Shown here: one piece after another, positions 1 to 64,000 of the stretch | Layout of the letters: every line of letters starts with the position of its first letter | How positions within the stretch are numbered: the stretch's first letter is position 1 | Source: an uncultured Anaerolineales bacterium | GTDB lineage: Bacteria; Chloroflexota; Anaerolineae; B4-G1; SLSP01 | NCBI GenBank assembly: GCA_964612845.1 | Contig: CAZTEO010000001.1 | Location: 2,933-66,932, forward strand | Reading direction: 5' to 3' | DNA length: 64,000 bases | The notes under the pieces: model-generated | Seen by the model: the letters and a program-made list of their open reading frames with translations, nothing else | Databases searched by the model: none | Told to the model about the DNA's origin: nothing | Position numbers and translations under genes: made by a program

Positions 1-787
1 TACGATAGCGAATCCATGTCTCGCCCTGGGCCTCGATCGGTGCAAACTGAGAAATCAGGGCGCCCACGCCGTCCTGCGAAGGCTTCACAAATCGCGCTTC
101 CATCAGCGGCTCACCCAGGAGCTCTGACTTTAGATCAGAAACCGCACCGGCAGCCACGATCTGTCCTTGACGAATGATCAAGATGCGATCAGCCAACTCT
201 TCTGCCTCGGGCAAATTATGCGTGCAGATCATAATGGCCCGGTGCCCATCGCGGAGCTGGAGGATCATATCCCTGACCAGCCGAGCGCTTTCTGGGTCCA
301 TCGCGGATGTTGGCTCATCCAAAAGCAGCACAGATGGGTCATGAAGTAACGTCCGCATCAGCGTCATCTTCTGCGCCATACCCTTTGAGTATTCACCGAG
401 GCGGCGATCCAAGGCAAATGACATGCGAAAACGATCTGCCAGCATAGCGATACGCTTTTGGCGCTCTGATGCCGGAATGTCGCGCAGCTCTCCGAAGAAG
501 TCCAGGTACTCCCGGCCCGTCATGCGCGTATACAGACCGGGAGATTCGGTCAACATACCGACTCGCTGGCGCACCTTTCTGGCGTCCGAAACCACATTGT
601 AGCCAGCGACCCGTGCACTCCCCACGGTCGGCTTGAGGATTGCCGCAAGCATCCGCACCGTCGTCGTTTTGCCTGCGCCGTTAGGACCCAACAAGGCCAC
701 GACTTCACCTTCACCCACAGTAAAATCAATCTGATCCACAGCGACCAATGCTTCAAAACGCTTCGTGATCCCCTGTGCCTCAATCAT
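1..787 (-). CDS. ABC transporter ATP-binding protein (3' end runs off the window start)
   Basis: Hand translation of the reverse strand from ATG 787..785 gives MIEAQGITKRFEALVAVDQIDFTVGEGEVVALLGPNGAGKTTT (Walker A), YSKGMAQK (signature-like), LLLDEPTSAMD (Walker B) and ICTHNL (H-loop). It is absent from the ORF track because no stop lies inside the window. The listed 550..783 ORF is an out-of-frame shadow. Confidence 0.85.
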   Translation of the reverse strand, partial: MIEAQGITKRFEALVAVDQIDFTVGEGEVVALLGPNGAGKTTTVRMLAAILKPTVGSARVAGYNVVSDARKVRQRVGMLTESPGLYTRMTGREYLDFFGELRDIPASERQKRIAMLADRFRMSFALDRRLGEYSKGMAQKMTLMRTLLHDPSVLLLDEPTSAMDPESARLVRDMILQLRDGHRAIMICTHNLPEAEELADRILIIRQGQIVAAGAVSDLKSELLGEPLMEARFVKPSQDGVGALISQFAPIEAQGETWIRYR

Positions 788-948
788 ACAAACACTCCTC
801 TAACTCTATTCTCTCCAATTATACCACAGGTTCTCAGCCCTATATCGAAACTTCAATCTGTCGCCTGAACAGTTCCGTCCCATGCAAAACGTGCGCTTCA
901 GTAACAAGCGCACGTCTGGTCAACCCTTCTTGTGGATATCTGAAGTGC

Positions 949-1314
949 TTACGTCACATCCATCAAGTCACAGACACTACTCAAATGTTCCAACTCTTGT
1001 TCCAGCAGGTAGTTTAGCAAGGTCCGCAACCCGATGAGGGCACCGAGCAGCATAATATCGGTCCAAGAAGGCGATAACGCTGTCTTTAAGATGTCAGCGG
1101 CAACCTGGAACTCCAGGGCCATGACCATGCTTTGTCCAAGCGATAGACGGAGTGTAGGAATATCGACAGCTTCTGGCCTGAAGAAATTAACTACATAACG
1201 AATGGCAGTACGGGCTACGGATAAGACGATCACCATGACGCCGGCTGCCTCCACACCCATAATAATATAATCTAAGATATGTCCAAAAACGGTCTCCATG
1301 ATTCCCAATCCCAT
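949..1314 (-). CDS. small integral membrane protein, DUF1622-like
   Basis: 121 aa with hydrophobic segments and a LEFQVAADILKT...LIGLRTLLNYLLEQE pattern that I recall as typical of DUF1622. No enzymatic motif. Confidence 0.55.
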   Translation of the reverse strand: MGLGIMETVFGHILDYIIMGVEAAGVMVIVLSVARTAIRYVVNFFRPEAVDIPTLRLSLGQSMVMALEFQVAADILKTALSPSWTDIMLLGALIGLRTLLNYLLEQELEHLSSVCDLMDVT

Positions 1315-1426
1315 CGACAGCCGTCCCTATACGTAGGCCTCCACGATAATCCGATGATCACGTAAGGCGAGCGCCTCCAGCAATATTGACAAGACCCAAA
1401 AGGTCGTCCAAACACATAACACCTAG

Positions 1427-1457
1427 GGTGCCACTGGAGGATGTCTCCAGTGGCACC
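1427..1457 (-). terminator. perfect 13-bp hairpin 30 nt downstream of the ftsZ stop (candidate end of the dcw transcript)
   Basis: GGTGCCACTGGAG-gatgt-CTCCAGTGGCACC. On the minus strand it is followed by ctaggtgttatgtgttt, which is only a weak U-run. Confidence 0.4.
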
Positions 1458-1486
1458 GATATTATAGGTTAGAAATCAGAAAAATA

Positions 1487-2611
1487 CTATCGATTACGGC
1501 GCAAGAACGCAGGAATCTCGATATTTTCCTGATCCAGTGCACCGGGCACTGAGATATCACGGTGCTCCCTGCGACGCACCGGGGCTTGCGTCTGATGGTG
1601 CGAGGTCGCTTCCTGCTGGTCAAAGCCGGTGGCGATCACGGTGATGCGCACCTCCTCGTCCATCGTCTCGTCGACGACGGCGCCGAAGATGAGGTTCACA
1701 TCCTCGTGCGCTGTCTCACGGATCACAGACGCCGCCTCATTGACCTCGTAGAGCGTCATGTCATCGCCGCCGGTGATATTGAAGAGGATGCCCCGCGCGC
1801 CGTCAATGGTGATATCCAACAGACGGCTGGAAATGGCTTGCTGGGCTGCTTCAATGGCCCGATTCTCACCGTTGCCCCGCCCCACAGCCATAAGCGCCGC
1901 GCCACCTTCTTGCATGATGGTCTTCACATCGGCGAAGTCCAAGTTGATCAGGCCCGGCACGGTGATGACCTCGGTAATGCCCTGAATGCCCTGCCGCAGG
2001 ACATCGTCGGCGACGCTGAAAGCCTCTGTAAGACTCATTCGCTTTTCAGTGATCTCCAGCAGGCGATCGTTGGGAATCACAATCAAGGTATCCACCATCT
2101 CCTTGAGATTTTCGATGCCCTGGATCGCGGCTTTGGAGCGTCTGGACCCCTCAAAGGCGAAGGGACGTGTCACCACACCAATCGTGAGCGCCTTGATCTC
2201 CTCTTTGGCAATCCGAGCGATGACTGGTGCAGCGCCGGTCCCGGTCCCGCCGCCCATGCCCGCCGTCACGAAGACCATGTCAGCGCCCTGAAGCAGCTCG
2301 CGAATCTCGTCAGCCGACTCTTCTGCCGCTTTTTGGCCTTCTTCTGGATTTCCACCCGCGCCGAGTCCGCGTGTCACCCCGTCACCAAGGCGCAACCGGC
2401 GCGGCGCTTCGGACAACATCAGCGCTTGAGCATCGGTATTGACTGCGATGAACTCCACACCCTGCAGGCCTTCCGCAATCATGCGATTGACTGCGTTACT
2501 CCCGCCACCACCTACACCTACTACGCGAATCTGTGCAAAATTCTCTCCTACTGCACCCATCTCTGCACCTCCCCGATATGTGTTCTCTGCATTGATAAGT
2601 CCATGAACCAT
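1487..2611 (-). CDS. ftsZ: cell division protein FtsZ
   Basis: [17 protein letters not shown] and the tubulin signature [16 protein letters not shown]. Start set at ATG 2611 (AAGGAGAG lies 5 nt upstream). ATG 2560 (GGGGAGG upstream) is an equally plausible alternative. The first 66 nt of the listed ORF overlap ftsA. Confidence 0.95.
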
Positions 2612-2628
2612 GATTCTCTCCTTCTCCA

Positions 2629-3849
2629 TCATCCAGGCAATAACGTTCTTAACCAACCACCAATCTGTTTCCACCAAGTCTTACGTGGAGCTTTCCACCC
2701 CCCATGATCGATCCACAACGGCATCCACTGCGCCAGGCCCACAGCCACGGCTGAGGCTGGATTACTGACTTGATCGGTCAAGCCGACCAGATTCTTCGGC
2801 TCACCAATCTGTACGGGCAGCCGAAAGATTTCTTGGGCCAGCTGCTGGATGCCGGGTATCTGCGCCACGCCGCCACAAAGTACAACGCCAGCCGGCAGCA
2901 GCCCATCATAACCGGAACGCTTTATCTCCTGCTGGACACTTTCCAAGATCTCTTCCATACGCGCCTGGACGATTTCCGCCAACTTCCAACGCGGGACCAC
3001 CACCGGACTGTTCTCCCCATAGGGCGAGATGGTGAACTGTTCATCTTCCGCAACCTGAGCGCCCATCGCGTGACCGTGTTGCAGATTGATGCGTTCGGCA
3101 GCTTCAGGTGGAAGTCGCAGGCCAATGGCGACGTCGTTGGTCACGTAATCGCCACCCAAGGTCAACGAGCGTGTATACCAGACCGTACCTTCGATGAAAA
3201 TCGCGATATCCGTCGTCCCCTTACCAATATCGACTAGCACCACCCCCATATCTTTCTCCGTATCAGAAAGCACGGTATTACCAGCCGCGAGACTGGTCAA
3301 CACCAACTCGCTGATCTCAACACCGGCGCCCGTCACGCACTTGGTCAGATTCTGAAGCGCGGTCGCCGATCCCATCACCACATGCGCTTCCACCTCCAGC
3401 CGATAGCCGTGCATGCCCAAGGGATCTCGCACGCCTTCCTGACCGTCCACGGTATAGACCCTGGGAATGATGTGCAAGAGTTCCTGATTTTGAGGGAGCG
3501 CAATCGCACCCGCGGCCTCCAAGACCCGGTCGATATCGTCCGGCGTAATCCCCTGTTCGCGCCGCGATACACCGACAACGCCCTGGCTGTTCCGAGAGGC
3601 GATGTGCGCGCCACTCACGCCGACGAATGCCCGCTCAATCTGATAGCCAGAGGTCTGCTCCGCCTGTGCAACTGCGTCGCTGATGGCTGCAGTAGCCTCG
3701 GTGACATTGACGATGGCGCCTTTGTGCACACCGCGCGAGGGAACACGCCCGACTCCCACGATGCGCGTCTCGCCGGTCTCCGCGATCTCGCCAACCAGGA
3801 CTTGAATCTTGGCGCTACCAACATCGATACCTACAACAGATCGTTCCAT
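2629..3849 (-). CDS. ftsA: cell division protein FtsA
   Basis: Actin-like ATPase motifs ([37 protein letters not shown]). C-terminal amphipathic tail [13 protein letters not shown]. Lies between ftsQ and ftsZ. Confidence 0.93.
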
Positions 3850-3859
3850 CTTCCCCCCT

Positions 3860-4651
3860 CTACCAAGATTCCGTCAGCGAGTAGGTCACAGCATCAGGAA
3901 AGCGAACATCAATCGTCCGGGGACGGATACCGCGCGACTGGAGATCGCTCGCCAACGCCTCGTACATCCGCCAACGCCGTTCCATCTCCCAGCCTCGCCC
4001 AAACGCCACTTGCGTCCCTAGCGAGTCCGTCCAGACCAGACCGCGCTCCGCATGATAGATCAACTCTTCAGCAGGCAGTCCCAGCTCGTACAGGGCCTCC
4101 ACACCGTCCAGAATATCTTCAGGGATACGTTCCGACGCCGGCAACGGTCCCTGAAGCAGCGGTAAATCGTCAACAGAGTCCGCCACCGGAAACAGAATCC
4201 CTTCCGCATCAACACCGAAGCGCTGATCGGCCGTCTGCCAGAGCAATTGCGGTGCTCTTTCTTCGATAGTGATCAAGCACTCTGCCGGATAAAACGAACA
4301 ATCCACATCCGCCGCTGTCACAGCCGGGACGCTGTTGGCAACACGGCTGATGACCTGACGCGGACGAATCCAGAGACCGTGAAGCGTCAACACATCTGCG
4401 GTAAGCGCAACGTCCCGCGCCGTGTCCAGAGAGGCAGTCCCGGCAATCTTCAAGCGGCTCGCGTCAACATACCAGCGCGGATCGAGCCAGACCCACAAGA
4501 GGAGCCCGACTATGATCACCGGCAGACCCACCCATCGCCAGGGAATGTTGACGTGCCAACGACGTTTAGCACGGCGCGCGACCTGCGGTTGTGCACCTAA
4601 CAGCGCCGCCGTCCGATGGTATTGTCGCTTTGCCATCTCCCTATCCTCCAC
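3860..4651 (-). CDS. ftsQ: cell division protein FtsQ/DivIB-like (POTRA)
   Basis: Basic N-terminus, one TM (VGLPVIIVGLLLWVWL), then a POTRA-like region. Lies between ddl and ftsA. Confidence 0.75.
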   Translation of the reverse strand: MEDREMAKRQYHRTAALLGAQPQVARRAKRRWHVNIPWRWVGLPVIIVGLLLWVWLDPRWYVDASRLKIAGTASLDTARDVALTADVLTLHGLWIRPRQVISRVANSVPAVTAADVDCSFYPAECLITIEERAPQLLWQTADQRFGVDAEGILFPVADSVDDLPLLQGPLPASERIPEDILDGVEALYELGLPAEELIYHAERGLVWTDSLGTQVAFGRGWEMERRWRMYEALASDLQSRGIRPRTIDVRFPDAVTYSLTESW

Positions 4652-4682
4652 TCACTTCCACATTACGCCGTTATCAAGGCGT

Positions 4683-5816
4683 CTATGAAGCCCGGAACAC
4701 CCGTTCTGAACGTGCATTCTCCACGTGTCGTTCCAGAGCCAAATCAATCAACCAGCTCAATAAACGCTCATAAGGAACACCCGTAGCATCCCACAGCTTC
4801 GGATACATGCTGATCGAGGTGAAGCCCGGTATCGTGTTGATCTCGTTGAGATAGAGCTCGCCGGTCTCGCCGCTCAGCAGAAAGTCAACACGCGCCATAC
4901 CCGCACAGTCGATGGCTTTATAGGCTTGGATTGCCATCTTTCGTATCTGTGCAGTCAGTTCCTCACTCAAGGGCGCCGGTATCAGCAACTCCGAAGCATC
5001 TTCGCCCGTATCCAGATACTTGGCCTCGTAGCTGTAAAAATCGCGGCTGGGAATAATCTCCCCCGGCACAGAAGCCGATGGGGCGTCGTTCCCCAACACA
5101 CTCACCTCGATCTCGCGGGCCGCCGGTACAGCCTCTTCGACCAGCAAACGGCGGTCGTAGCGCGCGGCTTCATGCATACCGGCGCGCAACTCTTCCTGAT
5201 TAGTACACCTGCTGATGCCCACACTGGAACCCAAGTTCGCGGGTTTAGTAAAGAGTGGATAAGTCAATTCCGTCTCGATCGTGCGCAAGACGCTTTCCGG
5301 CTCCCGCTCCCACCAACGGCGGCTGCAATGCACATAGGGGAGGATCGGAAGCCCGACGTCATCACAAACGTGCTTGAAGATAATCTTATCCATGGCAACT
5401 GCTGACGCGACCACACCGGCGCCTACGTAGGCGACATCTGCCAGCTCTAACAGCCCCTGCACCGTGCCATCTTCGCCGAAAGTGCCGTGCAACACAGGAA
5501 AGACTACGTCCACGCGGGAGAGCATTGAAAGCTGCCCCGCCCGTTCATTTTGATGAGAGTGAATCTGGCTGAGACCACTATACGTAGGATCAGGCAGAAT
5601 GGCAGCCGGACGCGTTTCAGTAAAAGACTCGTCTTCCAACGCCCGCATCGGGTCCGTGCCCACGATCCAAGCCCCCTCCCGCGTAATACCCACCGGGATA
5701 ATCTCGAAGCGATCAGGGTCTAACGCACCTATGACCGAACGCGCCGAGACCAAACTGACCTCATGCTCGCCGGAACGCCCGCCAAACAATACCGCCACTT
5801 TAAGCTTATCTGACAT
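4683..5816 (-). CDS. ddl: D-alanine--D-alanine ligase
   Basis: KVAVLFGGRSGEHEVSLVSA N-terminus and an ATP-grasp C-terminus (YLNEINTIPGFT). Start moved to ATG 5816 (GAGGGGGG 5 nt upstream); the listed ORF starts at GTG 5822. Confidence 0.93.
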   Translation of the reverse strand: MSDKLKVAVLFGGRSGEHEVSLVSARSVIGALDPDRFEIIPVGITREGAWIVGTDPMRALEDESFTETRPAAILPDPTYSGLSQIHSHQNERAGQLSMLSRVDVVFPVLHGTFGEDGTVQGLLELADVAYVGAGVVASAVAMDKIIFKHVCDDVGLPILPYVHCSRRWWEREPESVLRTIETELTYPLFTKPANLGSSVGISRCTNQEELRAGMHEAARYDRRLLVEEAVPAAREIEVSVLGNDAPSASVPGEIIPSRDFYSYEAKYLDTGEDASELLIPAPLSEELTAQIRKMAIQAYKAIDCAGMARVDFLLSGETGELYLNEINTIPGFTSISMYPKLWDATGVPYERLLSWLIDLALERHVENARSERVFRAS

Positions 5817-5885
5817 CCACACCCCCCTCAGTATCGGATACTGCGTTTCTGACGTATACCGCCCGCTTCATGCTAGGCAGAATAA

Positions 5886-6791
5886 TCATGCAATCAGCTC
5901 AATCTCCGGCTCAAGCCACACGCCGAACTTGCGCTCGACCTCAGCCTGGACCCGCTGAATCAACGTCATGTAATCTTCTGCTGTCCCATCCGCTTCATTG
6001 ACAAAGAAATTCGCGTGGTGGGATGAAACCACGACGCCTCCCACACGCATGCCCTTCAGACCTGCCGCTTCAATAAGCCGACCCGCGTAATCTCCCGCTG
6101 GGTTCTTGAAGGTAGAGCCCAAGGTCCGACCCGGCGGTTGGGTATGGTGACGGCGCTCTGTATACTCCTGAGCCTTGGCCTGCAAATGCGCAGGATCTCT
6201 GGGGCGCAGTTGGAACGTCGCCCGTAGTACCACCCACGCCTCCCCAGCACCCTTTAGACGGCTGCATCGATAGCGAAAGTCAAACCAGTCTGGCCCAATG
6301 GTATGAATGTCATCATCTGGACCAAGCAAATCTGCAGAGAGCAAGGCTGTCGATATCTCACCACCAAAAGCACCGGCGTTGTTGATCACAGCGCCGCCCA
6401 CGGTGCCGGGCAAGCCAACCGCCCACGTCAGACCTCCCCAACCGCGCGCCACAGCCGCTCGCGCCACTTGAACCATCACAGCACCAGATTCCGCGCAAAT
6501 ACGGTAATTATCGGCAAACTGGACCTCGCGCGCGTGATTAAGGATCACCACGCCATGCAGACCCCGATCCGAGACCAGGCAGTTAGAAAGTCCACCAAAT
6601 ACTTTGTAAGGCAATCGTAACGCACGGCTTTCAATCACAGCCCGCTGAATATCGGAGGCGGAGCGAGCGACGACTAAGACATCGGCAGGGCCGCCCACGC
6701 CCGCAGCGGAGTACTGCGCCAGCGCGGCATCACGCTGGGCGATGTCGCCCAAGCGCTCCACCAGTTGAGCCAGCCGTGTCTCGTAATCCAT
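5886..6791 (-). CDS. murB: UDP-N-acetylenolpyruvoylglucosamine reductase
   Basis: FAD-binding PCMH-type N-terminus (FGGLSNCLV) and a C-terminal GSTFKNP motif. The ATG at 6791 overlaps the TGA of the upstream small ORF (TGATG). Confidence 0.92.
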   Translation of the reverse strand: MDYETRLAQLVERLGDIAQRDAALAQYSAAGVGGPADVLVVARSASDIQRAVIESRALRLPYKVFGGLSNCLVSDRGLHGVVILNHAREVQFADNYRICAESGAVMVQVARAAVARGWGGLTWAVGLPGTVGGAVINNAGAFGGEISTALLSADLLGPDDDIHTIGPDWFDFRYRCSRLKGAGEAWVVLRATFQLRPRDPAHLQAKAQEYTERRHHTQPPGRTLGSTFKNPAGDYAGRLIEAAGLKGMRVGGVVVSSHHANFFVNEADGTAEDYMTLIQRVQAEVERKFGVWLEPEIELIA

Positions 6792-6946
6792 CAACTTTGC
6801 TTGCGTTTCGCATCCTTTGAGCGCATCTCGCGTTCGACCAGCTCCATCTTGAACTCCATGGTCGCCGAGCGATATGCCCGCTTCTTGGCCCGTTTCCGTC
6901 CTTTAACGCCGGTGGCACGTTTGAACAATTTCGCCAGTCGTGTCAT
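6791..6946 (-). CDS. unlisted 51-aa highly basic small protein, translationally coupled murC -> ORF -> murB
   Basis: Hand translation: MTRLAKLFKRATGVKGRKRAKKRAYRSATMEFKMELVEREMRSKDAKRKQS*. GAGGAG lies 8 nt upstream. Its ATG overlaps the murC stop (ATGA) and its TGA overlaps the murB ATG (TGATG). It is below the 60-aa cutoff of the ORF track. Confidence 0.5.
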   Translation of the reverse strand: MTRLAKLFKRATGVKGRKRAKKRAYRSATMEFKMELVEREMRSKDAKRKQS

Positions 6947-8349
6947 GGGGATGTCTCCTCAGCTTGTAAAGCGTCTAACAGCTGCTCGCCGACTACGTAC
7001 TCGGTGCCAGCCCCCATCAGCAGAATCACGTCGCCCGATTCGACCTCCGCCAGGAGCTGCGCCACCGCATCATCCAGCGAGGCTGCGGCGCTGACGTTGG
7101 GATGCTCCAGTGCAGCCACCAGACCCTGCTGATCAATGCTCCCATCATCTATCTCACGCGCTGCGTAAATCGGCAGGACGAGCACACGGTCCGCGCCTTG
7201 GAAAGCGCAGAGGAAATCGTCCCACAACGCCTTGATCCGGCTAAACGTGTGAGGCTGCCAGACGGCGAGCAGTCGCCGCTCAGGATAACGCTGCTGGGCG
7301 GCCTGCAACAACGCGCGAATCTGGGTGGGATGGTGCGCATAATCGTCGATAACGGTGACGCCCTGCACTTCGCCCAACACCTCAAAGCGCCGCGCCGTAC
7401 CGGAGAAATGCTCCAATGCAGCCTTAGCCGTCTCCAGAGAGACTCCACATTCACCCACCGCAACTGCTAAGGCCGCCAGGGCATTCTCCGCGTTATGATC
7501 GCCGGGAATAGATAAGTTTATCTCGCCCAGCCGCACATTTTCCCGCAGCACATCGAAGGTAACGCCGCCCCGTGCATTAGGTCGCACGTCTATGGCACGC
7601 CAGGCCAATCCCTTGCCAGGGCGTAGACCGTACAAGACCAGGTGACCGCCGTTGGCGTGGTAAGATGCCGCCACGGCGTGGGCGACTTCGTCATCGTTAC
7701 AGGCGACCAACGTGCCATCGTCACGGATCTGATCCACAAAATCCCCAAAAGCCAGACGCAGGAACCGAGGGCTGGGGAAACAGTCCGGGTGATCGTACTC
7801 AATGTTGGTCACGACAGCAATGTAGGGTTCTAGCGCCAGAAATGTGTTCTGGTACTCATCGGCTTCAATGACGAAGTAGGATCCTGCACCGGCCTGGGCA
7901 TTCGTCCCCAAGCTCTCCACAACCCCACCCACGATGTACGTCGGATCGTGCCCCGCCTCCAGCAGGATGGACGTGATCATACCGGTGACCGTGGTTTTAC
8001 CGTGGGCCCCCGCCACCGCGATAACGTCGTGTTCGGCGGTCAGCAGCGGCAGGAACTCGGGACGCCGCATCACAGGAATATCCTGCTGCCCTGCGGCAAC
8101 CAGCTCCACGTTGTCATCGGGCACCGCGGACGAAGCCAACACCAGATCGGCGCCAGCGACGTTTGCCGCCACATGTCCGATGCAAACCGGAATGCCCTCA
8201 GCGCGCAGATCCGCCACCAGCCGGCCCAGCTTCTGATCGGAGCCGCGCACATCGACACCACGCCCCTTCAACACGCGCGCGATAGCCGACATTCCAGCCC
8301 CGCCGATCCCAACGATATACACTTGCGTCAATTCTGTTAAATTTTTCAC
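6943..8349 (-). CDS. murC: UDP-N-acetylmuramate--L-alanine ligase
   Basis: VYIVGIGGAGMSAIA and the Mur-ligase P-loop GAHGKTTVTGM. Start set at GTG 8349 (VKNLTELTQ...), which gives the usual short N-terminus. The listed ORF start at 8478 would overlap the upstream gene by 119 nt. Confidence 0.93.
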   Translation of the reverse strand: MKNLTELTQVYIVGIGGAGMSAIARVLKGRGVDVRGSDQKLGRLVADLRAEGIPVCIGHVAANVAGADLVLASSAVPDDNVELVAAGQQDIPVMRRPEFLPLLTAEHDVIAVAGAHGKTTVTGMITSILLEAGHDPTYIVGGVVESLGTNAQAGAGSYFVIEADEYQNTFLALEPYIAVVTNIEYDHPDCFPSPRFLRLAFGDFVDQIRDDGTLVACNDDEVAHAVAASYHANGGHLVLYGLRPGKGLAWRAIDVRPNARGGVTFDVLRENVRLGEINLSIPGDHNAENALAALAVAVGECGVSLETAKAALEHFSGTARRFEVLGEVQGVTVIDDYAHHPTQIRALLQAAQQRYPERRLLAVWQPHTFSRIKALWDDFLCAFQGADRVLVLPIYAAREIDDGSIDQQGLVAALEHPNVSAAASLDDAVAQLLAEVESGDVILLMGAGTEYVVGEQLLDALQAEETSP

Positions 8350-8359
8350 GTCCTTGCCT

Positions 8360-9034
8360 TCACAATCCAATAGCTCGCAACAAACCACTCCAGGTCCAAC
8401 TACAGTTCTGACGATGAGATATCGATACCAGCATGATCTCCTTGCCACCCACACTGATCTGCCTCGTCTGCTCTGCACGAGATTTGGAATGGTTTACCGG
8501 AACCGCTATCCCTATAATTTTATGGTTGATTATTCCTTCACATACTGCATCCAAGAGTTCCTGTAAGCATCCATGAATTTGATCCTCTTCTTCGTTCTCC
8601 TGTTTACAAAGCATCTGCATTCCTTGTTCTAGTTGCTCAAATTTGTCATCTACTTGATCCCGATTTACCAAAGTATCTCGCAACTCAAGGAAGACTAAAC
8701 AGCAATCCCCATCGAACCAGCCCATAACCAGGTAATCCGACTTACGTCCTTCCCACCGAGCATCCACCAATGAAATCTTGTCAGCGAAACGGTCGAACTC
8801 ACATATACGTAGAGGCATAGTATCTGCTTCTAACGTCAGCCAATAATAATGCGTTGGCTCACCACCCGGTAATTTTTTAGTTCCTTCATACAACAGACGT
8901 GATTTTTCGATAGCCACCCGACTACAACAATCCATTAATGCAGTAGCTTCTACAGGACAATCTATTCTCTCTGGTTGCTGGGGTAGACTCTCTCCCTGAC
9001 AACGGCTTTCGGGGATATTATTGCGTCTGGGCAT
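8360..9034 (-). CDS. hypothetical Cys-rich protein, partner of the upstream ATPase (no family recognised)
   Basis: 224 aa with 11 Cys. GGGAG lies 9 nt upstream of the ATG, which is 6 nt after the ATPase stop. Its stop is 10 nt before the murC GTG. Low GC. Acidic clusters: WLTLEADT...WFDGDCC and SDYLVMGW...LVFLELRD. Confidence 0.6.
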   Translation of the reverse strand: MPRRNNIPESRCQGESLPQQPERIDCPVEATALMDCCSRVAIEKSRLLYEGTKKLPGGEPTHYYWLTLEADTMPLRICEFDRFADKISLVDARWEGRKSDYLVMGWFDGDCCLVFLELRDTLVNRDQVDDKFEQLEQGMQMLCKQENEEEDQIHGCLQELLDAVCEGIINHKIIGIAVPVNHSKSRAEQTRQISVGGKEIMLVSISHRQNCSWTWSGLLRAIGL

Positions 9035-9040
9035 ACAATT

Positions 9041-10246
9041 TCACTCCCACAATGTGCCGTAGGTAGCAAGCCGATTGTACTCTGTCTCCAAATCCCCCAG
9101 CACTTCACCGAGACGCGATTCATCTATCTCTCCTGAGTCAAGTTTGATATTCTGCAACCTGCCTTCGTGAAGCATATAAGCTACAACCTTTTCCGGGTTC
9201 AACTGCACCTCAGCTTCAGGAACACGCTCTAATCCCTCTTTTTCTGCCAACTTCTTATATGCTAATATAAGATTATTCAAAGCATACATTACCGTTAGCG
9301 AGTGCGTAGTGATCGTGACGTAGAAACCTTGATTCACAAGATAGGCCAGAATCTTGACCATTGCCACTTGAGCATTAGGATGCAAATGGATCTCCGGTTC
9401 CTCCACATGTAGAAAGAAGGGTAGTTGAATCCGTCCATCACGAAGCCACGAAAACAGAACTTCTCCCAATAAAACCAAGGGCCAGTTCGCTTTCTGTCCC
9501 GAAGACGCCATGTCGATATCAACTAATTTCTCTTCGTGCTCACCTTGGAAAATCCACTTCCAGCGATCTCCCGCGCGCGCAACTTCGCCCCCCAGTTCAG
9601 GCCAAATATGATGATGAATCCAGGCACCTTCTAGCGTACCAGGCACACCATTCTCCCAACGCTGGCTAAAGACGTCACCGGCACTTTCAATGGCATCTGC
9701 AAAAAGTCGCAATGTGCTGGGAACTGGCAACAAGTCCCAAACGGAAGGGCCACGTGCATGGGAATAAAGCATCCGTTCAGCAGGCACAAAGAGCGCGCGT
9801 CCTGGCGGATAGATCGATTCTCCCTGGCGGATATCCGTGACAGTTTCACACAAGGATTTATATGCATTCACACGACGATTTCTAGTCTCCATGCTGAATC
9901 CTAGGGTTTTCCGTCCGCTTTCCACACCTTGATACTTCACTGCGGTGGAGGGATCTGCAAAAACAGCAAACGCCCGATCCCGACTACGCAGCTCATCCAA
10001 TATCCAACGGACTAGGTCTTTTTCCGAAACGGTTCGATCTCTCGCTTGAGCAAATGCATCATAATAGCGCACCAGATACAGGAGATCGCGGAAGAAGTAC
10101 AAGACCTGGCTAAGCAAGGATTTACCCGTGCCTTGACCACCAATCAAAACCGTTAACGGACGTATTTCAATTCTATTAGTCTCTTGCAACGGCCCCAATT
10201 TCCCACGTTTAATCTGAATTGTCTCAAACCGTTTCGATTTCATCAT
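9041..10246 (-). CDS. ABC/SMC-like AAA_21/AAA_15-type ATPase (OLD/AriA/PtuA-class ATPase fold)
   Basis: Walker A LIGGQGTGKSLL, signature-like MASSGQKANWPL, Walker B/D-loop FFLHVEEPEIHLHP and H-loop ITTHS. About 200 aa are inserted between Walker A and the signature. GAGGT overlaps the stop of the upstream gene. Low GC. Confidence 0.8.
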   Translation of the reverse strand: MMKSKRFETIQIKRGKLGPLQETNRIEIRPLTVLIGGQGTGKSLLSQVLYFFRDLLYLVRYYDAFAQARDRTVSEKDLVRWILDELRSRDRAFAVFADPSTAVKYQGVESGRKTLGFSMETRNRRVNAYKSLCETVTDIRQGESIYPPGRALFVPAERMLYSHARGPSVWDLLPVPSTLRLFADAIESAGDVFSQRWENGVPGTLEGAWIHHHIWPELGGEVARAGDRWKWIFQGEHEEKLVDIDMASSGQKANWPLVLLGEVLFSWLRDGRIQLPFFLHVEEPEIHLHPNAQVAMVKILAYLVNQGFYVTITTHSLTVMYALNNLILAYKKLAEKEGLERVPEAEVQLNPEKVVAYMLHEGRLQNIKLDSGEIDESRLGEVLGDLETEYNRLATYGTLWE

Positions 10247-10251
10247 TTACC

Positions 10252-10782
10252 TCACACAAAGACAATCAGGACAAAGGCGAAGGCCACCGCCACGCCAACA
10301 AAGAGAGGCGGACCAGCCAGCCATTCGGTTATCAAATTCTGCGAAAAGGTCAATGGGATGCTCTCCCCTGGCGCTGTGATTTTCCAGATGTTATAGCCAA
10401 GCTGTTCCAAAAATCCCCAGACCATGCCTACCACCAGACCGCCATTCAGAACACCCAGGAAAAAGCCCAATAGCGTATCCTGAAACTTATCCTTACGTGC
10501 TTTACCTCCCACGGCTGCGGAGATAACAGGCGTGGCATAACCAAAGATGACAATGGCGACGAATAGAATCATGCGCACATAAAACCAGGTCTCGGCTTCG
10601 TTCGCGGCCAGATTTTGCAGGGCCGAATCGACGCCCGGCACATACGCCCACAAAACAAACTCAATGAATCGCGCCAAGATAACGGCGAACGCGACCAAAA
10701 GCTCCTTCGCCCAGCCGCGAAGCGCCCCAATCAGCCCAAAAAGTAAGACCAGCCCAATGAAGACATTCTCCAAAGGTACCAT
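10252..10782 (-). CDS. CvpA-family (colicin V production-like) membrane protein
   Basis: 176 aa with 4-5 TM. LIGALRGWAKELLVAFAVILA and DTLLGFFLGVLNGGLVVG resemble E. coli CvpA (LIRGFVREALSL, DRVLGVCFGALRGVLIV). Its ATG directly abuts the murG stop. Confidence 0.6.
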   Translation of the reverse strand: MVPLENVFIGLVLLFGLIGALRGWAKELLVAFAVILARFIEFVLWAYVPGVDSALQNLAANEAETWFYVRMILFVAIVIFGYATPVISAAVGGKARKDKFQDTLLGFFLGVLNGGLVVGMVWGFLEQLGYNIWKITAPGESIPLTFSQNLITEWLAGPPLFVGVAVAFAFVLIVFV

Positions 10783-11880
10783 CTATCTGACCTCCCCCAA
10801 GCTGCACAGCAGCTCCGCCAACGTCTCACTTGCATCTGGACGGGCAAGGGCGTGTGCCGCTTTCGCCATGGCGCGTAGACGCTCTATATTCGCCAGCAGC
10901 CCATGAACGGTCGGAACCAACCGCGCCTCTAACTCTGCGTCTTCGATCACAATGGCAGCGCCCCTATCTGATAGCCACTGCGCATTGACTTTCTGGTAGC
11001 GCCAAGCGTAAGGATAGGGCACCAGGACAGACGGCAGACCGAAATACGGAAACTCGCCCAGGATCGACGCGCCCGCACGTGAGACCACCAGGTCCGCTGC
11101 TGCCAGTGCTGCTCCCATCTCTTCGTGTAAATAGGGATACACATGGTAATGGACACGCTGGGTCTCGGGAAGCGCGCCATGCGCCTCCACAATCTCATCC
11201 CAGTCCAGCTGTCCGCTGACGTGAATGACCTCGATCTCCTTGAGAAGCGCCGGAAGATTCGCCAGCACAGCGCGATTGATGGAACGGGCGCCCCGGCTGC
11301 CGCCAAAGACCAGGATCACGGGCGCCGATGCCGGTAGATCCAACGCTCGTCGGCCCGAGGTCCGATCCCAGCGCATGATCTCATCGCGCAAGGGATACCC
11401 GGTGACCTCCACCTTTTCATCCGGCAGAAATTCGCGCGACGCCTCCACTGTGACGCCGACACGCGCCGCCATCCGGGCGACGACTTTGACCGAGAGCGCC
11501 GGCTCGACGTCTGGCAAGAAGACCAAGATCGGGACGCCGCGCCGCCAGGCCGCCAAGGCCACCGGTACGCTGACGTAACCGCCGGTCGTCAACAGCGCAT
11601 CCGGCTGCTCGCGTTCTAACGCGCGCCCAGCTACCCCAATCCCGCGAAGCAGGCGGGGGACATTACGCGCCATCCGCCCCAGTCCGACGCCATGCACGCC
11701 ACCGGCCGGGATATCCACAAAAGGCAAACTCGCCCGTTCGACCAACGCGCGTTCCATGCCGCTCTCTCCGCCGACCCAGGTCAGCGCGATGCCGGGTTCA
11801 ATGTCCCGTAGTGCCTGCGCGACGGCGAGACCCGGATAGACGTGCCCACCAGTCCCGCCACCCACGATCCAGAAATGCAT
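10783..11880 (-). CDS. murG: undecaprenyldiphospho-muramoylpentapeptide beta-N-acetylglucosaminyltransferase
   Basis: MHFWIVGGGTGGHVYPGLAVA N-terminus, VFGGSRGA, GT28 layout. Confidence 0.93.
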   Translation of the reverse strand: MHFWIVGGGTGGHVYPGLAVAQALRDIEPGIALTWVGGESGMERALVERASLPFVDIPAGGVHGVGLGRMARNVPRLLRGIGVAGRALEREQPDALLTTGGYVSVPVALAAWRRGVPILVFLPDVEPALSVKVVARMAARVGVTVEASREFLPDEKVEVTGYPLRDEIMRWDRTSGRRALDLPASAPVILVFGGSRGARSINRAVLANLPALLKEIEVIHVSGQLDWDEIVEAHGALPETQRVHYHVYPYLHEEMGAALAAADLVVSRAGASILGEFPYFGLPSVLVPYPYAWRYQKVNAQWLSDRGAAIVIEDAELEARLVPTVHGLLANIERLRAMAKAAHALARPDASETLAELLCSLGEVR

Positions 11881-12985
11881 CCCACTCTCCTCGAGGACGT
11901 CCTTGTGAGATACTCAACAACCACCCGACACCGGTCAACGTGACCAACATCTGCGAGCCGCCATAGGTGAAGAACGGCAGCGCGGTTCCGGTGAACGGGA
12001 CGAGACCAATCATGACCATCACATTCAAGATAGCCTCGGTAACAATCATCGTAGTCACCCCAAAGGCCAACAGTGAACCGAAGGGGTCCGCTGTCTCCAG
12101 AGCAATACGGTAGCCGCGATATGCAAAAAGTCCGAAAAGGGCCAGCACGGTCAACGTGCCTAATAGTCCCAATTCCTCTCCGACAACGGCAAAGATTGTG
12201 TCGGTATGCGGAAAGGGCAGATAACCGGCTTTCAAGCGCCCGTTGCCAACGCCCAACCCAAAAATCCCTCCCTCGGCAATAGCCATCACAGAACGATACC
12301 CGTGGTAAGACATATCCGCCATATCCCGCAATGTCGCCACGTAGTTGACCAACCGGTTCCGTGCATGGGGCAAGCGCCAGGCCAACAACGCAAAGGTCAC
12401 CCCGGCGATGATGACAAACAGGAATATCTGAACAGGATCACCGCCTGCAAAGAAAAACATCATCAGGGCAGTTAGGGCCAGCAGCAACGCCGTGCTGAGA
12501 TCCGGCTGCAGGGCAATGAGACTGGCCACGACGCCCGTAATCACAGCGAAGGGCACTAATCCATAGCGCACCTGTCCCAACTGTTCGCCTTTTGACGCCA
12601 GCCAAGCTGCGATATAGAGCATGGCGACGAGCCGAGCCAACACACCCGGCTGTACCGAGAGCCCAAACACCAGAAACGAACGCTGTGCTCCCAAGCGTGG
12701 TTCGCCCAAAATAAGTACGATAACTAGCAGCAACAAAGTTATCAACATCAGTGGTGTCGCCAGGCGCTGCAAGAACGTGTAAGGTACGTAAATCATAGCC
12801 ACCATGATGACAACGCCCAATGCCGCCCAGAGCAGCTGCTTGTTCCAGAACGAGGTGCCTTGCGGCACGTAGAAAGTTGCGCTGTACGTCATCAGTAGAC
12901 CGAAGGATAGCAACGCCAGCAACGTCACCACCAACAGAGAATCCACTGAGGATAACGGATGTTTTTGTGCGCCACGTCTCTTCAT
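11798..12985 (-). CDS. ftsW: SEDS peptidoglycan glycosyltransferase FtsW
   Basis: Polytopic membrane protein with the SEDS motif LPFPHTDTIFAVVGEELG. Its 3' end overlaps murG by 83 nt. Confidence 0.9.
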   Translation of the reverse strand: MKRRGAQKHPLSSVDSLLVVTLLALLSFGLLMTYSATFYVPQGTSFWNKQLLWAALGVVIMVAMIYVPYTFLQRLATPLMLITLLLLVIVLILGEPRLGAQRSFLVFGLSVQPGVLARLVAMLYIAAWLASKGEQLGQVRYGLVPFAVITGVVASLIALQPDLSTALLLALTALMMFFFAGGDPVQIFLFVIIAGVTFALLAWRLPHARNRLVNYVATLRDMADMSYHGYRSVMAIAEGGIFGLGVGNGRLKAGYLPFPHTDTIFAVVGEELGLLGTLTVLALFGLFAYRGYRIALETADPFGSLLAFGVTTMIVTEAILNVMVMIGLVPFTGTALPFFTYGGSQMLVTLTGVGWLLSISQGRPRGEWDAFLDRGWRDWWARLSGSRRRAGTTGH

Positions 12986-14385
12986 TTAACACCTTTTTCT
13001 TCAATCTGTGAGGGTTCCAACGCATGCACCAGGGCTCTAAAACGCTCGCCCCGTTCGGCAAAATCACGGAATGCATCAAAACTAGTTCCACCGGGCGAGA
13101 GCAAAACCACATCATGGGCTTGCACTCGCTGGGTCGCAGCATCAACAGCCTGAGCCAACGTATTTGCCCGGACGACTTCTTTCAGCGTGCCGATGCGCCC
13201 CACCCCGTCCCAAACTCGGCGGACGTGACCCGCAATCAGATCCATGGCTTCACCGAAGAGGATCAAGACACGCACCCGCTCCACGACACGGCGCGCGAAG
13301 GTCTCCCACGGCAAATCTTTGTCCCGCCCGCCAGCCAACAAAATCAGAGGCTCATCAAAAGCATCCAGCGCAGCCAGTACTCGCTCCGGCGCGGTCGCAA
13401 TGGAGTCGTTGACCCAGAGCGCCTGATGCCAGCACCGTACCTCTTCCAAACGGTGCTCAACGCCGGTGAAGGTCTCGATGGCGCGCCGCATGGCTGCGAC
13501 CGGCACATCCAACGTGTCGGCAAGCGCGATAGCCGCGAGCGTGTTCAGCACGTTATGGTAACCGCGCAAGCGGAGATCGTCGCGTTCACAGACGCGCTCA
13601 CAATGCCCCCCGCGACAGACAGCGAGCGTGTCATCGATAAGACAGGCTCCCTCGTCAATGTGCGCTTCGCCGCTGAAATACCGGACCTGTGCCGGCGTCT
13701 GATCCGCCAGCGCCCGCGCATTTGGTTCATCGTAGCCCAACACGGCGACATCGTCGCCGCTCTGATGCGCCACAATGTTTGCCTTCGCCTCGATGTACAC
13801 TTCCATCGTCTTGTGACGATCCAAATGGTTGGGCGTGATATTGAGCACGCCCGCCACATGCGGGCTGATATCCATCAGCTCCAGCTGGAAGCTGGAGAGC
13901 TCCATCACAACACGATCCCCCAATGCGATTCTCTCCAGATCGCCGATAAGGGGATTGCCGATGTTCCCGCCAACCCACGTCGTGTACCCAGCCTCCTCAG
14001 CCATCTTCCCCACCAGCGAGGTCGTAGTTGTCTTGCCAGCCGAGCCTGTAATCCCCAACACCGGGGGCTGACAGCGATACAGAAACTCCTGTGCATCGTT
14101 ACTCAAAGGGATGCCGCGCTGCTGCGCTTCTTTGATCAAGGGCAGATCAGCCGGCACGCCTCCACTCAGGCAGAGGAGATCAGATCCATCCAGCAGATCC
14201 AACGGATGCTCGCCCAAGACGTAGTTGATGTTCAGATCCGAGAGCTCCTCCATCTCCGACTGCAGTTCAGGCGGCAATCGCAGATCCGAGATCGTCACGT
14301 CGGCACCCTGCTCGGCGAAAAAGCGTGCCAACGCTTTCCCCTGCCGTGCCAGACCCAGAATGACAACCCTCTCAACGTCTCTCAT
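12982..14385 (-). CDS. murD: UDP-N-acetylmuramoylalanine--D-glutamate ligase
   Basis: VVILGLARQGKALARFF Rossmann N-terminus and P-loop GITGSAGKTTTTSL. ATGA overlap with ftsW. Confidence 0.93.
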   Translation of the reverse strand: MRDVERVVILGLARQGKALARFFAEQGADVTISDLRLPPELQSEMEELSDLNINYVLGEHPLDLLDGSDLLCLSGGVPADLPLIKEAQQRGIPLSNDAQEFLYRCQPPVLGITGSAGKTTTTSLVGKMAEEAGYTTWVGGNIGNPLIGDLERIALGDRVVMELSSFQLELMDISPHVAGVLNITPNHLDRHKTMEVYIEAKANIVAHQSGDDVAVLGYDEPNARALADQTPAQVRYFSGEAHIDEGACLIDDTLAVCRGGHCERVCERDDLRLRGYHNVLNTLAAIALADTLDVPVAAMRRAIETFTGVEHRLEEVRCWHQALWVNDSIATAPERVLAALDAFDEPLILLAGGRDKDLPWETFARRVVERVRVLILFGEAMDLIAGHVRRVWDGVGRIGTLKEVVRANTLAQAVDAATQRVQAHDVVLLSPGGTSFDAFRDFAERGERFRALVHALEPSQIEEKGVK

Positions 14386-14414
14386 CAGAAATCAACCGTC
14401 CTCACATGTCTGTG

Positions 14415-15419
14415 CTAGATCAGTGCCAACGCAACACCGGACATCGACGCGAGCAGCGCTACCAGCCAGAATCGTTGAACCACCTGTGTCTCCGACCATC
14501 CCAAAAGCTCAAAATGGTGGTGCAACGGCGCCATCTTGAACACACGACGCCCTTCACCATGCTTCCGTTTGGTAAGCTTGAAGTACGAGATTTGCAAGAT
14601 CACCGACAGTGTCTCCGCTACCGGGACCAACATAACCACGGGCAAAATCAACCACTGACCACTCATAAGCGCCACCGCGCCCAGTGTTGCTCCCAGCGCC
14701 AGCGATCCGGTATCCCCCATAAAGAGTTCGGCGGGATGGGCGTTATACCAGAGAAAGGCAAAGGACGCCCCCACAACGGTAAAACAGAAGCGAACCAGGT
14801 AAATCTGTCCCTGCAACTGGGCGATCACGCCGTACGCGGCAAAGGCGCTTGCCATGATAATGCCCGCCAGGCCATCCAAACCATCCGTCAGGTTTGCCGC
14901 GTTTGCAGACCCGATCATAACGAACATCGCTATCGGAATATAGAGCAATCCCATATCGATTTTGTCAGCAATACCTGGAATCGCAATGCTGTGAATATCT
15001 AAAACGTAGTAAATGACCAGCGCAACGAGGAGGGTGAAAACCAGCTCCAACTGCATCTTGAACCGCGCAGTGAACCCCTCACCCCGGCGTACGCCGCGAA
15101 CTCCCGCCAGGTCGTCGAGGGCGCCCAATACGCCATACGCCCCCATCACACCTAGCGGGACCAATATCGAGCGCCCAATCACCGTCTGACCCAAAAGATT
15201 GTAGACGTTGAGCGCCAGGGTGATGAGCAAGACGGGAATGGTGATCAGTACTCCCCCCATCGTCGGGGTGCCCATCTTGGTAAAGTGCTCGTCTGGTCCA
15301 TCTATGCGAATACGTTTTCCAATTTTCCAATGCCGCAAGAGGCTGAGATAAGGTCGCCCCCAGAATACCACCATGAGAAATGAGATACCTGCTAGCACAA
15401 GCGCGAATCCCACAGTCAA
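14415..15419 (-). CDS. mraY: phospho-N-acetylmuramoyl-pentapeptide transferase
   Basis: GTPTMGGVLI, NLTDGLDGLA, MAPLHHHFE motifs. Confidence 0.95.
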   Translation of the reverse strand: MTVGFALVLAGISFLMVVFWGRPYLSLLRHWKIGKRIRIDGPDEHFTKMGTPTMGGVLITIPVLLITLALNVYNLLGQTVIGRSILVPLGVMGAYGVLGALDDLAGVRGVRRGEGFTARFKMQLELVFTLLVALVIYYVLDIHSIAIPGIADKIDMGLLYIPIAMFVMIGSANAANLTDGLDGLAGIIMASAFAAYGVIAQLQGQIYLVRFCFTVVGASFAFLWYNAHPAELFMGDTGSLALGATLGAVALMSGQWLILPVVMLVPVAETLSVILQISYFKLTKRKHGEGRRVFKMAPLHHHFELLGWSETQVVQRFWLVALLASMSGVALALI

Positions 15420-16834
15420 GCCCCTCTCTGTAGCCGGGCCACAATATTTTCCATCTGCAAAGCCCGCGACCCCTTGACCAGAATCACGTCATCCGGCTGT
15501 AAGAGCCCCTCGATCAGGGAGATCGCGGCGTCGTTGTCCTCCACCACGTGGATCTGCTCGCGAGGCAATCCACAGAGCCGCGCGCCCCGCGCCAACAACT
15601 CCGCCAGATCGCCCACGACGACCAGATGCTTGACCACAACCGCTGCTCGACAGCCCACTTTCAGATGGCCCTCTTCTTCGTAATCTCCCAGTTCCAGCAT
15701 ATCTCCCAGAACGGCGATTTTGCGCCCTTCCAAATCCTCCAGCAGATTCAATGCCGCCAGCGCTGAGGGGGGACTGGAGTTATACGTATCATCCAGGATC
15801 AGCGAACCGTGCGGGCCAGGAACGGAAACGAGACGAAGCTGAGCTCCAGTCGCCCGTAGCCCCTCCGCAATCTCCTGCCAGGTGAGACCTTCGACAAGCC
15901 CCACAGCCGCGGATCGCAGGACCGTATGGACGCTGTGTCGCCCCAACATGGGCACACGCAGATACAAATGCTCCTTCTCATAGTGCAAACGCACACGAAT
16001 ACCGTCCAACCCCAAGCTTTCCACGTCATCCGCCCAGAGATCGGCCTCCGGTGAAAGGCCGTAGAAGAAAATCTGGGCCTCCGTCGCGTCCACCATCGCC
16101 CGGATACGCTCATCGTCGTAGTTTAGAATAGCCATGCCCTCTGGCGCTGGCGGTAGAGCCTCGACCAGTTCCCGCTTGCCAAGTGCGATATTTTCGATGC
16201 TACCGGCACGTTCCGCATGGACCGGTTCGATGTTCGTTAGCACGCCCATCTGGGGACGGGCGATCTGGGCCAAGGCGCAGATATCACCGCGCACATACAT
16301 GCCCATCTCCAAGACCACGTATTCATGCTCACTAGTCAACTGTAACAACGTGAGAGGCAGACCAATCTCATTGTTGTAAGAGCCTTGACTATGTAATACA
16401 CGGTACCGCCGCTCCAGCACCCGGCTGATGACTTCTTTGGTGGTCGTCTTCCCCACACTGCCGGTCACGCCGATGATGCGCGTATCAAATTGCTCGCGCC
16501 AGAACGTCGCCGCTTGCTGCAATGCCTGCAACACGCTGGGAACGCGGATCAAGAGCGGCGTTGCAACCATCGCGGGGAACGCGCCGTTGGTCACATCCAC
16601 CACCGGTACATCAAGTTCCACGTCGCGCTCTACAACCGCAGCTACTGCACCGCGCGAGAAGGCATCTTCAACGTAGTCGTGCCCGTCCACATGCTCGCCC
16701 TTGAAGGCAAAGAACACGGACGTATTCTCAGCCTCACGAGAGTCCAGAATAGGGCAGACGGGCATCTCCAACCCATCTGGTCGACCACCCATCAGTCCTT
16801 CTATTAAATCTGCTAACGTCAAACGCTTCATCAT
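15416..16834 (-). CDS. murF: UDP-N-acetylmuramoyl-tripeptide--D-alanyl-D-alanine ligase
   Basis: GVTGSVGKTTTKEV P-loop and the MurF hallmark SYNNEIGLPLTLL. 4-nt overlap with mraY. Confidence 0.9.
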   Translation of the reverse strand: MMKRLTLADLIEGLMGGRPDGLEMPVCPILDSREAENTSVFFAFKGEHVDGHDYVEDAFSRGAVAAVVERDVELDVPVVDVTNGAFPAMVATPLLIRVPSVLQALQQAATFWREQFDTRIIGVTGSVGKTTTKEVISRVLERRYRVLHSQGSYNNEIGLPLTLLQLTSEHEYVVLEMGMYVRGDICALAQIARPQMGVLTNIEPVHAERAGSIENIALGKRELVEALPPAPEGMAILNYDDERIRAMVDATEAQIFFYGLSPEADLWADDVESLGLDGIRVRLHYEKEHLYLRVPMLGRHSVHTVLRSAAVGLVEGLTWQEIAEGLRATGAQLRLVSVPGPHGSLILDDTYNSSPPSALAALNLLEDLEGRKIAVLGDMLELGDYEEEGHLKVGCRAAVVVKHLVVVGDLAELLARGARLCGLPREQIHVVEDNDAAISLIEGLLQPDDVILVKGSRALQMENIVARLQRGA

Positions 16835-16850
16835 CTCCGTCCCAAATTCT

Positions 16851-18602
16851 CTAGGGCCGTTCTGCTACCGGATAAGAGGGCGGAATGCCCAACAACGTAA
16901 ACAGCCGTGATGCTGTTTCCTGAAATACAGGAGCCGCCGTGTACGATCCCCAGCGCCGATTGGGTTCCACGTCAGGCCGATCCAACTTCACCAGGATCAG
17001 TAATTTAGGATCGGGCAAGGGACCAAAACCAACGAAAGACGCTATCACGTGTTCAGAATCGTAAGCGCCAGCGCCGGGCACAGGTATCTGCGCCGTCCCT
17101 GTCTTTCCCGCAATACGGTAACCTGAGACTTTGGCCTGGGGGATCTCCCGCTCTACGGCTTCCTCCATCAGTCCAGAAACAAGATGAGCCGTTTCAACCG
17201 TTACGGGCTGCCCGACCGTGCGCGGCGGGATTGGGACTACCCGTCCATCAGCATAACGACGTTCGGCAACAACATAAGGCTGCATCATGACGCCGTCATT
17301 AGCCAGGGCGCCGACCGCCATCACTAGCTGCAACGGGGTCACCGCGATGCCTTGTCCATACGCATTGGAGGCCAGATAGCTATCGCGCCAATCCCAGTCC
17401 GAGGGCATGTGGACCATACCTGATGCTTCTGCGGTCAGATCCACACCTGTAGGCTGTCCAAATCCAAACGCCCGCACGTACTCATAAAACCGTTCAGCCC
17501 CCAAGACCTGCGTCGTCAGTTCTGCAACGCCGACGTTGAGCGAATGGGCCAGGATGCCCTCTATATCCTGGGTGCCATATGCCGCCCGGCTCCAGTTTCT
17601 GACCGTGATCCCTCCGTATTCCAGACTACCTTCATCTTCGTACGTCCAATCTAAATCCGCACGTCCCGAATCCAACGCCGCAGCCACCGTTACCAACTTA
17701 AACGTTGATCCTGGTTCATACGCATAGCTAACAGCCGGATTCTGAAAAATTGCTTCTTCTCCCTGCGCTGCATACTCTGGATAGCGCCAGGGCTCGTACG
17801 TGGGGCGGCTGACCATAGCCAAGATGGCACCAGTCCGCGGGTTCATCACCAAGATCGTACCGCCCTCCGCATTATACTCCAAGATCGCCTTATCCAGTTC
17901 CCCCTCAACGTAGGCCTGAACGGTCCGATCAAGTGTCAGTCTTAGATCCGTGCCAGCATAGGGCACGGAGAGATCATTAGCCAGCTCATTCGGAAATGGA
18001 TCCGCCATACCGCTGACGAGTCCCTCTCTGACGACGGTTTCCCCGCGAAGGAAACGCTGATGGTAGGCCTGCACGCCGGTACCGATCCCCGACTGGTTTA
18101 CAAATCCCAGCACGTGTGCGGCGAGGCTGCCTTCTGGGTAGTAACGCTCCCATTGGGGAGCCAACGTCAAGCCGGGAATCTCCAATGCCTCTAGCTGCGC
18201 TTTCGTCTCCAGAGAGACTTCTTTCTTCAAGCGCCGCCAGATGACGCCCTGCTGCTTCTCTTCGCGGGTGAGGATAAGTTGATCGCGCAACTCTTCCACC
18301 GGGCGATCCAATATCGGCGCCAGCTGACGCGCTGTGTGCATGGTATCCGTGATAAAGGCGACCTCGATACCCACCTCGTAGACAGGCTGGTTGCCCACCA
18401 GCAGGTATCCTTTTTGATCGCGGACACATCCCGTGGGCGGATCAGGCAATTTGTACTCCCGATGCACGAGCCTTTCCGCCTCGTCAGCAAAGCGCGCATG
18501 TTCCAACACCTGTAGGCGGATGAGCTGCCCCACAATAGGCAGCAAGATCGCGACCAGGAGAGACGTAATCAAGCGTAAACGTGCATCAGGCCCACGTAAC
18601 AT
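16851..18602 (-). CDS. ftsI: class B penicillin-binding protein (FtsI/PBP2-type transpeptidase)
   Basis: N-terminal TM anchor. SxxK (GSTFK), SxN (HSLN) and KTG (GKTGTA). Lies between ftsL and murF. Confidence 0.88.
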   Translation of the reverse strand: MLRGPDARLRLITSLLVAILLPIVGQLIRLQVLEHARFADEAERLVHREYKLPDPPTGCVRDQKGYLLVGNQPVYEVGIEVAFITDTMHTARQLAPILDRPVEELRDQLILTREEKQQGVIWRRLKKEVSLETKAQLEALEIPGLTLAPQWERYYPEGSLAAHVLGFVNQSGIGTGVQAYHQRFLRGETVVREGLVSGMADPFPNELANDLSVPYAGTDLRLTLDRTVQAYVEGELDKAILEYNAEGGTILVMNPRTGAILAMVSRPTYEPWRYPEYAAQGEEAIFQNPAVSYAYEPGSTFKLVTVAAALDSGRADLDWTYEDEGSLEYGGITVRNWSRAAYGTQDIEGILAHSLNVGVAELTTQVLGAERFYEYVRAFGFGQPTGVDLTAEASGMVHMPSDWDWRDSYLASNAYGQGIAVTPLQLVMAVGALANDGVMMQPYVVAERRYADGRVVPIPPRTVGQPVTVETAHLVSGLMEEAVEREIPQAKVSGYRIAGKTGTAQIPVPGAGAYDSEHVIASFVGFGPLPDPKLLILVKLDRPDVEPNRRWGSYTAAPVFQETASRLFTLLGIPPSYPVAERP

Positions 18603-18603
18603 C

Positions 18604-18930
18604 TCAAGGCTCCGTTACTTCCAGATATTCGACTGTATTCGCCTCGACAAATCCCAACGCGATAGCACGCTCTTGAAGAACTGGGATCGAGCTAAGACGC
18701 CCAATTTCAACCATCAACACCTGATTCTCACGCTGTTGAGCGACCAAATCTTTCTCCAGTTTCCACACCTGTGCCCCCAATTTGGCGTTAGCGCCGGCCA
18801 ATGCGCCATACGCAGCGGCCAAAAGTAGCGCCACCACCACGACAGCCAGAAAGAGCAAGGCAATCGGACGATTGTCTTGTTCTCTACGTCTCTGAACACC
18901 GTGGGTACGCTGTTGCCACAGGACACTCAT
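18604..18930 (-). CDS. ftsL: cell division protein FtsL-like
   Basis: 108 aa, one TM (IALLFLAVVVVALLLAAAYGAL) followed by a coiled-coil-like segment. Lies between rsmH and ftsI. Confidence 0.6.
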   Translation of the reverse strand: MSVLWQQRTHGVQRRREQDNRPIALLFLAVVVVALLLAAAYGALAGANAKLGAQVWKLEKDLVAQQRENQVLMVEIGRLSSIPVLQERAIALGFVEANTVEYLEVTEP

Positions 18931-18974
18931 AAGTCAGACCTCGCTCTTCATTATTCTTACCCGTATAAACAGAC

Positions 18975-19931
18975 TCAACGTCGCTCAGCAATACGCAAGC
19001 GTGCGCTACGACTGCGCGGATTGTCCGCGATCTCTTTCTCCGAAGGACGTAGAGGTTTGCTCGTCAATACCCGGAGTGTAGCCTTATGGTCGCATCGGCA
19101 TACCGGAAGTTCCGGGGGACAGATGCAATCTTGCGCCTCTTCCTTGAAAAAGTGCTTGACAATCCGGTCCTCTAAAGAGTGAAAGGCGATGATCGCTACC
19201 CGCCCGCCAGATCGCAGGACCGACAGGATTTGCGGCAGCACCGCCTCCAACATCTCCAATTCCCGATTGACGGCGATCCGCAACGCTTGGAATGTACGCG
19301 TCGCCGGATGAATGTGTTCCCCAGGCCCCCATCCCACCGCAGACTCGATCACATCAGCCAGCGCCTGCGTTGTAGCCAGCGGACGTGCTCGCGCAATTGC
19401 ACGGACGATTCGACGACTGCGAGACTCCTCCCCATACTGCCAGAGAATCTCAACCAGCTCTCGTTCCGGCAGGGTATTCACCAGCTCCGCTGCCGTGGGC
19501 ACGTCCTCGGTCAGATCGTACCGCATATCCAACGGTCCGTCAGACCGGAAGGCGAACCCGCGTACAGGATCATCAATCTGCAAAGACGAAAATCCCAGAT
19601 CGAGCAGGATACCGTCCGCGGGAAAAAACCCGTGGCGCCGAGCCACGCGCTCAAGTTCAACGTAAGGCGCGTGTACGATCTTTGCACGCTCGCCAAATTC
19701 AGCCAGGTGCTCCTTGGCACGCACCACAGCCTGTGGATCACGATCTAACCCCAGCAAGCGTCCCTGGGAAGCAGTCCGCTTCAAAATAGCGAAAGCATGC
19801 CCCCCACCGCCGACGGTGCCGTCGATGTAGCAACCGCTTCGCCGGGTGATCAACCGGTCAAGGATCTCCGGTACCAAAACCGGAACATGCTCCGACCGCG
19901 ATGCTGCTGTTAAATCGGTAGATTCTCCCAC
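18975..19931 (-). CDS. rsmH: 16S rRNA (cytosine1402-N4)-methyltransferase
   Basis: HVPVLVPEIL, IDGTVGGGGHA, LGLDRDP, DLGFSS, FHSLEDR. Start is uncertain. I chose GTG 19931 (GGAGGAG about 11 nt upstream); the listed ORF start at 20000 would overlap mraZ by 91 nt. Confidence 0.9.
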   Translation of the reverse strand: MGESTDLTAASRSEHVPVLVPEILDRLITRRSGCYIDGTVGGGGHAFAILKRTASQGRLLGLDRDPQAVVRAKEHLAEFGERAKIVHAPYVELERVARRHGFFPADGILLDLGFSSLQIDDPVRGFAFRSDGPLDMRYDLTEDVPTAAELVNTLPERELVEILWQYGEESRSRRIVRAIARARPLATTQALADVIESAVGWGPGEHIHPATRTFQALRIAVNRELEMLEAVLPQILSVLRSGGRVAIIAFHSLEDRIVKHFFKEEAQDCICPPELPVCRCDHKATLRVLTSKPLRPSEKEIADNPRSRSARLRIAERR

Positions 19932-20347
19932 AATGCCGGGTTCTCCTCCATCATCTCTACCTGCTGAGTATTCTGGGCATCCCACGCTTGGGGTTCCCAA
20001 AGCTCCATGAAACGATTCAGCCCCACGACAATCGTTTCGCTGGATGTATGTAACCCGGCATATATCCGTAGACGTTCTGGCACCAAAATACGACCCTGAC
20101 GGTCAGGGTCCACATCCACCGCATCGGCAAAGAAGATACGCCGCAAAGCACGGCCCTGAGGAGACGTGATCGGCAGAGCATTGACCTTCTGGGCGATTTC
20201 TTCCCAAATCTCCATGGGGTAGATAGCCAAACAACGGTCCAAACCGCGCGTGACGACAACGCTACCCGTCAGCTCTTCACGAAAGCGCGAAGGAATCGTC
20301 AACCGCCCCTTGCTATCTAAGGTGTAGACATAATGCCCTAAAAACAT
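19910..20347 (-). CDS. mraZ: transcriptional regulator MraZ
   Basis: Canonical MFLGHYVYTLDSKGRLTIPSRFR plus a second repeat DRQGRILVPERLR. Start set at ATG 20347; the listed ORF begins at TTG 20377. Confidence 0.92.
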   Translation of the reverse strand: MFLGHYVYTLDSKGRLTIPSRFREELTGSVVVTRGLDRCLAIYPMEIWEEIAQKVNALPITSPQGRALRRIFFADAVDVDPDRQGRILVPERLRIYAGLHTSSETIVVGLNRFMELWEPQAWDAQNTQQVEMMEENPALWENLPI

Positions 20348-20403
20348 TTTCTTTGATTTCCCCACTCCATAAGGCAAAACCCCGGCTACAAAAGGATAGA
20401 TTC

Positions 20404-20438
20404 CCCACTAAGCCCCACTATCCCCCAAAATTACCCAC
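20404..20438 (-). promoter_or_regulatory. candidate MraZ operator: four [G/T]TGGG boxes with 5-nt spacers (10-bp phasing)
   Basis: The mraZ-sense strand reads GTGGG-taatt-TTGGG-ggata-GTGGG-gctta-GTGGG, immediately downstream of the predicted -10. This is the same TGGGN/5-nt-spacer architecture described for E. coli MraZ binding. Confidence 0.6.
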
Positions 20439-20467
20439 ATTATACTCGACTTTCCCAAATAAATCAA
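20439..20467 (-). promoter_or_regulatory. sigma70-type promoter of the dcw operon (TTGATT-17-TATAAT)
   Basis: On the minus strand: -35 TTGATT (20467..20462), a 17-nt spacer, and a perfect -10 TATAAT (20444..20439). Sits in an AT-rich divergent intergenic region. Confidence 0.5.
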
Positions 20468-20583
20468 TAGGTAAATCCCAAAAGAACCTTAAAATTTGGG
20501 AAATTTTGTATAAAGCGGAGAAACCTATGGACCCACACAAGATTTGACCACAGATCGCGCACGCAGACCGCAAATGCCTTACC

Positions 20584-20611
20584 TTGTTCCTCAGTTCACC
20601 TCGGCTATAAT
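20584..20611 (+). promoter_or_regulatory. candidate promoter for the NurA gene (TTGTTC-16-TATAAT)
   Basis: -35 TTGTTC 20584..20589 and a perfect -10 TATAAT 20606..20611, 25 nt before the ATG. Confidence 0.35.
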
Positions 20612-20635
20612 GGAGACCTGAGAGTATGGAGGCTT

Positions 20636-21793
20636 ATGCTACATCTTGAGCAGTTGGGATCAGAGATAGCAGCCCTTGGCGAACATGCCATCAATCAACA
20701 GCGAGGGCAACAAGAGGGGTGCAAAGAAGCGCATGCGCGGCTCACATCAGCGCCACCGACCGCTGAGCTACGCGAGCTGGCGGCGCAGCATGCCGATAGA
20801 GAGGCCTGCGCGCTCCCGACAACCGACGTACCGCTTGGCCAACGCCTGGCAACGGATGCGGTTCCACAAAGGGAAACCGTGGTGATCGCCGTTGACGGCT
20901 CTCAGATTATGCCTGATCGACATGGGCCTGTGCTCTACTATCTTATCCAAGTCGGCGGGCTTATTTTCCGCTACAACGGTGCAGCCCCGACATCCCACCG
21001 CGAAGCCGAGCTATTCTTCAATGAGACGGACCTCTACGATAACGAAGGACAGATTATTGGGCGCCAGCTGGGTATGCGCCGTACTGTGGCGGAGTTGAGA
21101 TTTCTCGCCAAGCTGATGACAGAGACCAAGATGGCGGGTGCTCCTGATCCCGCACTCGCGCTGGTAGACGGCCCCCTGCTCTGGCCTTACAGTGGGCGAA
21201 GTGACGAAGAGCAGACGCTGTTACCCCTCTACATGAAGGCGCTCAATCAATTTCAAGAGACAAACGCCATGCCCGCCGGTTTCGTCGAACGTCCAGGCGG
21301 ACGCCCCCTGCTCAATTTACTGAATCTCATCCCGGCGCCAGCGATTAACGGGAAATCACTCCATGTAGCAGGCACCCGCTTGACCGACCGCATGCTGATG
21401 GAGATCTATCTGGCGCCGGGCGAACGTACCGTCTGGCTGACACGCCAGTCGCCCATGAACCAACAACATGCCCGACGCGGTCACAAGATCTGGTTCTGCT
21501 ATCTCAACGTCGGAACACCCGGCTATCCAGTCATTGCCCGGATTGAGGCGCCAGCCTGGGCCGCTTCAAACGCAAAGTGGAGCACCCAGCTGCACAATGT
21601 GCTCCTCCACCAGTCACAGATTCTACATGGATACCCCTACGTTCTCGCCAGAGCACATGAAGTAGCGCTGGTGACCCAGGAGGACAAGGTTGCCCTCGAC
21701 AATCTGCTCCAACAGCGGCTTATGCAGGCCGGACTTCCGGCCCGCCCATCGGAAAAAGCGCGGCAAAAAACGTATCTTGGACGTCGCCGGTAG
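20636..21793 (+). CDS. NurA-domain 5'-3' nuclease
   Basis: NurA-type motifs VVIAVDGSQI, ALVDGPLLWP and GYPYVLARAHEVALV. Confidence 0.75.
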   Translation: MLHLEQLGSEIAALGEHAINQQRGQQEGCKEAHARLTSAPPTAELRELAAQHADREACALPTTDVPLGQRLATDAVPQRETVVIAVDGSQIMPDRHGPVLYYLIQVGGLIFRYNGAAPTSHREAELFFNETDLYDNEGQIIGRQLGMRRTVAELRFLAKLMTETKMAGAPDPALALVDGPLLWPYSGRSDEEQTLLPLYMKALNQFQETNAMPAGFVERPGGRPLLNLLNLIPAPAINGKSLHVAGTRLTDRMLMEIYLAPGERTVWLTRQSPMNQQHARRGHKIWFCYLNVGTPGYPVIARIEAPAWAASNAKWSTQLHNVLLHQSQILHGYPYVLARAHEVALVTQEDKVALDNLLQQRLMQAGLPARPSEKARQKTYLGRRR

Positions 21794-21811
21794 CGACAAA
21801 ACGAGGAGGAA

Positions 21812-22444
21812 ATGGTGAATTCATCAGACCAGGCGATACCCATTGGCAATGTGCTTCGAGCCAATATCCAAGGTTTTGTGGTGGCCTCGCGCATCCCAGA
21901 ACCAGATGTCCCAACGTTCGGCACCTTCGTGCGCGCGCCGATCCAACAAGGGCGCGCCCAGCTTATAGGTCTGGTCTACGATATACGTCTGCAAGATGAC
22001 CCTTTTCTGCGCCATTTGGCAGCCACGGTGAGTGAAGATAACCCTCAGCACCAGGAGATTATCGCAGATCAACGAGAACGCGCGATTCCCGTCGAGATTG
22101 GTGTGGCTGCAGTTGGCTACCGCGACGAAGGAAACGTCTATCACTACGGACTGCCCCCCCAACCGCCGATGGTTCTCAAGCAGATCATCGTCTGCCGATC
22201 CAACGAGGTTATGGAAATCACAACTCAGCCCGACTGGATCCACCCGCTGTTAGAGAACCCAGAGGTACAGACAGATCCGTTGATCGCCAGGACCTTGGAA
22301 CGGTCAGCCCAGCTCTACGGGGAACCAGACTCCGACGAGCGTACAACCTACCTTCTCAAAGCCTCCCGTTACCTGGCCCGCTTTCTGGCCCGCGAGCCGT
22401 TACGCCTGGAGACCATCTTACGTCGGGTAGGACTTGAGCAGTAG
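21812..22444 (+). CDS. HerA-like HAS-barrel-only protein (no ATPase domain)
   Basis: GAGGAGG SD. IPIGNVLRANIQGFVVASRIPEPDVPTFGTFVRAPIQQGRAQLIGLVYDIRLQDD aligns by eye with the N-terminal HAS-barrel of archaeal HerA, and the second half-barrel is IPVEIGVAAVGYRDEG...PPQPPMVLKQIIVCRSNEVMEI. No Walker A/B anywhere in the 210 aa. Confidence 0.5.
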   Translation: MVNSSDQAIPIGNVLRANIQGFVVASRIPEPDVPTFGTFVRAPIQQGRAQLIGLVYDIRLQDDPFLRHLAATVSEDNPQHQEIIADQRERAIPVEIGVAAVGYRDEGNVYHYGLPPQPPMVLKQIIVCRSNEVMEITTQPDWIHPLLENPEVQTDPLIARTLERSAQLYGEPDSDERTTYLLKASRYLARFLAREPLRLETILRRVGLEQ

Positions 22445-22749
22445 GGTTTGTAGAAGAATGACTTTCCAACCGTTGACGCTAACCGTATCCCCAAGAGCAT
22501 TGACGTTTCAGGCTTCCGACACGCGCCTCAAACGACCGTTTCCTTGCAGCTTCGCCGCATGGGTTGACGACAACGGAACCTTATGTTTTACGGGCCCTCA
22601 ATAGCGCGCTGTACATCAATGGTATGCACCTCAGGGCAAGCCCTGGGGCCTGTTTCGCGGCAAGCCGCGAGGATAACCTATCGCAGAGCAATAGGCATTC
22701 AGCCCCTATTGAGGTAGAATAATGCAAAGTCTAGGAGAGTAAGGAGCTT

Positions 22750-23856
22750 ATGGCCGATTACAAGACATTGATCCAACAACATCGCATGCTTCGCTGGCGA
22801 TATGGTGGCCAACCTTTAGCAGTCAAACAAGAGGAAATCCGCGAGTTGGTCAACCAAGTCAACCAAGCGCGCAAAGACGTCTCCGATCCAGAACACCGCA
22901 AGACACTGGAAGAGATTGAGCGGTATTGGCGCGCCCAAATTCGCCCCTCCCGCCAGCCTATCCCCCTGTGGGGTGTGATGGTTGGCGGAGTTCTGCTCGT
23001 CATTGTCGCAGCCGTGGGCATCGCCTATATCTTGGCCCAAGGCATCGATCGGCAAGCCGCCACGCCCCCGCCGACCGCGCTGGAAGAAGAAGCAGCTGCA
23101 ACGACGGTCGCACCCGAGTTTGCGGCGACCGCTGTTCCTGCTGAAGAGACCGCGGAGACAGATACGATCCCGGCCGCCTCCCCTACCCCAACGGTAGCGC
23201 CCACTACGCCGACCGCCGAACCCACCCCCGTACCAGTTGCCACGCCGTTGACTGATGCGAACACCGATGTCGCGCCTCTGGCAGGCGGAGAAGCCATCGC
23301 AGCGCCATCCGGGGGGATCGATATCGACACGTGCAATATGGCGGCAGATGCCACAGCGCTGGCGGCACTCGCCCCACCGGCAAATCTGACGAACATCGCC
23401 GCCACCACGGACACGCTGACCATCTGGCTTTCACTGCAAACCCCGGCGCCTGTCGACCGTGCGTACACCTACCACTGGCTCGTGGCGCTGGACACGGACG
23501 GTGACACCGCCACCGGCCGTCCCCCGGGCAACGGCTACATCAATCCTGACCTGGGGCAAGACGTCGGCGCGGGCGTCTTTCTCTACGCCAACGGCACCGT
23601 CGAGCCCTACGTCTACGTCTGGAATCCCAACCTGGGCGATTGGGACGGCAACACGCCAGACATCGTCACCGCCACGGTGAACGAGACGCAAGATGCTGTC
23701 GCCTTCACCTTCCCGTTGGCCGATCTGCGCGCCAACCTGGAGCAGATCGCCGGCAGCAATCTGAATCTCCAAGCGCTCAAAGGTCGTGTGGCAACCATCG
23801 CCAGCTCACAGACACAGGCGGCCATCGTGGACTACTGCCCGGACCTCCCCCAGTAA
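22750..23856 (+). CDS. membrane-anchored hypothetical protein with a Pro/Thr/Ala-rich linker
   Basis: AAGGAG SD. About 75 aa cytoplasmic N-terminus, one TM (LWGVMVGGVLLVIVAAVGIAYIL), a low-complexity PTA linker and a C-terminal domain of about 190 aa that I do not recognise. Confidence 0.6.
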   Translation: MADYKTLIQQHRMLRWRYGGQPLAVKQEEIRELVNQVNQARKDVSDPEHRKTLEEIERYWRAQIRPSRQPIPLWGVMVGGVLLVIVAAVGIAYILAQGIDRQAATPPPTALEEEAAATTVAPEFAATAVPAEETAETDTIPAASPTPTVAPTTPTAEPTPVPVATPLTDANTDVAPLAGGEAIAAPSGGIDIDTCNMAADATALAALAPPANLTNIAATTDTLTIWLSLQTPAPVDRAYTYHWLVALDTDGDTATGRPPGNGYINPDLGQDVGAGVFLYANGTVEPYVYVWNPNLGDWDGNTPDIVTATVNETQDAVAFTFPLADLRANLEQIAGSNLNLQALKGRVATIASSQTQAAIVDYCPDLPQ

Positions 23857-23949
23857 CCGGTTCCCTAATCTCCCACGTTTTGTCAACGTGGGAGACGCTG
23901 TATTAAAAACGGACGCAACCAAGGAAAATTGTTGGCCTACGGACCAATT

Positions 23950-24088
23950 GAAATTACGGTATAGGTGCAACGCACCTGCGCTTAGGGGGCGCTGTTGGCG
24001 CGTAAGTAGCCCCAATTGCGCACCAACTGGCATGTTTCAGATATCCAAAGGTGCGTTGCACCTGGCTAGATGCTAATATCGTAATTTC
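23950..24088. repeat. 139-bp palindromic intergenic element, copy A of the GGTGCAACGCACC family
   Basis: Outer arms are GAAATTACG / CGTAATTTC. Inner arms are AGGTGCAACGCACCT (23963..23977) and AGGTGCGTTGCACCT (24049..24063). The interior shares ACATGCCAG and GCTACNTANG with copy B in the opposite orientation. Confidence 0.6.
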
Positions 24089-24146
24089 AGAGGCCAAGTC
24101 TACCATCAGGAGCTTCTGTTTCACCTTATCATAGCAGGAGTTAGTT

Positions 24147-24893
24147 ATGGGCAATTTCTTCGCTGGAGAAAACTATCAGGGCGCACCTTTCCAACTCTTC
24201 GGTCCGTGGCACCTTACCGCATTATCGCTGATCTTCTTGCTCAACCTCTGGTTAATCGTGCGCGGGAATCGGCTGGAAGCGCCCGCCCGTCGCAAGTGGC
24301 GCTACGGTCTTGCCGCCGTGTTACTTATCGACGAGGCGATCTTGCACGCCTGGAAAGCAGGCACAGGCCAGTGGAGCCTCCAGACAATGCTTCCGCTGCA
24401 CCTGTGCAGCGCGCTTATCTTCCTGAGCGCCATCATGCTGATCCGCAAGGACAAACGCATCTACGAGTTCGCCTACTTCCTGGGCATCGCCGGTGCAACA
24501 CAGGCCCTGCTGACGCCTGACGCCGGCCCCTACGGTTTCCCCCATTTCCGGGCCTTCCAGGTGATGATCTCGCACGGCAGCATTATCACCGCAGCGGTCT
24601 ACATGACAGCCGTGGAGGGCTTTCGGCCAACCTGGGCCTCCCTGCGGCGCGTGTTCATCGGCATGAACCTCTACATGATCGCCGTCGGTCTGGTCAATAT
24701 GCTGCTGGGCAGCAACTATCTATTCATCGCCCACAAACCAGAGACGGCCAGCCTGATGGATGTACTGCCGGCCTGGCCTTGGTACATCCCATTCCTGGTG
24801 CTGATCGGCTTGGGACTTTGTCTGTTGCTCTACTTACCTTTCGCGCTGCGAGATATGCACGCCGTCCGTGCCCAATCCGACACAACGTGTTAG
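24147..24893 (+). CDS. YwaF/TIGR02206-like integral membrane protein
   Basis: 248 aa, about 7 TM, with an MLPLHLCS motif that I recall as typical of the YwaF/TMEM164-like family. Confidence 0.55.
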   Translation: MGNFFAGENYQGAPFQLFGPWHLTALSLIFLLNLWLIVRGNRLEAPARRKWRYGLAAVLLIDEAILHAWKAGTGQWSLQTMLPLHLCSALIFLSAIMLIRKDKRIYEFAYFLGIAGATQALLTPDAGPYGFPHFRAFQVMISHGSIITAAVYMTAVEGFRPTWASLRRVFIGMNLYMIAVGLVNMLLGSNYLFIAHKPETASLMDVLPAWPWYIPFLVLIGLGLCLLLYLPFALRDMHAVRAQSDTTC

Positions 24894-24914
24894 CTAGTTG
24901 AGGCGCTTATCCCC

Positions 24915-25796
24915 ATGACCCATACACACGCCCACGGACCAGAAACAATGCAAGGTCTACGGCTGGCCTTCTTTCTGAACCTGGGCTTTGCGTTGCTGGA
25001 ACTGGTGGGCGGCCTCTGGGTCAACAGCCTGGCCATCGTCTCCGATTCTCTGCACGATCTGGGCGACAGTGTCTCCTTGGGCCTCTCCTGGTATCTGGGG
25101 CGCTATGCAGAGCGTGAGGGCGATGGTCAGTACTCCTACGGTTATCGCCGCTACTCCCTGCTGGGGGCACTGATCAACGCCCTGATCCTGATCGGCGGCG
25201 GTGTGCTGATGCTCTCCGAGGCTATACCGCGCCTGTTGAACCCGGAGTCGCCCAATGCGCAGGGCATGATCATCTTTGCCGTTGTCGGCATCCTCGTCAA
25301 CGGTGCGGCGGCGTTGCGACTGCGGAACGATACCTCGCTGAATGCTCAGATGGTCGCCTGGCACCTGCTGGAAGACGTGCTGGGCTGGGTCGGTGTCCTG
25401 ATCGTCAGCATAGTGCTCCTCTTCCGCGACATCCCCATCTTGGACCCGTTGCTGTCTATCATCATCACACTCTACGTTCTATACAACGTGGCGGGCAATC
25501 TCAAAAAGACCTTGGCCCTTTTCCTCCAGGCTGTTCCTGACAAATTTGATATGAAAGAAATCGAGACAGCTCTGTACGCCACAGACGCTGTCTGTGACGT
25601 TCACCACACGCACATCTGGTCGCTGGACGGTGAGCACCATGTTCTGACCACCCACCTGGTTCTTGAAGACGATGCGACCAAGCAAACGGCCGTGGACGTC
25701 AAATGTAAAGCCAAAACCACCCTCGCTGATCTCAATCTGACGCACCTCACCATCGAGATCGAGTACGGCGGCGAGAGCTGTTCAATGCACCCGTGA
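24915..25796 (+). CDS. cation diffusion facilitator (CzcD/ZitB-like) metal efflux transporter
   Basis: His-rich N-terminus MTHTHAHG and the CDF signature LAIVSDSLHDLGDSVSL. Six TM plus a C-terminal cytoplasmic domain (HHTHIWSLDGEHHVLTTHL). Confidence 0.9.
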   Translation: MTHTHAHGPETMQGLRLAFFLNLGFALLELVGGLWVNSLAIVSDSLHDLGDSVSLGLSWYLGRYAEREGDGQYSYGYRRYSLLGALINALILIGGGVLMLSEAIPRLLNPESPNAQGMIIFAVVGILVNGAAALRLRNDTSLNAQMVAWHLLEDVLGWVGVLIVSIVLLFRDIPILDPLLSIIITLYVLYNVAGNLKKTLALFLQAVPDKFDMKEIETALYATDAVCDVHHTHIWSLDGEHHVLTTHLVLEDDATKQTAVDVKCKAKTTLADLNLTHLTIEIEYGGESCSMHP

Positions 25797-25960
25797 AGTC
25801 AAGCGTGGATTGACCTTAACCTCCGAGCGCTTCCAGGCCTCGGAGATTTTCGTAGATTGTGCCTTTCTACCCTCAAAACATAGCTCACCTTCAGTGTAAC
25901 CCACTCCATCTTTTCCTATAATTGAATCAGATATAAGCCCTAGATGGTAAGGAAGGATTC

Positions 25961-28072
25961 ATGAGCGACTATCGCATCACCGAACATCCCATTTTGGACA
26001 TTCCAGAGACTGAAACCATCAAGTTCACTTGGCAGGGCCAGACACTGACGGCCAAACGCGGCGAGATGATCGCCTCGGCGCTGTTCGCCCACGGCATCCG
26101 CACCTTCGGGCATCATCACAAGGACGGCGCGCCCCAGGGCATCTTCTGTGCCAACGGACAGTGCGCCCAGTGCATGGTCGTCGCCGATGGGACCCCCGTC
26201 AAAGCGTGCATGACGCCGGTGCAGCCGGGCATGCGCGTCGAGCCGTTGGACGGCCTGCCGACGCTGCCCGACGTGCCGGAGGCGCCCGCCATGGCAGAGA
26301 TCGAAACCATCGAGGTGCCCGTGCTGATCCTGGGCGGCGGCCCGGCAGGCATGTCCGCCGCCAATCAACTGGGCGAGATGGGCGTCCGCACGCTGCTGGT
26401 GGACGACAAACACCGCCTCGGCGGGAAACTGGTGCTGCAAACGCACCGCTTCTTCGGCTCCGTCAACGCCGTCTACGCCGGAACGCGCGGCATCGACATC
26501 GCCACGAAATTGGAGGGACAGGTGCGCGCGCATGAGAGCGTCCGTGTCTGGCTCAACAGCACGGCGCTGAGCGTCTTCAGCGACCAGAAAGTGGGCATCC
26601 TGAGAGCAGACGGACAAGACAACTACGTCCTCGTGAAGCCTGATGTTCTCCTCGTTGCTACTGGCGCGCGCGAAAAATCCCTGGTCTTCCCCGGCAACAC
26701 GCTGCCCGGCGTCTACGGCGCAGGCGCCTTCCAGACGCTGGTCAACCGCGATCTGATCCGCGCAGCCGAGCGCCTCTTCATCGTCGGCGGGGGGAACGTG
26801 GGCCTTATCGCCGGCTATCACGCGCTCCAGGCCGGCATCGAGGTCGTTGGCCTCGTCGAAGCGCTGCCCGAATGCGGCGGCTACAAGGTCCACGAGGACA
26901 AACTGCGTCGCCTAGGTGTGCCCATCACTACGTCACACACCATCGTCAGCGCCAACGGCGAGGATCAGGTGGACTCCGTGACCATCACCCAGATCGACGA
27001 GGCGTTCAACTCCATTCCGGGTACGGAGAAATCCTTCGCCTGTGATACCGTGCTCATCGCCGTCGGGCTCGATCCGGTGAACGAGTTCACCGAGAAAGCG
27101 CGCGCCTTCGGTATGACCGTCGTTGACGCTGGCGACGCGCAGGAAATCGCCGAGGCGTCGGCTGCCATGTTCACCGGCAAGATCGCCGGACGCAAGGTCG
27201 CCCGCGCACTGGGCCACGACGTGGAGATCCCGGAGGCCTGGTACCGCACCGCCGAGATCCTCAAATCGCATCCAGGGCATGTAGTAGAAGAACGCATTCC
27301 AGAGCAAGAGGGCGGCGTCTTCCCCGTCTTCCATTGCTCGCAGGAGATTCCCTGTAATCCCTGCACCGCCGTCTGCCCGCAAGACCTCATCCACATCCCA
27401 GAGAACGACATCCGCCAGCTGCCCGAGTTCCTGGGGCCGCACGTCGAGGCGACCTGCGTAGGCTGCGAGCAGTGCATCACCGTCTGCCCTGGCCTTGCCA
27501 TCACCCTGGTCGATTACCGCAAGGACGCCGATTGGCCTACCGTCGCCATCCCCTACGAGTTCTCGAAAGAGCGCATCGCCGTGGGCGATACGGTGACGGT
27601 GCTGGACCGCGACGGGCAGGTGCTGGGCAACGTCGGAGTCGTGCACGTGCGCGCCACCCGCCGCAACAATCACACTGTCGTTGTCAAGGTTAAAGCGCCG
27701 CCGCGCATCGCCAAGCGCGTCGCGGGCATCCGCGTGCAGGAACCGTGGGTGAGCAAACCGCTGCCAGAGACCGTCGAGCGCCTGGATGACGACACCATCG
27801 TCTGCCGCTGCGAGCGCGTCACGGCAGGCGAGATCCGCGCACTAATCCGCCAGGGCTATCGCGACGTTAACGAGCTCAAGGCAGTCACCCGTGCGGGCAT
27901 GGGCGCCTGTGGCAGCAAGACCTGCGCCACCCTCACCCAGCGCCTCTTCCGCGAGGAAGGCATCCCGCTGGACAAGGTGGAGGAGAACACGAAACGACCG
28001 TTGTTCGTTGAGGTACCGCTAGGAACGTTTGCGGGCGCAACACGTGACGAGAACGTAAAACGTAATGCGTGA
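25961..28072 (+). CDS. multi-cluster flavoprotein: 2Fe-2S + FAD/NAD(P) oxidoreductase + 4Fe-4S + BFD-like 2Fe-2S (sarcosine/opine oxidase or L-proline dehydrogenase alpha-like)
   Basis: N-terminal CANGQCAQCMV...ACM, dinucleotide fold LILGGGPAGMSAA, two Cys clusters (CSQEIPCNPCTAVCP and CVGCEQCITVCP), and a C-terminal VCRCERVTAGEIR...GACGSKTC. Confidence 0.8.
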   Translation: MSDYRITEHPILDIPETETIKFTWQGQTLTAKRGEMIASALFAHGIRTFGHHHKDGAPQGIFCANGQCAQCMVVADGTPVKACMTPVQPGMRVEPLDGLPTLPDVPEAPAMAEIETIEVPVLILGGGPAGMSAANQLGEMGVRTLLVDDKHRLGGKLVLQTHRFFGSVNAVYAGTRGIDIATKLEGQVRAHESVRVWLNSTALSVFSDQKVGILRADGQDNYVLVKPDVLLVATGAREKSLVFPGNTLPGVYGAGAFQTLVNRDLIRAAERLFIVGGGNVGLIAGYHALQAGIEVVGLVEALPECGGYKVHEDKLRRLGVPITTSHTIVSANGEDQVDSVTITQIDEAFNSIPGTEKSFACDTVLIAVGLDPVNEFTEKARAFGMTVVDAGDAQEIAEASAAMFTGKIAGRKVARALGHDVEIPEAWYRTAEILKSHPGHVVEERIPEQEGGVFPVFHCSQEIPCNPCTAVCPQDLIHIPENDIRQLPEFLGPHVEATCVGCEQCITVCPGLAITLVDYRKDADWPTVAIPYEFSKERIAVGDTVTVLDRDGQVLGNVGVVHVRATRRNNHTVVVKVKAPPRIAKRVAGIRVQEPWVSKPLPETVERLDDDTIVCRCERVTAGEIRALIRQGYRDVNELKAVTRAGMGACGSKTCATLTQRLFREEGIPLDKVEENTKRPLFVEVPLGTFAGATRDENVKRNA

Positions 28073-28158
28073 AACGTGACCATCTTCTCAACAACACGTC
28101 ACGCAACACGTTCAAGCATGAAATCACCAAAGATGACCTGAAAACAAAGGATATGTAC

Positions 28159-29334
28159 ATGCAACCATCTAATCACGACGTCATCATCGTCGGCGCAGGG
28201 AGCATCGGCGTGCCAGCAGCGCTGGCGATGGCCCAGGCTGGCGTTGACGTGCTGGTCATCGACACCTTCGCCAGCCCAGGACAAGGCTCCAACAAAGCCG
28301 CCATCGGCGGGATTCGGGCCACTCACTCCGATCCGGCCAAAATCCGCCTCTGTCTGCGCAGCCTGGAGATCGTCTCGATGTGGGAGGAGACCTACGGACA
28401 GAACATCGAGTGGACCGAGGGCGGCTACTCCTTCGTCGCCTACCGCGAGGAAGAGGAACGCACGCTCAAGGCGCTGCTCGACGTCCAGCACAGTTACGGC
28501 CTCAACATCGACTGGTATGATCGCGACGCGCTGCTGGAGATCATCCCCTCACTGAATCCGCAGGGCCTTATCGGCGGAACTTTCTCGCCGCAGGATGGGC
28601 ACTGCTCGACGCTGCTGGCGGGTCACGCCTTCTATGAGGAAGCCGTGCGCGCCGGAGCCGAGTTCCGCTTCAACGAGGCCGTGCAAGAGATCCTGATCGA
28701 AGAGATAATGCGCGGACCGCACAAACATGTCACAGGCGTCACGACGGACCAAGGCACGTATCACGCCCCCATCGTCGTCAACGCGGCGGGACCGTGGGCA
28801 CGGGAAATCGGCCAAATGGTGGACATGAACCATCCGGTTGCGCCGGACTCACACGAAGCGGGGATCACCGAGCCGGTAGCGCATTTCATGGACCCGATGG
28901 TGGTGGACATCCGCCCGGCGCCAGGCTCGTCGAACTACTACTTCTACCAGCTGGGCAGCGGACAGATCGTCTTCTGTATCACGCCCAATCCGCCCATCCC
29001 CGGCTTCGACCGCCGCGAGACCAGCGAGTTCCTGCCCATGGTCTCCCGCCGCATGGTCGATCTGATGCCCAAGCTGACCAACATCCGCGTGCGCCGCACG
29101 TGGCGCGGCCTCTATCCCATGACGCCCGACGGCTCGCCGCTGGTGGGTTGGGCGCGGGAGGTGGCGGGCTACCTGATGGCTATCGGCATGTGCGGGCAGG
29201 GCTTTATGCTGGGGCCGGGCCTGGGGGAGCTGCTGACGCGCATGGTCGCACAGGAGACAACGAAAGAGGATCAAGAGGTGTTGAACATTCTTTCGCCCTA
29301 CCGCTCATTCGAGGGTGAGGAGGCACTGAAGTAA
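28159..29334 (+). CDS. FAD-dependent oxidoreductase (DAO family; sarcosine oxidase beta / proline dehydrogenase beta-like)
   Basis: DVIIVGAGSIGVPAALAMAQAG dinucleotide fold. Start set at ATG 28159 (AAAGGA upstream); ATG 28153 or the listed GTG 28069 are alternatives. Confidence 0.8.
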   Translation: MQPSNHDVIIVGAGSIGVPAALAMAQAGVDVLVIDTFASPGQGSNKAAIGGIRATHSDPAKIRLCLRSLEIVSMWEETYGQNIEWTEGGYSFVAYREEEERTLKALLDVQHSYGLNIDWYDRDALLEIIPSLNPQGLIGGTFSPQDGHCSTLLAGHAFYEEAVRAGAEFRFNEAVQEILIEEIMRGPHKHVTGVTTDQGTYHAPIVVNAAGPWAREIGQMVDMNHPVAPDSHEAGITEPVAHFMDPMVVDIRPAPGSSNYYFYQLGSGQIVFCITPNPPIPGFDRRETSEFLPMVSRRMVDLMPKLTNIRVRRTWRGLYPMTPDGSPLVGWAREVAGYLMAIGMCGQGFMLGPGLGELLTRMVAQETTKEDQEVLNILSPYRSFEGEEALK

Positions 29335-29348
29335 GCGGCAGCAAGAAA

Positions 29349-29379
29349 GACATCGGGGTTCTGATAGAACCCCGATGTC
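29349..29379 (+). terminator. perfect 13-bp hairpin after the flavoprotein operon (no U-tract)
   Basis: GACATCGGGGTTC-tgata-GAACCCCGATGTC. Confidence 0.4.
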
Positions 29380-29407
29380 TCACGAACAGAATCCGTTTCT
29401 TTATCTT

Positions 29408-29438
29408 CCCGGATGTTCAGAGCATCCGGGGATTTTTT
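29408..29438 (+). terminator. rho-independent terminator
   Basis: CCCGGATG-ttcagag-CATCCGGG followed by gaTTTTTT. Confidence 0.65.
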
Positions 29439-29514
29439 GGATTGGCGCAGCATCCATTCCGTGATATGCTAGACGATGAGAATCGACTCACCCCTATACC
29501 ATTGAGGAGGCCCC

Positions 29515-30663
29515 ATGCAATATAGAACCTTTGGACAATTAGATTGGAAACCCTCAGCGCTGGGCTTTGGCGCGATGCGTCTACCCACCATCGACGACGA
29601 TCCCAAGCACATCGACGAACCGCTGGCGACAAAGATGATCCGCTACGCCATCGACCACGGCGTCAACTACGTGGACACTGCCTGGCCCTATCACCAGGAG
29701 GCCAGCGAGCCTTTCGTCGGACGGGTGCTACAGGATGGCTACCGCGAGAAGGTAAAACTGGCGACCAAACTGCCCTGCTGGTTACTCGAAAAACCAGAGG
29801 ACTTCGACCACTATCTCAACGAGCAGCTGGAGCGCCTGCAGACCGATCACATCGACTTCTACCTGCTGCACGCGCTCAACGAGGATCGCTGGAAGAAGAT
29901 GCTCAAGATGGACGCGCCCACTTCAGCCGAACGCGCCATCGCTGACGGGCGCATCGGACACCTGGGTTTCTCTTTCCACGACGAGTACAAGGCCTTCAAG
30001 GGCATCATCGACGACTACGACGGCTGGACCTTCTGCCAGATTCAGTACAACTACATGGACGTCAATTACCAGGCGGGCACAAAGGGGCTGAAATACGCCG
30101 CCGATCACGGGTTGGCCGTGGTGATCATGGAAGGGCTGCGCGGCGGTCAGCTGGCGCAGAATCCGCCACCCGATCCCGTCGCCGAGATCTGGGCCGAATC
30201 GGACCGCGACTGGAAACCGGCGGAGTGGGGCCTGCAGTGGCTCTGGAACCAGCCGGAGGTCTCGGTCGTGCTCAGCGGCATGAGCGAGATGCAGCACGTC
30301 ACCGAGAACGTCGCCAGCGCCGACCGTTCCGGCGCGGGGATGCTCACCGAGAAGGATCTAGGGCTGATCGAACGGGTGCGCGCGACCTACGAAGAATTGG
30401 CACCCATTCCCTGCACCGGCTGCGGGTACTGCATCCCCTGCCCCAACAGCGTGGCGATTCCAAGGCTCTTCCGCATCTACAACGAGGCCATGATGTACGA
30501 TGATCTGGAGGGCGCGCGCCGGGTGTACAACACCTGGGTCAAAGAGGAGCAACGCGCCAACATGTGCGTCGAGTGTGGCGCCTGCCAGGAGAAGTGTCCG
30601 CAGGGCCTGGAAATTATTGACTGGCTCCAGAAAGTCCACGAGGAATTGAGCGCGACGGCATAA
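29515..30663 (+). CDS. aldo/keto reductase with a C-terminal 4Fe-4S ferredoxin-type domain
   Basis: GAGGAGG SD. AKR N-terminus (LGFGAMRLP...YVDTAWPY) and C-terminal Cys clusters CTGCGYCIPCP and CVECGACQEKCP. Confidence 0.85.
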   Translation: MQYRTFGQLDWKPSALGFGAMRLPTIDDDPKHIDEPLATKMIRYAIDHGVNYVDTAWPYHQEASEPFVGRVLQDGYREKVKLATKLPCWLLEKPEDFDHYLNEQLERLQTDHIDFYLLHALNEDRWKKMLKMDAPTSAERAIADGRIGHLGFSFHDEYKAFKGIIDDYDGWTFCQIQYNYMDVNYQAGTKGLKYAADHGLAVVIMEGLRGGQLAQNPPPDPVAEIWAESDRDWKPAEWGLQWLWNQPEVSVVLSGMSEMQHVTENVASADRSGAGMLTEKDLGLIERVRATYEELAPIPCTGCGYCIPCPNSVAIPRLFRIYNEAMMYDDLEGARRVYNTWVKEEQRANMCVECGACQEKCPQGLEIIDWLQKVHEELSATA

Positions 30664-30684
30664 CCGATCCCGCTTTTACAATTT

Positions 30685-30718
30685 GGCTCCCACGTCACTT
30701 TGACGTGGGAGCCATTTT
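30685..30718 (+). terminator. rho-independent terminator of the AKR gene
   Basis: GGCTCCCACGTCA-ctt-TGACGTGGGAGCC followed by ATTTT. Confidence 0.65.
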
Positions 30719-30737
30719 CGTGTCATTTAACCTTCTG

Positions 30738-30839
30738 AGGTGCAACGCACTTTCGCCAAAATTGACAAGCCGGGACATGCCAGACCACACAAAAAGCTAC
30801 GTAAGGCAGTTTGTCTGGATTCGTAAGTGCGTTGCACCT
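30738..30839. repeat. copy B of the GGTGCAACGCACC palindromic element (about 100 bp)
   Basis: Arms are AGGTGCAACGCAC (30738..30750) and GTGCGTTGCACCT (30827..30839). The interior is homologous to the reverse complement of copy A. Confidence 0.55.
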
Positions 30840-30843
30840 TTAC

Positions 30844-33216
30844 TCAAGCTTGGCGTGTGAAGACCACCGCCTCGCTGTCGCGCAGCGTCACCGGTTCCTC
30901 GGCAGTCGCAACGTCCAGGCCTGGCGTCTTGAGCGCAACCTCCCAACCGTCGCGTAATAAATCCGGGATGGGTAGATGCACCGGGGTGACGGTGCGCGGC
31001 GCGCCCTCCATATTGGCGACGAAGAGCAATTCCTCACTAGAAGCCGAGGCACGGCGCAAACCAAAGAAGATCACGCTGCCATCGGTAGGTCGCAACCGGT
31101 CGAAGGTCTCGTCGGCGCGCAGGTTCTCCTGGAGCCAGGGCCGGGTCCGCCGGAAATCGCGCACCGCCCGGTTGAAAGCCGCCTGCTCGGGATCGACGGT
31201 CGCCGTGTAATGCGAGACGTTGCAGATCTCGTAGACGTCGTCCATCCACGCACGGGCGATCTGCTTGAGCGTCTTGATCGAAGGGAGTGGGCCATCCAGC
31301 GGCGGCTCCACGTGCCGCAGCAGCTCCACCATGGCAGGCATGTCGTAGTCTGTGATCTTGACCGCGTGATCCAGCGTCTTCATGAAGCGGCGCAGTTCGT
31401 CCAGCCGCTCAAAGCCCAATGCTTTGAGACGTGGGAAAACGTGGGGCTGCGCGTAGAGCGCGTCGTGCATCACCCAATCCAGGAAGTGCGCCTCCTCTGA
31501 GACGACCTTGACCGCGTACCGGTCGTCAGTGTTGCGGATAAAGGCCCAGGGCGCCCGCATCGCCGCGTTGATAAAGTCCATGGGAATACCGGGCATCATG
31601 GCGTAGTCGAAGAGTTTAGCGGCGGGATTATCGTAGGCTTTGCGGAAGATCTGGGGAAGCGTATCGCCTAAGTACGTGTTGATGCGCGCCTCGGGATCAA
31701 CCTGGGTGCCGCGCCGGAGCGTATCGTGGTTGGCGCAGCCGGTGATCCACTCCCGCCCCACGTCAGCGATCTCCTGAATGCGCCACCACTTGCTGATCCA
31801 GAAGGTGAAGAGGAAGGGCGTGTTGTGCGCGAAAGTCAGCGGTCCCCACTGCACCACGTTAGGATGTTGCTTGGTCACCTCGCGGTAGGTCGAGGCCAAC
31901 TCCCAGTCGTCGCGGGGCCAGGGGCGACCATCCTCGAAGATCATCCAGGGGCGGTACCGCACCCCGGCGACCTCCTGCTCCACGTCGTTCATCAGCGTAA
32001 GATACTCGTCGTCGTGTTTTAACTCGCGCGCTTCCGGGTCCCAGTACTTGAAATCCTGCGCGCCGTCAACGCGGACGCCGTCCACGCCGAAGTCGTTCTT
32101 GCGCTTCTGCATCTCCAACAAAAGCGCGCGCACCGCTGGCTGCTTGAAATCGATCTCCTGCCCGTACATGCCCGGCCCGGCGTAGAACTCGTCGGGCAGC
32201 AGGGGCAGCGACTGGTTGTCGGCGTGTCCGTAGACAATATCGAGCACCACCATGACAGGCCCACCGGGGAAGTTGTGCAGCGCCGCGAGGAAATCAACGA
32301 ACTCGTCGGGACGTCCGCTGCCCAGGATCACGGGATTGACCGCCGGTGACGCCACGGTGATGATGTCATAGCCCCAGTTGGTCATGTCAGGACGGCGCAG
32401 GTTGACGGTGACGGTTTCGTCGTCCACCTCCACCTCCTCCCAGAACTCCAGACCGGCCTCGTACTCGATGATCGGCTCGATGGGCATCAGCTGCACGCCG
32501 TCATAGCCCACATAGTTCTGCTCGGCGGGCGTCAGCGGCTCGCCGCTGCGGCGCTTCTCGGCGATGGTCTCGTAGATCTGGGTGAGGCCCGCCAGCGTTC
32601 CTTCCTCCGACGCCGTGCCCACGTGAATCTGCAGCAGATTGGTCGGCCCGACGATGCGCGGTACGCCGTCAGGATCGAGCGCCGTCTCCAGCTGCGCGAA
32701 GTGCTCGGCGTCGGCGCGCTCCGCGTGCATCGCGTCGATGTCATAGAACTCCGCCGGGGCGAAAGCGCCGAAGGGCACCGAATGGGCCAGCAGATCAGGA
32801 ACCGGTTGCCACGCGCCCTCAGCGTCGCGGTAGCGAAGCCGGTAGAAGGTGCCCACCTGTTCGCGCGTCCCCGCGCGCATCCCCTCGATGACGGCCCAGG
32901 CGTACTCGCCATCGCGCACGACGGACAGCGTCTCGCGGCGGAAGCGGAGCTGCTGCTCTCTAACCCGGAGATCAAGGGCATCCAACGGCGTGAACAGCTC
33001 GAGGACAACGTCCTCAGGAGAAATCTGCTCGCGGGCCAAGGCCGGCGCCCAAAAGCCCAGCTCAGCACGGTCGCCTACTTTGTGCGCGCCCAGCCGGGTC
33101 GTGATCTCCTGCGCCGCGTCGAAGGGTGAGGCAGCCTTATCGCGAACCTGCTGCGCCCAGGCAACGAGCGTTTGTGTTGCATCTGCTACCAGCTCACAGT
33201 GGGATTTTGACATCAT
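30844..33216 (-). CDS. GH13 alpha-amylase-family glycoside hydrolase/transferase
   Basis: GH13 regions I (VLDIVYGHADN), II (GVDGVRVDGAQDF), III (MIFEDGRPW) and IV (GCANHDT). Start set at ATG 33216 (AGGAG 6 nt upstream). Confidence 0.8.
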   Translation of the reverse strand: MMSKSHCELVADATQTLVAWAQQVRDKAASPFDAAQEITTRLGAHKVGDRAELGFWAPALAREQISPEDVVLELFTPLDALDLRVREQQLRFRRETLSVVRDGEYAWAVIEGMRAGTREQVGTFYRLRYRDAEGAWQPVPDLLAHSVPFGAFAPAEFYDIDAMHAERADAEHFAQLETALDPDGVPRIVGPTNLLQIHVGTASEEGTLAGLTQIYETIAEKRRSGEPLTPAEQNYVGYDGVQLMPIEPIIEYEAGLEFWEEVEVDDETVTVNLRRPDMTNWGYDIITVASPAVNPVILGSGRPDEFVDFLAALHNFPGGPVMVVLDIVYGHADNQSLPLLPDEFYAGPGMYGQEIDFKQPAVRALLLEMQKRKNDFGVDGVRVDGAQDFKYWDPEARELKHDDEYLTLMNDVEQEVAGVRYRPWMIFEDGRPWPRDDWELASTYREVTKQHPNVVQWGPLTFAHNTPFLFTFWISKWWRIQEIADVGREWITGCANHDTLRRGTQVDPEARINTYLGDTLPQIFRKAYDNPAAKLFDYAMMPGIPMDFINAAMRAPWAFIRNTDDRYAVKVVSEEAHFLDWVMHDALYAQPHVFPRLKALGFERLDELRRFMKTLDHAVKITDYDMPAMVELLRHVEPPLDGPLPSIKTLKQIARAWMDDVYEICNVSHYTATVDPEQAAFNRAVRDFRRTRPWLQENLRADETFDRLRPTDGSVIFFGLRRASASSEELLFVANMEGAPRTVTPVHLPIPDLLRDGWEVALKTPGLDVATAEEPVTLRDSEAVVFTRQA

Positions 33217-33374
33217 CTTAGACTCCTTTCCGACATAAATTTCAGATAAAATAAGTATACCCAAAACCGGTGAGCGTACAAAAACACAACCGTAGACCGG
33301 GGATAGACAACTGAAGGTTTACGCCGATCTACGGTCTGACCCATGAAAACCGTCACTCGACATTCCGCCCCGCC

Positions 33375-33402
33375 TTGCTCATTCGCCCCAAGCCCCTATA
33401 AT
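33375..33402 (+). promoter_or_regulatory. candidate promoter (TTGCTC-16-TATAAT)
   Basis: Perfect -10 TATAAT at 33397..33402, 17 nt before the ATG of the downstream membrane protein gene. Confidence 0.3.
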
Positions 33403-33418
33403 GGCGCCTCAGAGGTGA

Positions 33419-34642
33419 ATGAGAATGAATGAACGAAAGCAATCATCCAAGCGCAGGACGCAATACCTTTTAGAAGGGCTGTCTGTGCTCATACTCCTGG
33501 CTCTGGTCGCGGCGGTGGGCGTGCTCTACTTCACACGACCGCCGATCCAGTACAGTGCCCAAGCGGCCTCACAGGAGGAGACGGTATCGGCCCGCGTGCT
33601 TGAGGTCAAAGAAGAAACGATAAGCAGAGATGAGAACGGCTTGGTGCAGATTGCACAAGTCCTGAAAGTGGAGCTCCTTACCGGCCCACACGAGGGAGAG
33701 CAGGTTGAGTTGACCTACAACGGTCTGGGGCCAGCCTTGCGCGATGTCCAGTTTCAACCCGGAGATCGCGCACTGGTTATGGTAACAGAGCGTCCAAACG
33801 GCGAGGCTTTCTACGCCATCGCCGATCACGTGCGGCTCTGGTCCCTGGGCGCACTGAGTGTGACTTTCGCGGTGGTCACGGTGCTGGTCGGACGCTGGCA
33901 GGGATTACGTGCGCTCTTGGGTCTGCTGCTCAGTGTGCTGCTGATCGCCGGTTTTATTCTGCCGCAGATTCTGTCGGCCCGCGATCCGGTGCTGGTGACG
34001 ACGGTGGGGGTTGCCCTGCTGATGGCACTCACGCTCTACCTGATCCAGGGATGGAACGCCATCACACACACGTCATTGTTAGGCTTGTTGACCAGCCTCG
34101 CGGCGACGATGCTGCTGACCATCATCTGGACGCGCGTGGTACGGCTCACGGGCTTCGGCTCCGAGGAGACGCTCTATCTACAGGCGACTGGCGTTCGGCT
34201 GAATATGCGGGGATTGCTGCTGGCGGGCATGATCTTGGGCGCAGCTGGCGTGCTGGACGATGTCATTCTGGCACAAGCCGTGACCGTTTTCGAAATCGCC
34301 CGGGCTGCACCCGCACTCACGCGGCGCACGCTCTTCGGACGCGGCATGAAAATAGGCGTGGCGCACCTCGCGTCGATGGTCAACACGCTGGTGTTGGCTT
34401 ACGCCAGCGCCGCGCTACCGTTGCTCATCCTCTTCTCCCTCTATCCTGAACCCTGGTATCTTACGATTAACCGCCAGTTGATTGCCGAGGAGATCGTGCG
34501 GACGCTGGTCGGCAGCCTGGGGCTGATGTTAGCCGTTCCGCTGACGACCGTTATCGCGGTGTGGGTCACGCCCATCACCCTATCCGACGCAAAAACAACA
34601 AGCGGCGCATCGCCTTCGGACGATGCACCGCTGGATGTATAA
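33419..34642 (+). CDS. YibE/F-like polytopic membrane protein
   Basis: N-terminal TM, an extracytoplasmic beta-rich domain of about 110 aa (ARVLEVKEE...VELLTGPHEGEQVELTYNG), then 6-7 TM. This architecture is as I recall for the YibE/F family. Confidence 0.55.
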   Translation: MRMNERKQSSKRRTQYLLEGLSVLILLALVAAVGVLYFTRPPIQYSAQAASQEETVSARVLEVKEETISRDENGLVQIAQVLKVELLTGPHEGEQVELTYNGLGPALRDVQFQPGDRALVMVTERPNGEAFYAIADHVRLWSLGALSVTFAVVTVLVGRWQGLRALLGLLLSVLLIAGFILPQILSARDPVLVTTVGVALLMALTLYLIQGWNAITHTSLLGLLTSLAATMLLTIIWTRVVRLTGFGSEETLYLQATGVRLNMRGLLLAGMILGAAGVLDDVILAQAVTVFEIARAAPALTRRTLFGRGMKIGVAHLASMVNTLVLAYASAALPLLILFSLYPEPWYLTINRQLIAEEIVRTLVGSLGLMLAVPLTTVIAVWVTPITLSDAKTTSGASPSDDAPLDV

Positions 34643-34653
34643 AGCCGTCTGCG

Positions 34654-35496
34654 TTAGTCCAGGTGCGCCTCCAACCAATCTTGCACATCTTGCAGGACTT
34701 TCTCGCGCCCCACTTCGTTGAAGACCTCATGGAGATAACCGGGGTATTCGTGGTGCTCTTTATCCTGGGCACCCACTTGCTCAAAGAAGCGCGCGCTGGC
34801 CTCCGGTGGGCAGATGGGATCGTCCCCGCCATGCACAATCAGCAGGGGTAGATCCGGTTCCCACTCCGACGCGGCTTTCATGGTGCGTTTCATCGTCGTA
34901 TCCATCTGCGCAGCAAAGCGCGGGGTCGCCAACCCATGGACTAAGGGATCATCACGATAAGCCTGGACCACGTCCTCATCATGCGAGAGGCTCTCGGCCT
35001 TAAGCCCTGTCTGCATTTTGACCTTGGGCGCAAAACTTGAGAGCACCTTACCAACGAACATCAGCACCGGCGATACGTCATCGCCTCGACCTAGCGGGGA
35101 ACCAGAGGAAACAACGGCGGTCAGACCGCGTGGATAATGCAGAGCATAATCCAGCACAATCAATGCGCCCATACTGTGCCCCACGAGGAAGAGCGGCACG
35201 TCGGGCGTCTGCTCCTGCACTCTTTCCAAAAAGACGCGTAGATCCTCCCGAAACTCCGCCCAATCATTGATGTGACCCCGTTGACCGGGCGATTGTCCAT
35301 GTCCCCGGTGATCGAGAGCGTAGACAGCATAGCCTTGCGGCACAAACCACGCAGCAAAGTCACGGTAACGCCCGCTGTGTTCGCCAAGACCGTGAATCAT
35401 GGCAATCACCGCTTTTGGTGGAGAATCTGGCAACCAGTACTGCTCGTAGAGTTCTAGATCATCGTGGGTGCGAAAATGACCCGTTTGATGCTGCAT
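34654..35496 (-). CDS. alpha/beta hydrolase (lysophospholipase / monoacylglycerol lipase-like)
   Basis: HGLGEHSGRY, nucleophile elbow GHSMGA, C-terminal HE...F. Start at ATG 35496 (AAGGAG 7 nt upstream). Confidence 0.8.
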   Translation of the reverse strand: MQHQTGHFRTHDDLELYEQYWLPDSPPKAVIAMIHGLGEHSGRYRDFAAWFVPQGYAVYALDHRGHGQSPGQRGHINDWAEFREDLRVFLERVQEQTPDVPLFLVGHSMGALIVLDYALHYPRGLTAVVSSGSPLGRGDDVSPVLMFVGKVLSSFAPKVKMQTGLKAESLSHDEDVVQAYRDDPLVHGLATPRFAAQMDTTMKRTMKAASEWEPDLPLLIVHGGDDPICPPEASARFFEQVGAQDKEHHEYPGYLHEVFNEVGREKVLQDVQDWLEAHLD

Positions 35497-35585
35497 TTCA
35501 TTTCTCCTTCTGTAAACCAATCACATCGAATCAACTCGAAAAGGATAAATGCTATCGTAGCTACATCTGCTTCTATAACAACCCC

Positions 35586-37886
35586 TTAATCCCCCGGCAT
35601 TAAAGGGATAAGGAAACTGAAGGTACTCCCCACGCCCTCGTCGCTCTGCACTTGGACAAGACCATTGTGCATCTCAACAAGGCTGCGGGTAATCACCAGG
35701 CCCAGGCCGGTGCCTTTGACGTCGCGCACTTCGGGCGCATCGGCGCGGAAGAACTTCGTGAAGAGCTTCTCCATCTCTTCGGCGGTCATGCCGATACCGG
35801 TATCCTCCACGCCCCAACGGACGTAGGACTCCCCGTCCAGCTGATATCGCTCGACACGCACAGTGATCTCTCCGCCTTCCGGCGTGTATTTGTTGGCGTT
35901 ACTCAACAAGTTGGTCAACACCTGAACCAGACGCCCACGATCTCCACCCACCGTCGGTAGGTCAGACTGGATATCCACCACCAGCGTCTGCTGTTTGTCG
36001 GCGATAGCCTGCTTGAAAGATTCAATGGCCTCCGTCGCGATCTTCTCCGGTCGCACCGGTCTGATCTCTAGCTTGACCCGTCCCGACTCAATACGCGACA
36101 TATCCAGCAAATCTTGCACCAGCCGGTTCATGCGCTGGACATTAGAACGGATGACATCGATAAACTGGGTCTGCTGTTCGTTCAACGGCCCGCCCAATCC
36201 CCTTTTAAGAAGATCGATATAGCCTTTCATCGACGTCATCGGTTGTTTCAGCTCGTGAGAAACAAAGTCGATAAACTCAGTCTTGGACTGGTTGGCACGC
36301 TGGACTTGCTGGAAAAGGCGTGCGTTATCGATGGCGATCGCCGCATGGTCAACCAATCGGTCGACCAGGCCAATTTCCTCCTTGGAGAAGCAGTCAACGT
36401 CCGGCGATTCCAGGGCGATGACTCCGATAACCCGGTTCTCTCGGCGCACCGGCACACTAAGTTGGACTTCCATCCCAGGCACGATTTCCGCATAATCAGA
36501 ATGTGAGTGGACGTTCTGCACTAACAACGTCTCCCCTTTGATCACGGTCCGTCCCACCAGTCCCTTGTTCAACGACCAGAGCGAGTCCTCAATGTACTGT
36601 CTGACCAGGTTCTCAGGATACCCCTTCGATGCCAGGAACTGAAGCCCGCGCGTACCATCTTCTTCCTCCCGCAGCGCAGCCATCAAGCCGATCTTGGCGC
36701 CGGTGATGCGAATGGCCCAGGAAAGCGTCAGGTCCATGACCTCATGGTAATCCAAGGTAGCATTTAGTTGGCGATCAATGTGTTGCAACGTGGTCAGCTC
36801 TTCGAGACGCGCCTGTAACGCCTGGTCGGTGGTAGTAAAGAGCCGCGCGTTCTCGATGGCTGTGGCGGCTTGCGCAGAAAAAGATTGTAGGAGTTCCACG
36901 TCATCCGCGTGGAAGGGACGGTTATCCCGATGGTTAATGACTTCCAACACCCCGATCGTCCGCCCACGAGCGTTTAAGGGAACGGCTAAAATGGAGCGCG
37001 TGACAAAATCAGCCCGCGAATCGAAGGCGCCATACCACTGCGCATCATGTTCCACATCGCTGACGATAACGGGTTGATTTTCCTCAAAGGCTCTGCCGGC
37101 GATCCCTTTACCCGCAGGCACTCTGCGCCCGATCAACTTATCCGCAGCCGGACCACTGGAGACGCGGAAAACGAGATCGCTGCCGTCATCGTCCAGAAGC
37201 AGTAAGGAACCGGCCTCTGTATCCAAAAGTCTTGCGGCTTGACGCACAACAAGATCAAGCACTTCGTTGATATCCAGACTGGAAGCGAGTAATTTGCCGA
37301 TCTCATTGAGGGTTTTCAACTGCCGGGCGCGCGTCTCCAACCGTTCATGGAGCCGGCGGCGTTCGATGCCCGAGGCCAGATAGGAAGCGACCGTCATCAT
37401 AAAACTCTCGTCCGCTTCTGAGAACTCAGTCTCCGGCTCGTGGTGGCTGATCACCATCACACCAATAGTCTGATCATGCGCCAGAAGCGGGACTCCCATC
37501 CAGGCCTTGGAGGGGTTTTCACCTGCCGGTTCCACGCCACGCGCTTGACACTCATCCAGGTAATCGTCTGTTCGAATGACGACCCCGTTACGAAAGATAA
37601 AACCCGTGAGGCCCTGGTCAACACTCCAAGAGAAATCAGGATGGCTGCGTTTACCATCCTCCACGTAGAAGGAGAAAGTGAACGTCTCCTCTTCAAGATC
37701 AACTAGCGCCAGGTAGAAGTTGGGAGCCGAAACCACCCGCTCAAGTTGCGTGTAGATCAATTCCAGGACATCGTCCAGGGGCATCGTGAAATTCACCCCT
37801 TGAGCAATGAGGTAGAGCGATTTCAGTTCAGCATCACGACGTTGTGCCGCTAGTTCGAATGAAGATGTGACGTTTGTCGGCATCAC
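35586..37886 (-). CDS. multi-GAF sensor histidine kinase
   Basis: Three GAF-like modules, then HisKA (FIDFVSHELKQPMTSM) and HATPase_c (N-box LLSNANKYT, G-boxes DTGIGM and GTGLGL). No TM segment, so it is cytoplasmic. Confidence 0.88.
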   Translation of the reverse strand: MMPTNVTSSFELAAQRRDAELKSLYLIAQGVNFTMPLDDVLELIYTQLERVVSAPNFYLALVDLEEETFTFSFYVEDGKRSHPDFSWSVDQGLTGFIFRNGVVIRTDDYLDECQARGVEPAGENPSKAWMGVPLLAHDQTIGVMVISHHEPETEFSEADESFMMTVASYLASGIERRRLHERLETRARQLKTLNEIGKLLASSLDINEVLDLVVRQAARLLDTEAGSLLLLDDDGSDLVFRVSSGPAADKLIGRRVPAGKGIAGRAFEENQPVIVSDVEHDAQWYGAFDSRADFVTRSILAVPLNARGRTIGVLEVINHRDNRPFHADDVELLQSFSAQAATAIENARLFTTTDQALQARLEELTTLQHIDRQLNATLDYHEVMDLTLSWAIRITGAKIGLMAALREEEDGTRGLQFLASKGYPENLVRQYIEDSLWSLNKGLVGRTVIKGETLLVQNVHSHSDYAEIVPGMEVQLSVPVRRENRVIGVIALESPDVDCFSKEEIGLVDRLVDHAAIAIDNARLFQQVQRANQSKTEFIDFVSHELKQPMTSMKGYIDLLKRGLGGPLNEQQTQFIDVIRSNVQRMNRLVQDLLDMSRIESGRVKLEIRPVRPEKIATEAIESFKQAIADKQQTLVVDIQSDLPTVGGDRGRLVQVLTNLLSNANKYTPEGGEITVRVERYQLDGESYVRWGVEDTGIGMTAEEMEKLFTKFFRADAPEVRDVKGTGLGLVITRSLVEMHNGLVQVQSDEGVGSTFSFLIPLMPGD

Positions 37887-37976
37887 CGATCCTTTACAGT
37901 ATCAACAAAGCTCATTGTAACACGCGCAAGAGGTTGCGCAAGCGAAGCGTTGCTGATAGCTACCTCAAGCCCCGCA

Positions 37977-40535
37977 TCAGCGCAGGGGAAAAGAAGCATG
38001 AGACCCTGACGAGATGGGTATAGCGGTGCCGCGAAATCTTTCGTAAACAACGACTGTAGCCTGCGCCGGTTCGCCGTCCAGCGACGAAAAAGGATGCGGG
38101 TCCAACACGTTGGTGTTTCGCACCACCCACTTGAGCGTCGGGAAGGCGCCGAGGGCCGGTTGTGTATCGTGGACGCCCAGCAAGCCGCCATCGGCATTCA
38201 AGAGCCGGGTACTCACGGCGATGTCCTCGGTCAAGGGGCGGACGCTACGCCAGTGTAGATTGAGGACGTATGTCCCACCACGCTGTCTCCCCTCAGATCC
38301 AACAAGCACCATCGCATTCCCAAAAGGCACATACCGTTCAGCAGGTTGCGCTTTGGGTAAAGGAAAGGCCAGCAAGCGCGCCTGTCGACCGTCAGGGCGC
38401 GCGAAAGAGAGCAGAGGACGCCCATGTTCTCCCAGCAGCGTGGGCACAGCGATAGTCCGGCATTGACCAGGCCAGAGCCGTCCAACGCCGACCTCTCGTT
38501 CTTCCCCTCGAATGAGCAAGGCTTCTCCCGGCCCACAGAGATGCACATAGGCGGTGACCGCCTCATCCCGCACGTCATAATCCACCCCACGCAAAAAGGG
38601 CCCGCGTCCCAACACTACACCGGGATGCACGGTCTCGGTGGGGAGTAGTGGAAAGGTGCAGTCGGACGCCAGAGACGTCAATGGAGCCTCGCCCAGCTCG
38701 TTGAACCCCTCCTCTTCGACCGTGTATACGCCGACGCGCAGCGTCATCTCTGTATAGCAGCGCTCCAGAGGCAACGGCAGCGTCACTGCGGTGAAACGCA
38801 CCTCCCCCAAAGCCGTATCACTTCCCAGGAACTGATCGGCATTGGTCAGAAAATTGCCGTACTCGTCGAAGAGACGGACAGTGAGAGAGGGGGCTGACTC
38901 CTGTGTGCCCACCGCCTGCCACGCCAGCTGCACTTCCAACGGACTGCCGGGACGCCGGTCGCCCCGCAGGCGATAACCAAGCAGACGCACCGGCCCCAGG
39001 TCGGCATCAAGGGGTGCGTAGCCCAGTCCCTCAGGCAACGCCTCCAATGGACGCCGGAACAGTCGATAGCCGCCCCCGACCGGCGCACGCTCCCATTCAG
39101 GCCAGTCGTAGGCATGGGTGGTGTAGACCGGACGGTCGCCAGCGCTTTCTACGCGCTCCCGCCAGACCTCTTCGTAGTCCAACCCCGCCACCGGATAGAC
39201 ATAGGCCACTTCCACGTCGGCGCCCAGCCCCTCGGTCTGCTGCAACACCCACATCGGCGTGGCCCAGCGCCAATCGGCCAAGATCAGCGCATCGGATGGA
39301 GCCTGCGCCAACAGCGGCGCGACGCGCGTTCGCACGCTCTGATCCAACGCCAGCGTCATAAAATCATCGACGTGGAGCGGCAGACGCACCAGGAGCGCAA
39401 CCGGCAAGATACAAGCAGCCAGGCGCAGCGCGGTGGACTTGCGACGTGTCACCCACTGCCAGAACGCAGCCAAGCCTAATCCAAAGGCCAAGACCAGTGG
39501 TATGTAAGCCGGCATGAGATATTCGACAGTCTGTGGCGCGCGGTACGTGATGGTGACAAAAGTGTGCACGATCCATGAAACGAGGAGCGCCACCGCTAAC
39601 CGCCAGCGACGGCGGACTAACCAGCACCAGGCCAGTCCCGCGCCGATTAAGGCCCACGTCGGAAATTGTAACCCAAAAAGGGAGTTCAATAACGGCAGGC
39701 GTAACGCCAGATCGCTCGACGTTGCAAAAGCGAACATATCCCCTGCAAAGCCACGGGCCAGAATATGGAACCAGAAGCCCTGCCAGGTATTGAGCCCCTC
39801 GCCCGCCAACGGAACGTTTTCCATGGCCCCACGGATGGGAATATAGAGCTGCGGTAACAACCAGGACAGCGCCGCCACAGGCACTGCCTTCCACCAGCGG
39901 CGAGGCTGCCAGAACAGGGCCGCATCTACGAGCAGAAGGTAGACCCCCCACCCTATCGCGACGAAGACGAGGGAGGGATGGTGCCCCACGCCCAGACCGA
40001 CAGCCAGCGCCAAACTAAGCAGCGCCGGATCGGTCGCAGCGTGCGTCTCGCCCGCGACCGGGCGCGCCTGGTAGTGCGCTAGGGCGAGAAAGCCCCACGC
40101 AACAAAGAGCAGCGTCGGCATGCGGATGTTTGCCGTGGTCGCCTGGGCCCAGAACGTGGGCGCCGCGCCCAAAAGCAGCGCAGCCCCCAGACCTCCAAGC
40201 AGTGCCGCCGAGCGCGGGACGCTCCAACGCTCGGCCCAACTCCTAACCCCGTCCATGACCAGGACGAGTGTGGTGGCAGCCAGCACCGCACTGAGCAGAT
40301 TGAGCCGAAAGGGCAGAGAGCCCAACGGGATCAGGCGAACCCAGAGTCCGCCGACCAACGTATAGAGTGGATAGCCGGGGGGATGGAGAATGCCCCAGCC
40401 GGCGGCCGCCAACTGAAACTCGCCGCTATCGGCCGGCAGCACGTCGCGGGCCGTGGTCAGCGCGAAGAGCGCCAAAGCCACGACCCAGAGTACCAAACGC
40501 ACGCGGTTGAGACGGCTCATAAAGAGACGCGACAA
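37977..40535 (-). CDS. DUF2723/TMEM260-like polytopic membrane glycosyltransferase-like protein
   Basis: N-terminal ARDVLPADSGEFQLAA...HPPGYPLY motif, more than 10 TM, and a large C-terminal soluble domain. Confidence 0.7.
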   Translation of the reverse strand: MSRLFMSRLNRVRLVLWVVALALFALTTARDVLPADSGEFQLAAAGWGILHPPGYPLYTLVGGLWVRLIPLGSLPFRLNLLSAVLAATTLVLVMDGVRSWAERWSVPRSAALLGGLGAALLLGAAPTFWAQATTANIRMPTLLFVAWGFLALAHYQARPVAGETHAATDPALLSLALAVGLGVGHHPSLVFVAIGWGVYLLLVDAALFWQPRRWWKAVPVAALSWLLPQLYIPIRGAMENVPLAGEGLNTWQGFWFHILARGFAGDMFAFATSSDLALRLPLLNSLFGLQFPTWALIGAGLAWCWLVRRRWRLAVALLVSWIVHTFVTITYRAPQTVEYLMPAYIPLVLAFGLGLAAFWQWVTRRKSTALRLAACILPVALLVRLPLHVDDFMTLALDQSVRTRVAPLLAQAPSDALILADWRWATPMWVLQQTEGLGADVEVAYVYPVAGLDYEEVWRERVESAGDRPVYTTHAYDWPEWERAPVGGGYRLFRRPLEALPEGLGYAPLDADLGPVRLLGYRLRGDRRPGSPLEVQLAWQAVGTQESAPSLTVRLFDEYGNFLTNADQFLGSDTALGEVRFTAVTLPLPLERCYTEMTLRVGVYTVEEEGFNELGEAPLTSLASDCTFPLLPTETVHPGVVLGRGPFLRGVDYDVRDEAVTAYVHLCGPGEALLIRGEEREVGVGRLWPGQCRTIAVPTLLGEHGRPLLSFARPDGRQARLLAFPLPKAQPAERYVPFGNAMVLVGSEGRQRGGTYVLNLHWRSVRPLTEDIAVSTRLLNADGGLLGVHDTQPALGAFPTLKWVVRNTNVLDPHPFSSLDGEPAQATVVVYERFRGTAIPISSGSHASFPLR

Positions 40536-40595
40536 CTCAGTACCCGTAAAACGGTGGGCGCAGGGTGTGGGGCTGCCACTCCGATCCGCCTGGCT

Positions 40596-42599
40596 TCATT
40601 CTGTCATCAAATCCATGGCGCGTTGAGCCACACGCTCGGCGGTGAGGGCGAACTTCTCTTGAATCACCTGATAGGGCGCCGACGCCCCAAAGTGATCGAT
40701 GCCGATGATCGCACCCTGGTCGCCCACATAGCGCTCCCAGCCCAATGGCACGCCAGCCTCCACCGCAATACGCTTCGGCACATCGGGGAGCAGCACGTTG
40801 AGCTTGTAGAAGACAGACTGCTGCTCGAAGAGTTCCCACGACGGCATGCTGACGACCCGCGCTCCGATTCGACGCTCCGCCAGGATGCGCTGAGCCTCAG
40901 TGATCAAGTGAACCTCCGATCCGGTGGCGATAAGGATCAGGTCGGTGCGATCAAGAGGAGAATCGCGAAGGACATACGCGCCCCTGGATACGCCTTCCAT
41001 CGCCTGGACGCGCGTCTCTTCAAAGATGGGTAGTTTCTGACGGCTCAAGATCAATGCAACCGGGCCATCATGATGCAATGCGACCCGCCAGGCAGCCGCG
41101 ACCTCATTGGCGTCGCCGGGGCGCAAAACAATGAGGTCGGGGATGGCTCGCAGCGACATCACGTGCTCTACCGGCTCATGGGTCGGCCCATCTTCGCCCA
41201 CAAAGACCGAGTCATGGGTCCAGACGTAGATAACGGGCGCCTTCATCAGCGCAGCCAGACGTACGGCGGGGCGCATATAATCGGAGAAAACCGTGAACGT
41301 CCCTCCGTAGACCTGCAAGCCGCCATAGAGCGCCATGCCGTTGAGAATTCCCCCCATGCCATGCTCGCGCACGCCGAAGCGGAAATTACGTCCTTCGCGC
41401 ACACCCGGCTGGAACTCAGGGAGTCCAGGCAGATACGTCTTATTGGACGGGGCCAGGTCAGCAGAGCCTCCCATCAACTCTGGGATTACAGAGGCCAGCG
41501 CCCTGAGCGCAGCGCCTGAAGCGGCACGCGTCGCCAGCGGCGCATCCTCAGGAGTGAATTCGGGCAATGCGGCTTCCCAACCAGCGGGCAGCTGCTCGCT
41601 CAACAGACGTTCTAGGCGTTCTGTCTCTTCGGGATAGGCCTTGGCGTAATTCGTAAGCATCTCACGCCATGCGGCTTCCTTCTGTTCACCCTGGGATTTC
41701 GCGACGCGATAGCTGATCAACACCTCTTCAGGTACGTAGAACGGCTCCTGTGACGGCCATCCCAGCGCTTCTTTTGTCACGCGGACTTCTTCCTGCCCCA
41801 AAGGTGAGCCGTGGGCTTTCTCGCTATCCTGCTTGTTGGGGCTGCCGTAAGCAATGTGCGTATGACAGACGATGAGATGCGGCTGGCCCTCTACACGCTG
41901 CGCCTGTTTGATCGCGGCGTCAATAGCATCGACATCATGTCCGTCAATCTCTTGAACGTGCCATCCGTAGGCGCGGAAACGCGCCGGGACGTCCTCAGTG
42001 AAGGTGATGTCCGTATCGCCCTCAATGGAGATTTCGTTGTCATCGTAGAAGTAAATCAGCCGATCTAACTGCTGATGTCCGGCAAAGGACGCAGCCTCGT
42101 GAGAGATACCCTCCATCAGATCGCCGTCGGAGACAACCGCGTAAACGTAATGGTCAAAGATCGGATACCCAGGTCGATTAAACTGCGAGGCCAGATGCGC
42201 CTGCGCAACCGCCATTCCAACGCCGTTGGCAAACCCTTGGCCCAAGGGGCCGGTGGTCGTCTCGATCCCCAACTTTGGCTCATATTCTGGATGTCCTGGC
42301 GTCTTACTGCCCCACTGCCGGAATTGCTTGATATCCTCCATACTCAGAGGATAGCCGGTGAGATAAAGAAGGCTGTAAAGCAACATCGAGCCGTGGCCAG
42401 CGGACAGGACAAAGCGGTCGCGGTTTGGCCACTGCGGGTTTTTTGGATTATGCTTAAGATACCGGGTCCACAACACGTACGCGACATCTGCCATGCCCAT
42501 CGGCATGCCTGGATGGCCCGAATTGGCGTTTTGCACAGCGTCCATCGCGAGCGCACGCAGGGTGTTGATGCTCAGTTGATCAAGCTCAGATTTTGGCAT
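40596..42599 (-). CDS. tkt: transketolase
   Basis: [28 protein letters not shown], the ThDP motif [13 protein letters not shown], 667 aa. Confidence 0.95.
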
Positions 42600-42662
42600 G
42601 TTAGTCTCCTTGTCTTATGATTTTGAGTCCGTAAAAATATCAAGTATCTGTTTAGTCTTCCA

Positions 42663-42675
42663 AGGTGCAATGCAC
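42663..42675. repeat. half-copy C of the GGTGCAACGCACC family
   Basis: AAGGTGCAATGCACGTTCGC matches the left end of copy B (GAGGTGCAACGCACTTTCGC). No right arm was seen, and the 3' end of the neighbouring gene begins at 42702. Confidence 0.35.
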
Positions 42676-42701
42676 GTTCGCTGAAGATCACAGCTTCGTA
42701 G

Positions 42702-43355
42702 TTAATCCGCCACGTCGGCCAATACCTGGAGCGCCACCGTGACGCGCCGGGGGCGATCTTCGGTCAACAATTCCAGGGACGCCCACTGCTGTGCTAATTC
42801 AGAGAGTCGGCGGCTAGAAATGCGTTCGTTGAAGACCTCGTACAGCCTATCCAGATGGAACGCGCCATCCAGATCCGTCATAGCGTAATCCACCAGCGTC
42901 TGTTCCAGCGCACTGAGTGCAGGGAACGCGGCAGGCGGTCGAATCTGTGGCGCGATGACGGACGCTCGAATCATCTCTAGCCAGAGCACAGCATCCTCAA
43001 TCAAGTACCCCATCTGGAAGTAGAGACGGTTTGACCACTCGGCCTCACCATCCAGGTCGTGGATAAAGGGGGGTGAAGTCGTCACGGTCCCATACGCGGC
43101 AAAGGGAAAATCCGCCGCATTGAAGACGCCCACATTGGGTGAGGTTGCTTCCGCCCGTAACAGATTCCAACGCTGCTCAGTGGCAGTATACTCCAGTACA
43201 AAAGTCACCAGCAGACCGCCGGGTAGCTGCCAGTACCATGCCGCGCCAATCCGCCCCTTGTAGCCGGGGGCGTGCTCCCCAATCGCATCCAAGATTTGAT
43301 CGGTCAACGCCAGCGCTTCAAACGACGGATAGAACTTCGCCATTGATCTCCTCAC
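42702..43355 (-). CDS. hypothetical protein (no family recognised)
   Basis: 217 aa with a 4-nt overlap with the upstream CCA-enzyme gene. No motifs recognised. Confidence 0.55.
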   Translation of the reverse strand: MRRSMAKFYPSFEALALTDQILDAIGEHAPGYKGRIGAAWYWQLPGGLLVTFVLEYTATEQRWNLLRAEATSPNVGVFNAADFPFAAYGTVTTSPPFIHDLDGEAEWSNRLYFQMGYLIEDAVLWLEMIRASVIAPQIRPPAAFPALSALEQTLVDYAMTDLDGAFHLDRLYEVFNERISSRRLSELAQQWASLELLTEDRPRRVTVALQVLADVAD

Positions 43356-45991
43356 CCATCTTTTTCACTTATCATCTTCAGCCGGTCATCCTTCATCTCC
43401 TGCACCCACGCCACCTCCTCCGCCCGCGTCCCGATCACGCCGTTCAAGCGCAGATCACGCAGGTGGTTGAGAATGCGGTGGAAGATCGGGCCGGGTTTCA
43501 AGCCCATAGCCTTGAGATCATCGCCATCGAGCAGCGGCTCGACGTGCCGCCATCCGGTCCAGTAGCGGTGGATTTTCTGGCGCACCGCGTCCGTCTCTAC
43601 GATAAGCCAGGACGCCGCGAGTAGCGGTGAAATCAACGGCTCCAGGAGCGCTACCACGTCCGCCGGTTGCGTCTCAGCGCGCAGTTGCTCGTAGACCTCG
43701 ACGAGGTCTGGCAACTGCAGCAGCGCGTCGATCAGTTGGCGCGACATCATCAGCCGGTCGGATACACGGCGCAACGCCTGCCGATCCAGGCCGTAGAGGA
43801 AAAGAGCCCAGTGCAGGTAGAGCAGATCCTCGTCGTCCAACTTCCAGAAATCAGCATTCAACTCGGCGCGCAGCCGCGCAAACCGGTGATGCACCGCGTC
43901 GTCATAGCGCAGCGCCGGACGAATCTTCTGGAGCGCGCCAAGTGCGTCTAGCCGCTCCAGCGCCGCCTCCGGCGCCCGCTCGCGGAAGATCTGCTCGAGC
44001 TCGTGGCGGATGCGCCCGCCGGTCACGCGATCCAGCAGCGGCAGCGCTTCCGAAATCAATGCCTCACTGCGCGGGTCGAGGTGAAAGCCCAGCCGCGCCT
44101 CGAAGCGCGCTGCCCGCAGGATGCGCGTCGGATCGTCCACAAAACTGAGGCTGTGCAGCACACGGATGACGCCTCTTTCCAAGTCCTCCTCGCCGCCGAA
44201 GAAGTCCAACATCTCACCCCAATGACCGGGGCTCAGCCAGATAGCCAGCGTATTGATGGTGAAATCGCGGCGGTGCAGATCCTGCTTGATAGAGCTCCAC
44301 TCCACCGTGGGCAGCGCAGTCGGTTTGGTGTAGAACTCGGTACGCGCTGTCACAAAGTCGATGCATTCGGGCAGCGACGCTATCTGACTCTCGGTGATCT
44401 GCGGGGCAACCTGACGCCAGACCTGGGGCGAAAGCAGCCACTTTGCGGTGCCGAAGCGGCGATGCTTGCGCATCTCCCCACCGAACACATCGATCAGCGT
44501 CTCGCACAGGGCGATGGCGTTCCCTTCTACCACCAAATCCACATCCACGATGGGCTGCCCCAGCAGCAGGTCTCGCACAATGCCGCCGACAAAATAGAGG
44601 CGGTCGGAGCGCTCCGCTGCCACCTCACCGATGCGGCGGATGAGCGTCAGCAACGGGCCGGAGAAAGCCTCTTCCATGAGCAACACAACCCGACGTCGTT
44701 CCGCCTCTTGCTCCGAGGGCGGCAGGCGGATGAGGTCGGTGCGCGTGACGACGCCGACCACGTCGCCGTCCTCAACGACGGGCACCTGTCCCCACCCGTG
44801 CTGGATCATGAGGTCCCGCACGCGCTCAGCCGAATCGGTTGGGGAGACGGCAACTTCCCCCGCCTCCATAATGCGGCTGACCGGCTGGCGCTCCCAGCCG
44901 TGCTGCAGCGCCCGGTCGACGGCATTGCGCGTCACCAGGCCGACCACGCGCCCATCCTCATCCAGCACCGGGAACCCCTCGTGCCCGGTGTGGAGCATGC
45001 GGCGAGAGACCTCTCTGATAAAGGTCTCCGGCTTGACGGTGCGCACGCTGTATGACATCAACTGGCGGACCGTAACATGGGGACGCACAAAGTCGGGCAG
45101 CAGCTCCCGGAGCTCGGCGACCACCGCCTCCACGGGGCGACCGCGCACCAGAGCAGCCGCCGCACGGTCGTGCCCACCGCCGCCAAAGTGCTCCGCCACC
45201 TCCCCTACGCTGATATCGTCTGTCGTACCACGGGCTACCAGCTGGGTGCTTTCGTCCAATTCCACCAAAACGAAGAGGGCTGAAGGCTCCAGAAGGTCTC
45301 GCAACTTATGAGCCAGCGTAGAAATCTCTTCATCCATGCCCTCCGGCGCCCGCGCCCAGGCGATGACCACGGCATGGCCCTCGTACTCCACAGTGTCCAT
45401 ATTGTCCAGAAGTTCTTCATACAGCATACGCTGCAACTCGGAAAGTGGATGATGCAGAAACTCATTGACGATTTCCAGATTGGCATCGCGCTCCAAAAGC
45501 CACGCCGCCGCGCGCATATCCCGCGCGGTCGTACTGGAATACGTCAGCCCGCCGGTGTCTTCATAGATACCCGCCAGCATCAGCGTCGCCTCGATACGCC
45601 CCACCGACATAAGGCGTGCGGACATGGTCTCTACCAGCATGGTGGTCGCCGCGCCCAGCACCTCACCGCGAAAGACCCAGTTTTCTGGCAACTGCTCGGG
45701 GCGCTTATGATGATCGATGACCAACACCTGGTCTAGCTCAGGCCCCATGCCCCGCACCGATGTGAGACTCTGCGTATCGACCAGGATCACGCGCCGGATA
45801 TGCCGCCCACGGGGCAAGGCGTCGGGATCGACAAAGGGCAGCTCCGAGCGGTAGAGGGCCAGAAACGCTCGCACGTTGCGATTGATCCGGTGCGGCAGCA
45901 CCGGCTTCGCGTTGGGGTAGAGTTTGTACGCGCCCAGCAACGCGGCAACGGCATCAAAATCTGCGTTTTCGTGCGTCAGAATGATCTGCAT
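43352..45991 (-). CDS. DHH/DHHA1 - CBS pair - tRNA nucleotidyltransferase/poly(A) polymerase fusion protein
   Basis: MQIILTHENADFDAV (DHH), GGGGHDRAAA (DHHA1), a CBS pair (VMSYSVRTV..., VSRIMEAGEVAV...) and a Pol-beta head domain (LYFVGGIVRDLLLG..DVDLVVEG). Start set at ATG 45991; TTG 46027 is the listed start. Confidence 0.8.
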   Translation of the reverse strand: MQIILTHENADFDAVAALLGAYKLYPNAKPVLPHRINRNVRAFLALYRSELPFVDPDALPRGRHIRRVILVDTQSLTSVRGMGPELDQVLVIDHHKRPEQLPENWVFRGEVLGAATTMLVETMSARLMSVGRIEATLMLAGIYEDTGGLTYSSTTARDMRAAAWLLERDANLEIVNEFLHHPLSELQRMLYEELLDNMDTVEYEGHAVVIAWARAPEGMDEEISTLAHKLRDLLEPSALFVLVELDESTQLVARGTTDDISVGEVAEHFGGGGHDRAAAALVRGRPVEAVVAELRELLPDFVRPHVTVRQLMSYSVRTVKPETFIREVSRRMLHTGHEGFPVLDEDGRVVGLVTRNAVDRALQHGWERQPVSRIMEAGEVAVSPTDSAERVRDLMIQHGWGQVPVVEDGDVVGVVTRTDLIRLPPSEQEAERRRVVLLMEEAFSGPLLTLIRRIGEVAAERSDRLYFVGGIVRDLLLGQPIVDVDLVVEGNAIALCETLIDVFGGEMRKHRRFGTAKWLLSPQVWRQVAPQITESQIASLPECIDFVTARTEFYTKPTALPTVEWSSIKQDLHRRDFTINTLAIWLSPGHWGEMLDFFGGEEDLERGVIRVLHSLSFVDDPTRILRAARFEARLGFHLDPRSEALISEALPLLDRVTGGRIRHELEQIFRERAPEAALERLDALGALQKIRPALRYDDAVHHRFARLRAELNADFWKLDDEDLLYLHWALFLYGLDRQALRRVSDRLMMSRQLIDALLQLPDLVEVYEQLRAETQPADVVALLEPLISPLLAASWLIVETDAVRQKIHRYWTGWRHVEPLLDGDDLKAMGLKPGPIFHRILNHLRDLRLNGVIGTRAEEVAWVQEMKDDRLKMISEKDG

Positions 45992-46055
45992 AGGAAATGA
46001 CAAAACACCAAATGACCAAATCGGCAAATATCAAAGATGTGACGGGTTTCACCTG

Positions 46056-46097
46056 CATCCAACATCGAGCTTCCAGCATCCAGCATCAAGCTTCCAG
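46056..46097. repeat. two tandem 21-nt direct repeats
   Basis: CATCCAACATCGAGCTTCCAG / CATCCAGCATCAAGCTTCCAG (19/21 identical), followed by a partial CAT. Located between the trmO stop and the CCA-enzyme start. Confidence 0.6.
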
Positions 46098-46121
46098 CAT
46101 TATATCACGGCTTATCTGAGG

Positions 46122-46610
46122 CTACGATTTCGGGTGGAAGCGGTCGTCGGCGCGCCGGTGCCGGGCCAGCTGATCTTTACCCGTCAGCCAACCGCTGCGC
46201 ACCTCGTCGTCGTTGCGGAACATGGGCACGTAGGGCTTGATATCGAGCAGAGGCGTCCCAGCGACCATGTCCACGTCGAGCACGTGGAGTATCGCACCCT
46301 CAATCTTTTCCAGACGTACCAGCGAGAGGCCGATAGGATTGGGCCGGCGCGGCGCGCGAGTGGCAAAAAGACCGCGCGGCGTCTCATCAAGAAAGGGCTT
46401 GACCTGCAGCTCGTAGCCAGACGAAAGATGGAAGTGATAGAGTAGCAGTATGTGCGAGAAGCCCTCCAAGTCTTTGAGTCCGGCTGCATAGCGATCATCC
46501 AGCTCGACACGTCCGCGCACGCCGCGTGCCGCCGAGGGTTGGATGGGCGCCCCCTGCGGCGCGTCAAAGGGGGTGTGGATCACACCGATGGATCGGTAGC
46601 AGAGCGACAT
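46122..46610 (-). CDS. trmO: tRNA (t6A37-N6)-methyltransferase TrmO/TsaA (YaeB family)
   Basis: IGVIHTPF...GFSHILLLYHFH...ATRAPRRPNPIGLSLVRL...VLDVDMVAGTPLLDIKPY, as in the TsaA/YaeB family. Confidence 0.85.
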   Translation of the reverse strand: MSLCYRSIGVIHTPFDAPQGAPIQPSAARGVRGRVELDDRYAAGLKDLEGFSHILLLYHFHLSSGYELQVKPFLDETPRGLFATRAPRRPNPIGLSLVRLEKIEGAILHVLDVDMVAGTPLLDIKPYVPMFRNDDEVRSGWLTGKDQLARHRRADDRFHPKS

Positions 46611-46758
46611 GCGTCCTCCTAAAACTGTGTATGGCTGATGTACCTCAAGTATAGTTTATCAGCCGCAAAGTCAATCCGCCGACTTCGCAAATCCAGGGTG
46701 CAGGGCTATAATGAGCTGCACATCATCACCTTTGGTCACAAAACACAAGGAGTCTCAG

Positions 46759-46953
46759 ATGACACGACGGTCTCGACGGTATCTACGCCTGCGCAGCGCC
46801 GAACGCCCGCTTTTCATCGTCGGCGCGACGCTCTACGTGATCGGTCTCTTCGGCGGGGTCAACCTGCTGACCATGCCAACAACGACTGCCATCCTGCTGC
46901 TCGGTCTCGGCGGCGGGATGCTAATGATCACAACACTGAGTCTCATCTGGTAG
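46759..46953 (+). CDS. small two-TM membrane protein
   Basis: AAGGAG 6 nt upstream of ATG 46759. MTRRSRRYLRLRSAERPLFIVGATLYVIGLFGG...LLLGLGGGMLMITTL. Confidence 0.45.
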   Translation: MTRRSRRYLRLRSAERPLFIVGATLYVIGLFGGVNLLTMPTTTAILLLGLGGGMLMITTLSLIW

Positions 46954-46959
46954 GTCGTT

Positions 46960-48201
46960 ATGTGGAATCAATTGGATCTCTTCTCAGGCCCAGAACACCC
47001 TTTCTCCGTCAGTGAGGTTACGAGCCGTATCCGCAGCCTGTTGGAGCGGGAACCCAGCTTCCAGAATCTCTGGATTGAAGGCGAGGTTTCCAACTTCTCG
47101 CAAGCATCCTCGGGGCACTGCTATTTTACGCTGAAGGACAGCGCGGCGCGGATCTCGTGCGTGATCTGGCGCAGCACGGCTCGCCGACTCCGCTACCTGC
47201 CCAAATCGGGGGATCAGGTTGTGGCGCACGGCAACATTGGCTTATACGAGGCCGGCGGACAGTACCAGCTCTACGTCGACGCGGTGCAGCCCGCCGGGCG
47301 CGGCACGCTCTACCAGGAGTACGAGCGGCTGAAAGCGCAGTTGGAAGCCGAGGGCGTCTTCGACCCGGAACGCAAACGCCCGCTGCCCGCGTTCCCCCGG
47401 CGCATCGGCGTGGTCACCTCGCCGACGGCGGCGGCGCTGCGGGACGTGCTCAACGTGCTGCGCCGACGCTACCCGCTGGTCGAGGTGCTGCTCTCCCCGA
47501 CGCTGGTGCAGGGCGATGCCGCGCCTCCCCGCATCGTCGCGGCGCTGGACGCGCTCAACGCTCGCGACGACGTCGATGTCATCCTGGTCGTGCGCGGAGG
47601 TGGCTCGCTGGAAGACTTGTGGGCCTTCAACGACGAGCGCGTCGCGCGGGCAGTGGCAGCCTCCCGTATCCCCGTCGTCTCCGGCGTGGGGCACGAGACC
47701 GACTTCTCGCTGGCGGATTTCGCCGCTGATCGCCGCGCGCCGACGCCTTCGGCAGCAGCCGAGGTCGCCACCCCGGACCGCAGCGAACTACGCATGGGAA
47801 TCTCTCAAACGCGCGACCGGCTGGATCGTCTTATCGCTGCCCAACTAACTGAGCGGCGAAATCGCATCCAGCAGCTGCAGCGCAATCTGCAGCACCTCTC
47901 ACCGCGCACGCGCCTGGACAACGCACGCCAGCAGGTCGATGGGCTAACAGCGCAGCTGGATTCCGCGTTCCGCCATTGCCTCGACCGCGATACGCAGCAC
48001 GTGCAGGAGCTGACCGCGCGGCTGACCAACCTCGACCCGGAGCGGGTGCTGCAGCGCGGTTACGCCATCGTCCGCGAGCGAGGGACGGAAAAGGTGTTGA
48101 GCTCCACGAGCCAGGCACGCCCCAATCTCGCGCTTGATCTTCAGATGCACGATGGCACCATTCCGGTTCGCGTGGAGCAGGACAAACATAGCGAGCATTG
48201 A
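46960..48201 (+). CDS. xseA: exodeoxyribonuclease VII large subunit
   Basis: OB-fold N-terminus SVSEVTSRIRSLLE...LWIEGEVSNF...SGHCYFTLKD, catalytic core RIGVVTSPTAAALRD and VVRGGGSLEDLWAFN. Confidence 0.9.
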   Translation: MWNQLDLFSGPEHPFSVSEVTSRIRSLLEREPSFQNLWIEGEVSNFSQASSGHCYFTLKDSAARISCVIWRSTARRLRYLPKSGDQVVAHGNIGLYEAGGQYQLYVDAVQPAGRGTLYQEYERLKAQLEAEGVFDPERKRPLPAFPRRIGVVTSPTAAALRDVLNVLRRRYPLVEVLLSPTLVQGDAAPPRIVAALDALNARDDVDVILVVRGGGSLEDLWAFNDERVARAVAASRIPVVSGVGHETDFSLADFAADRRAPTPSAAAEVATPDRSELRMGISQTRDRLDRLIAAQLTERRNRIQQLQRNLQHLSPRTRLDNARQQVDGLTAQLDSAFRHCLDRDTQHVQELTARLTNLDPERVLQRGYAIVRERGTEKVLSSTSQARPNLALDLQMHDGTIPVRVEQDKHSEH

Positions 48202-48214
48202 AAGGAATTCACCT

Positions 48215-48610
48215 ATGTTCGAGAACAGCTCAACCTCTGATGAGCAGCTGTCAGATCAGACCGACCGCAGTTGGCTTGGCTGGACAGCGCGCATCTTGGG
48301 CGCACTTCTTGTAGCTTTCTGGTTTGTCAACGGCATTCTCTTCAATCTCAACACGCCCTGGACGGAGGAGTCGCTCATCTTCGCAGGGCTCATCGTCATC
48401 TCGGCGTCAGATGTCGGCCTGGCGTGGTGGCGGGCTGATATTGGCGGCCTCGCGTTGCTGACGACAGCCCTGGCCCACGGCGTCTTCGCCTACATCGCCT
48501 CCGATCACAATCTAGGCGTCACCGTGGCGATCAGAGCAGGCCCTTTCCTTGTCGTGGCGCTGCTCTTTCTCGCCGCCTGGCAGTACAGCGGAAGGAGGAC
48601 AGGTGTATGA
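48215..48610 (+). CDS. small 4-TM membrane protein (paralog of the next gene)
   Basis: Start set at ATG 48215 (MFENSS...). LGWTARILGALLVAFWFVNG parallels LRWTGRVLSVVSIGILLLFFIGEG of the downstream ORF. Confidence 0.5.
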   Translation: MFENSSTSDEQLSDQTDRSWLGWTARILGALLVAFWFVNGILFNLNTPWTEESLIFAGLIVISASDVGLAWWRADIGGLALLTTALAHGVFAYIASDHNLGVTVAIRAGPFLVVALLFLAAWQYSGRRTGV

Positions 48611-48972
48611 ACAGATCAACGCTCAGCCAGATACTACGCTGGACGGGACGGGTGCTCAGCGTTGTCTCTATCGGCATCCTCCTGCTTTTCTTCATCGGCG
48701 AGGGAGATTTCAGCCAGCCGCCGCAGTTGACGCTCAAGGAGTGGCTGGGACTGCTCTTCTTCCCCGGCGGCATCGTCATCGGCATGATCTTGGGCTGGCG
48801 TCGGGAAAGCCTGGGGGCGTTCATCGCCCTGGCAAGTCTGGCAGCCTTCTATCTTATCCAACTGGTATTCTTCGGTGACTTCCCCGGCGGGCCTTTCTTC
48901 TTGCTCTTCACGCTGCCTGCGCTGCTAATGGGCCTTGCCGGGTGGGTATCCGAGACACAACAAAGCAGATGA
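48607..48972 (+). CDS. small 4-TM membrane protein
   Basis: ATGA start/stop overlap with the previous gene. 121 aa, hydrophobic. Confidence 0.55.
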   Translation: MNRSTLSQILRWTGRVLSVVSIGILLLFFIGEGDFSQPPQLTLKEWLGLLFFPGGIVIGMILGWRRESLGAFIALASLAAFYLIQLVFFGDFPGGPFFLLFTLPALLMGLAGWVSETQQSR

Positions 48973-48984
48973 AGTCAACCCAAT

Positions 48985-49019
48985 AAAAAACTTCCGGGAC
49001 GCGGCTAGCATCCCGGAAG
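48985..49019 (-). terminator. rho-independent terminator of the kinase gene (hairpin shared by the convergent + strand genes)
   Basis: CTTCCGGGA-cgcggctagca-TCCCGGAAG. On the minus strand it is followed by TTTTTT. Confidence 0.65.
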
Positions 49020-49035
49020 TTGCAGTTGGCGAGAT

Positions 49036-52000
49036 CTAGGGAGCCAATACCCGCACATTGTCAAAGGCAATATCGACAAACTCCCCATCAAGAGCGTTGA
49101 CGGCGAACCCTATATTGCCCTCAGTGAGCGCGTCGTCGGTGAACTCAGCAACGAGCACGTCGTTGACCCAGAAACGGACTTGCGTTCCTTCACAGGAGAG
49201 CCGCATGGTGTTCATCACGCCGGTCCCCTGCTTGACCGCATCCGATTGAACCGGACCCACGAAACTGGTCAGTTCATCGTTATATTCCCGTCCGGCGCTC
49301 ACATAGCCATCAGAACTGTATCCCCCAAAATAATACTCATCGCCATCGACGCGACACTCGACCTTGTGCCAATCGTCCAGGGTCCCATCGATGTGGATGC
49401 TCTCTGCCTCAATAATCACATCAGAGAAGGACCGGTCGAGATACGTCCAGTTACCGAAATCGCCGGCAGTGTAGTTCAGGATATGCAGCTGACCGTCCTC
49501 AAACCAGACTCTTCCATCGTCATCTTCTCCCGTCCACCAGCCGGGATCGGGGTCTGAGAAGTCATCGGTGAAGAGCACGTTCGCGTCATCAGTCTCTGCC
49601 GGTGGCGGCGTGGGCCGCTGGCCCGCCGGGCGGCGGTCGTCAATATCCGTCTCATTATCAATAAACGTGTTATCGCCCAGCGCGGGATTCGTCGTTGATT
49701 CGATGAAGAGTCCCCACTGGTTGCGGCTGAGCGTGTTGTTCTCCGCAATGCCGGCAGCCGTTTCGAAATAAGCGATCCCCGCTTCTCCGTTGTCGGTCAG
49801 TGTGTTGTTGCGAAGCGTCGGCGTCGCTTCATCGTTGACGCCAATGCCATTTAACACGTTGTCGGTGACCTCGTTGTTCTGCACCAAGCCACTCGACGTG
49901 CTGAAGAAGACAATCCCGCTCTCGCCGCTCTCCCGAACTGTGTTGCCGTCCAGCGTAGGCTGCGCCTGATCCCGGACAATAATGCCAGAAAGCGTGTTAC
50001 TAATACAGGTGTTCCCAACAATGCGCGCGCTGACCTCATCCGACATACGAATGCCCACCTGAACGTTACGACTGGTCTCGTTACCCTCGATGAGCGGGTT
50101 GCTGGTATCGTAGAGATCGATGCCGTGCAGACCATTGCCGGTGAAGACATTGTCACGCGCCACACCGCCCGCGCTACCGAAGTAAGCAATGCCACTCTCG
50201 ACGTTATCCCTTGCCGTGTTGCTCTCCACCGTAGGTGTGGCCTGGTCGCGGATGATGATGCCGGAAAGCCCGTTGCGACTGCAGGCGTTATCGCGTGCCG
50301 TACCGCTGCTCTCGTCAGCAAAACGCATCCCAACCTCGACGTTATCAGAGCAGAGATTGTTCTCCAGCGTGGGCGCAGAGGTTCCGTTGATCCCAATGCC
50401 GTGGAGACCGTTGTTGGAGCAATCGTTGTTGCGCGCCGTGCCCCCGGAGGCCTCGAAATAGACAATGCCGTCCTCAGTATTATCGGTGCAGGTGTTGCCT
50501 TCCAGCGTGGGCACAGCGTTGTCATTCACCCCAATGCCGTGAAGTCCGTTTTGCGTGGACGTATTGTTGTACGCGGCACCGTCGCTCTCGCCGAAGTAGG
50601 TCAGACCCGACTCATCGTTATCCCGCAGGGTGTTGCCATCAATCACCGCCGAGGCGTTGTCGGACAGGCTGATACCGTTCAAGACATTCCGCTCGCAGGT
50701 ATTACTGTTGATCTCGGCTGAGCTGTTATCGCGCAGGTGAATGCCCATCTGATCATTGTCGCTGCAGACGTTGTTCGAGAGAATCAAACCGGCATCGTCT
50801 TCCAGGCGGAAACCGTCCAGATTATTCTCCACAGCCTCACTGTTGAAGACCATGCCCTGGGTTGTGCCCTGAACCTTGAGACCGGCGCGCGGCGTGCCAT
50901 CCTCAACATGAACCGCGCCAGTGAAGCGGCAGCGCTCCACAACAATCTCCTCGCCGTCGGCAAGCACGACATCGGCCTCTGCCTCTCCCTCGTGGCGAAC
51001 GGTCAGATCGCGCAGCGCCAACGTACCGTCACCGGTGAAGTGCAGCACATACTCCGGTCCGTCGCTGACGATGACCGTCTCTTCCATGCCAGCACCAGTT
51101 AGGGTGATGGCTCTGCCAATCTCCAAAGGCGCATCCAAGCGGTAAGTAGCCGCCTCCAGCGCAATCGTCGAGCCGGGATCTAGTCCCATCACGGCTTCCT
51201 GTAAGGTATCAAATTCCGCATTGCCGCCAGCCGGAAGCGCGATGGTACGCGGAGAAGCCGACGTCGCCAAAGGCTCCGGCGTGACCGTCGGCGGCTTCTC
51301 CTCCGCCTCCTCGGTCGTGACCGCCGGTTCCGTGACGACTGCCGGGGTAGAAGTGGGCCGCGCGCCATCTCGCAAGAAGAACCAATAGACCCCTCCAGCC
51401 ATCACACTCATTCCCATGCAGGCAAAGATAACGATGGCCAAAGTGATCCAAATCGTCATATTCTTCTTCTTGGTCTTCTGAGGTGCGGATTCCGGTGAGG
51501 CGCTCTCCTCAAAAGGAGAGGGGATGACCTCTGTGGCCCCAAGGGGTGAAGGCGGAGCTACAGCCGTCGTTGGTTGCGGCGCAGGAGCATCCTGGAGCGC
51601 GCGCCGCATCTCTTGGGCGTTCTGGAACCGATCAACCGGTCGCAGTTCCATGGCCCGCAACAAAGCCGACTCAATATGCGGGCTGATACTCGGATTGAAC
51701 TGGCGGACCGCGTGCAGACTCTCTGGATTGACGACTCGTTCCGTCGCGCTGGGCGGCACTTTCCCGGTCAGCGCGTGGTACAGCGTAGCGCCCAAACTGT
51801 AGAGATCGCTGCGTGGATCGGTATGTCCGCGCGTGGGATCGTACTGCTCAGGCGGCGCGTAGCCCGGTGTGCCCATGGACTTGATGACGCTCCGGGTCCG
51901 AGGATCGTTGGGATTCCAGAGCTTTACCAGGCCAAAATCCACCAGGACCAGCTGCCCATCCGGGCGCAGAATGACGTTTTGTGGCTTGATGTCGCGGTGG

Positions 52001-52410
52001 ATAATGCCCTGATCGTGAATGTAAGCCAGCGCATCCAGCAGTTGATCTCCCCAAGCCGCCACCTGGGTCTCAGGAAGCGCTCCACTCCGCGAGATATATT
52101 CCTGAAGATTCTCACCTTCCACAAAAGACATGACCAGATAGACGTTCTCGTTTTCTTCAAAGAAATCAGAGACGTTGACCAGATTAGGATGATCAAATTT
52201 GGCCACGACTGCAGCCTCACGCTTGAACTGCGCCTGTAATTCCTCCAGCTCCTCACGTTCCAGATCGGGCTGCGGCACCATCTCTTTGAGGGCCAAGGGA
52301 ATTTCCAGGCGCAAATCCCAGGCCCGGTAGACGGCTCCCATGCCGCCCTGTCCTAACAGCGAGACAATACGGTAACGATCCTGTAGTACGGTTCCGGTAG
52401 TCAGCGTCAT
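49036..52410 (-). CDS. Ser/Thr protein kinase - TM - right-handed beta-helix (PbH1) array - ConA/LamG-like domain
   Basis: Hanks kinase motifs (LGQGGMGAVYRA, ALKEM, HRDIKPQN, DFG, GTPGYAPPE). TM segment IWITLAIVIFACMGMSVMAGGVYWFFL. About 17 repeats of about 23 aa (N..C..N...GI). C-terminal jelly-roll-like domain of about 200 aa. Confidence 0.88.
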   Translation of the reverse strand: MTLTTGTVLQDRYRIVSLLGQGGMGAVYRAWDLRLEIPLALKEMVPQPDLEREELEELQAQFKREAAVVAKFDHPNLVNVSDFFEENENVYLVMSFVEGENLQEYISRSGALPETQVAAWGDQLLDALAYIHDQGIIHRDIKPQNVILRPDGQLVLVDFGLVKLWNPNDPRTRSVIKSMGTPGYAPPEQYDPTRGHTDPRSDLYSLGATLYHALTGKVPPSATERVVNPESLHAVRQFNPSISPHIESALLRAMELRPVDRFQNAQEMRRALQDAPAPQPTTAVAPPSPLGATEVIPSPFEESASPESAPQKTKKKNMTIWITLAIVIFACMGMSVMAGGVYWFFLRDGARPTSTPAVVTEPAVTTEEAEEKPPTVTPEPLATSASPRTIALPAGGNAEFDTLQEAVMGLDPGSTIALEAATYRLDAPLEIGRAITLTGAGMEETVIVSDGPEYVLHFTGDGTLALRDLTVRHEGEAEADVVLADGEEIVVERCRFTGAVHVEDGTPRAGLKVQGTTQGMVFNSEAVENNLDGFRLEDDAGLILSNNVCSDNDQMGIHLRDNSSAEINSNTCERNVLNGISLSDNASAVIDGNTLRDNDESGLTYFGESDGAAYNNTSTQNGLHGIGVNDNAVPTLEGNTCTDNTEDGIVYFEASGGTARNNDCSNNGLHGIGINGTSAPTLENNLCSDNVEVGMRFADESSGTARDNACSRNGLSGIIIRDQATPTVESNTARDNVESGIAYFGSAGGVARDNVFTGNGLHGIDLYDTSNPLIEGNETSRNVQVGIRMSDEVSARIVGNTCISNTLSGIIVRDQAQPTLDGNTVRESGESGIVFFSTSSGLVQNNEVTDNVLNGIGVNDEATPTLRNNTLTDNGEAGIAYFETAAGIAENNTLSRNQWGLFIESTTNPALGDNTFIDNETDIDDRRPAGQRPTPPPAETDDANVLFTDDFSDPDPGWWTGEDDDGRVWFEDGQLHILNYTAGDFGNWTYLDRSFSDVIIEAESIHIDGTLDDWHKVECRVDGDEYYFGGYSSDGYVSAGREYNDELTSFVGPVQSDAVKQGTGVMNTMRLSCEGTQVRFWVNDVLVAEFTDDALTEGNIGFAVNALDGEFVDIAFDNVRVLAP
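49640..50835 (-). repeat. coding tandem array of about 69-nt units (PbH1 parallel beta-helix repeats) inside the kinase gene
   Basis: Protein-level periodicity, e.g. NNTSTQNGLHGIGVNDNAVPTLEGNTCTDNTEDGIVYFEASGGTAR / NNDCSNNGLHGIGINGTSAPTLENNLCSDNVEVGMRFADESSGTAR. Boundaries were estimated by counting residues. Confidence 0.7.
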
Positions 52411-52627
52411 TGGTTTTTACCTCCATGAGTCCGTAGCATGGCTTACCTAGTCCTCGGCGCCGGAGCCATACATTCCGAACGCAAAGGCAACACAGGAGAG
52501 TGGAATACTACCAGTATACTCAGAGGAATGGTCAACGTCAATGGGGAAATCAACAGATCGGAGACCAAAGACAGGAGTCCTGTTCGCCAAACCGGTCAGC
52601 GGACGCCTGTCCTCGTTCTCCGGTCAA

Positions 52628-53980
52628 CTATTCGTACTTGAGCGCCTTGATGGGACTCAATCGCGCGGCGCGGCTCGCCGGATAGGCGCCGGAGATCAAC
52701 CCGACCAGCGCGGCGAAGACGACGGCGAAGATAGGCAGCCAGAGCGGAGTGTAGGTGATGCTCGACGGGCCCTGCGGCGAGACCGACTGCCCTTGCATCA
52801 TCCCCTTGCCCACGAGAGCCAGCACGCCATTCAGCAGCATGCCCAGCGTCACCCCGCCCACGCCGCCCAGCAGACCGATGCCGCCAGCCTCGGCGAGAAA
52901 GACGGTCATCACATCCTGGTTCGACGCGCCGATGGCCTTCATCAGGCCGATCTCGCGGGTGCGCTCGTAGATCGCCATCAGCATAGTGTTGGCGATGCCA
53001 AAGGCCGCGACCAAGAGCGCGATGGCGCCAATCCCACCTAGGATCGCCTGGAGCGTGCGGAAAAACGTGTTGGCCTGCTCCACCTGCTGCCGTTCGGATT
53101 GGACCATAAAGCCCATCTCGCTGATGGCTTGCTCCGCCTCCAACGTCGCCTGGCGGCCCGTCGTCCGCACGATGACCTCGTCGTAGCCCTCGCGCTCGGG
53201 ATCGCGCCGTTCGCCCCGCGCCCAGCCGTTGTAGGCGATGACGTCGTGGAGCGGCGCGTAGACCGTGTAGTCGTGCCGCCAACCCACGGGCTCCAGCACG
53301 CCCGCGACCTGAAAGCGCACCGTCTTCTGCGCCATGGAGCCGTCCTCCTGGCTGTACCGCTGCACCGTCAAGCGCAGTGTCGTGTTGTAGAGCTCCGGTA
53401 TCTCGCGCGCGCCGTCATCCCGCGCCATGCCCGGCCCCATCACGTAGCCGCCCTGCATCTCCTCGGGATCGCGGAAGTTCTCCGCCACGCGCCCGCCCAC
53501 GATGACCTGCCCCCGGTGAATCTCCAGCGTGCCTTCAGCGAGTTCCAGGTCCTGCAGAAACGCCGGATCGACGCCGATGATCTGGGCGTAGCCGCGCAGC
53601 CGACCGTACTCCAGCTCGCCGCCCATCTGCAGCCGCTCCGTCGGGTAGACGTGCGCGACGCTGGGCAGCGCCTCGATCTCCTCGATAGTGAAAGCGTCCA
53701 ATTTCGGCTGATCGGTGCGCCGCCGTTGGGCCAACTCGCGCTGCTCCGCGACCGCTTGCGGCGGGCCGCTGCCCTCCCTCGGCCCCATAACGCGCAACTC
53801 GGTCAGCCCGCCGCCGGAGCCTAAACTCTCGGTCGCCTGACGCTGCAAGCCCGCCCCCAACGAGACCAGCACCACCACGGCTGCCGTGCCAATGACCACG
53901 CCCAGCGCCGTCATGATCACGCGGCCCTTCATGCGCCTCAGATTGCTCAACACCAGCGGAAGTAAATCTTTCAGTTTCAT
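52628..53980 (-). CDS. ABC transporter permease (MacB/FtsX-type)
   Basis: N-terminal TM (RVIMTALGVVIGTAAVVVLVSLG), a large periplasmic MacB-like domain and a C-terminal FtsX 3-TM module. Confidence 0.85.
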   Translation of the reverse strand: MKLKDLLPLVLSNLRRMKGRVIMTALGVVIGTAAVVVLVSLGAGLQRQATESLGSGGGLTELRVMGPREGSGPPQAVAEQRELAQRRRTDQPKLDAFTIEEIEALPSVAHVYPTERLQMGGELEYGRLRGYAQIIGVDPAFLQDLELAEGTLEIHRGQVIVGGRVAENFRDPEEMQGGYVMGPGMARDDGAREIPELYNTTLRLTVQRYSQEDGSMAQKTVRFQVAGVLEPVGWRHDYTVYAPLHDVIAYNGWARGERRDPEREGYDEVIVRTTGRQATLEAEQAISEMGFMVQSERQQVEQANTFFRTLQAILGGIGAIALLVAAFGIANTMLMAIYERTREIGLMKAIGASNQDVMTVFLAEAGGIGLLGGVGGVTLGMLLNGVLALVGKGMMQGQSVSPQGPSSITYTPLWLPIFAVVFAALVGLISGAYPASRAARLSPIKALKYE

Positions 53981-54077
53981 GATTACCTATCCACAAGGTT
54001 CGTAGTCAGGCACGTAACACAGTGGAGTGCCGTAGCACGCCACTCCGCTCACGCTGCGTGGCTGACTACAAACATCA

Positions 54078-56195
54078 CTAACTCCCAAACCCAAAGAATC
54101 CCTTCAACGCCCGCCCAATCTTCTGCACCAGTGTCTCCGACGTCGGCTCAGGCATCGGCTCTGTCGGCTGACCCGGCATCGGCCCGCTAGCGGGTGATCC
54201 CGGCATACCGGGCGCGCCGCCCGGACCGCCGCCCACGTCCAGCGTAAGCGTCTGGGTGAGGGTCTGGACCTGGTTGAAGTCGTCGCGGTAGCCAATGGAG
54301 AGCAGCAATTCAACCTCGCCGTCCTCCTGCGGCGTGACCGAGAGATCTAACGGCGCGGAGCCGCCCGAGTCCAGCGGGCCGACGAAGGGCAGCCCCGCCA
54401 CCTCAACGTCCATCTGCGGGCTGGTCGGCGCGATCTCGGTGATGTTGACCGCGCTGCGCCCCACGTTGATCAGCTCCAGCGCAACCTGTCCCGGCATCCC
54501 CACCGCCAGCATCTCCGGTTGCCGGTAGAAGCTGACCTGCAACTCGGGCCGCTTGCGCACGATAAGGCTCAGCCGCTGCACGTCGGTGTGACGCGCGGCG
54601 CGCGGATCGTCATAGGCCAGCTCAATGGGCAGATTGTACGCCTTGGTCTCCGCCGAGCCATCGACCAGCAGCCGCCGCGAGACCTGAACGCTCTCGCCCT
54701 GCGGAATCGCCGGTACGAAGATCACGTTACCCGACTTGAGCGGGATAAAGGGCGCGAGACTGGCTCCGCCTTCGCCGCCCAGCGCCAGCGTCAGCCGCTG
54801 CGCCTCGCCGCCGCCGACGTTGTTGACGCGGAGCGTCAACGTGAACGCATCGCCCGGCGCGACAAAGTCCGGCACGGTACTGTACTCCTCAATAATCAGC
54901 TGCGGCTGTTTGGTCAGGCTCGTGTTCACATCCACGCCGACGTTCTGCTGATCCGTATGCGTGCCGCCGCCGTAGTCGCTGTACTCCAGCGCGATGGGTA
55001 GATTCTGCCGACCGCCGGTCTCCAGCTGGCCCAGCACCAGCGGCAACGTCACCGTGACCGTCTGATCGATGCGGATAATCTCCGCATAGACCGTGTCACC
55101 GCCCGCTGCCGGGATCGCCAGCTCGTCAGCCGCCACGGTGGTGAAGACGTTGATGGCAGTACGGTTGCCGCGATTCGCCAGGCGCAGCGTCAGGGAGAAG
55201 GGCTCGCCGGGAATCAGCACCGCCGGTTCAGTCTGCACGTCCTCCACAACAACCTTGGGCTTGCCGGTAACGCCGCCCGAACTCGCGCCAACCACTTCCA
55301 CCGGCACAGTCTGGGGGAACTTGTAGTTATTGCCCTCGAAGTCGTTGGCTTCCAGCTGCACGTTGAGCTGCTGCACGCCGTTGGAGATGGACTTGGGCGC
55401 GCGCATCTTCTGGCTGACCACGACGCTGTGATTGATGGGCAGCTGCCAGAGTTTGTGCCCATGATCGCCCACCGGCAGGAACGTCCCGCCGGGGAAGATC
55501 GCCAGCGTATTCTCGCCCGCCCGGCTGCCGTTGTTGTAGATCTCAATATGCACGACGAATTCTTGCCCAGGCCGCACCTGCTCTGGCTCCACCACGGTGT
55601 TGCGGATGGTGAGAATCGGCTGGCCCGGAGGCGGCGGTGGGTCCGGCGTCTCCGGCGCCTTGGGCTTGGGCGTCGGCGTGGCAGCGAGGATGGTCAGCGC
55701 GTTGACCAGGGTATCGACATTATCGGGACCGGCGGTGACGCGCACGTCGTAGGTCCCCGCGGGCACACCGGCGGGCACCTGCGCCTTTAGCGCCCCTTCG
55801 TTGACCAGGGTCGTGTTGAGCAAGCCGTAGCCGACGAGGCGCACCGCACACCCGGCGCTGAACCCCGTCCCGTAGAGGCTGATGCTGCCGCCCGCGACGT
55901 CCATCAGCGTGTCCGGTTCCAGTCCCGTCACGTTGACCGGGGCCGGCGTCTCAGACGTGGGTTGAGGTGTCGCCGTTGGCGTAGGCGTCGGTGTCGGCGT
56001 GCTCGTTTCTTGCGCAGGCGCCTGTTCGGAAGTGGGCGTCGGGCTTGGCATCTCCGTCGGGGCCAACGTCGCCGTCGGCGTGGGCGACGGGATCGCGGTG
56101 GGCGTCGCTTCTTCCTGCGCTAACATCGGGCGCACGGTTCCCACGACAAGGGCAAAAACCAGAACCAACAAACTAACCATTATTCTCTTCTTCAT
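54078..56195 (-). CDS. secreted IPT/TIG + multiple CARDB/COG1361-like beta-sandwich domain protein
   Basis: Start at ATG 56195 (MKKRIMVSLLVLVFALVVG signal peptide), PT-rich linker, TIG-like segment (SISLYGTGFSAGCAVRLVG...GTYDVRVT), repeated CARDB-like modules and a Gly/Pro-rich C-terminus. Confidence 0.65.
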   Translation of the reverse strand: MKKRIMVSLLVLVFALVVGTVRPMLAQEEATPTAIPSPTPTATLAPTEMPSPTPTSEQAPAQETSTPTPTPTPTATPQPTSETPAPVNVTGLEPDTLMDVAGGSISLYGTGFSAGCAVRLVGYGLLNTTLVNEGALKAQVPAGVPAGTYDVRVTAGPDNVDTLVNALTILAATPTPKPKAPETPDPPPPPGQPILTIRNTVVEPEQVRPGQEFVVHIEIYNNGSRAGENTLAIFPGGTFLPVGDHGHKLWQLPINHSVVVSQKMRAPKSISNGVQQLNVQLEANDFEGNNYKFPQTVPVEVVGASSGGVTGKPKVVVEDVQTEPAVLIPGEPFSLTLRLANRGNRTAINVFTTVAADELAIPAAGGDTVYAEIIRIDQTVTVTLPLVLGQLETGGRQNLPIALEYSDYGGGTHTDQQNVGVDVNTSLTKQPQLIIEEYSTVPDFVAPGDAFTLTLRVNNVGGGEAQRLTLALGGEGGASLAPFIPLKSGNVIFVPAIPQGESVQVSRRLLVDGSAETKAYNLPIELAYDDPRAARHTDVQRLSLIVRKRPELQVSFYRQPEMLAVGMPGQVALELINVGRSAVNITEIAPTSPQMDVEVAGLPFVGPLDSGGSAPLDLSVTPQEDGEVELLLSIGYRDDFNQVQTLTQTLTLDVGGGPGGAPGMPGSPASGPMPGQPTEPMPEPTSETLVQKIGRALKGFFGFGS

Positions 56196-56255
56196 ATCTT
56201 TTCTCCGATAAGCAAATGACAAATGCAAAATGACAAAACGTTCAACCCGCAACGT

Positions 56256-56942
56256 TTAGCTTGGAACCAACTGACCGTCCAACATACTCAATGTTCGTGT
56301 TGCGTAACCGGTGACTTTGGGGTCGTGAGACACAATTAGAACCGTCCGCCCTTCGTCGCGGTTGAGATTCACCAGTAAATCCATGATGGCGTCGCCCGTC
56401 TCCGTGTCCAGGTTGCCCGTCGGCTCGTCCGCCAAGATGATCTGGGGATTGTTCGCCAGCGCCCGCGCAATGGCGACGCGCTGCTGCTGTCCGCCGGAGA
56501 GTTCCGTCGGCTTGTGATCCATCCGCTCGCCCAATCCCACCGCTGAGAGCAGATCGCGCGCCCGCGCCGTCCGCTCGTCCGCCGGGACCTGCGCGAAGAT
56601 CATGGGAAACTCGACGTTCTGGAGCGCCGTCATGGTCGGCACAAGATAGAAGGACTGGAAGATGAAGCCGATCTTGCGACGCCGGTAGTCCGCCAGCGCG
56701 TTCTCGTCCAGCGCCGCGATCTCCAAGTCGTCAACCCAGATGCGCCCATCGGTGGGCCGGTCCAGACCGCCAAGCAGGTAGAGCAGGGTCGATTTGCCAG
56801 AGCCTGACGGTCCCATCACCGCCAGGAACTCACCAGCCTGCACGGACGTCGTGACACCGTCGACGGCGTGTACGGTCTGATCGCCCATGACGAACTCCCG
56901 GCTTAACGTCTCGGTACGAATAATTGTGTTCCGCTCACTCAT
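56256..56942 (-). CDS. ABC transporter ATP-binding protein (MacB/LolD-type)
   Basis: Start at ATG 56942 (GAGGTGG upstream). GPSGSGKSTLL, LSGGQQQRVAIARAL, ILADEPTGNLD, VSHD. Confidence 0.9.
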   Translation of the reverse strand: MSERNTIIRTETLSREFVMGDQTVHAVDGVTTSVQAGEFLAVMGPSGSGKSTLLYLLGGLDRPTDGRIWVDDLEIAALDENALADYRRRKIGFIFQSFYLVPTMTALQNVEFPMIFAQVPADERTARARDLLSAVGLGERMDHKPTELSGGQQQRVAIARALANNPQIILADEPTGNLDTETGDAIMDLLVNLNRDEGRTVLIVSHDPKVTGYATRTLSMLDGQLVPS

Positions 56943-56952
56943 CGTCGCCACC

Positions 56953-57723
56953 TCAGAACAGCCGCAGCCCGCCGCCGACCAGATTCGGCAGCACGTTGAG
57001 CACAGCGACAATCAGCCAGGCGCCCACCGTCACCAAGATAGCCTTGGTCCGTGGCAACTTAGCGAAAGCACGGATGCCCAGCACCACCAACACCAGATTC
57101 CAGACCAGGTAGATGTCGATCTGACCAAGAAAGGCACCCCAGAGCTGCTGCCCCGTTGAAGGGACGATGTAACGCTGGAAGGACATCATAGGCGGCGGCG
57201 TGCTGTCCATCACCAGCCCGGAGAGTCCCTGATTGTAGATCGGGTTCTTGGTCACAAACATCGTGAGGCCCTGTACCCCGTTGCGCACGAGGTGCGGCAC
57301 CCACGTCCAGAGCGTCAGGGCAAAGATGGCGCCAAATGTCGCGCCGTTCTGCCCAAAGAAGATACCCGCCAGGTAGATCGCACCGGCCCAGATCAGCCAG
57401 GTGATGACCATGCCGACGACGCGCCCCAGCACGCGGATGCCGACGGTCAACGCCGGTGGGGTGATCAACTGCGGCGGCTGCATCATGGGACCGCGCTCTT
57501 CTTCCGGGGTGTTCTCGAACCACGCCAGCTGTTGCTCGTACTTGTACTGGGCGTCGGCCCGCGCGTAAGCGACCTGCTGCCCGATCAGCGCCGCGACCAG
57601 CAGCAGCGCCAGCAACGCCCACCAGCGCCGGCTCGCGTCGTGCAGATAGCGCAAGGTCTCACGAGGCCGAATTACAATGCCCGATAAGAGCGCCAAGAAG
57701 CCCTTCTTCTCCGTCTTGTTCAT
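56953..57723 (-). CDS. Yip1-domain membrane protein
   Basis: Start at ATG 57723 (AAGGAG 8 nt upstream). N-terminal LLSGIVIRPRETLRYL plus 5 TM, as in YIP1-family proteins. Confidence 0.6.
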   Translation of the reverse strand: MNKTEKKGFLALLSGIVIRPRETLRYLHDASRRWWALLALLLVAALIGQQVAYARADAQYKYEQQLAWFENTPEEERGPMMQPPQLITPPALTVGIRVLGRVVGMVITWLIWAGAIYLAGIFFGQNGATFGAIFALTLWTWVPHLVRNGVQGLTMFVTKNPIYNQGLSGLVMDSTPPPMMSFQRYIVPSTGQQLWGAFLGQIDIYLVWNLVLVVLGIRAFAKLPRTKAILVTVGAWLIVAVLNVLPNLVGGGLRLF

Positions 57724-57900
57724 AGAATAACTCCTTTGTGTGCTGGCTTTTGATTGGGTGGGACACCGGCCCGAACTACAGATTGGACTTGTCTTTATAA
57801 CGTTAGGATACAGCAATTCGTTCCGCCAAAAGAGGGCTTTTAGTGCGGTTTTACGCTGTACATTCAGAGGGTTTTGTACCTGGTCAGTCGGGTAGGCACA

Positions 57901-57929
57901 AGAAAAGCCCCCGATGTCTGGTCGGGGGC
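57901..57929 (-). terminator. rho-independent terminator of proBA
   Basis: On the minus strand: GCCCCCGA-ccagaca-TCGGGGGC followed by TTTTCTT, 24 nt after the proA stop. Confidence 0.65.
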
Positions 57930-57952
57930 GTGGTATGCGGAGTCTGAGAGCG

Positions 57953-59218
57953 CTACGCGCGCACGTGATGGTCGCCGTAGACGATCCACTTGTACGTCGT
58001 CAGCGCCTCCAGGCCCATAGGACCGCGCGCGTGGAGTTTCTGCGTGCTGATGGCGACCTCGGCCCCGAGACCAAACTGCCCGCCGTCGTTGAAGCGCGTG
58101 CTGGCGTTGACAAAGACCGCTGACGAGTCCACGGCGTTGACAAAAGCCGTGGCGTTCCGCCAGTCGTTGGTCAGAATGCCGTCGGAGTGCGCGGTGCCGT
58201 GCGCGCGAATGTGCGCGACGGCTTCGTCCAGCGTATCGACGATCTTGACGCCCAGAATCAGCGCCAACCACTCCTGATCGAAATCCGCCGGTCCCGCCGG
58301 CGTGACGCCCTCTCGATCCACAAGCACGTTTTGCGCCGAGGCGTCGGCCCGCAGCTCGACGCCCAACGGCACCAAGCGCTCGGCGAGGCGCGGCAGGAAC
58401 GTCGCGGCAACGTCGCGCTGCACCAGCACCGTATCGAGCGCGTTGCAGACGCTGGGCCGCTGCACCTTGGCGTTCTCGATGACGTTGAGCGCGCCCGCCA
58501 GATCGGCGCTGGCGTCCACATAGAGGTGGCAGATACCGATGCCACCGGTGATGACGGGGATGGTGCTCTGCTCGCGGCAGAGACGTTGCAAGCCGCTCCC
58601 GCCGCGCGGAATGATCATATCGACGTAGCGATCCAGCCGCAGCAGCTGAGTCACCAGCGCGCGGTCGGGATCGTCGACAAGCTGCACCGCTGCCTGGGGA
58701 AAGCCAACCTTTGCCAGCGCCGCGCGGATCACCTCGACCAACGCGCGGTTGCTGCGCAGGGTCTCGCTGCCGCCGCGCAGAATGACAGCGTTGGCGGTCT
58801 TGAGGCAGAGCGTGGCGATATCGAGGGTGACGTTGGGGCGCGCTTCGTAGATGACGCCCAGCACGCCCAGCGGCACGCGACGGCGGCTCAGGCGGATGCC
58901 GTTGGGCAGCAGGCGGCTCTCGATCTCCGTGCCGATGGGATCGGGCAACGTCGCCACGCGGCGCGCATCCGCTGCCAGCGACGCTACACGCGCTTCCGTG
59001 AGCAGCAGTCGATCCAATAGCGCCTCGCTCACCCCGCCAGCGTTCGCCTCGGCGATGTCCTCTGCGTTCGCCGCCAACACCGCGTCGGCCTGCGCCTCTA
59101 ACTCATCGGCGATGGCGTGCAGTGCAACGTTCTTCTCGTCCGTTGAAAGCGTGCCCAAGTGATAGCCGGCCTCACGGGCAGCTTTTCCCATAGCGGTCAG
59201 GTCTGGTTTTGTGTTCAT
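57953..59218 (-). CDS. proA: glutamate-5-semialdehyde dehydrogenase (gamma-glutamyl phosphate reductase)
   Basis: 421 aa. N-terminal GKAAREAG...L.T.EKN.AL..IA..L, ALDH-type core with catalytic Cys context ([12 protein letters not shown]), and a C-terminal HTDGILT-like AHSDGILT. Confidence 0.93.
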
Positions 59219-59268
59219 GCGAATCCTCCGTAGTCAATAACAAATCGAAAATGACAAAGGTAAAGCCC

Positions 59269-59363
59269 ACCTTCCGGGAAGATCTAAATCACGTCTCAAG
59301 TAAAAATCTACCTGACGAAGCACTCTCCTCTTGAGAAAACGCCCCAATATCTTCCCGGAAGGT
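59269..59363. repeat. nested inverted repeat in the proB-proA spacer
   Basis: 15-bp perfect arms ACCTTCCGGGAAGAT (59269..59283) and ATCTTCCCGGAAGGT (59349..59363). Inner 7-bp arms TCTCAAG (59294..59300) and CTTGAGA (59330..59336). Confidence 0.6.
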
Positions 59364-59380
59364 CAAATCCAAGTCACAGC

Positions 59381-60490
59381 TTAAAGCAGAATCAGGTCGT
59401 TGTGGTGGATGGTGACGGCGCCGTAGGTGTAACCCAGGCGCGCTTCGATTTCGTCGGAGTGGCAGCCCTGGATCTGCCGCAGGTCGTCGCTGGTATAGCG
59501 CGCGATGCCGCGCCCGACTTCGCTCTCTTCCTCGTCAAAGAGCGCGACGGTATCGCCACGGTCAAAGGTCCCGACGACATCGCGGATACCGGCGGGCAGC
59601 AGGCTGGCGCCGTTGCGCAGCGCCTCTGCCGCGCCCGCGTCGATCACAACGTGGCCCGCGTTGGCGACGCCCGCCAGGATCCACCGCTTGCGGTTCTCCG
59701 GCGGCGTCTCCAGCGCGGGAAAGCGCGTGCCCAACGACTCGCCGCCTACAATGCGCAGAATGACATCGGGTTCGCTTCCCGCTGCGATGACAGCGTCGGT
59801 GCCCGCGCGCTGGGCCAACGTCGCCGCCTGCAGCTTCGTCGTCATCCCGCCGACGCCTAGCCCGCTTCTGCTGCCGCCTGCCAGCGCAAAGACCGCATCG
59901 TCGACCACGGGCACCTCGCGGATCAGCCGTGCATCCGGGTTCTCACGGGGATCGGCGGTGAAGAGACCCGGCTGGTCGGTCAGCATGACCAACAGATCCG
60001 CCCCGGAGAGCACGGCGACTAACGCAGAGAGGTTGTCATTGTCGCCGATGCGGATCTCCTCGGTAGCAACAGGGTCATTCTCGTTGATGATGGGGATGAT
60101 TCGCTGCTCCAACAGCGCGCCCAGCGTGTCCTGCGCGTTGAGGAAACTGCGCCGCGCCTCGATATCGCCGTGCGTGAGCAGAATCTGCCCCACGTGGATG
60201 TCGTAGATCTCAAAGAAGCGCTCCCAGGTGAGCATCAGGCGGCTCTGTCCCACCGCCGCCAGCAGCTGCTTGCTGACGACCGTCGGCAGCAGCTCGGGAA
60301 AGCCCAGTTTCTCGCGTCCTACGGCGACCGCGCCCGACGTACAGAGGATCAGCTCATGGCCCACGCGGTGCAGCTCGGCGCATTGCCGCACCAGATCGAC
60401 CATGCGCGGGCGACTCAACCGTCGCGTTCCCTCCGTCAGGACGCTGGTGCCGAATTTGAGCACAATCCGACAATACGTTGGTTCCTCCAT
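59381..60490 (-). CDS. proB: glutamate 5-kinase (with C-terminal PUA domain)
   Basis: Start at ATG 60490 (GGGGGAGG upstream). IVLKFGTSVLT, amino-acid kinase fold, PUA-like C-terminus (GAAEALRNGASLLPAGI..V.G.F..GD.V). Confidence 0.92.
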   Translation of the reverse strand: MEEPTYCRIVLKFGTSVLTEGTRRLSRPRMVDLVRQCAELHRVGHELILCTSGAVAVGREKLGFPELLPTVVSKQLLAAVGQSRLMLTWERFFEIYDIHVGQILLTHGDIEARRSFLNAQDTLGALLEQRIIPIINENDPVATEEIRIGDNDNLSALVAVLSGADLLVMLTDQPGLFTADPRENPDARLIREVPVVDDAVFALAGGSRSGLGVGGMTTKLQAATLAQRAGTDAVIAAGSEPDVILRIVGGESLGTRFPALETPPENRKRWILAGVANAGHVVIDAGAAEALRNGASLLPAGIRDVVGTFDRGDTVALFDEEESEVGRGIARYTSDDLRQIQGCHSDEIEARLGYTYGAVTIHHNDLILL

Positions 60491-60530
60491 CTGATCAACC
60501 TCCCCCTCAATTCCGAGCACAGAACAGAAC

Positions 60531-60563
60531 AAAAAAACAGCCCACCGAAGGCTCGGTAGGCTG
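60531..60563 (-). terminator. intrinsic terminator inside the proBA leader (attenuator)
   Basis: Minus-strand RNA reads CAGCCUACCGA-gccu-UCGGUGGGCUG (11-bp stem including one G-U) followed by UUUUUUU, about 40 nt upstream of the proB ATG. The upstream segment GCGGUAGGC (60610..60602) can pair with the 5' arm GCCUACCG as an antiterminator. Confidence 0.6.
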
Positions 60564-60843
60564 AGTTGAAAACTATTGCGACTGTGCGGCGACCAGTTAG
60601 CGCCTACCGCTCTCCTGGAAAGCGTAGGTAGGCATAGGGTTGACATACGAAAAAACGCGCGCTCGCACGAACATGGTACTCCCTACGGTACTTGGAAACC
60701 GGCGGATTGTCAAATCGGGTCGCTCGGGCCGGTGTCTCCATGGGCCAACGGCCCAATGCCAGGGACCGTGCCCGCTGTGGCGCGGTCCCTGGCAAGCAAT
60801 TAAATTGCTGGGGGACTCCGGCCACAGCTGAGTTGTGCTCCGA

Positions 60844-63375
60844 CTACAAGCGAATCTCCAGCATCTCGAAGATCGGCACGCCCAGCAGCGCGGAGCGCCG
60901 AACAGGATCGGCGCTGACCACGGGGAAGGGCTCGCCGTCCGCCAGCACTTCGTCCGGCGCGCGCCGCAGGCCCTGCAGCCGCAGCGCCACGTGCTCGTAG
61001 GGCGGCTCGAAAGCGCCTTCGCGCTCCCACGTCACCGTCAACCGATCGTCCGCCCGGCGCATGACGAAGCGAGAGACGCGATATTCGCCCACCCGATACG
61101 CCAGGCCCGTGCCAGCGTCCTCGTAAAGCCAGGAAATTGCCTCACCGTCCTCCGCCAGCGGGTAGACGTGCAGCCGGATGAACGTCTGCAGGCGCTGCTC
61201 CACGCTCGGGCCGACCTCGCCCAGCGGCAGCACCGTCCCGGCGCGGACGTAGAGCGGCAACGTCTCCAGCGGCGCGACCTGCTCAAAGGGCGCCCCACCC
61301 TCGCGGCGACGGTTCGTCCAGAAGTCGTACCAGAGGCCGCCGGGCAGCCGTACCTCGCGCGACGTTGCACCTGGCTCGCCGATGGGCGCCACGACCAGCG
61401 CGTCGCCACAGAGGAAGGCGTCGTCCACATCCCACAGCGCGGCGTCCTGTGGAGCTTGCCACCAGAGCGGACGCACCATGGGCCAACCGCGCGTCGTCAT
61501 CTGCCAGAGGGCGGTGTAGAGATAGGGCAACAGCTCGTAGCGCAGCTGGATAAAGCGCCGGTTGATGCTCAGGTAAGGCTCGCCCCAGGACCATGGCTCC
61601 TGGTCGGCGTTGACCTTGGCGCTGTGCGCCCGGAAAAAGGGCATGAAAGCCGCCATCTGCAGCCAGCGCGTGAAGAGCTCGCCGTCGGCGTCACCGGAGA
61701 AGCCGCCAACGTCCGGCCCGCTGAAACCCAGGCCGGAGAGACCCAGCCCCAGCATCATGGGCACGGTCAGGCGGAGTGAGGCCCAGGTGCTGGCGTTGTC
61801 GGCGGTCCATGAGGTGGCGTGACGCTGCACGCCCGCCCAGCCCGACCGCGTGATGACGACAGGTCGCGCATCCGGGCGCAGGCGCTGCAGTCCCTCAGTC
61901 GTCGCGCGGACCATCTGCATGCCGTAGACGTTATGCGCCTCGTCATGCGTGCCACCGCGTCCCTCCAGCGCGTGCTGTACCGGCGAGGGCAACGTCGGAT
62001 CACCGCCGCCGGTGAAGGCCTGCGGCTCGTTCATGTCGTTCCAGACGCCTGCAACCCCCGCGTCCATCAGCGAGGTGTAGAGGTCGCCCCACCAGACGCG
62101 CGTGCGGGGCGCGGTGAAATCGGGGAAGGCGCAGAGACCGGGCCAGACCGGGGCATGAAAGACCGTGCCGTCGGGCAGCGTGCTGGCATGTCCCCCGTCG
62201 ACCAGCGCGCGGTAGACACTGTATTTCGGGTCCTTTTTCACGCCAGGGTCGATCATGGTGACCAGTTTGATACCCTGCTCGCGCAGATCCGCCGCCAGCC
62301 CAGGCAAATCGGGGAAACGCTCCTTATCGACGGTGAAGACGCGGAAACCATCCAGATAGTCGATGTCGAGATAGATAGCGTCACAGGGCACGTCGTGCGT
62401 GCGGAAGTCCTCGGCAAGTTGGCGAACGCGCGCCTCCGGCGTGTACGTCCAGCGTGATTGGTGATAGCCCAGCATCCAGAGCGGCTGGAGCGTGTGGCGT
62501 CCCGTCAGCTCCGTGTAGCGCTCCAACAGGCGCGGCGGCGATCCGGCAGCGACGTAAGTGCGAATCTCCCCGCCAGCAAAGCGGTGCTCCGCCACGTTGG
62601 GTGTCGAATCGCCCAGATCGAACTCCGCGTAATACGGATTCTCGTAGAAGGCGAGATAGGCGTTCTGCGCGCCCTGCTCCTCCGGCAAAAGTCCCACGTA
62701 GACAGGGATGTTGAGGTTGACGGGGTCGTCGCCGGGACGGTAGCCCGCCGGATCAGTGTTCCATAGCACGTGGGTGCGCCCACGCCGGTTGCCCGGCGTC
62801 GTCCGCTCGCCCAGGCCGAAGATGCGCTCCTGTTCGCGCAACGCAACGCGGTGCCGGACCGCGCCCGACGGACTCCATGCAACGTCCACGTCGGCGCGCA
62901 GCAGGCGTCCCGCCCCATCGGCGATAAAGACTGCGCCCGTCGCCAGCGTCACGCCCACGGTCAGCGCGCCGGTGCAGAGGAGAAAAGCATCGTCTGTCTG
63001 CACCGTGGCGATCTCAGGCGCGGGCCAATCGGCCAAAGGCTTGGCGATGGCGTAGGGCACAGGCTCTGGGACCATCTGCGCTACCGGCAGATAGCGCACG
63101 CGCACCAGATCGGGCGCAAGGAAGACGATCTCAATTCGTCCCTGCGCGGTATGAAACTGCGCGCCACGCTCCGTGGGACGCACCAGCGTCACCGGGCCGG
63201 ACGCGGGGCGCCAGTCGGGCGATTTACGTCCCCGCAGGCGCCGCATGCCCTTGCCGATGTTGGGCCACTTCGCTTCGACGGCGGTTTTACGCAGGGGATA
63301 GACAGCGCCGTGCCAGATATTCTGAGCACCGATAAGCTCAATGGTGTCGCGGATGTTTTCTTTCAGCGATGACAT
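60844..63375 (-). CDS. GH31 alpha-glucosidase/alpha-xylosidase family protein
   Basis: GH31 nucleophile region GVAGVWNDMNEP and acid/base region HATSWTADNAS. 843 aa. Confidence 0.88.
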   Translation of the reverse strand: MSSLKENIRDTIELIGAQNIWHGAVYPLRKTAVEAKWPNIGKGMRRLRGRKSPDWRPASGPVTLVRPTERGAQFHTAQGRIEIVFLAPDLVRVRYLPVAQMVPEPVPYAIAKPLADWPAPEIATVQTDDAFLLCTGALTVGVTLATGAVFIADGAGRLLRADVDVAWSPSGAVRHRVALREQERIFGLGERTTPGNRRGRTHVLWNTDPAGYRPGDDPVNLNIPVYVGLLPEEQGAQNAYLAFYENPYYAEFDLGDSTPNVAEHRFAGGEIRTYVAAGSPPRLLERYTELTGRHTLQPLWMLGYHQSRWTYTPEARVRQLAEDFRTHDVPCDAIYLDIDYLDGFRVFTVDKERFPDLPGLAADLREQGIKLVTMIDPGVKKDPKYSVYRALVDGGHASTLPDGTVFHAPVWPGLCAFPDFTAPRTRVWWGDLYTSLMDAGVAGVWNDMNEPQAFTGGGDPTLPSPVQHALEGRGGTHDEAHNVYGMQMVRATTEGLQRLRPDARPVVITRSGWAGVQRHATSWTADNASTWASLRLTVPMMLGLGLSGLGFSGPDVGGFSGDADGELFTRWLQMAAFMPFFRAHSAKVNADQEPWSWGEPYLSINRRFIQLRYELLPYLYTALWQMTTRGWPMVRPLWWQAPQDAALWDVDDAFLCGDALVVAPIGEPGATSREVRLPGGLWYDFWTNRRREGGAPFEQVAPLETLPLYVRAGTVLPLGEVGPSVEQRLQTFIRLHVYPLAEDGEAISWLYEDAGTGLAYRVGEYRVSRFVMRRADDRLTVTWEREGAFEPPYEHVALRLQGLRRAPDEVLADGEPFPVVSADPVRRSALLGVPIFEMLEIRL

Positions 63376-63484
63376 GGGAACTCCTAAAGAAAGGTGGCGT
63401 AGGTTAGAGTGAAAAACTTAACGAACATCACGGAGCACACATCCGCAGGAAGTCCTCTAACGTGCACTCCGTGATATCAAAAAC

Positions 63485-64000
63485 TCAGAGACTTTCCAAC
63501 TCGTCCAGCATTTCCTCCAACAAGTCAAACCCACCCTGCCAGAACTCAGGTGAGGCCATATCGAACCCGGCCTCGCTGATGATGTGTTCTGGGCTGGCGG
63601 AACCGCCATAAGAGAGAATGCGCAGGTAATCGGGCACAAAGTCCTCACGGCCCACAGCCTTGTACTTGCGGTAGAGCGCCAGCACCAGCAGGTTGCCGAA
63701 GGCGTAAGCGTAGCAGTAGAACGGCGTCTGGAAGATGTGCGGGATGGCGAGCCATTCCAGACGAAAATCCTCGCTGATCTCAACAGCGTCGCCGAACTGC
63801 TCCTCGAGGCTTTCAAGGTAGGCGACCTTCAGATCGCCGGGTTTAGCGCCTTCCTTGATCATCTGGTGCGCTTGTTTCTCAAAGATGACAAAGTAGGCCT
63901 GGCGCGCGATGGTCGCATAAGCGTCCGCCAGCACGTTGTTGAGCAGCGTGCGCCGCACCTCGACGTCTTTCTCCTCGCTCAGCAGCTTGTCGGTGAGCAG
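63485..64000 (-). CDS. pepF: M3B oligoendopeptidase F-like peptidase (C-terminal part; 5' end runs off the window)
   Basis: The frame stays open from 64000 (LLTDKLLSEEKDVEVRRTLLNNVL...). C-terminal pattern WLAIPHIFQTPFYCYAYAFGNLLVLALY...YLRILSYGGS is typical of PepF/M3B. Confidence 0.85.
   Translation of the reverse strand: MLTDKLLSEEKDVEVRRTLLNNVLADAYATIARQAYFVIFEKQAHQMIKEGAKPGDLKVAYLESLEEQFGDAVEISEDFRLEWLAIPHIFQTPFYCYAYAFGNLLVLALYRKYKAVGREDFVPDYLRILSYGGSASPEHIISEAGFDMASPEFWQGGFDLLEEMLDELESL

Follow-up and report, generated by a model that had tools for sequence, protein, structure and literature searches.

A candidate ATPase–nuclease conflict module resident in the dcw operon of Chloroflexota

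A pair of genes encoding an ABC/SMC-like ATPase and a smaller partner lies between a cvpA-like gene and murC, inside the dcw operon, in the 64-kb stretch of DNA analysed here (the window). The same site is occupied in at least 10 related Chloroflexota lineages. The pair is therefore an old resident of the dcw operon, dispensable and still shuffling, and not a recent insertion. From sequence comparison and structural models, we consider it probable that the two genes form an ATPase–nuclease conflict module of the Septu, PARIS or PD-T4-4 kind that has become entrenched in the operon.

The gene pair and its place in the dcw operon

All genes at the site are on the minus strand. The upstream anchor encodes a cvpA-like membrane protein (10782-10252), which scores 31.3 bits against Pfam Colicin_V (cut-off 29.3). 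It is followed by the gene for the ATPase (10246-9041; 401 aa), an AAA_15/AAA_21 protein with a PtuA-like predicted fold, and by the partner gene (9034-8360; 224 aa, 11 Cys). The partner belongs to the R-type of a new PD-(D/E)xK-like family, described below. The downstream anchor is murC, with its GTG at 8349 and its end at 6943. Counted from the first ATG, the ATPase has 401 aa; the copy in the database begins at the second ATG and is one residue shorter (400 aa).

The genes are separated by 5 nt (cvpA-like/ATPase), 6 nt (ATPase/partner), and 10 nt (partner/murC). The left junction (10247..10254, minus strand) consists of the cvpA stop TGA and the 5-nt spacer, which carries an SD-like GAGGT. 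The right junction (8350..8359, minus strand) is the 10-nt spacer from the partner stop to the murC GTG. The left junction, GTGTGA/GGT…, is also kept in loci L001, L009, and L010. In the L011, L018, and L089 versions of the cassette, start and stop codons overlap. Promoter-like and terminator-like matches between 6800 and 12000 show no excess over shuffle expectation, and none falls inside the three spacers, including the one between partner and murC. From the 5–10 nt spacers, the overlaps in L011, L018, and L089, and the lack of a promoter or terminator excess, we infer that the pair is co-transcribed with the dcw genes. A preliminary description of this DNA had given the same spacers and gene arrangement, which we reproduced exactly from the sequence. 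The tight operonic packing it noted within dcw is real, and its reading that the gaps hold no hairpin or terminator agrees with the shuffle-level matches. Terminal direct or inverted repeats around the cassette are limited to short, chance-level matches, and the 64-kb window contains no tRNA or Rfam features.

Distribution, loss, and base composition

The pair is found at the cvpA–murC junction in a wide Chloroflexota clade, in MAGs with the labels Anaerolineae, Thermoflexia, and Thermoflexales. Between lineages with an occupied junction, housekeeping proteins share just 45-80% identity. In each fetched dcw locus that was readable there, murG is separated from murC (or from the pair) by a cvpA-like gene. 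The murC orthologues, 52-80% identical, immediately follow the pair or, in loci without it, cvpA. The preliminary description had raised the question of whether relatives run from murG-cvpA straight to murC. This is the case in L008 and L010, but most of the compared dcw loci (8/11) carry the pair. It is gone from the other three, which include two of the four closest relatives: L008 and L010 lack it, and in L009 it is reduced to a 47-codon deletion relic. Presence at the dcw locus is thus not universal, as it would be for a core component, and these clean losses in close relatives indicate that loss is tolerated.

We also considered L010 as a deletion scar, with 15/16 nt resembling the window's partner-3'/murC-5' junction. 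An alignment that keeps the MurC N-terminal length equal is as good. Because this alternative fits equally well, the L010 scar was not accepted as proof, and only the L009 relic is secure.

Every partner homologue found has the ATPase directly upstream, with two special cases. The partner ORF of L091 is in place but was left uncalled, and the partner of L094 follows the ATPase after a gap of ~120 nt. The pair is also found in an unrelated context, asnS-lut, in Ardenticatena-like genomes. Elsewhere it adjoins a bona fide HEC-01 candidate defence pair, and elsewhere again a restriction–modification (R-M) system. It is further present in delta-proteobacterial and probably cyanobacterial contigs, and no full-length relatives of the family were found among IMG/VR viral contigs. 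In one paper on dcw and Chloroflexi, a term search turned up neither Anaerolineae nor cvpA nor insertions.

Both genes are under purifying selection. In the comparison of the window with L001, dN/dS is 0.13 for the ATPase and 0.19 for the partner, and the ORFs of the pair are intact in all carriers. The ATPases of this comparison are 84% identical and the partners 79%, and murG, cvpA, and murC are 79-81% identical. In the window/L001 and L011/L095 clades, the branching of the ATPases largely agrees with that of the hosts.

The cassette has a GC content of 0.469 versus 0.593 for the whole window. It is the GC minimum of the 64 kb and lies 3.5 sd under the mean of all 1887-nt windows. GC3 of the pair is 0.41-0.47 versus 0.60-0.71 in the neighbouring genes. 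Hand counts of G+C in 60-nt lines in the preliminary description (22, 25, 19, and 32, with 40 in a murC line) were all matched exactly, and the dip it anticipated is the lowest 1.9-kb stretch of the window. The same deficit is seen in every lineage that carries the pair, and the low GC3 stays constant across carriers while host GC3 drifts. Because the deficit recurs in all carrier lineages, low GC cannot here be taken as a sign that the pair arrived recently. Nucleotide identity is raised in a region centred on the cassette.

Low GC is often assumed to mean recent arrival. A deficit that persists in every carrier lineage challenges this assumption, and compositional detectors of horizontal transfer will misdate such inserts. 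Defence genes, in turn, are commonly assumed to reside in mobile islands with fast turnover. If the pair is a defence module, its retention over deep divergence in an operon that ranks among the most conserved of bacteria challenges that assumption as well, and essential operons may be overlooked hiding places of immune genes.

The ATPase, its partner, and their exchange

The ATPase belongs to the AAA_15/AAA_21 class of ABC/SMC-like proteins (OLD-PtuA-AriA clade). With 55 bits for AAA_15 and 37 bits for AAA_21, it exceeds the respective Pfam cut-offs of 32.1 and 27. Its best PADLOC matches, all local, are PD-T4-4_A (1.1e-18), AriA (3.9e-17), and NsnB (1e-16). PDC-M47A (8e-15), PDC-M29A (1.2e-13), and a local match to PtuA (9e-7) follow. 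Most of the HMM matches to OLD, GajA, PtuA, and AriA fall on the Walker B/D-loop region. In Foldseek, the AlphaFold2 model (pLDDT 89, pTM 0.90) is matched best by PtuA, from both Septu and retron Ec78 (E about 1e-10, TM 0.46-0.52), and SMC and Rad50 heads come after PtuA. The ATPase has no coiled coil.

Conservation of the ATPase motifs was judged across 36 homologues. The Walker A/P-loop IGGQGTGKS (residues 35-43; 10118..10144, minus strand) has invariant G36, Q38, G39, G41, K42, and S43. In the ABC signature-like ASSGQK (residues 247-252; 9491..9508, minus strand), A247, S248, G250, and Q251 are invariant, as is the preceding M246. The Walker B and D-loop segment HVEEPEIHLHP (residues 280-290; 9377..9409, minus strand) keeps E282, E283, P284, E285, H287, L288, H289, and P290, and the H-loop TTHS (residues 313-316; 9299..9310, minus strand) keeps T314, H315, and S316. 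All four motifs had been picked out in the preliminary description. Its proposal of an ATPase-plus-effector module of defence type is likewise supported by the AAA_15/AAA_21 assignment, by the PD-T4-4_A, AriA, and NsnB matches, and by the PtuA fold matches.

The window partner has no match in Pfam, PADLOC, NCBIfam, or PHROGs, and a profile of its family returned only noise from PDB sequences. A word-indexed protein search recovered just 2 partner clusters. The family surfaced only with a full HMMER scan of 1.84 billion proteins, in which it comprises ~30 representative clusters; a later word-index profile search again gave few proteins. There are two types, the R-type of the window and a K-type (PD…ELK). 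Compared directly by BLASTP, the partners of the window and of L011 show no significant similarity, and the homology of the two types is visible only at the profile level (hhalign probability 97.3%, E 2e-11). In the aligned columns, P-D…E-x-K is invariant among K-type partners. The partner, which the preliminary description had called an orphan with no recognisable signature, is instead a member of a family with a PD…E-x-K core, present as D…E-x-R in the window subtype.

The AlphaFold2 model of the window partner (pLDDT 85, pTM 0.85) has an alpha/beta fold in which a hairpin carries D…ExR. Its secondary structure elements are a helix at 80-87, strands at 101-107 and 110-122, a helix at 125-143, and a strand at 171-183. 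In the model, this order of elements fits a PD-(D/E)xK core. From conservation and the model, the predicted nuclease core (8633..8794, minus strand) consists of D81 in helix 1, D100 at a strand start, E117-L-R119 in the next strand, and K131 and Q134 in the following helix. Among 21 R-type sequences, E117, R119, K131, and Q134 never vary, 20 have D100, and position 81 always carries D or E. One allele, P0002 of the L001 lineage, has D100N. We rejected this substitution as a sign of catalytic decay, given that its cluster mates P0161-P0163 keep D. Since Arg replaces the canonical Lys of E-x-K, catalysis by R-type partners is not assured from their sequences.

Foldseek matches of the window partner are weak and not significant (best E 0.054 in the PDB and 0.004 in BFVD, TM 0.18-0.28). 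The list is dominated by PD-(D/E)xK proteins, namely McrC, FokI, BamHI, EcoO109I, Hjc, DdmD, LmuA, and an Mrr-domain protein. The relative P0146 matches SduA (DUF4263) at 5.4e-6 over the predicted core, and relatives match PDC-M47B (1.6e-4) and PDC-M29B (4e-4) over the PD…ExK hairpin. The links of the family to PD-(D/E)xK nucleases, by fold and by HMM, are thus weak but consistent.

R-type partners alone carry an N-terminal Cys-rich extension (about residues 1-58; 8861..9034, minus strand). It is missing from K-types, and the hhalign match to them begins at window-partner residue 65 (profile column 57). Cysteines conserved in the extension among R-type partners are C12 (81%), C26 (52%), and C37 (95%). 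Beyond it are C78 (90%), C111 (76%), C165 (67%), and C211 (67%). A metal site is possible.

The ATPase ends in a C-terminal extension (about residues 326-401; 9041..9271, minus strand) made up of a linker, a beta-hairpin, and a terminal helix. DNA of L011 and L095 is ~90% identical up to about ATPase codon 327 and again from murC. Between these flanks, the C-terminal ~75 residues of the ATPase and the whole partner are unrelated. The segment formed by ATPase tail and partner has been exchanged in situ between lineages. Tail identity tracks the partner type, not the identity of the ATPase body: L095 and L011 are 93% identical in the body and 30% in the tail, and L011 and L089 are 41% identical in the body and 55% in the tail. 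In PtuAB, the nuclease is bound by PtuA's C-terminal extension (PMC12819146). Because tail and partner were swapped together and covary, and given the PtuA–PtuB precedent, the tail is probably a partner-docking element. L011 and L095 amount to a natural swap experiment in which only ATPase tail and partner differ, so that the putative docking element could be mapped without a structure.

Relation to known systems and competing explanations

Septu combines the ABC ATPase PtuA with the HNH nuclease PtuB, and PtuAB is also the effector of retron Ec78/Eco7. The window pair resembles it in having two genes in an operon, that of the ATPase preceding that of a smaller, here putative, nuclease, in the PtuA chains that are the best structural matches of its ATPase model, and in the tail–partner swap and covariation, which recall nuclease binding by PtuA. 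The differences are several. PtuB is an HNH nuclease and the window partner is PD-(D/E)xK-like, with no PtuB or HNH match by PADLOC or Pfam in the partner or its relatives. The NCBIfam PtuA model gives the window ATPase 16.1 bits against a cut-off of 500. At ~400 aa, the ATPase lacks the long insertions of PtuA (~550 aa). The window pair also sits in the dcw operon.

In PD-T4-4, a PD-(D/E)XK nuclease accompanies a P-loop NTPase (Vassallo et al. 2022; bioRxiv 10.1101/2025.07.10.664194). The window pair would likewise join an NTPase to a PD-(D/E)xK-type nuclease, and PD-T4-4_A is the top PADLOC match of its ATPase. This match is, however, confined to residues 278-368, and neither the partner nor any of 26 scanned family members matches PD-T4-4_B.

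PARIS is composed of the ABC ATPase AriA and the Toprim nuclease AriB. An ABC ATPase beside a small nuclease-like effector is again the shared arrangement, and AriA is matched both by its HMM and among the PDB profile-search matches of the ATPase. The HMM match is local, with its best stretch at residues 233-318. The partner has no AriB, Toprim, or DUF4435 signature, Toprim enzymes are absent from its fold matches, and its predicted fold differs. Gabija and the OLD class are ATPases fused to Toprim, about 550-680 aa long, unlike the 401-aa window ATPase, whose model contains no Toprim domain and which is matched by the GajA and Old HMMs just in the Walker B region (residues 276-333).

The PADLOC two-gene candidates PDC-M29 and PDC-M47, which are not known to be validated, have weak matches to both components of the family. 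All of these are partial and far below family-member level, and the window partner itself matches neither B model. We found no paper on PDC-M29 or PDC-M47. With Shedu SduA (DUF4263), HamA, McrC, and Mrr, the partner shares the predicted core layout, in which an acidic residue of helix 1 is followed by a D where a strand starts and by E-x-K/R in the strand after it. It differs from SduA and other PD-(D/E)xK nucleases in its Arg for the canonical Lys, with the invariant K131 on the following helix, in its N-terminal Cys-rich extension, and in its apparent dependence on a separate ABC ATPase; the window partner itself gives no significant match to them. The partner models of Septu, PARIS, and PD-T4-4 are unmatched, and the Toprim fusion of Gabija and the OLD class is missing. 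The partners would add an undescribed effector family to the ABC-ATPase-plus-nuclease defence systems, PD-(D/E)xK-like, with Lys changed to Arg in the window subtype, and covered by no Pfam, PADLOC, or NCBIfam model.

A defence role would agree, indirectly, with the homology of the ATPase to defence ATPases, the HEC-01 and R-M neighbours in other genomes, the patchy presence, and the module swapping. In the mechanism that we propose, the ATPase would oligomerise and hold the nuclease inactive through its C-terminal extension. A phage-derived cue or a change of nucleotide state would free or activate the nuclease, which would then cut DNA or tRNA and stop the infection or the cell. The cassette would be read through along with the mur/fts genes, since it appears to have no promoter or terminator of its own. 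An insert so tightly packed in an essential operon could be removed only by a near-precise deletion, and this may explain its long residence. Defence genes do not typically keep one site in an essential operon across such deep divergence, and the fixed position could point to a housekeeping link. The lack of mobile-element hallmarks, and of family members among viral contigs, also speaks against a defence module. It is conceivable, though improbable in our judgement, that the pair is functionally coupled to dcw at a fixed stoichiometry with Mur and Fts proteins, with infection or damage to wall synthesis or division as the signal, or with nuclease firing tied to the division cycle. If so, a Chloroflexota clade would have conserved a defence or checkpoint system that is tied into cell division, and the held-down GC3 would be part of the pair's expression control.

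A selfish addiction module of the toxin–antitoxin (TA) type is unlikely, though the likeliest of the alternatives. The nuclease would be the toxin and the ATPase its neutraliser, with no anti-phage benefit, and the module would persist by its seat in an essential operon and by punishing loss. AAA_21 is annotated as an AbiEii/type IV TA-like domain, the genes are tightly coupled and always paired, and the related dcw clusters L091 and L092 have collected PIN/antitoxin pairs and a PDDEXK_3 gene. The clean losses in close relatives (the L009 relic, L010, and L008) argue against punishment, and in-situ exchange of effector modules is more typical of arms-race diversification. The border between TA and abortive infection is itself blurred, so this alternative overlaps the conflict module that we prefer. 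Somewhat less likely is a lineage-specific housekeeping role in division or chromosome handling, in which DNA would be processed or cleared in time with septation by a nuclease and an SMC/Rad50-like ATPase. Such coupling would explain the fixed dcw place. It would agree with the occupied junction in at least 10 lineages of such divergent housekeeping proteins, with purifying selection as strong as on the neighbours, with the SMC and Rad50 heads among the fold matches, and with a GC3 that stays low while that of the host drifts. The pair is nevertheless absent or deleted in 3/11 dcw loci and recurs in unrelated contexts (asnS-lut, R-M, HEC-01, and delta-proteobacterial and probably cyanobacterial contigs), the ATPase lacks a coiled coil, and module swapping suits a conflict system better than a core machine.

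The remaining two explanations are far less probable. One, in line with the preliminary description's reading of the pair as horizontally acquired, is a fresh insertion of a foreign low-GC island into the dcw operon of the window genome only. The sharp GC dip and the GC3 gap to the neighbours would be expected from this, yet it is contradicted by the synteny data and we give it very little weight. The junction is occupied in many divergent relatives, ATPase and host trees mostly agree for the clades of window/L001 and of L011/L095, the pair matches its flanks in identity when the window is compared with L001, L009 has a relic, and all carriers have the same GC deficit. Least probable of all is a decaying, functionless remnant. 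The Arg in place of the catalytic Lys, the D100N allele, and the loss of the pair in some relatives would agree with decay. The selection analysis contradicts it, with dN/dS at 0.13 and 0.19 over ~20% amino-acid divergence and ORFs intact in all carriers. In addition, close cluster mates of the D100N allele keep the D, and R119, K131, Q134, and E117 show no change in any of the R-type sequences.

The ATPase and partner genes in the dcw operon

The division and cell wall (dcw) cluster is complete on the minus strand of the window, in the order murF, mraY, murD, ftsW, murG, cvpA-like gene, ATPase, partner, murC, murB, ddl, ftsQ, ftsA, ftsZ. The ATPase gene (10246-9041, minus strand) encodes 401 aa and the partner gene (9034-8360, minus strand) 224 aa, 11 of which are cysteines. 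The site of the pair is marked by the cvpA-like gene (10252-10782, minus strand), encoding a Colicin_V family membrane protein. A cvpA-like gene lies between murG and murC in all fetched dcw loci of the clade with a readable stretch. The preliminary description of the locus was accurate: the two genes, the gaps of 5, 6 and 10 nt around and within the pair and all four quoted ATPase motifs were recovered. Between 6800 and 12000, promoter- and terminator-like matches showed no excess over shuffle expectation, with zero in the three spacers. From this layout, the pair is probably promoter-less and co-transcribed with the dcw genes.

Occupancy and composition of the cvpA–murC junction

Related loci were compared at the same junction. 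Loci L001-L006, about 80% identical to the window in housekeeping genes, carry an ATPase of 84% and a partner of 79% identity. The values fall to 62% and 47% in L095 (housekeeping 64-69%), and L011/L012 (55-85%) combine a 56% identical ATPase with a partner of the K1 subtype. ATPases of 40, 39 and 50% identity occupy the junction in L018 (47-69%), L089/L090 (45-81%) and L091 and L092 (45-61%; L091 is a Thermoflexales MAG). An ATPase also immediately follows cvpA in L025 and L027, whose cvpA is 45-48% identical to that of the window. The junction is empty, with murC directly after cvpA, in L008 and L010 (60-84% and about 80%). L009 (about 80%) holds a relic, in which ATPase codons 1-47, including the Walker A motif, are followed by a deletion extending to murC.

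In a MurG+CvpA+MurC tree, carriers sit on all major branches, a pattern most economically explained by a single ancient gain with three losses. Host and ATPase trees agree on (window, L001) and (L011, L095). The fit is imperfect: L018 and L089 diverge more than their hosts predict, and non-dcw copies (L013, L015, L087, L093 and L094) are interleaved. Terminal repeats and an integrase were looked for at the window site and neither was found; a search of IMG/VR returned no full-length relatives.

The dip in GC noted previously is real. The hand counts were reproduced exactly, and a computed profile places the cassette, at 0.469 against 0.593 for the window, as the lowest-GC 1.9-kb stretch of the 64 kb, 3.5 sd below the mean. 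Low GC cannot date the acquisition, because a deficit relative to the pair's own flanks (0.03 to 0.19) recurs in all carriers. With the junction occupied in many relatives and a relic in L009, this leaves the recent horizontal insertion first proposed unsupported. The pair has long occupied exactly this junction and is not a fresh insert; what stands out as unusual is its long entrenchment in the dcw operon across a Chloroflexota clade.

Between the window and L001, dN/dS is 0.13 for the ATPase, 0.19 for the partner and 0.02-0.15 for flanking dcw genes; purifying selection maintains both genes. The low GC may reflect constrained synonymous sites, or copies from lower-GC donors may replace the cassette from time to time by recombination within the conserved flanks. 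Nucleotide identity is highest over the cassette (0.78-0.88), falls off into cvpA and murC and is about 0.73 elsewhere. Values of dS are 0.71 (ATPase), 0.61 (partner) and 1.2-3.0 (flanking dcw genes), so that the pair (window 8360-10246, L001 7568-9454), at 0.6-0.7, has about half the dS of its flanks. From window to L001, GC3 goes from 0.47 to 0.48 in the ATPase, from 0.41 to 0.40 in the partner and from about 0.65 to about 0.78 in the flanks; the pair is steady at 0.40-0.48, and flanking genes differ by 0.03-0.17, mostly about 0.10-0.15.

A putative nuclease partner and an ATPase tail that follows partner type

The partner had been described as an orphan without a recognisable effector signature. 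It matched nothing in Pfam, PADLOC, NCBIfam or PHROG, and a word-indexed search returned only itself and one 79% relative. Scanning 1.84 billion representatives in full with HMMER gave 30 partner clusters, a family with a recognisable effector core; distant relatives were taken from ORFs directly downstream of ATPase homologues. R-type partners, including that of the window, span about 205-230 aa and carry D…E-L-R as well as a Cys-rich extension at the N terminus. There are two K-type subtypes of about 185-200 aa, in which P-D…E-x-K is invariant. Profile-profile comparison shows the types to be homologous (97.3%, E 2e-11), pairing D100 with the PD aspartate and ELR with ELK. Y64, E117, R119, K131 and Q134 are invariant in 21 R-type sequences, position 81 is acidic in all, and D100 is present in 20 of 21; the D100N allele occurs in P0002 alone, its cluster mates keeping D.

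The AlphaFold2 model of the partner is confident (pLDDT 85, pTM 0.85). Its modelled elements (helix 80-87, strands 101-107 and 110-122, helix 125-143, strand 171-183) follow the order of the PD-(D/E)xK core. Foldseek found no significant neighbour for the model; its weak top matches were mostly PD-(D/E)xK enzymes (McrC, FokI, BamHI, EcoO109I, Hjc, DdmD and LmuA), with an Mrr-domain protein in BFVD. Over the catalytic hairpin, single family members matched SduA/DUF4263 (5.4e-6), PDC-M47B (1.6e-4), PDC-M29B (4e-4) and HamA. The partner very probably has a divergent version of the PD-(D/E)xK fold and is a putative nuclease. The invariant K131, on the following helix, could stand in for the missing lysine of the Arg variant.

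The ATPase scores above the Pfam thresholds for AAA_15 (55 bits, cut-off 32.1) and AAA_21 (37 bits, cut-off 27). More than 340 homologues, mostly 40-56% identical, were found; the few named ones are labelled Anaerolineae, Thermoflexales, Myxococcota, Deltaproteobacteria or Ardenticatena. Key residues of the Walker A, signature, Walker B/D-loop and H-loop motifs are invariant across 36 aligned homologues. The nearest folds to its AlphaFold2 model (pLDDT 89, pTM 0.90) are PtuA of Septu and of retron Ec78/Eco7 (E about 1e-10, TM 0.46-0.52), followed by SMC and Rad50 heads. A profile search of PDB sequences matched PtuA, OLD, AriA, GajA and UvrA only around the Walker B region.

The DNA of L011 matches that of L095 at about 90% identity over cvpA and the first ~980 nt of the ATPase, and at 91% from murC onward. 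In between, the last ~75-80 ATPase codons and the entire partner are unrelated, the partner being K1-type in L011 and R-type in L095. Across 17 loci, the identity of the ATPase tail tracks partner type, not identity of the ATPase body. From these alignments we infer that the window ATPase would dock its partner through residues ~326-401, and that tail and partner may be exchanged as a single unit, as an arms-race module would be.

Relation to known systems and other genomic settings

Homology, fold and pairing back the proposal of a defence-like ATPase-plus-effector module, as do its patchy presence and the shuffling of modules. The best PADLOC matches of the ATPase were all partial (PD-T4-4_A 1e-18, AriA 4e-17, NsnB 1e-16), as were those to candidates PDC-M56A, PDC-M47A and PDC-M29A, and no curated NCBIfam model came close to its cut-off. 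The pair falls outside PARIS, Septu, PD-T4-4 and Gabija because each fails on its defining partner or model cut-off. Its mode of action is most likely that of Septu, a predicted PD-(D/E)xK-type nuclease replacing the HNH nuclease. PD-T4-4 is described as a P-loop NTPase with a PD-(D/E)xK-type nuclease (bioRxiv 10.1101/2025.07.10.664194), a combination that the pair resembles, its own nuclease being predicted.

The pair also occurs outside dcw clusters. In L096 (5773-9401), a contig with XisI genes, the HEC-01 A and B candidate defence pair (bona fide matches, 6e-136 and 3e-68) comes right after an R-type pair, placing two ATPase-plus-small-protein systems in tandem. Ardenticatena-like genomes (L087 4784-6875, L093 5001-7061) carry the pair in a second conserved operon, in the order asnS/aspS-type tRNA synthetase, ATPase, K2-type partner, small membrane protein, lutA-lutB, again with gaps of a few nt; an R-M system lies near the L087 pair. 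The ATPases of L013 (6001-7212), L014 and L019 (942-2174) have R-type tails (about 56% identical to that of the window in L013, 38% in L019). No partner homologue was detectable downstream of these three, which may be orphaned or have had their effector replaced.

Other dcw clusters carry further irregularities. Extra small inserts occur in L091 (8423-9104, 10185-10634) and its close relative L092 (3606-3884, 9916-10329), comprising PIN/antitoxin-like pairs, a UPF0175 gene and a PDDEXK_3 gene between murB and ddl. The Chloroflexota dcw operon seems tolerant of selfish or defence-type insertions. In L002 (12681-16860), a metagenomic contig of the L001 lineage, the genes after murC are a short murB-like fragment, a murA-like EPSP_synthase gene and one for a MalT-like TPR protein, in place of intact murB-ddl; either a rearrangement or an assembly join accounts for this. 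Between murC and murB of the window lies a conserved micro-ORF (6791-6946, minus strand) that overlaps the ends of both genes and encodes a very basic 51-aa product, MTRLAKLFKRATGVKGRKRAKKRAYRSATMEFKMELVEREMRSKDAKRKQS. At this position, L001-L004, L089-L092 and others also have called ORFs of 46-52 aa, and the translated counterparts in L001 (10865-11023) and L089 (7968-8111) are clearly similar.

Follow-up and report, generated by a model that had tools for sequence, protein, structure and literature searches.

Experimentally validated defences that pair an ABC ATPase with a PD-(D/E)xK protein include HEC-02 and PD-T4-4. HEC-02 consists of the ABC ATPase HEC-02A and the NERD-type PD-(D/E)xK nuclease HEC-02B, both genes being required for defence, and it occurs nested within other defence systems (Payne et al., bioRxiv 10.1101/2024.01.29.577857). 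PD-T4-4 of E. coli combines a P-loop/ABC NTPase with a PD-(D/E)XK nuclease (Vassallo et al. 2022, PMC9519451; Ragucci et al., bioRxiv 10.1101/2025.07.10.664194); the system, whose proteins associate in a complex, gives protection against T4, and in purified form it did not cleave DNA in vitro under the conditions tested (bioRxiv 10.1101/2025.07.10.664194). The ATPase AriA of PARIS works with the effector AriB by a scaffold-and-release logic (PMC11464382), and in Menshen the C-terminal helical tail of NsnB (AAA_15, OLD-ABC) is predicted to clamp the highly polymorphic NsnC (PMC12065111). PADLOC also holds PDC-M47, a multi-gene defence candidate predicted by guilt-by-embedding, the PDC systems being candidates located within BREX, DISARM and type I RM loci; a literature search for PDC-M47 returned no paper.

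The locus described here lies on the minus strand of a 64,000 nt stretch of DNA from an uncultured Anaerolineales bacterium (the window). A gene for a 401-aa ABC-type ATPase (AAA_15/AAA_21, OLD-ABC-like; nt 9041–10246, minus strand), recognised by its Pfam and PADLOC matches, is followed by one for a 224-aa partner protein, P0001 (nt 8360–9034, minus strand, stop codon included), defined by its open reading frame and translation and starting with an ATG at nt 9034–9032. The ATPase stop codon (nt 9043–9041) is 6 nt from this ATG, and the Shine-Dalgarno sequence of the partner gene, GGGAG, can be read from the sequence at nt 9048–9044 (minus strand), at the end of the ATPase frame and before its stop, with 9 nt to the ATG. 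Translation of the two genes is coupled. The start codon of murC, a GTG at nt 8349, follows 10 nt past the stop of the partner gene.

The reading favoured here, with a probability of roughly 60%, is that the partner, of PD-(D/E)xK fold, serves as the effector nuclease in an anti-phage module of two genes, the other component being the ABC ATPase. The two proteins would be co-produced from one operon, and the ATPase would hold the partner by a C-terminal tail of about 75 residues. The ATPase would also sense an infection cue, and ATP binding or hydrolysis would then release or activate the partner as a metal-dependent nuclease acting on a presumed nucleic acid substrate, on the model of PARIS, Septu, Menshen, HEC-02 and PD-T4-4. 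Such a module would bring an unannotated effector family of about 30 clusters to the ABC-ATPase plus nuclease immune modules.

That the partner gene is real follows from a sister copy in the same position, a dN/dS of 0.19 and about 28 homolog clusters. The copy in the sister genome occupies the equivalent position and is 79% identical to P0001; the dN/dS of 0.19 refers to this comparison, the values for the ATPase and murC being 0.13 and 0.115. Searches of Pfam, NCBIfam, PADLOC and PDB sequences with P0001 gave no match, in agreement with the absence of HNH, Walker and helix-turn-helix motifs noted in the initial annotation, and PDB sequence searches with P0001, the family profile or the ATPase returned nothing meaningful. 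A word-indexed search found a sole relative, P0002 (79% identity), and a scan for related loci with the single protein recovered the sister copy alone. An exhaustive HMMER scan of 1.84 billion representatives gave 28 clusters at E ≤ 0.001, none of them annotated, so that the description of the protein as an orphan holds for its annotation and fails for its homologs. All of the clusters are 106–251 aa in length; the ORF is therefore no truncated form of a known longer protein. The relatives are mostly metagenomic, with named sources in Anaerolineae, Anaerolineales and Thermoflexia MAGs, and tblastn of phage and plasmid collections found no homolog of the partner. The partner protein is a member of a small unannotated family.

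The ATPase matches the Pfam families AAA_15 (1.4e-14) and AAA_21 (5.4e-9). Its best PADLOC match is PD-T4-4_A (1.1e-18), covering residues 278–368 only, followed by AriA (3.9e-17, partial), NsnB (9.6e-17), PDC-M47A (8e-15, partial) and HEC-02A (2.2e-11), with further matches to PDC-M56A and PDC-M29A. Walker A (GxQGxGKS), the signature (MASSGQ), Walker B (LHxEEPE) and the H-loop (TTHS) are intact and invariant in the ATPase alignment, as is the Q-loop region.

The match to AriA, together with nearly full-length matches of ATPase relatives to the AriA profile, would favour a cassette that is a miniature PARIS, with the partner as a TOPRIM-like nuclease using E69 and D108-x-D110. PARIS likewise has an ATPase of similar size, and an adjacent small nuclease gene, and its scaffold-and-release logic is a plausible model for the pair. 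The initial annotation had offered this reading beside a second one that excludes it, a PD-(D/E)xK site formed by D100 and E117-L-R119; the positions of all these elements, including YYWLTLEADT at residues 63–72 and VMGWFDGD at 103–110, were verified by script. TOPRIM nucleases, AriB, OLD and GajA among them, are marked by a conserved Glu and a DxD motif. In an alignment of 22 family sequences (A1), E69 is present in 10, D110 in seven and D108 in one, and it is because of this poor conservation that the TOPRIM reading was rejected. None of the 22 members matches AriB or any other TOPRIM profile, and TOPRIM structures are absent from the top structural matches, which are PD-(D/E)xK nucleases. 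AriB is a DUF4435/TOPRIM protein, whereas the effector fold here is predicted to be PD-(D/E)xK. A TOPRIM identity is thus extremely unlikely, and the likeness to PARIS, which stands for the ATPase, does not extend to the effector.

The PD-(D/E)xK residues fared differently in the same alignment. E117 and R119 are invariant (22/22), together with C37, Y64, K131 and Q134, and D100 is kept in 21 sequences, the exception being N100 in P0002, the closest homolog. C12, P18, D71, C78, G105, L118, G175 and W215 are, like D100, retained in at least 90% of the sequences, and position 81 is Asp or Glu in all 22. Position 119, which is Lys in canonical PD-(D/E)xK proteins, is Arg in every sequence.

An AlphaFold2 model built from a 32-sequence alignment (pLDDT 86.1, pTM 0.85) agrees with this pattern; single-sequence prediction gave a pLDDT of 37, and conclusions on the fold are drawn from the alignment-based model alone. 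In the model, helix 80–87 bears the acidic residue 81, D100 directly precedes strand 101–107, a hairpin leads to strand 110–122 with E117 and R119, and K131 and Q134 lie on helix 125–143. These are the places expected of a canonical PD-(D/E)xK enzyme, whose core has the order alpha-beta-beta-beta-alpha-beta. The putative active site would then comprise the acidic residue 81 of the first core helix, D100 where the second core strand begins, an E117-x-R119 motif carried by the third, in which Arg replaces the canonical Lys, and K131 and Q134 on the next helix. Its core codons, from D100 to Q134, are placed at nt 8633–8737 (minus strand) on the basis of conservation, the model and a profile alignment (hhalign) to the sister partner P0034, described below.

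A Foldseek search of the PDB with the model gave no match at E ≤ 0.001, the weak matches being led by an integrative YdjA–YdiS model, with McrC, DdmD and HamA next. When 48,161 chains were compared using an aligner independent of Foldseek, the top 50 were almost all PD-(D/E)xK nucleases, and re-examination of the Foldseek candidates gave the same picture. The best scores were those of Cdn1 (Z 6.3, rmsd 3.7 over 122 residues), Can2 (6.1) and McrC (6.0, model residues 6–224), and the other top-50 entries include Bse634I, SgrAI, Cfr10I, FokI, BspD6I, SduA (Z 4.8), Bax1, NucS, Card1, Cas4, HamA, NucC and Hjc. All Z values are middling (at most 6.3), a range that can reflect merely a common arrangement, and the weight is therefore put on the consistency of the top 50 and its accord with the motif. 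The partner protein is accordingly assigned a PD-(D/E)xK (restriction-endonuclease-type) fold, and of the two sites proposed at the outset, the one built on D100, E117 and R119 gains support from conservation, from strand placement in the model and from the structural matches.

Profile comparisons link the family weakly to several known groups. Five of the 22 members match three PDC-M47B profiles of PADLOC (E 1.6e-4 to 3e-2) over a D...ExK core, and three match SduA over the catalytic core (best E 5.4e-6); one member matches PDC-M29B weakly, and one gives a weak match to HamA downstream of the D...ExK core. The ATPase matches PDC-M47A, and one relative is likewise embedded in a DISARM/Dpd-like cluster; P0001 and 17 of the 22 members have no PDC-M47B match. 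A search of 301 Chloroflexota genomes with one PDC-M47B profile (PDLC04665) found two weak matches. SduA (DUF4263) of Shedu shares the PD-(D/E)xK superfamily with the partner, as reflected in its structural and profile matches, but Shedu is a single gene without an ATPase, and comparison of A1 by hhalign with four Shedu-type DUF4263 domains from Chloroflexota was not significant (0.6% probability), aligning only the PD and E motifs.

HEC-02 is also a two-gene combination of an ABC ATPase and a small protein of the PD-(D/E)xK superfamily, and the ATPase here matches HEC-02A; the partner differs in that no member of A1 matches HEC-02B or Pfam NERD, the motif is E-x-R, not (D/E/Q)xK, and the N-terminal part is Cys-rich. 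PD-T4-4 supplies the best profile match of the ATPase, confined to the residues given above, but none of the 22 members matches PD-T4-4_B, even at E values up to 1. Among the known kind of ABC-ATPase plus PD-(D/E)xK pairs, the partner represents a new sequence family with a variant motif.

A natural comparison for the Arg residue is provided by genome G007, of the same genus, where an ATPase 56% identical to that of the window is followed by a different protein, the 191-aa P0034 (L026:3384-3956), which was left unmatched by a protein search of that genome. P0034 and its sole relative, P0035, carry an invariant canonical motif, KRPD...VAFVEVKS, and the P0035 gene also lies between cvpA and murC. 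Profile alignment of A1 with P0034 extended over 142 columns with an E value of 4e-5 and a probability of just 70%. It brings the PD-(D/E)xK residues of the family into register with PD64 and E82-V-K84 of this syntenic sister partner, pairing D100 with D64, E117 with E82, R119 with K84 and K131 with K95. Because R119 is paired with K84, E-x-R can be taken as the positional equivalent of E-x-K. With Arg found throughout the family and Lys kept by the sister lineage in the same slot, the two lend themselves to testing what an Arg-for-Lys replacement means.

The same substitution might instead signal a PD-(D/E)xK fold that is catalytically inactive and serves the ATPase as a nucleic-acid-binding sensor or adaptor. 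Every member has Arg for the catalytic Lys, P0002 has D100N, and precedents exist in Menshen, where NsnA has inactive REase-fold DNA-binding domains (PMC12065111), and in the PD-T4-4 complex, with its lack of DNA cleavage in vitro. Against this, invariant E117, R119, K131 and Q134, with near-invariant D100, D71 and the acidic position 81, form a typical active-site pattern, P0034 and P0035 retain a fully canonical PD...EVK, and the pair has no alternative candidate for an effector. An inactive adaptor is unlikely, though it deserves to be kept in mind, and an active nuclease remains the preferred reading.

The partner has 11 cysteines, at positions 12, 26, 36, 37, 78, 111, 112, 143, 156, 165 and 211, as given in the initial annotation and confirmed by script. 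Four are near-invariant in A1 (C12 20/22, C37 22/22, C78 21/22, C111 18/22), and of the 12 sequences containing C26 or C36, 10 contain both. This pattern suggests a structural metal site, to judge from conservation. It could even be taken to mean that the partner functions chiefly through a metal or iron-sulfur centre, in redox chemistry or regulation, its acidic motif being incidental. There is, however, no CxxC spacing among the conserved cysteines and no match to a metal-binding family, and cysteines are lost where the acidic site is not: in the divergent branch of the family, P0028 and P0029 lack C111, and P0029 also C78, while both keep D100, E117, R119, K131 and Q134. A role of this kind is very improbable indeed, and a structural metal site is in any case no obstacle to nuclease function, as Cas4 and AddB illustrate, making it more likely an addition to the nuclease reading than an alternative to it. 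The iron-sulfur nucleases of the Cas4/AddB type bind 4Fe-4S through one N-terminal Cys and a C-terminal CX2CX5C, an arrangement unlike the spacing of C12, C37, C78 and C111 in the partner.

In eight of the nine partner loci examined, the partner gene lies directly downstream of a gene for a 400–435-aa AAA_15/AAA_21 ATPase; the neighbourhoods represent at least five unrelated contexts. At the ninth (L013), the contig edge leaves only the last ~110 residues of the ATPase. Every partner locus that reaches upstream has an ABC ATPase directly before it, and because of this strict pairing, it is plausible that the partner is the effector of the cassette.

The metagenomic locus L009 and genome G007 share 90–92% DNA identity in cvpA, in murC and over the initial ~1000 nt of the ATPase gene. 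Its final ~230 nt show no relationship between the two, and neither does the partner gene anywhere along its length; the partner is of the R type in L009 (P0003) and of the K type in G007 (P0034). Expressed as identities of ATPase core, ATPase tail and partner, these two loci give 93%, 27% and 14%. The corresponding values are 43%, 56% and 49% for G007 against L027, and 63%, 87% and 54% for L011 against L014. Over the eight pairs compared, identity of the ATPase tail tracks that of the partner and not that of the ATPase core. A sharp recombination breakpoint between the 90–92% identical flanks thus shows that the partner gene is exchanged in one unit with the last ~75 ATPase residues.

Since they exchange jointly, the tail (about residues 326–401; nt 9044–9271, minus strand), whose identity follows partner type, may be a docking element for the partner, a suggestion drawn from one clear recombination event and from correlated identities in related sequences. 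The clean breakpoint, situated past the H-loop of the ATPase, amounts to a natural experiment on what may be an effector-specific interface. The proposed arrangement recalls the NsnB tail of Menshen, NsnB being among the profile matches of the ATPase and the tail and partner here being exchanged together. Unlike Menshen, the cassette does not include NsnA (ParB-DUF262), no inPIN domain is present in the partner, and Pfam DUF3696 gave no match in the ATPase tail at E ≤ 0.01.

In the window, the pair sits within the dcw operon, outside defence islands, and the slot between cvpA and murC is occupied by a pair in G000, G003 (a full pair), G007, L009 and L027. Co-orientation and tight packing in this operon in several lineages, with spacers of 6–10 nt, would also suit a housekeeping role of the pair in cell-wall synthesis or division. 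Scans of nt 8000–11000 of the window found no promoter or terminator above chance, internal ones included, and a repeat scan of the same region found no flanking repeats and no mobile-element scars. Among the dcw clusters compared within the genus, those of G005 and G006 nevertheless have murG-cvpA-murC with cvpA abutting murC and no cassette found, and G002 has an ATPase remnant comprising only the first 50 codons (L024:3879-4031); the pair is therefore dispensable. Its GC content (0.45–0.49, against 0.60–0.67 in the flanks) and the presence of other copies in unrelated contexts, defence clusters included, also speak against a housekeeping function, which is very unlikely.

A defence-like cassette that is stable in the dcw operon bears on how such modules persist without mobile-element features. 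In a more far-reaching version of the anti-phage reading, E-x-R, the helix Lys and Gln and a four-Cys metal or iron-sulfur site would define a new PD-(D/E)xK nuclease class that fits an exchangeable C-terminal 'socket' of the ATPase, tail and effector moving as one cassette. The module would have settled in the essential dcw operon of this Anaerolineae lineage, where immunity genes would be co-transcribed with cell-wall and division genes and their activation might be linked to envelope or division stress. This version is a good deal more speculative, and we think it rather improbable as a whole.

Outside the dcw slot, some relatives of the pair have defence genes as neighbours. At L011/L012, the pair has a DpdE/DrmD-like SNF2 helicase (7.5e-273) on one side and a DrmMI-like methyltransferase (4.6e-67) on the other, and at L014, it adjoins a PDC-S60-like protein with a PNP_UDP domain.

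The cassette consists of a 401-aa ABC-type ATPase gene (window 9041–10246, minus strand) and the gene for its 224-aa partner P0001, a putative PD-(D/E)xK-fold protein (window 8360–9034, minus strand). When the window slot (8360–10246) was compared with loci L001, L026, L009, L027, L023, L024 and L025, the cassette was found at one and the same site in the dcw operon, between cvpA and murC, in at least four lineages (genome G000; genome G003; genome G007 together with the closely related metagenomic contig L009; and contig L027). The cassette was not found in genomes G005 and G006, where cvpA abuts murC, and in G002 the ATPase gene is reduced to a 50-codon 5′ remnant (L024:3879–4031). The CvpA-like gene is native to the dcw operon in all examined genomes of the genus.

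Base composition and divergence were compared between the cassette and its flanks in the window, L001 (the G003 locus) and L026 (the G007 locus). The GC fraction of the cassette is 0.45–0.49 in three lineages, versus 0.60–0.67 in the flanking murG and murC, and between G000 and G003 the dS values of the cassette (0.61–0.71) are about half those of the flanking genes (1.15–1.87). This hints that relatives have repeatedly exchanged the cassette, with recombination occurring in the conserved sequence on either side of it.

Comparison of L009:1326–2269 with L026:3148–4006 places a sharp recombination breakpoint within the ATPase gene, shortly after the H-loop/YALNNL motif. DNA identity between the two is 90–98% upstream of this point and falls to random levels downstream, the ATPase tail and partner gene having been replaced together by the exchange.

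The closest homolog of P0001 is P0002 (L001:8001–8675), which is 79% identical and encoded at the same locus in G003. At position 100, proposed to be catalytic, its Asp is replaced by Asn; E117, R119, K131 and Q134 are retained. In a distant relative (L011:1–11593 and L012), the ATPase and partner genes lie within a DISARM/Dpd-like cluster, with the gene order DruE-like DEAD/MZB helicase, DpdE/DrmD-like SNF2 helicase, ATPase, partner and a 1646-aa DrmMI-like methyltransferase.

Gene calls for the sister genome (L001:10086–10244) and for a more distant relative (L027:6968–7111) include a small ORF of 47–52 aa separating murC from murB; its window counterpart is a 51-aa ORF at 6791–6946.

Follow-up and report, generated by a model that had tools for sequence, protein, structure and literature searches.

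Two genes lie head to tail, 18 nt apart, on the forward strand of the 64-kb stretch of uncultured Anaerolineales DNA analysed here (the window), the first encoding a NurA-family nuclease and the second a 210-residue protein, here called X. Both reading frames were recovered at the positions and with the spacing at which they had been placed by the original prediction, an earlier reading of this DNA made from its sequence. The locus comprises the following features, given in window coordinates:

20584..20632, plus strand: putative promoter and ribosome-binding site of nurA, recognised by eye (TTGTTC at 20584-20589, 16 nt, TATAAT at 20606-20611, GGAGG at 20628-20632)
20636..21793, plus strand: nurA, NurA-family nuclease of 385 aa, from its PF09376 match and the invariant residues of its catalytic motifs
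21794..21811, plus strand: nurA-X spacer of 18 nt with the Shine-Dalgarno sequence GAGGAGG at 21803-21809, read directly from the sequence
21812..22444, plus strand: X, stand-alone HAS-barrel protein of 210 aa with no ATPase, from its open reading frame, its homologues and a check for Walker motifs
21830..22192, plus strand: X residues 7-127, predicted HAS-barrel with a helical insertion at residues 64-88, from AF2 strands, Foldseek, PF09378 and hhalign
22193..22429, plus strand: X residues 128-206, predicted family-specific five-helix bundle, from a separate model and the consensus of family alignment A3

Identification of the first product as NurA, also part of the original prediction, is borne out by a PF09376 score of 83.7 bits (Pfam cut-off 21), in which residues 82-344 of the 385-aa protein align to model positions 2-252 of 254. 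Residues D87, E153, D178 and H341, which by motif position we take to be the catalytic D/E/D/H of archaeal NurA, do not vary among 48 aligned orthologues. D87 lies in AVDGSQ, D178 in LVDGPL and H341 in ARAHE, and since the four invariant residues fall in the motifs by which the gene was originally recognised, the nuclease looks catalytically intact by its residue set. PADLOC models gave no match for it. The gap between nurA and X has a median of 41 nt over 50 loci, and in one relative (locus L077) their reading frames share 4 nt; this short spacing, 18 nt in the window, together with the overlap, fits co-transcription of the pair as an operon.

On its other side nurA is separated from the divergently oriented mraZ, whose ATG lies at 20347, by a spacer of 288 bp. 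A σ70-like promoter for mraZ is found at 20467-20439, and four TGGG repeats with 10-bp spacing, resembling MraZ boxes, occupy 20403-20445 on the mraZ side. Repeats of the TGGG type precede mraZ in 44 of 45 mraZ-linked sequences (44 related loci and the window). For nurA, the putative -35 element TTGTTC agrees with the consensus at three of six positions and was missed by a promoter consensus scan, and its promoter and ribosome-binding site are only inferred. A scan for Rfam families and terminators around the nurA-X operon returned nothing. The spacer is best read as two back-to-back promoters, with no sign of co-regulation found. Of the 290-bp control region that nurA and mraZ had been proposed to share, the divergent arrangement holds (288 bp, in 44 loci), and the shared control finds no support, the MraZ-box-like repeats lying on the mraZ side.

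Fold and family of the X protein

In the AF2 model of the whole X chain, computed with 40 homologues (pLDDT 87.3, pTM 0.81), β-strands span residues 7-60 and 92-127, a helical insertion occupies residues 64-88, and residues 130-206 are helical. The strands fall exactly on the two barrel halves recognised in the original prediction, and the six-stranded barrel superposes on the N-terminal domains of HerA proteins (AF2 and Foldseek). The best 50 Foldseek matches of the model in the PDB were all HerA chains (E=2e-5 to 1.5e-3, probability 1.00, about 135 aligned columns), among them chains of archaeal HerA, HerA-NurA, D. radiodurans HerA, SIR2-HerA, DUF4297-HerA and TdpAB. Profile searches likewise detect HAS-barrel similarity in the family, with PF09378 matching at E<=1 in 30 of 83 members (best E 1.8e-5) and a top score of 25.1 bits set against a cut-off of 25.2, and no second Pfam family recurs among these 83. 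The X protein of the window itself has no PF09378 match at E<=1, and it drew no match from Pfam, NCBIfam or PADLOC. Searches of PDB sequences with X and two family profiles found nothing relevant, and the PF26500 label attached to a few homologues corresponds to no match in the local Pfam copy and does not appear in the literature searched. An hhalign comparison of the A3 family alignment with the HerA encoded beside X in related lineages gave a weak match (P=0.007, 157 columns, low reported probability), in which the pairing is co-linear (X 4-130 on HerA 25-150) and one strand carries a common GLV.DIRL motif (GLVYDIRL in X, GLVTDIRL in HerA).

The HAS-barrel of HerA (PF09378) is related to the N-terminal crown of the F1-ATPase. 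With this domain X shares its predicted fold, the sub-threshold PF09378 matches scattered across the family and the GLV.DIRL strand, and it differs in its stand-alone state, in the conserved insertion at residues 64-88 (DDPFLR...DQR), in a nearly invariant LPPQPP loop and in its C-terminal portion. Modelled alone, the last ~80 residues form a five-helix bundle (pLDDT 87.2) that is kept family-wide in the A3 consensus; the bundle retrieved only noise from PDB folds (best E=3), and hhalign did not align this C-terminal domain to the co-encoded HerA. X is net acidic (28 D/E vs 21 K/R), with no visible signal peptide or transmembrane segment in its sequence. Judged by these models, X combines a stand-alone paralogue of the HerA N-terminal HAS-barrel with a five-helix bundle of its own. 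Neither a Walker A nor a Walker B motif is present and no DUF87 match was found, in line with the earlier view that the second reading frame holds no ATPase, and X is therefore not a HerA. A chance Walker-A-like string occurs in only one of the 83 family members, and no fusion of X to a P-loop ATPase was seen among the members listed.

The family is uniform in length. All 166 close homologues measure 200-230 aa, and an exhaustive family profile search yielded 601 representatives at 50% clustering, of which the 150 listed are all of 296 aa or less. A second profile search listed proteins of 190-230 aa throughout, each named 'hypothetical protein'. Across 50 of 50 species loci the X reading frame is about 205 aa long and ends at the same point, and in each of 47 species comparisons X is better conserved than NurA; slower evolution than that of NurA is as expected of a subunit that would have several interfaces. 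A scan of GTDB species genomes gave 54 loci, all from Chloroflexota (Anaerolineae, Thermoflexales), and a metagenome scan with family alignment A6 gave 8 loci only, alignments A3, A4 and A5 being too diverse for locus scans. No X homologue was found in 72,556 plasmid records or in 50,697 phage records.

Gene neighbourhoods of X across lineages

In 55 of 56 loci of the window type with interpretable upstream sequence the gene immediately before X encodes NurA, the exception (L026) having an ISL3-like transposase fragment at a contig edge. The succession of NurA and a short barrel protein noted in the original prediction recurs throughout this group, far more often than chance would allow. The pair is found in several kinds of surroundings; in 44 related loci it is divergent from mraZ-rsmH, as in the window. 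By tblastn with six HerA, three Mre11 and three Rad50 queries, no herA, mre11 or rad50 was detected in the 64-kb window (-20/+42 kb) or in 775 kb around 59 window-type loci (+/-8 kb). In a neighbour-joining tree without support values, all 51 X proteins of the window type group in a single clade, which lies among HerA-linked lineages and has L077 as its sister. Identity to the window proteins within this clade is 41-64% for NurA and 55-83% for X, and in the sister clade identity to the L067 proteins is 56-71% for NurA and 59-74% for X. The 368-aa membrane protein encoded downstream of X was considered as a component of the system and rejected, being kept only in close relatives and in L005.

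The sister clade places X in a different setting. In all eight of its loci with sufficient room (L059, L067, L068, L070, L071, L074, L075 and L077) the gene order is nurA-X-herA, and nurA is linked to herA in these eight and in L064. Two loci extend the order to five genes, nurA-X-herA-mre11-rad50: L077, where the operon is compact and X is 50% identical to that of the window, and L064, which encodes NurA, X, a HerA (DUF87, 571 aa), Mre11 and Rad50. Following NurA, X and HerA, Mre11 is close by in both L067 and L068, and Rad50 in L067. In L065 and L066, X is followed by HerA and NurA is missing. The three HerA proteins scanned for domains (L064, L065 and L066) each have their own HAS-barrel, DUF87 and HerA_C, and the remaining co-encoded HerAs are of similar full length (556-588 aa).

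These complete HerAs bear directly on the option of a degenerate or split HerA raised in the original prediction, taken here to include a frameshifted gene, with an ATPase part that was lost through sequencing or assembly error or through recent decay, or that resides in the next gene. Beyond the resemblance of its fold to the HerA N-terminus nothing speaks for this option. A product of constant length and end point, under stronger constraint than NurA, is not what a decaying or misassembled gene would offer, its private C-terminal domain did not align to HerA, and the 305-nt spacer 3' of X and the next gene, encoding a membrane-anchored protein, lack HerA similarity even at E<=10; no ATPase reading frame exists here that a corrected frameshift could merge with X. 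Moreover, X of the sister lineages adjoins a complete HerA with a HAS-barrel of its own, and it is thus an additional paralogue and not a detached HerA N-terminus. The chance that X is a broken HerA is practically negligible.

Distant family members in L061 and L062 come after a lipoprotein gene, with neither NurA nor HerA nearby (the label PF27226 (AF_1845) on this lipoprotein neighbour corresponds to no match in the local Pfam scan). Given these two loci, and the two with HerA only (L065 and L066), NurA is not an obligatory neighbour of X across the whole family. Together with the position of the window pair against the dcw cluster, L061 and L062 lend something to the idea that X is a general-purpose barrel protein, tied to NurA by syntenic inertia and with its real function elsewhere, for instance in the envelope. 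This idea is very unlikely, as the adjacency of nurA and X has been kept through at least four different neighbourhoods and extends to an overlap of the genes in L077, no signal peptide or transmembrane segment is visible in the sequence of X, and its sole recognisable domain is the one on which HerA docks NurA.

From the gene orders, the ancestral context appears to be a three- to five-gene nurA-X-herA(-mre11-rad50) operon, a context that the earlier adaptor reading of X omitted. The simplest history would need a single change, either a parting of nurA-X from herA-mre11-rad50 or the loss of those three genes.

A predicted role for X with NurA and HerA

In the HerA-NurA complexes that have been solved or mapped biochemically, the HAS-barrel provides the docking site of the NurA dimer, a toroid that sits on the HAS-barrel ring, and in thermophilic archaea HerA-NurA is encoded together with mre11-rad50. 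Because X is a paralogue of exactly this NurA-docking domain and is also net acidic, we infer that it binds NurA. Removal of the HAS domain from S. solfataricus HerA abolished NurA binding, in these assays NurA did not act as a nuclease unless HerA was present, and the two archaeal proteins were mutually dependent for activity (PMC3326311). The HAS-barrel ring of D. radiodurans contacts NurA by an acidic patch (PMC9960219), defined experimentally as D78/E80/D81 in HerA.

X would assemble by its barrel, probably into a ring as other HAS-barrels do, and would bind the flat face of the NurA dimer. Placed between NurA and the HerA motor, it would serve as an adaptor or regulator of NurA in 5'-3' DSB resection. 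In the derived Anaerolineae/Thermoflexales clade of the window, nurA-X stands apart from herA-mre11-rad50 and usually lies divergent from mraZ at the head of the dcw cluster. Taken as a whole, this reading of nurA-X as an operon in which X is an accessory HAS-barrel subunit, docking or regulating NurA in DNA-end resection, is the best explanation of the data and one that we consider likely; the adaptor or docking-ring option of the original prediction is compatible with it. That NurA-X in the window genome would still cooperate with HerA, and with Mre11-Rad50, encoded elsewhere is a proposition towards which we lean slightly, the competing view being operation free of HerA.

According to that competing view the clade has lost HerA, and a ring of X takes the place of the HerA barrel crown, serving as passive scaffold, as clamp or as activator, in an ATP-independent NurA-X nuclease. 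The empty tblastn searches of the window and of the 775 kb round 59 related loci, set beside sister-clade loci that all have an adjacent HerA, are what it would predict, and the change maps to a single clade. NurA also diverges faster relative to X in the window clade than in the sister clade, as the identity ranges above indicate, which is compatible with NurA losing its HerA interface and X taking on more. Operon splitting is common, however, and the search for HerA covered local sequence only; a bridge to HerA, if X still forms one, would keep X just as strongly conserved, and the mutual need of archaeal NurA and HerA in assays (PMC3326311) argues the other way. Overall a HerA-free nuclease is conceivable but rather unlikely. 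Also unlikely, in our estimation, is a reading in which either the HerA motor has been lost and the X ring alone activates or scaffolds NurA, which would be the first ATPase-free NurA machine, or X docks NurA on another translocase such as FtsK. If true, docking on FtsK would couple the degradation of DNA ends to cell division, in keeping with the conserved position at the dcw head.

HerA-type modules have also entered anti-phage systems, as the original prediction pointed out, and the analogy with SIR2-HerA, DUF4297-HerA and TdpAB, where an effector binds the HerA ring on its HAS-barrel face, is strengthened by the presence of their HerA chains among the best structural matches of X. These matches, however, hit a barrel common to all HerAs, those of repair included. 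Unlike the defence systems, X lacks both an ATPase and a defence effector and matches no PADLOC model (PADLOC is empty for NurA as well), and its position is one of the core genome, fixed and vertically inherited beside the dcw cluster in 44 loci. Its absence from the plasmid and phage records and the repair character of the ancestral partners, mre11 and rad50, point the same way, so the anti-phage angle is left unsupported and a defence module appears highly improbable.

The accessory-subunit reading instead ties X to the HerA-NurA end-resection complex of S. solfataricus, T. kodakarensis and D. radiodurans (PDB 4d2i, 9x1m, 7wrx). As in that complex, nurA-X combines a NurA of intact residue set with a HAS-barrel module of the NurA-docking kind, and in the sister lineages X has herA, mre11 and rad50 as operon partners. 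It departs from the complex as published, a two-component assembly of a HerA hexamer and a NurA dimer, in the separate barrel-only protein encoded between nurA and herA, and from the HerA-NurA operon in that the locus of the window clade is without herA, mre11 and rad50. Comparative genomics and the predicted fold together suggest that nurA-X-herA is a three-component form of HerA-NurA, reduced to two genes at this Anaerolineae locus. Full-text searches of the literature for NurA, HerA and HAS-barrel returned no account of nurA-X pairs or of any third, barrel-only component.

X is probably an additional subunit of an already known machine for DNA repair, and not a broken HerA. HerA-NurA has been treated as a two-component helicase-nuclease, and the published structures and assays have all been built on that footing. 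Many Chloroflexota have, between nurA and herA, the gene of a strongly conserved third protein that copies exactly the NurA-docking domain, which suggests that a level of assembly or regulation has been overlooked, in which X may act as an adaptor ring, as a gatekeeper of nuclease activity or as a resolver of the mismatch between 2-fold and 6-fold symmetry. The Anaerolineae, in which nurA-X stands apart from herA, may represent a natural experiment on whether NurA can function with a barrel ring alone. The family at large (601 clusters at 50% identity), known so far as 'hypothetical protein', can now be annotated provisionally by its barrel and its NurA/HerA context.

Operons and nuclease genes around X and HerA

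Among the related loci carrying homologues of the stand-alone HAS-barrel protein X, two bacterial metagenome contigs encode the barrel in one operon with NurA, HerA and the Mre11–Rad50 pair:

L077, 170–7993: nurA-X-herA-mre11-rad50 operon
L064, 5789–13316: nurA-X-herA-mre11-rad50 operon

Both operons are compact and follow an archaeal-style end-resection layout, but with X as an extra gene, and in L064 nurA is preceded by an NTPase_I-T (DUF84) gene whose end overlaps the nurA start. Other nuclease genes accompany X and HerA at two further loci:

L065, 4055–9354: RNase T-type exonuclease and DinG-like helicase fusion (974 aa) with X-HerA
L068, 7581–12383: X-HerA region with an inserted gene

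In L065 the fusion lies directly 5' of X-HerA, in the slot that NurA takes elsewhere, and may represent an alternative nuclease partner. In L068 X and HerA are separated by a gene of the PDDEXK_3 nuclease fold, and the next gene after HerA encodes an 873-aa PHP-SMC_N fusion.

X homologues without NurA and their annotation

The most distant X homologues (approximately 23–25% identity) are preceded by a small lipoprotein gene, and neither NurA nor HerA was found in the available flanks of these two loci. At a third locus X adjoins a transposase fragment:

L061, 1641–2783, and L062, 930–2116: lipoprotein gene, then X homologue
L026, 1–334: ISL3-type transposase C-terminus at the contig edge

Among loci of the window type with interpretable upstream sequence, L026 is the sole one in which NurA is not directly upstream of X. 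The precomputed PF27226 (AF_1845) label of the L061/L062 lipoprotein was not reproduced by a Pfam scan. Similarly, six X homologues (P0003, P0006, P0007, P0008, P0075, P0415) carry a precomputed PF26500.1 label, which a Pfam-A re-scan of P0003, P0006, P0008 and P0075 did not reproduce; no mention of PF26500 was found in the searchable literature.

Genes and promoter flanking nurA-X

Several features of the window surround the nurA-X pair:

20403–20467, minus-strand sense: σ70-like mraZ promoter and repeat region, upstream of the mraZ ATG at 20347
22750–23856: 368-aa protein that has a single transmembrane segment, a linker rich in Pro, Thr and Ala, and a C-terminal domain that is conserved
43352–46027: DHH/DHHA1-CBS-polyA-polymerase-head fusion, 891 aa
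46960–48201 (and L001, 12212–13674): exonuclease VII large subunit

The 368-aa protein, for which no Pfam family was found, is probably not part of the nurA-X system. Its homologues lie 3' of X in close relatives (L007–L012, L014, L018, L060) and also follow X in L005 and L006, the start of the L005 homologue overlapping the X stop codon.

Nucleic-acid-processing genes besides nurA-X are present in the wider region of both the window and L001. In L001 the exonuclease VII large subunit gene lies approximately 3.6 kb 3' of X, and an adjoining 68-aa ORF might encode the small subunit.

On the mraZ side, a σ70-like promoter (TTGATT and TATAAT, 17 nt apart) leads directly into a set of four TGGG repeats spaced 10 bp apart, an arrangement that looks like a MraZ operator. 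Of 45 mraZ-linked sequences, comprising related loci and the window, 44 carry at least two TGGG-type repeats at a distance of 43–106 nt upstream of mraZ, and 29 of the 45 carry three.
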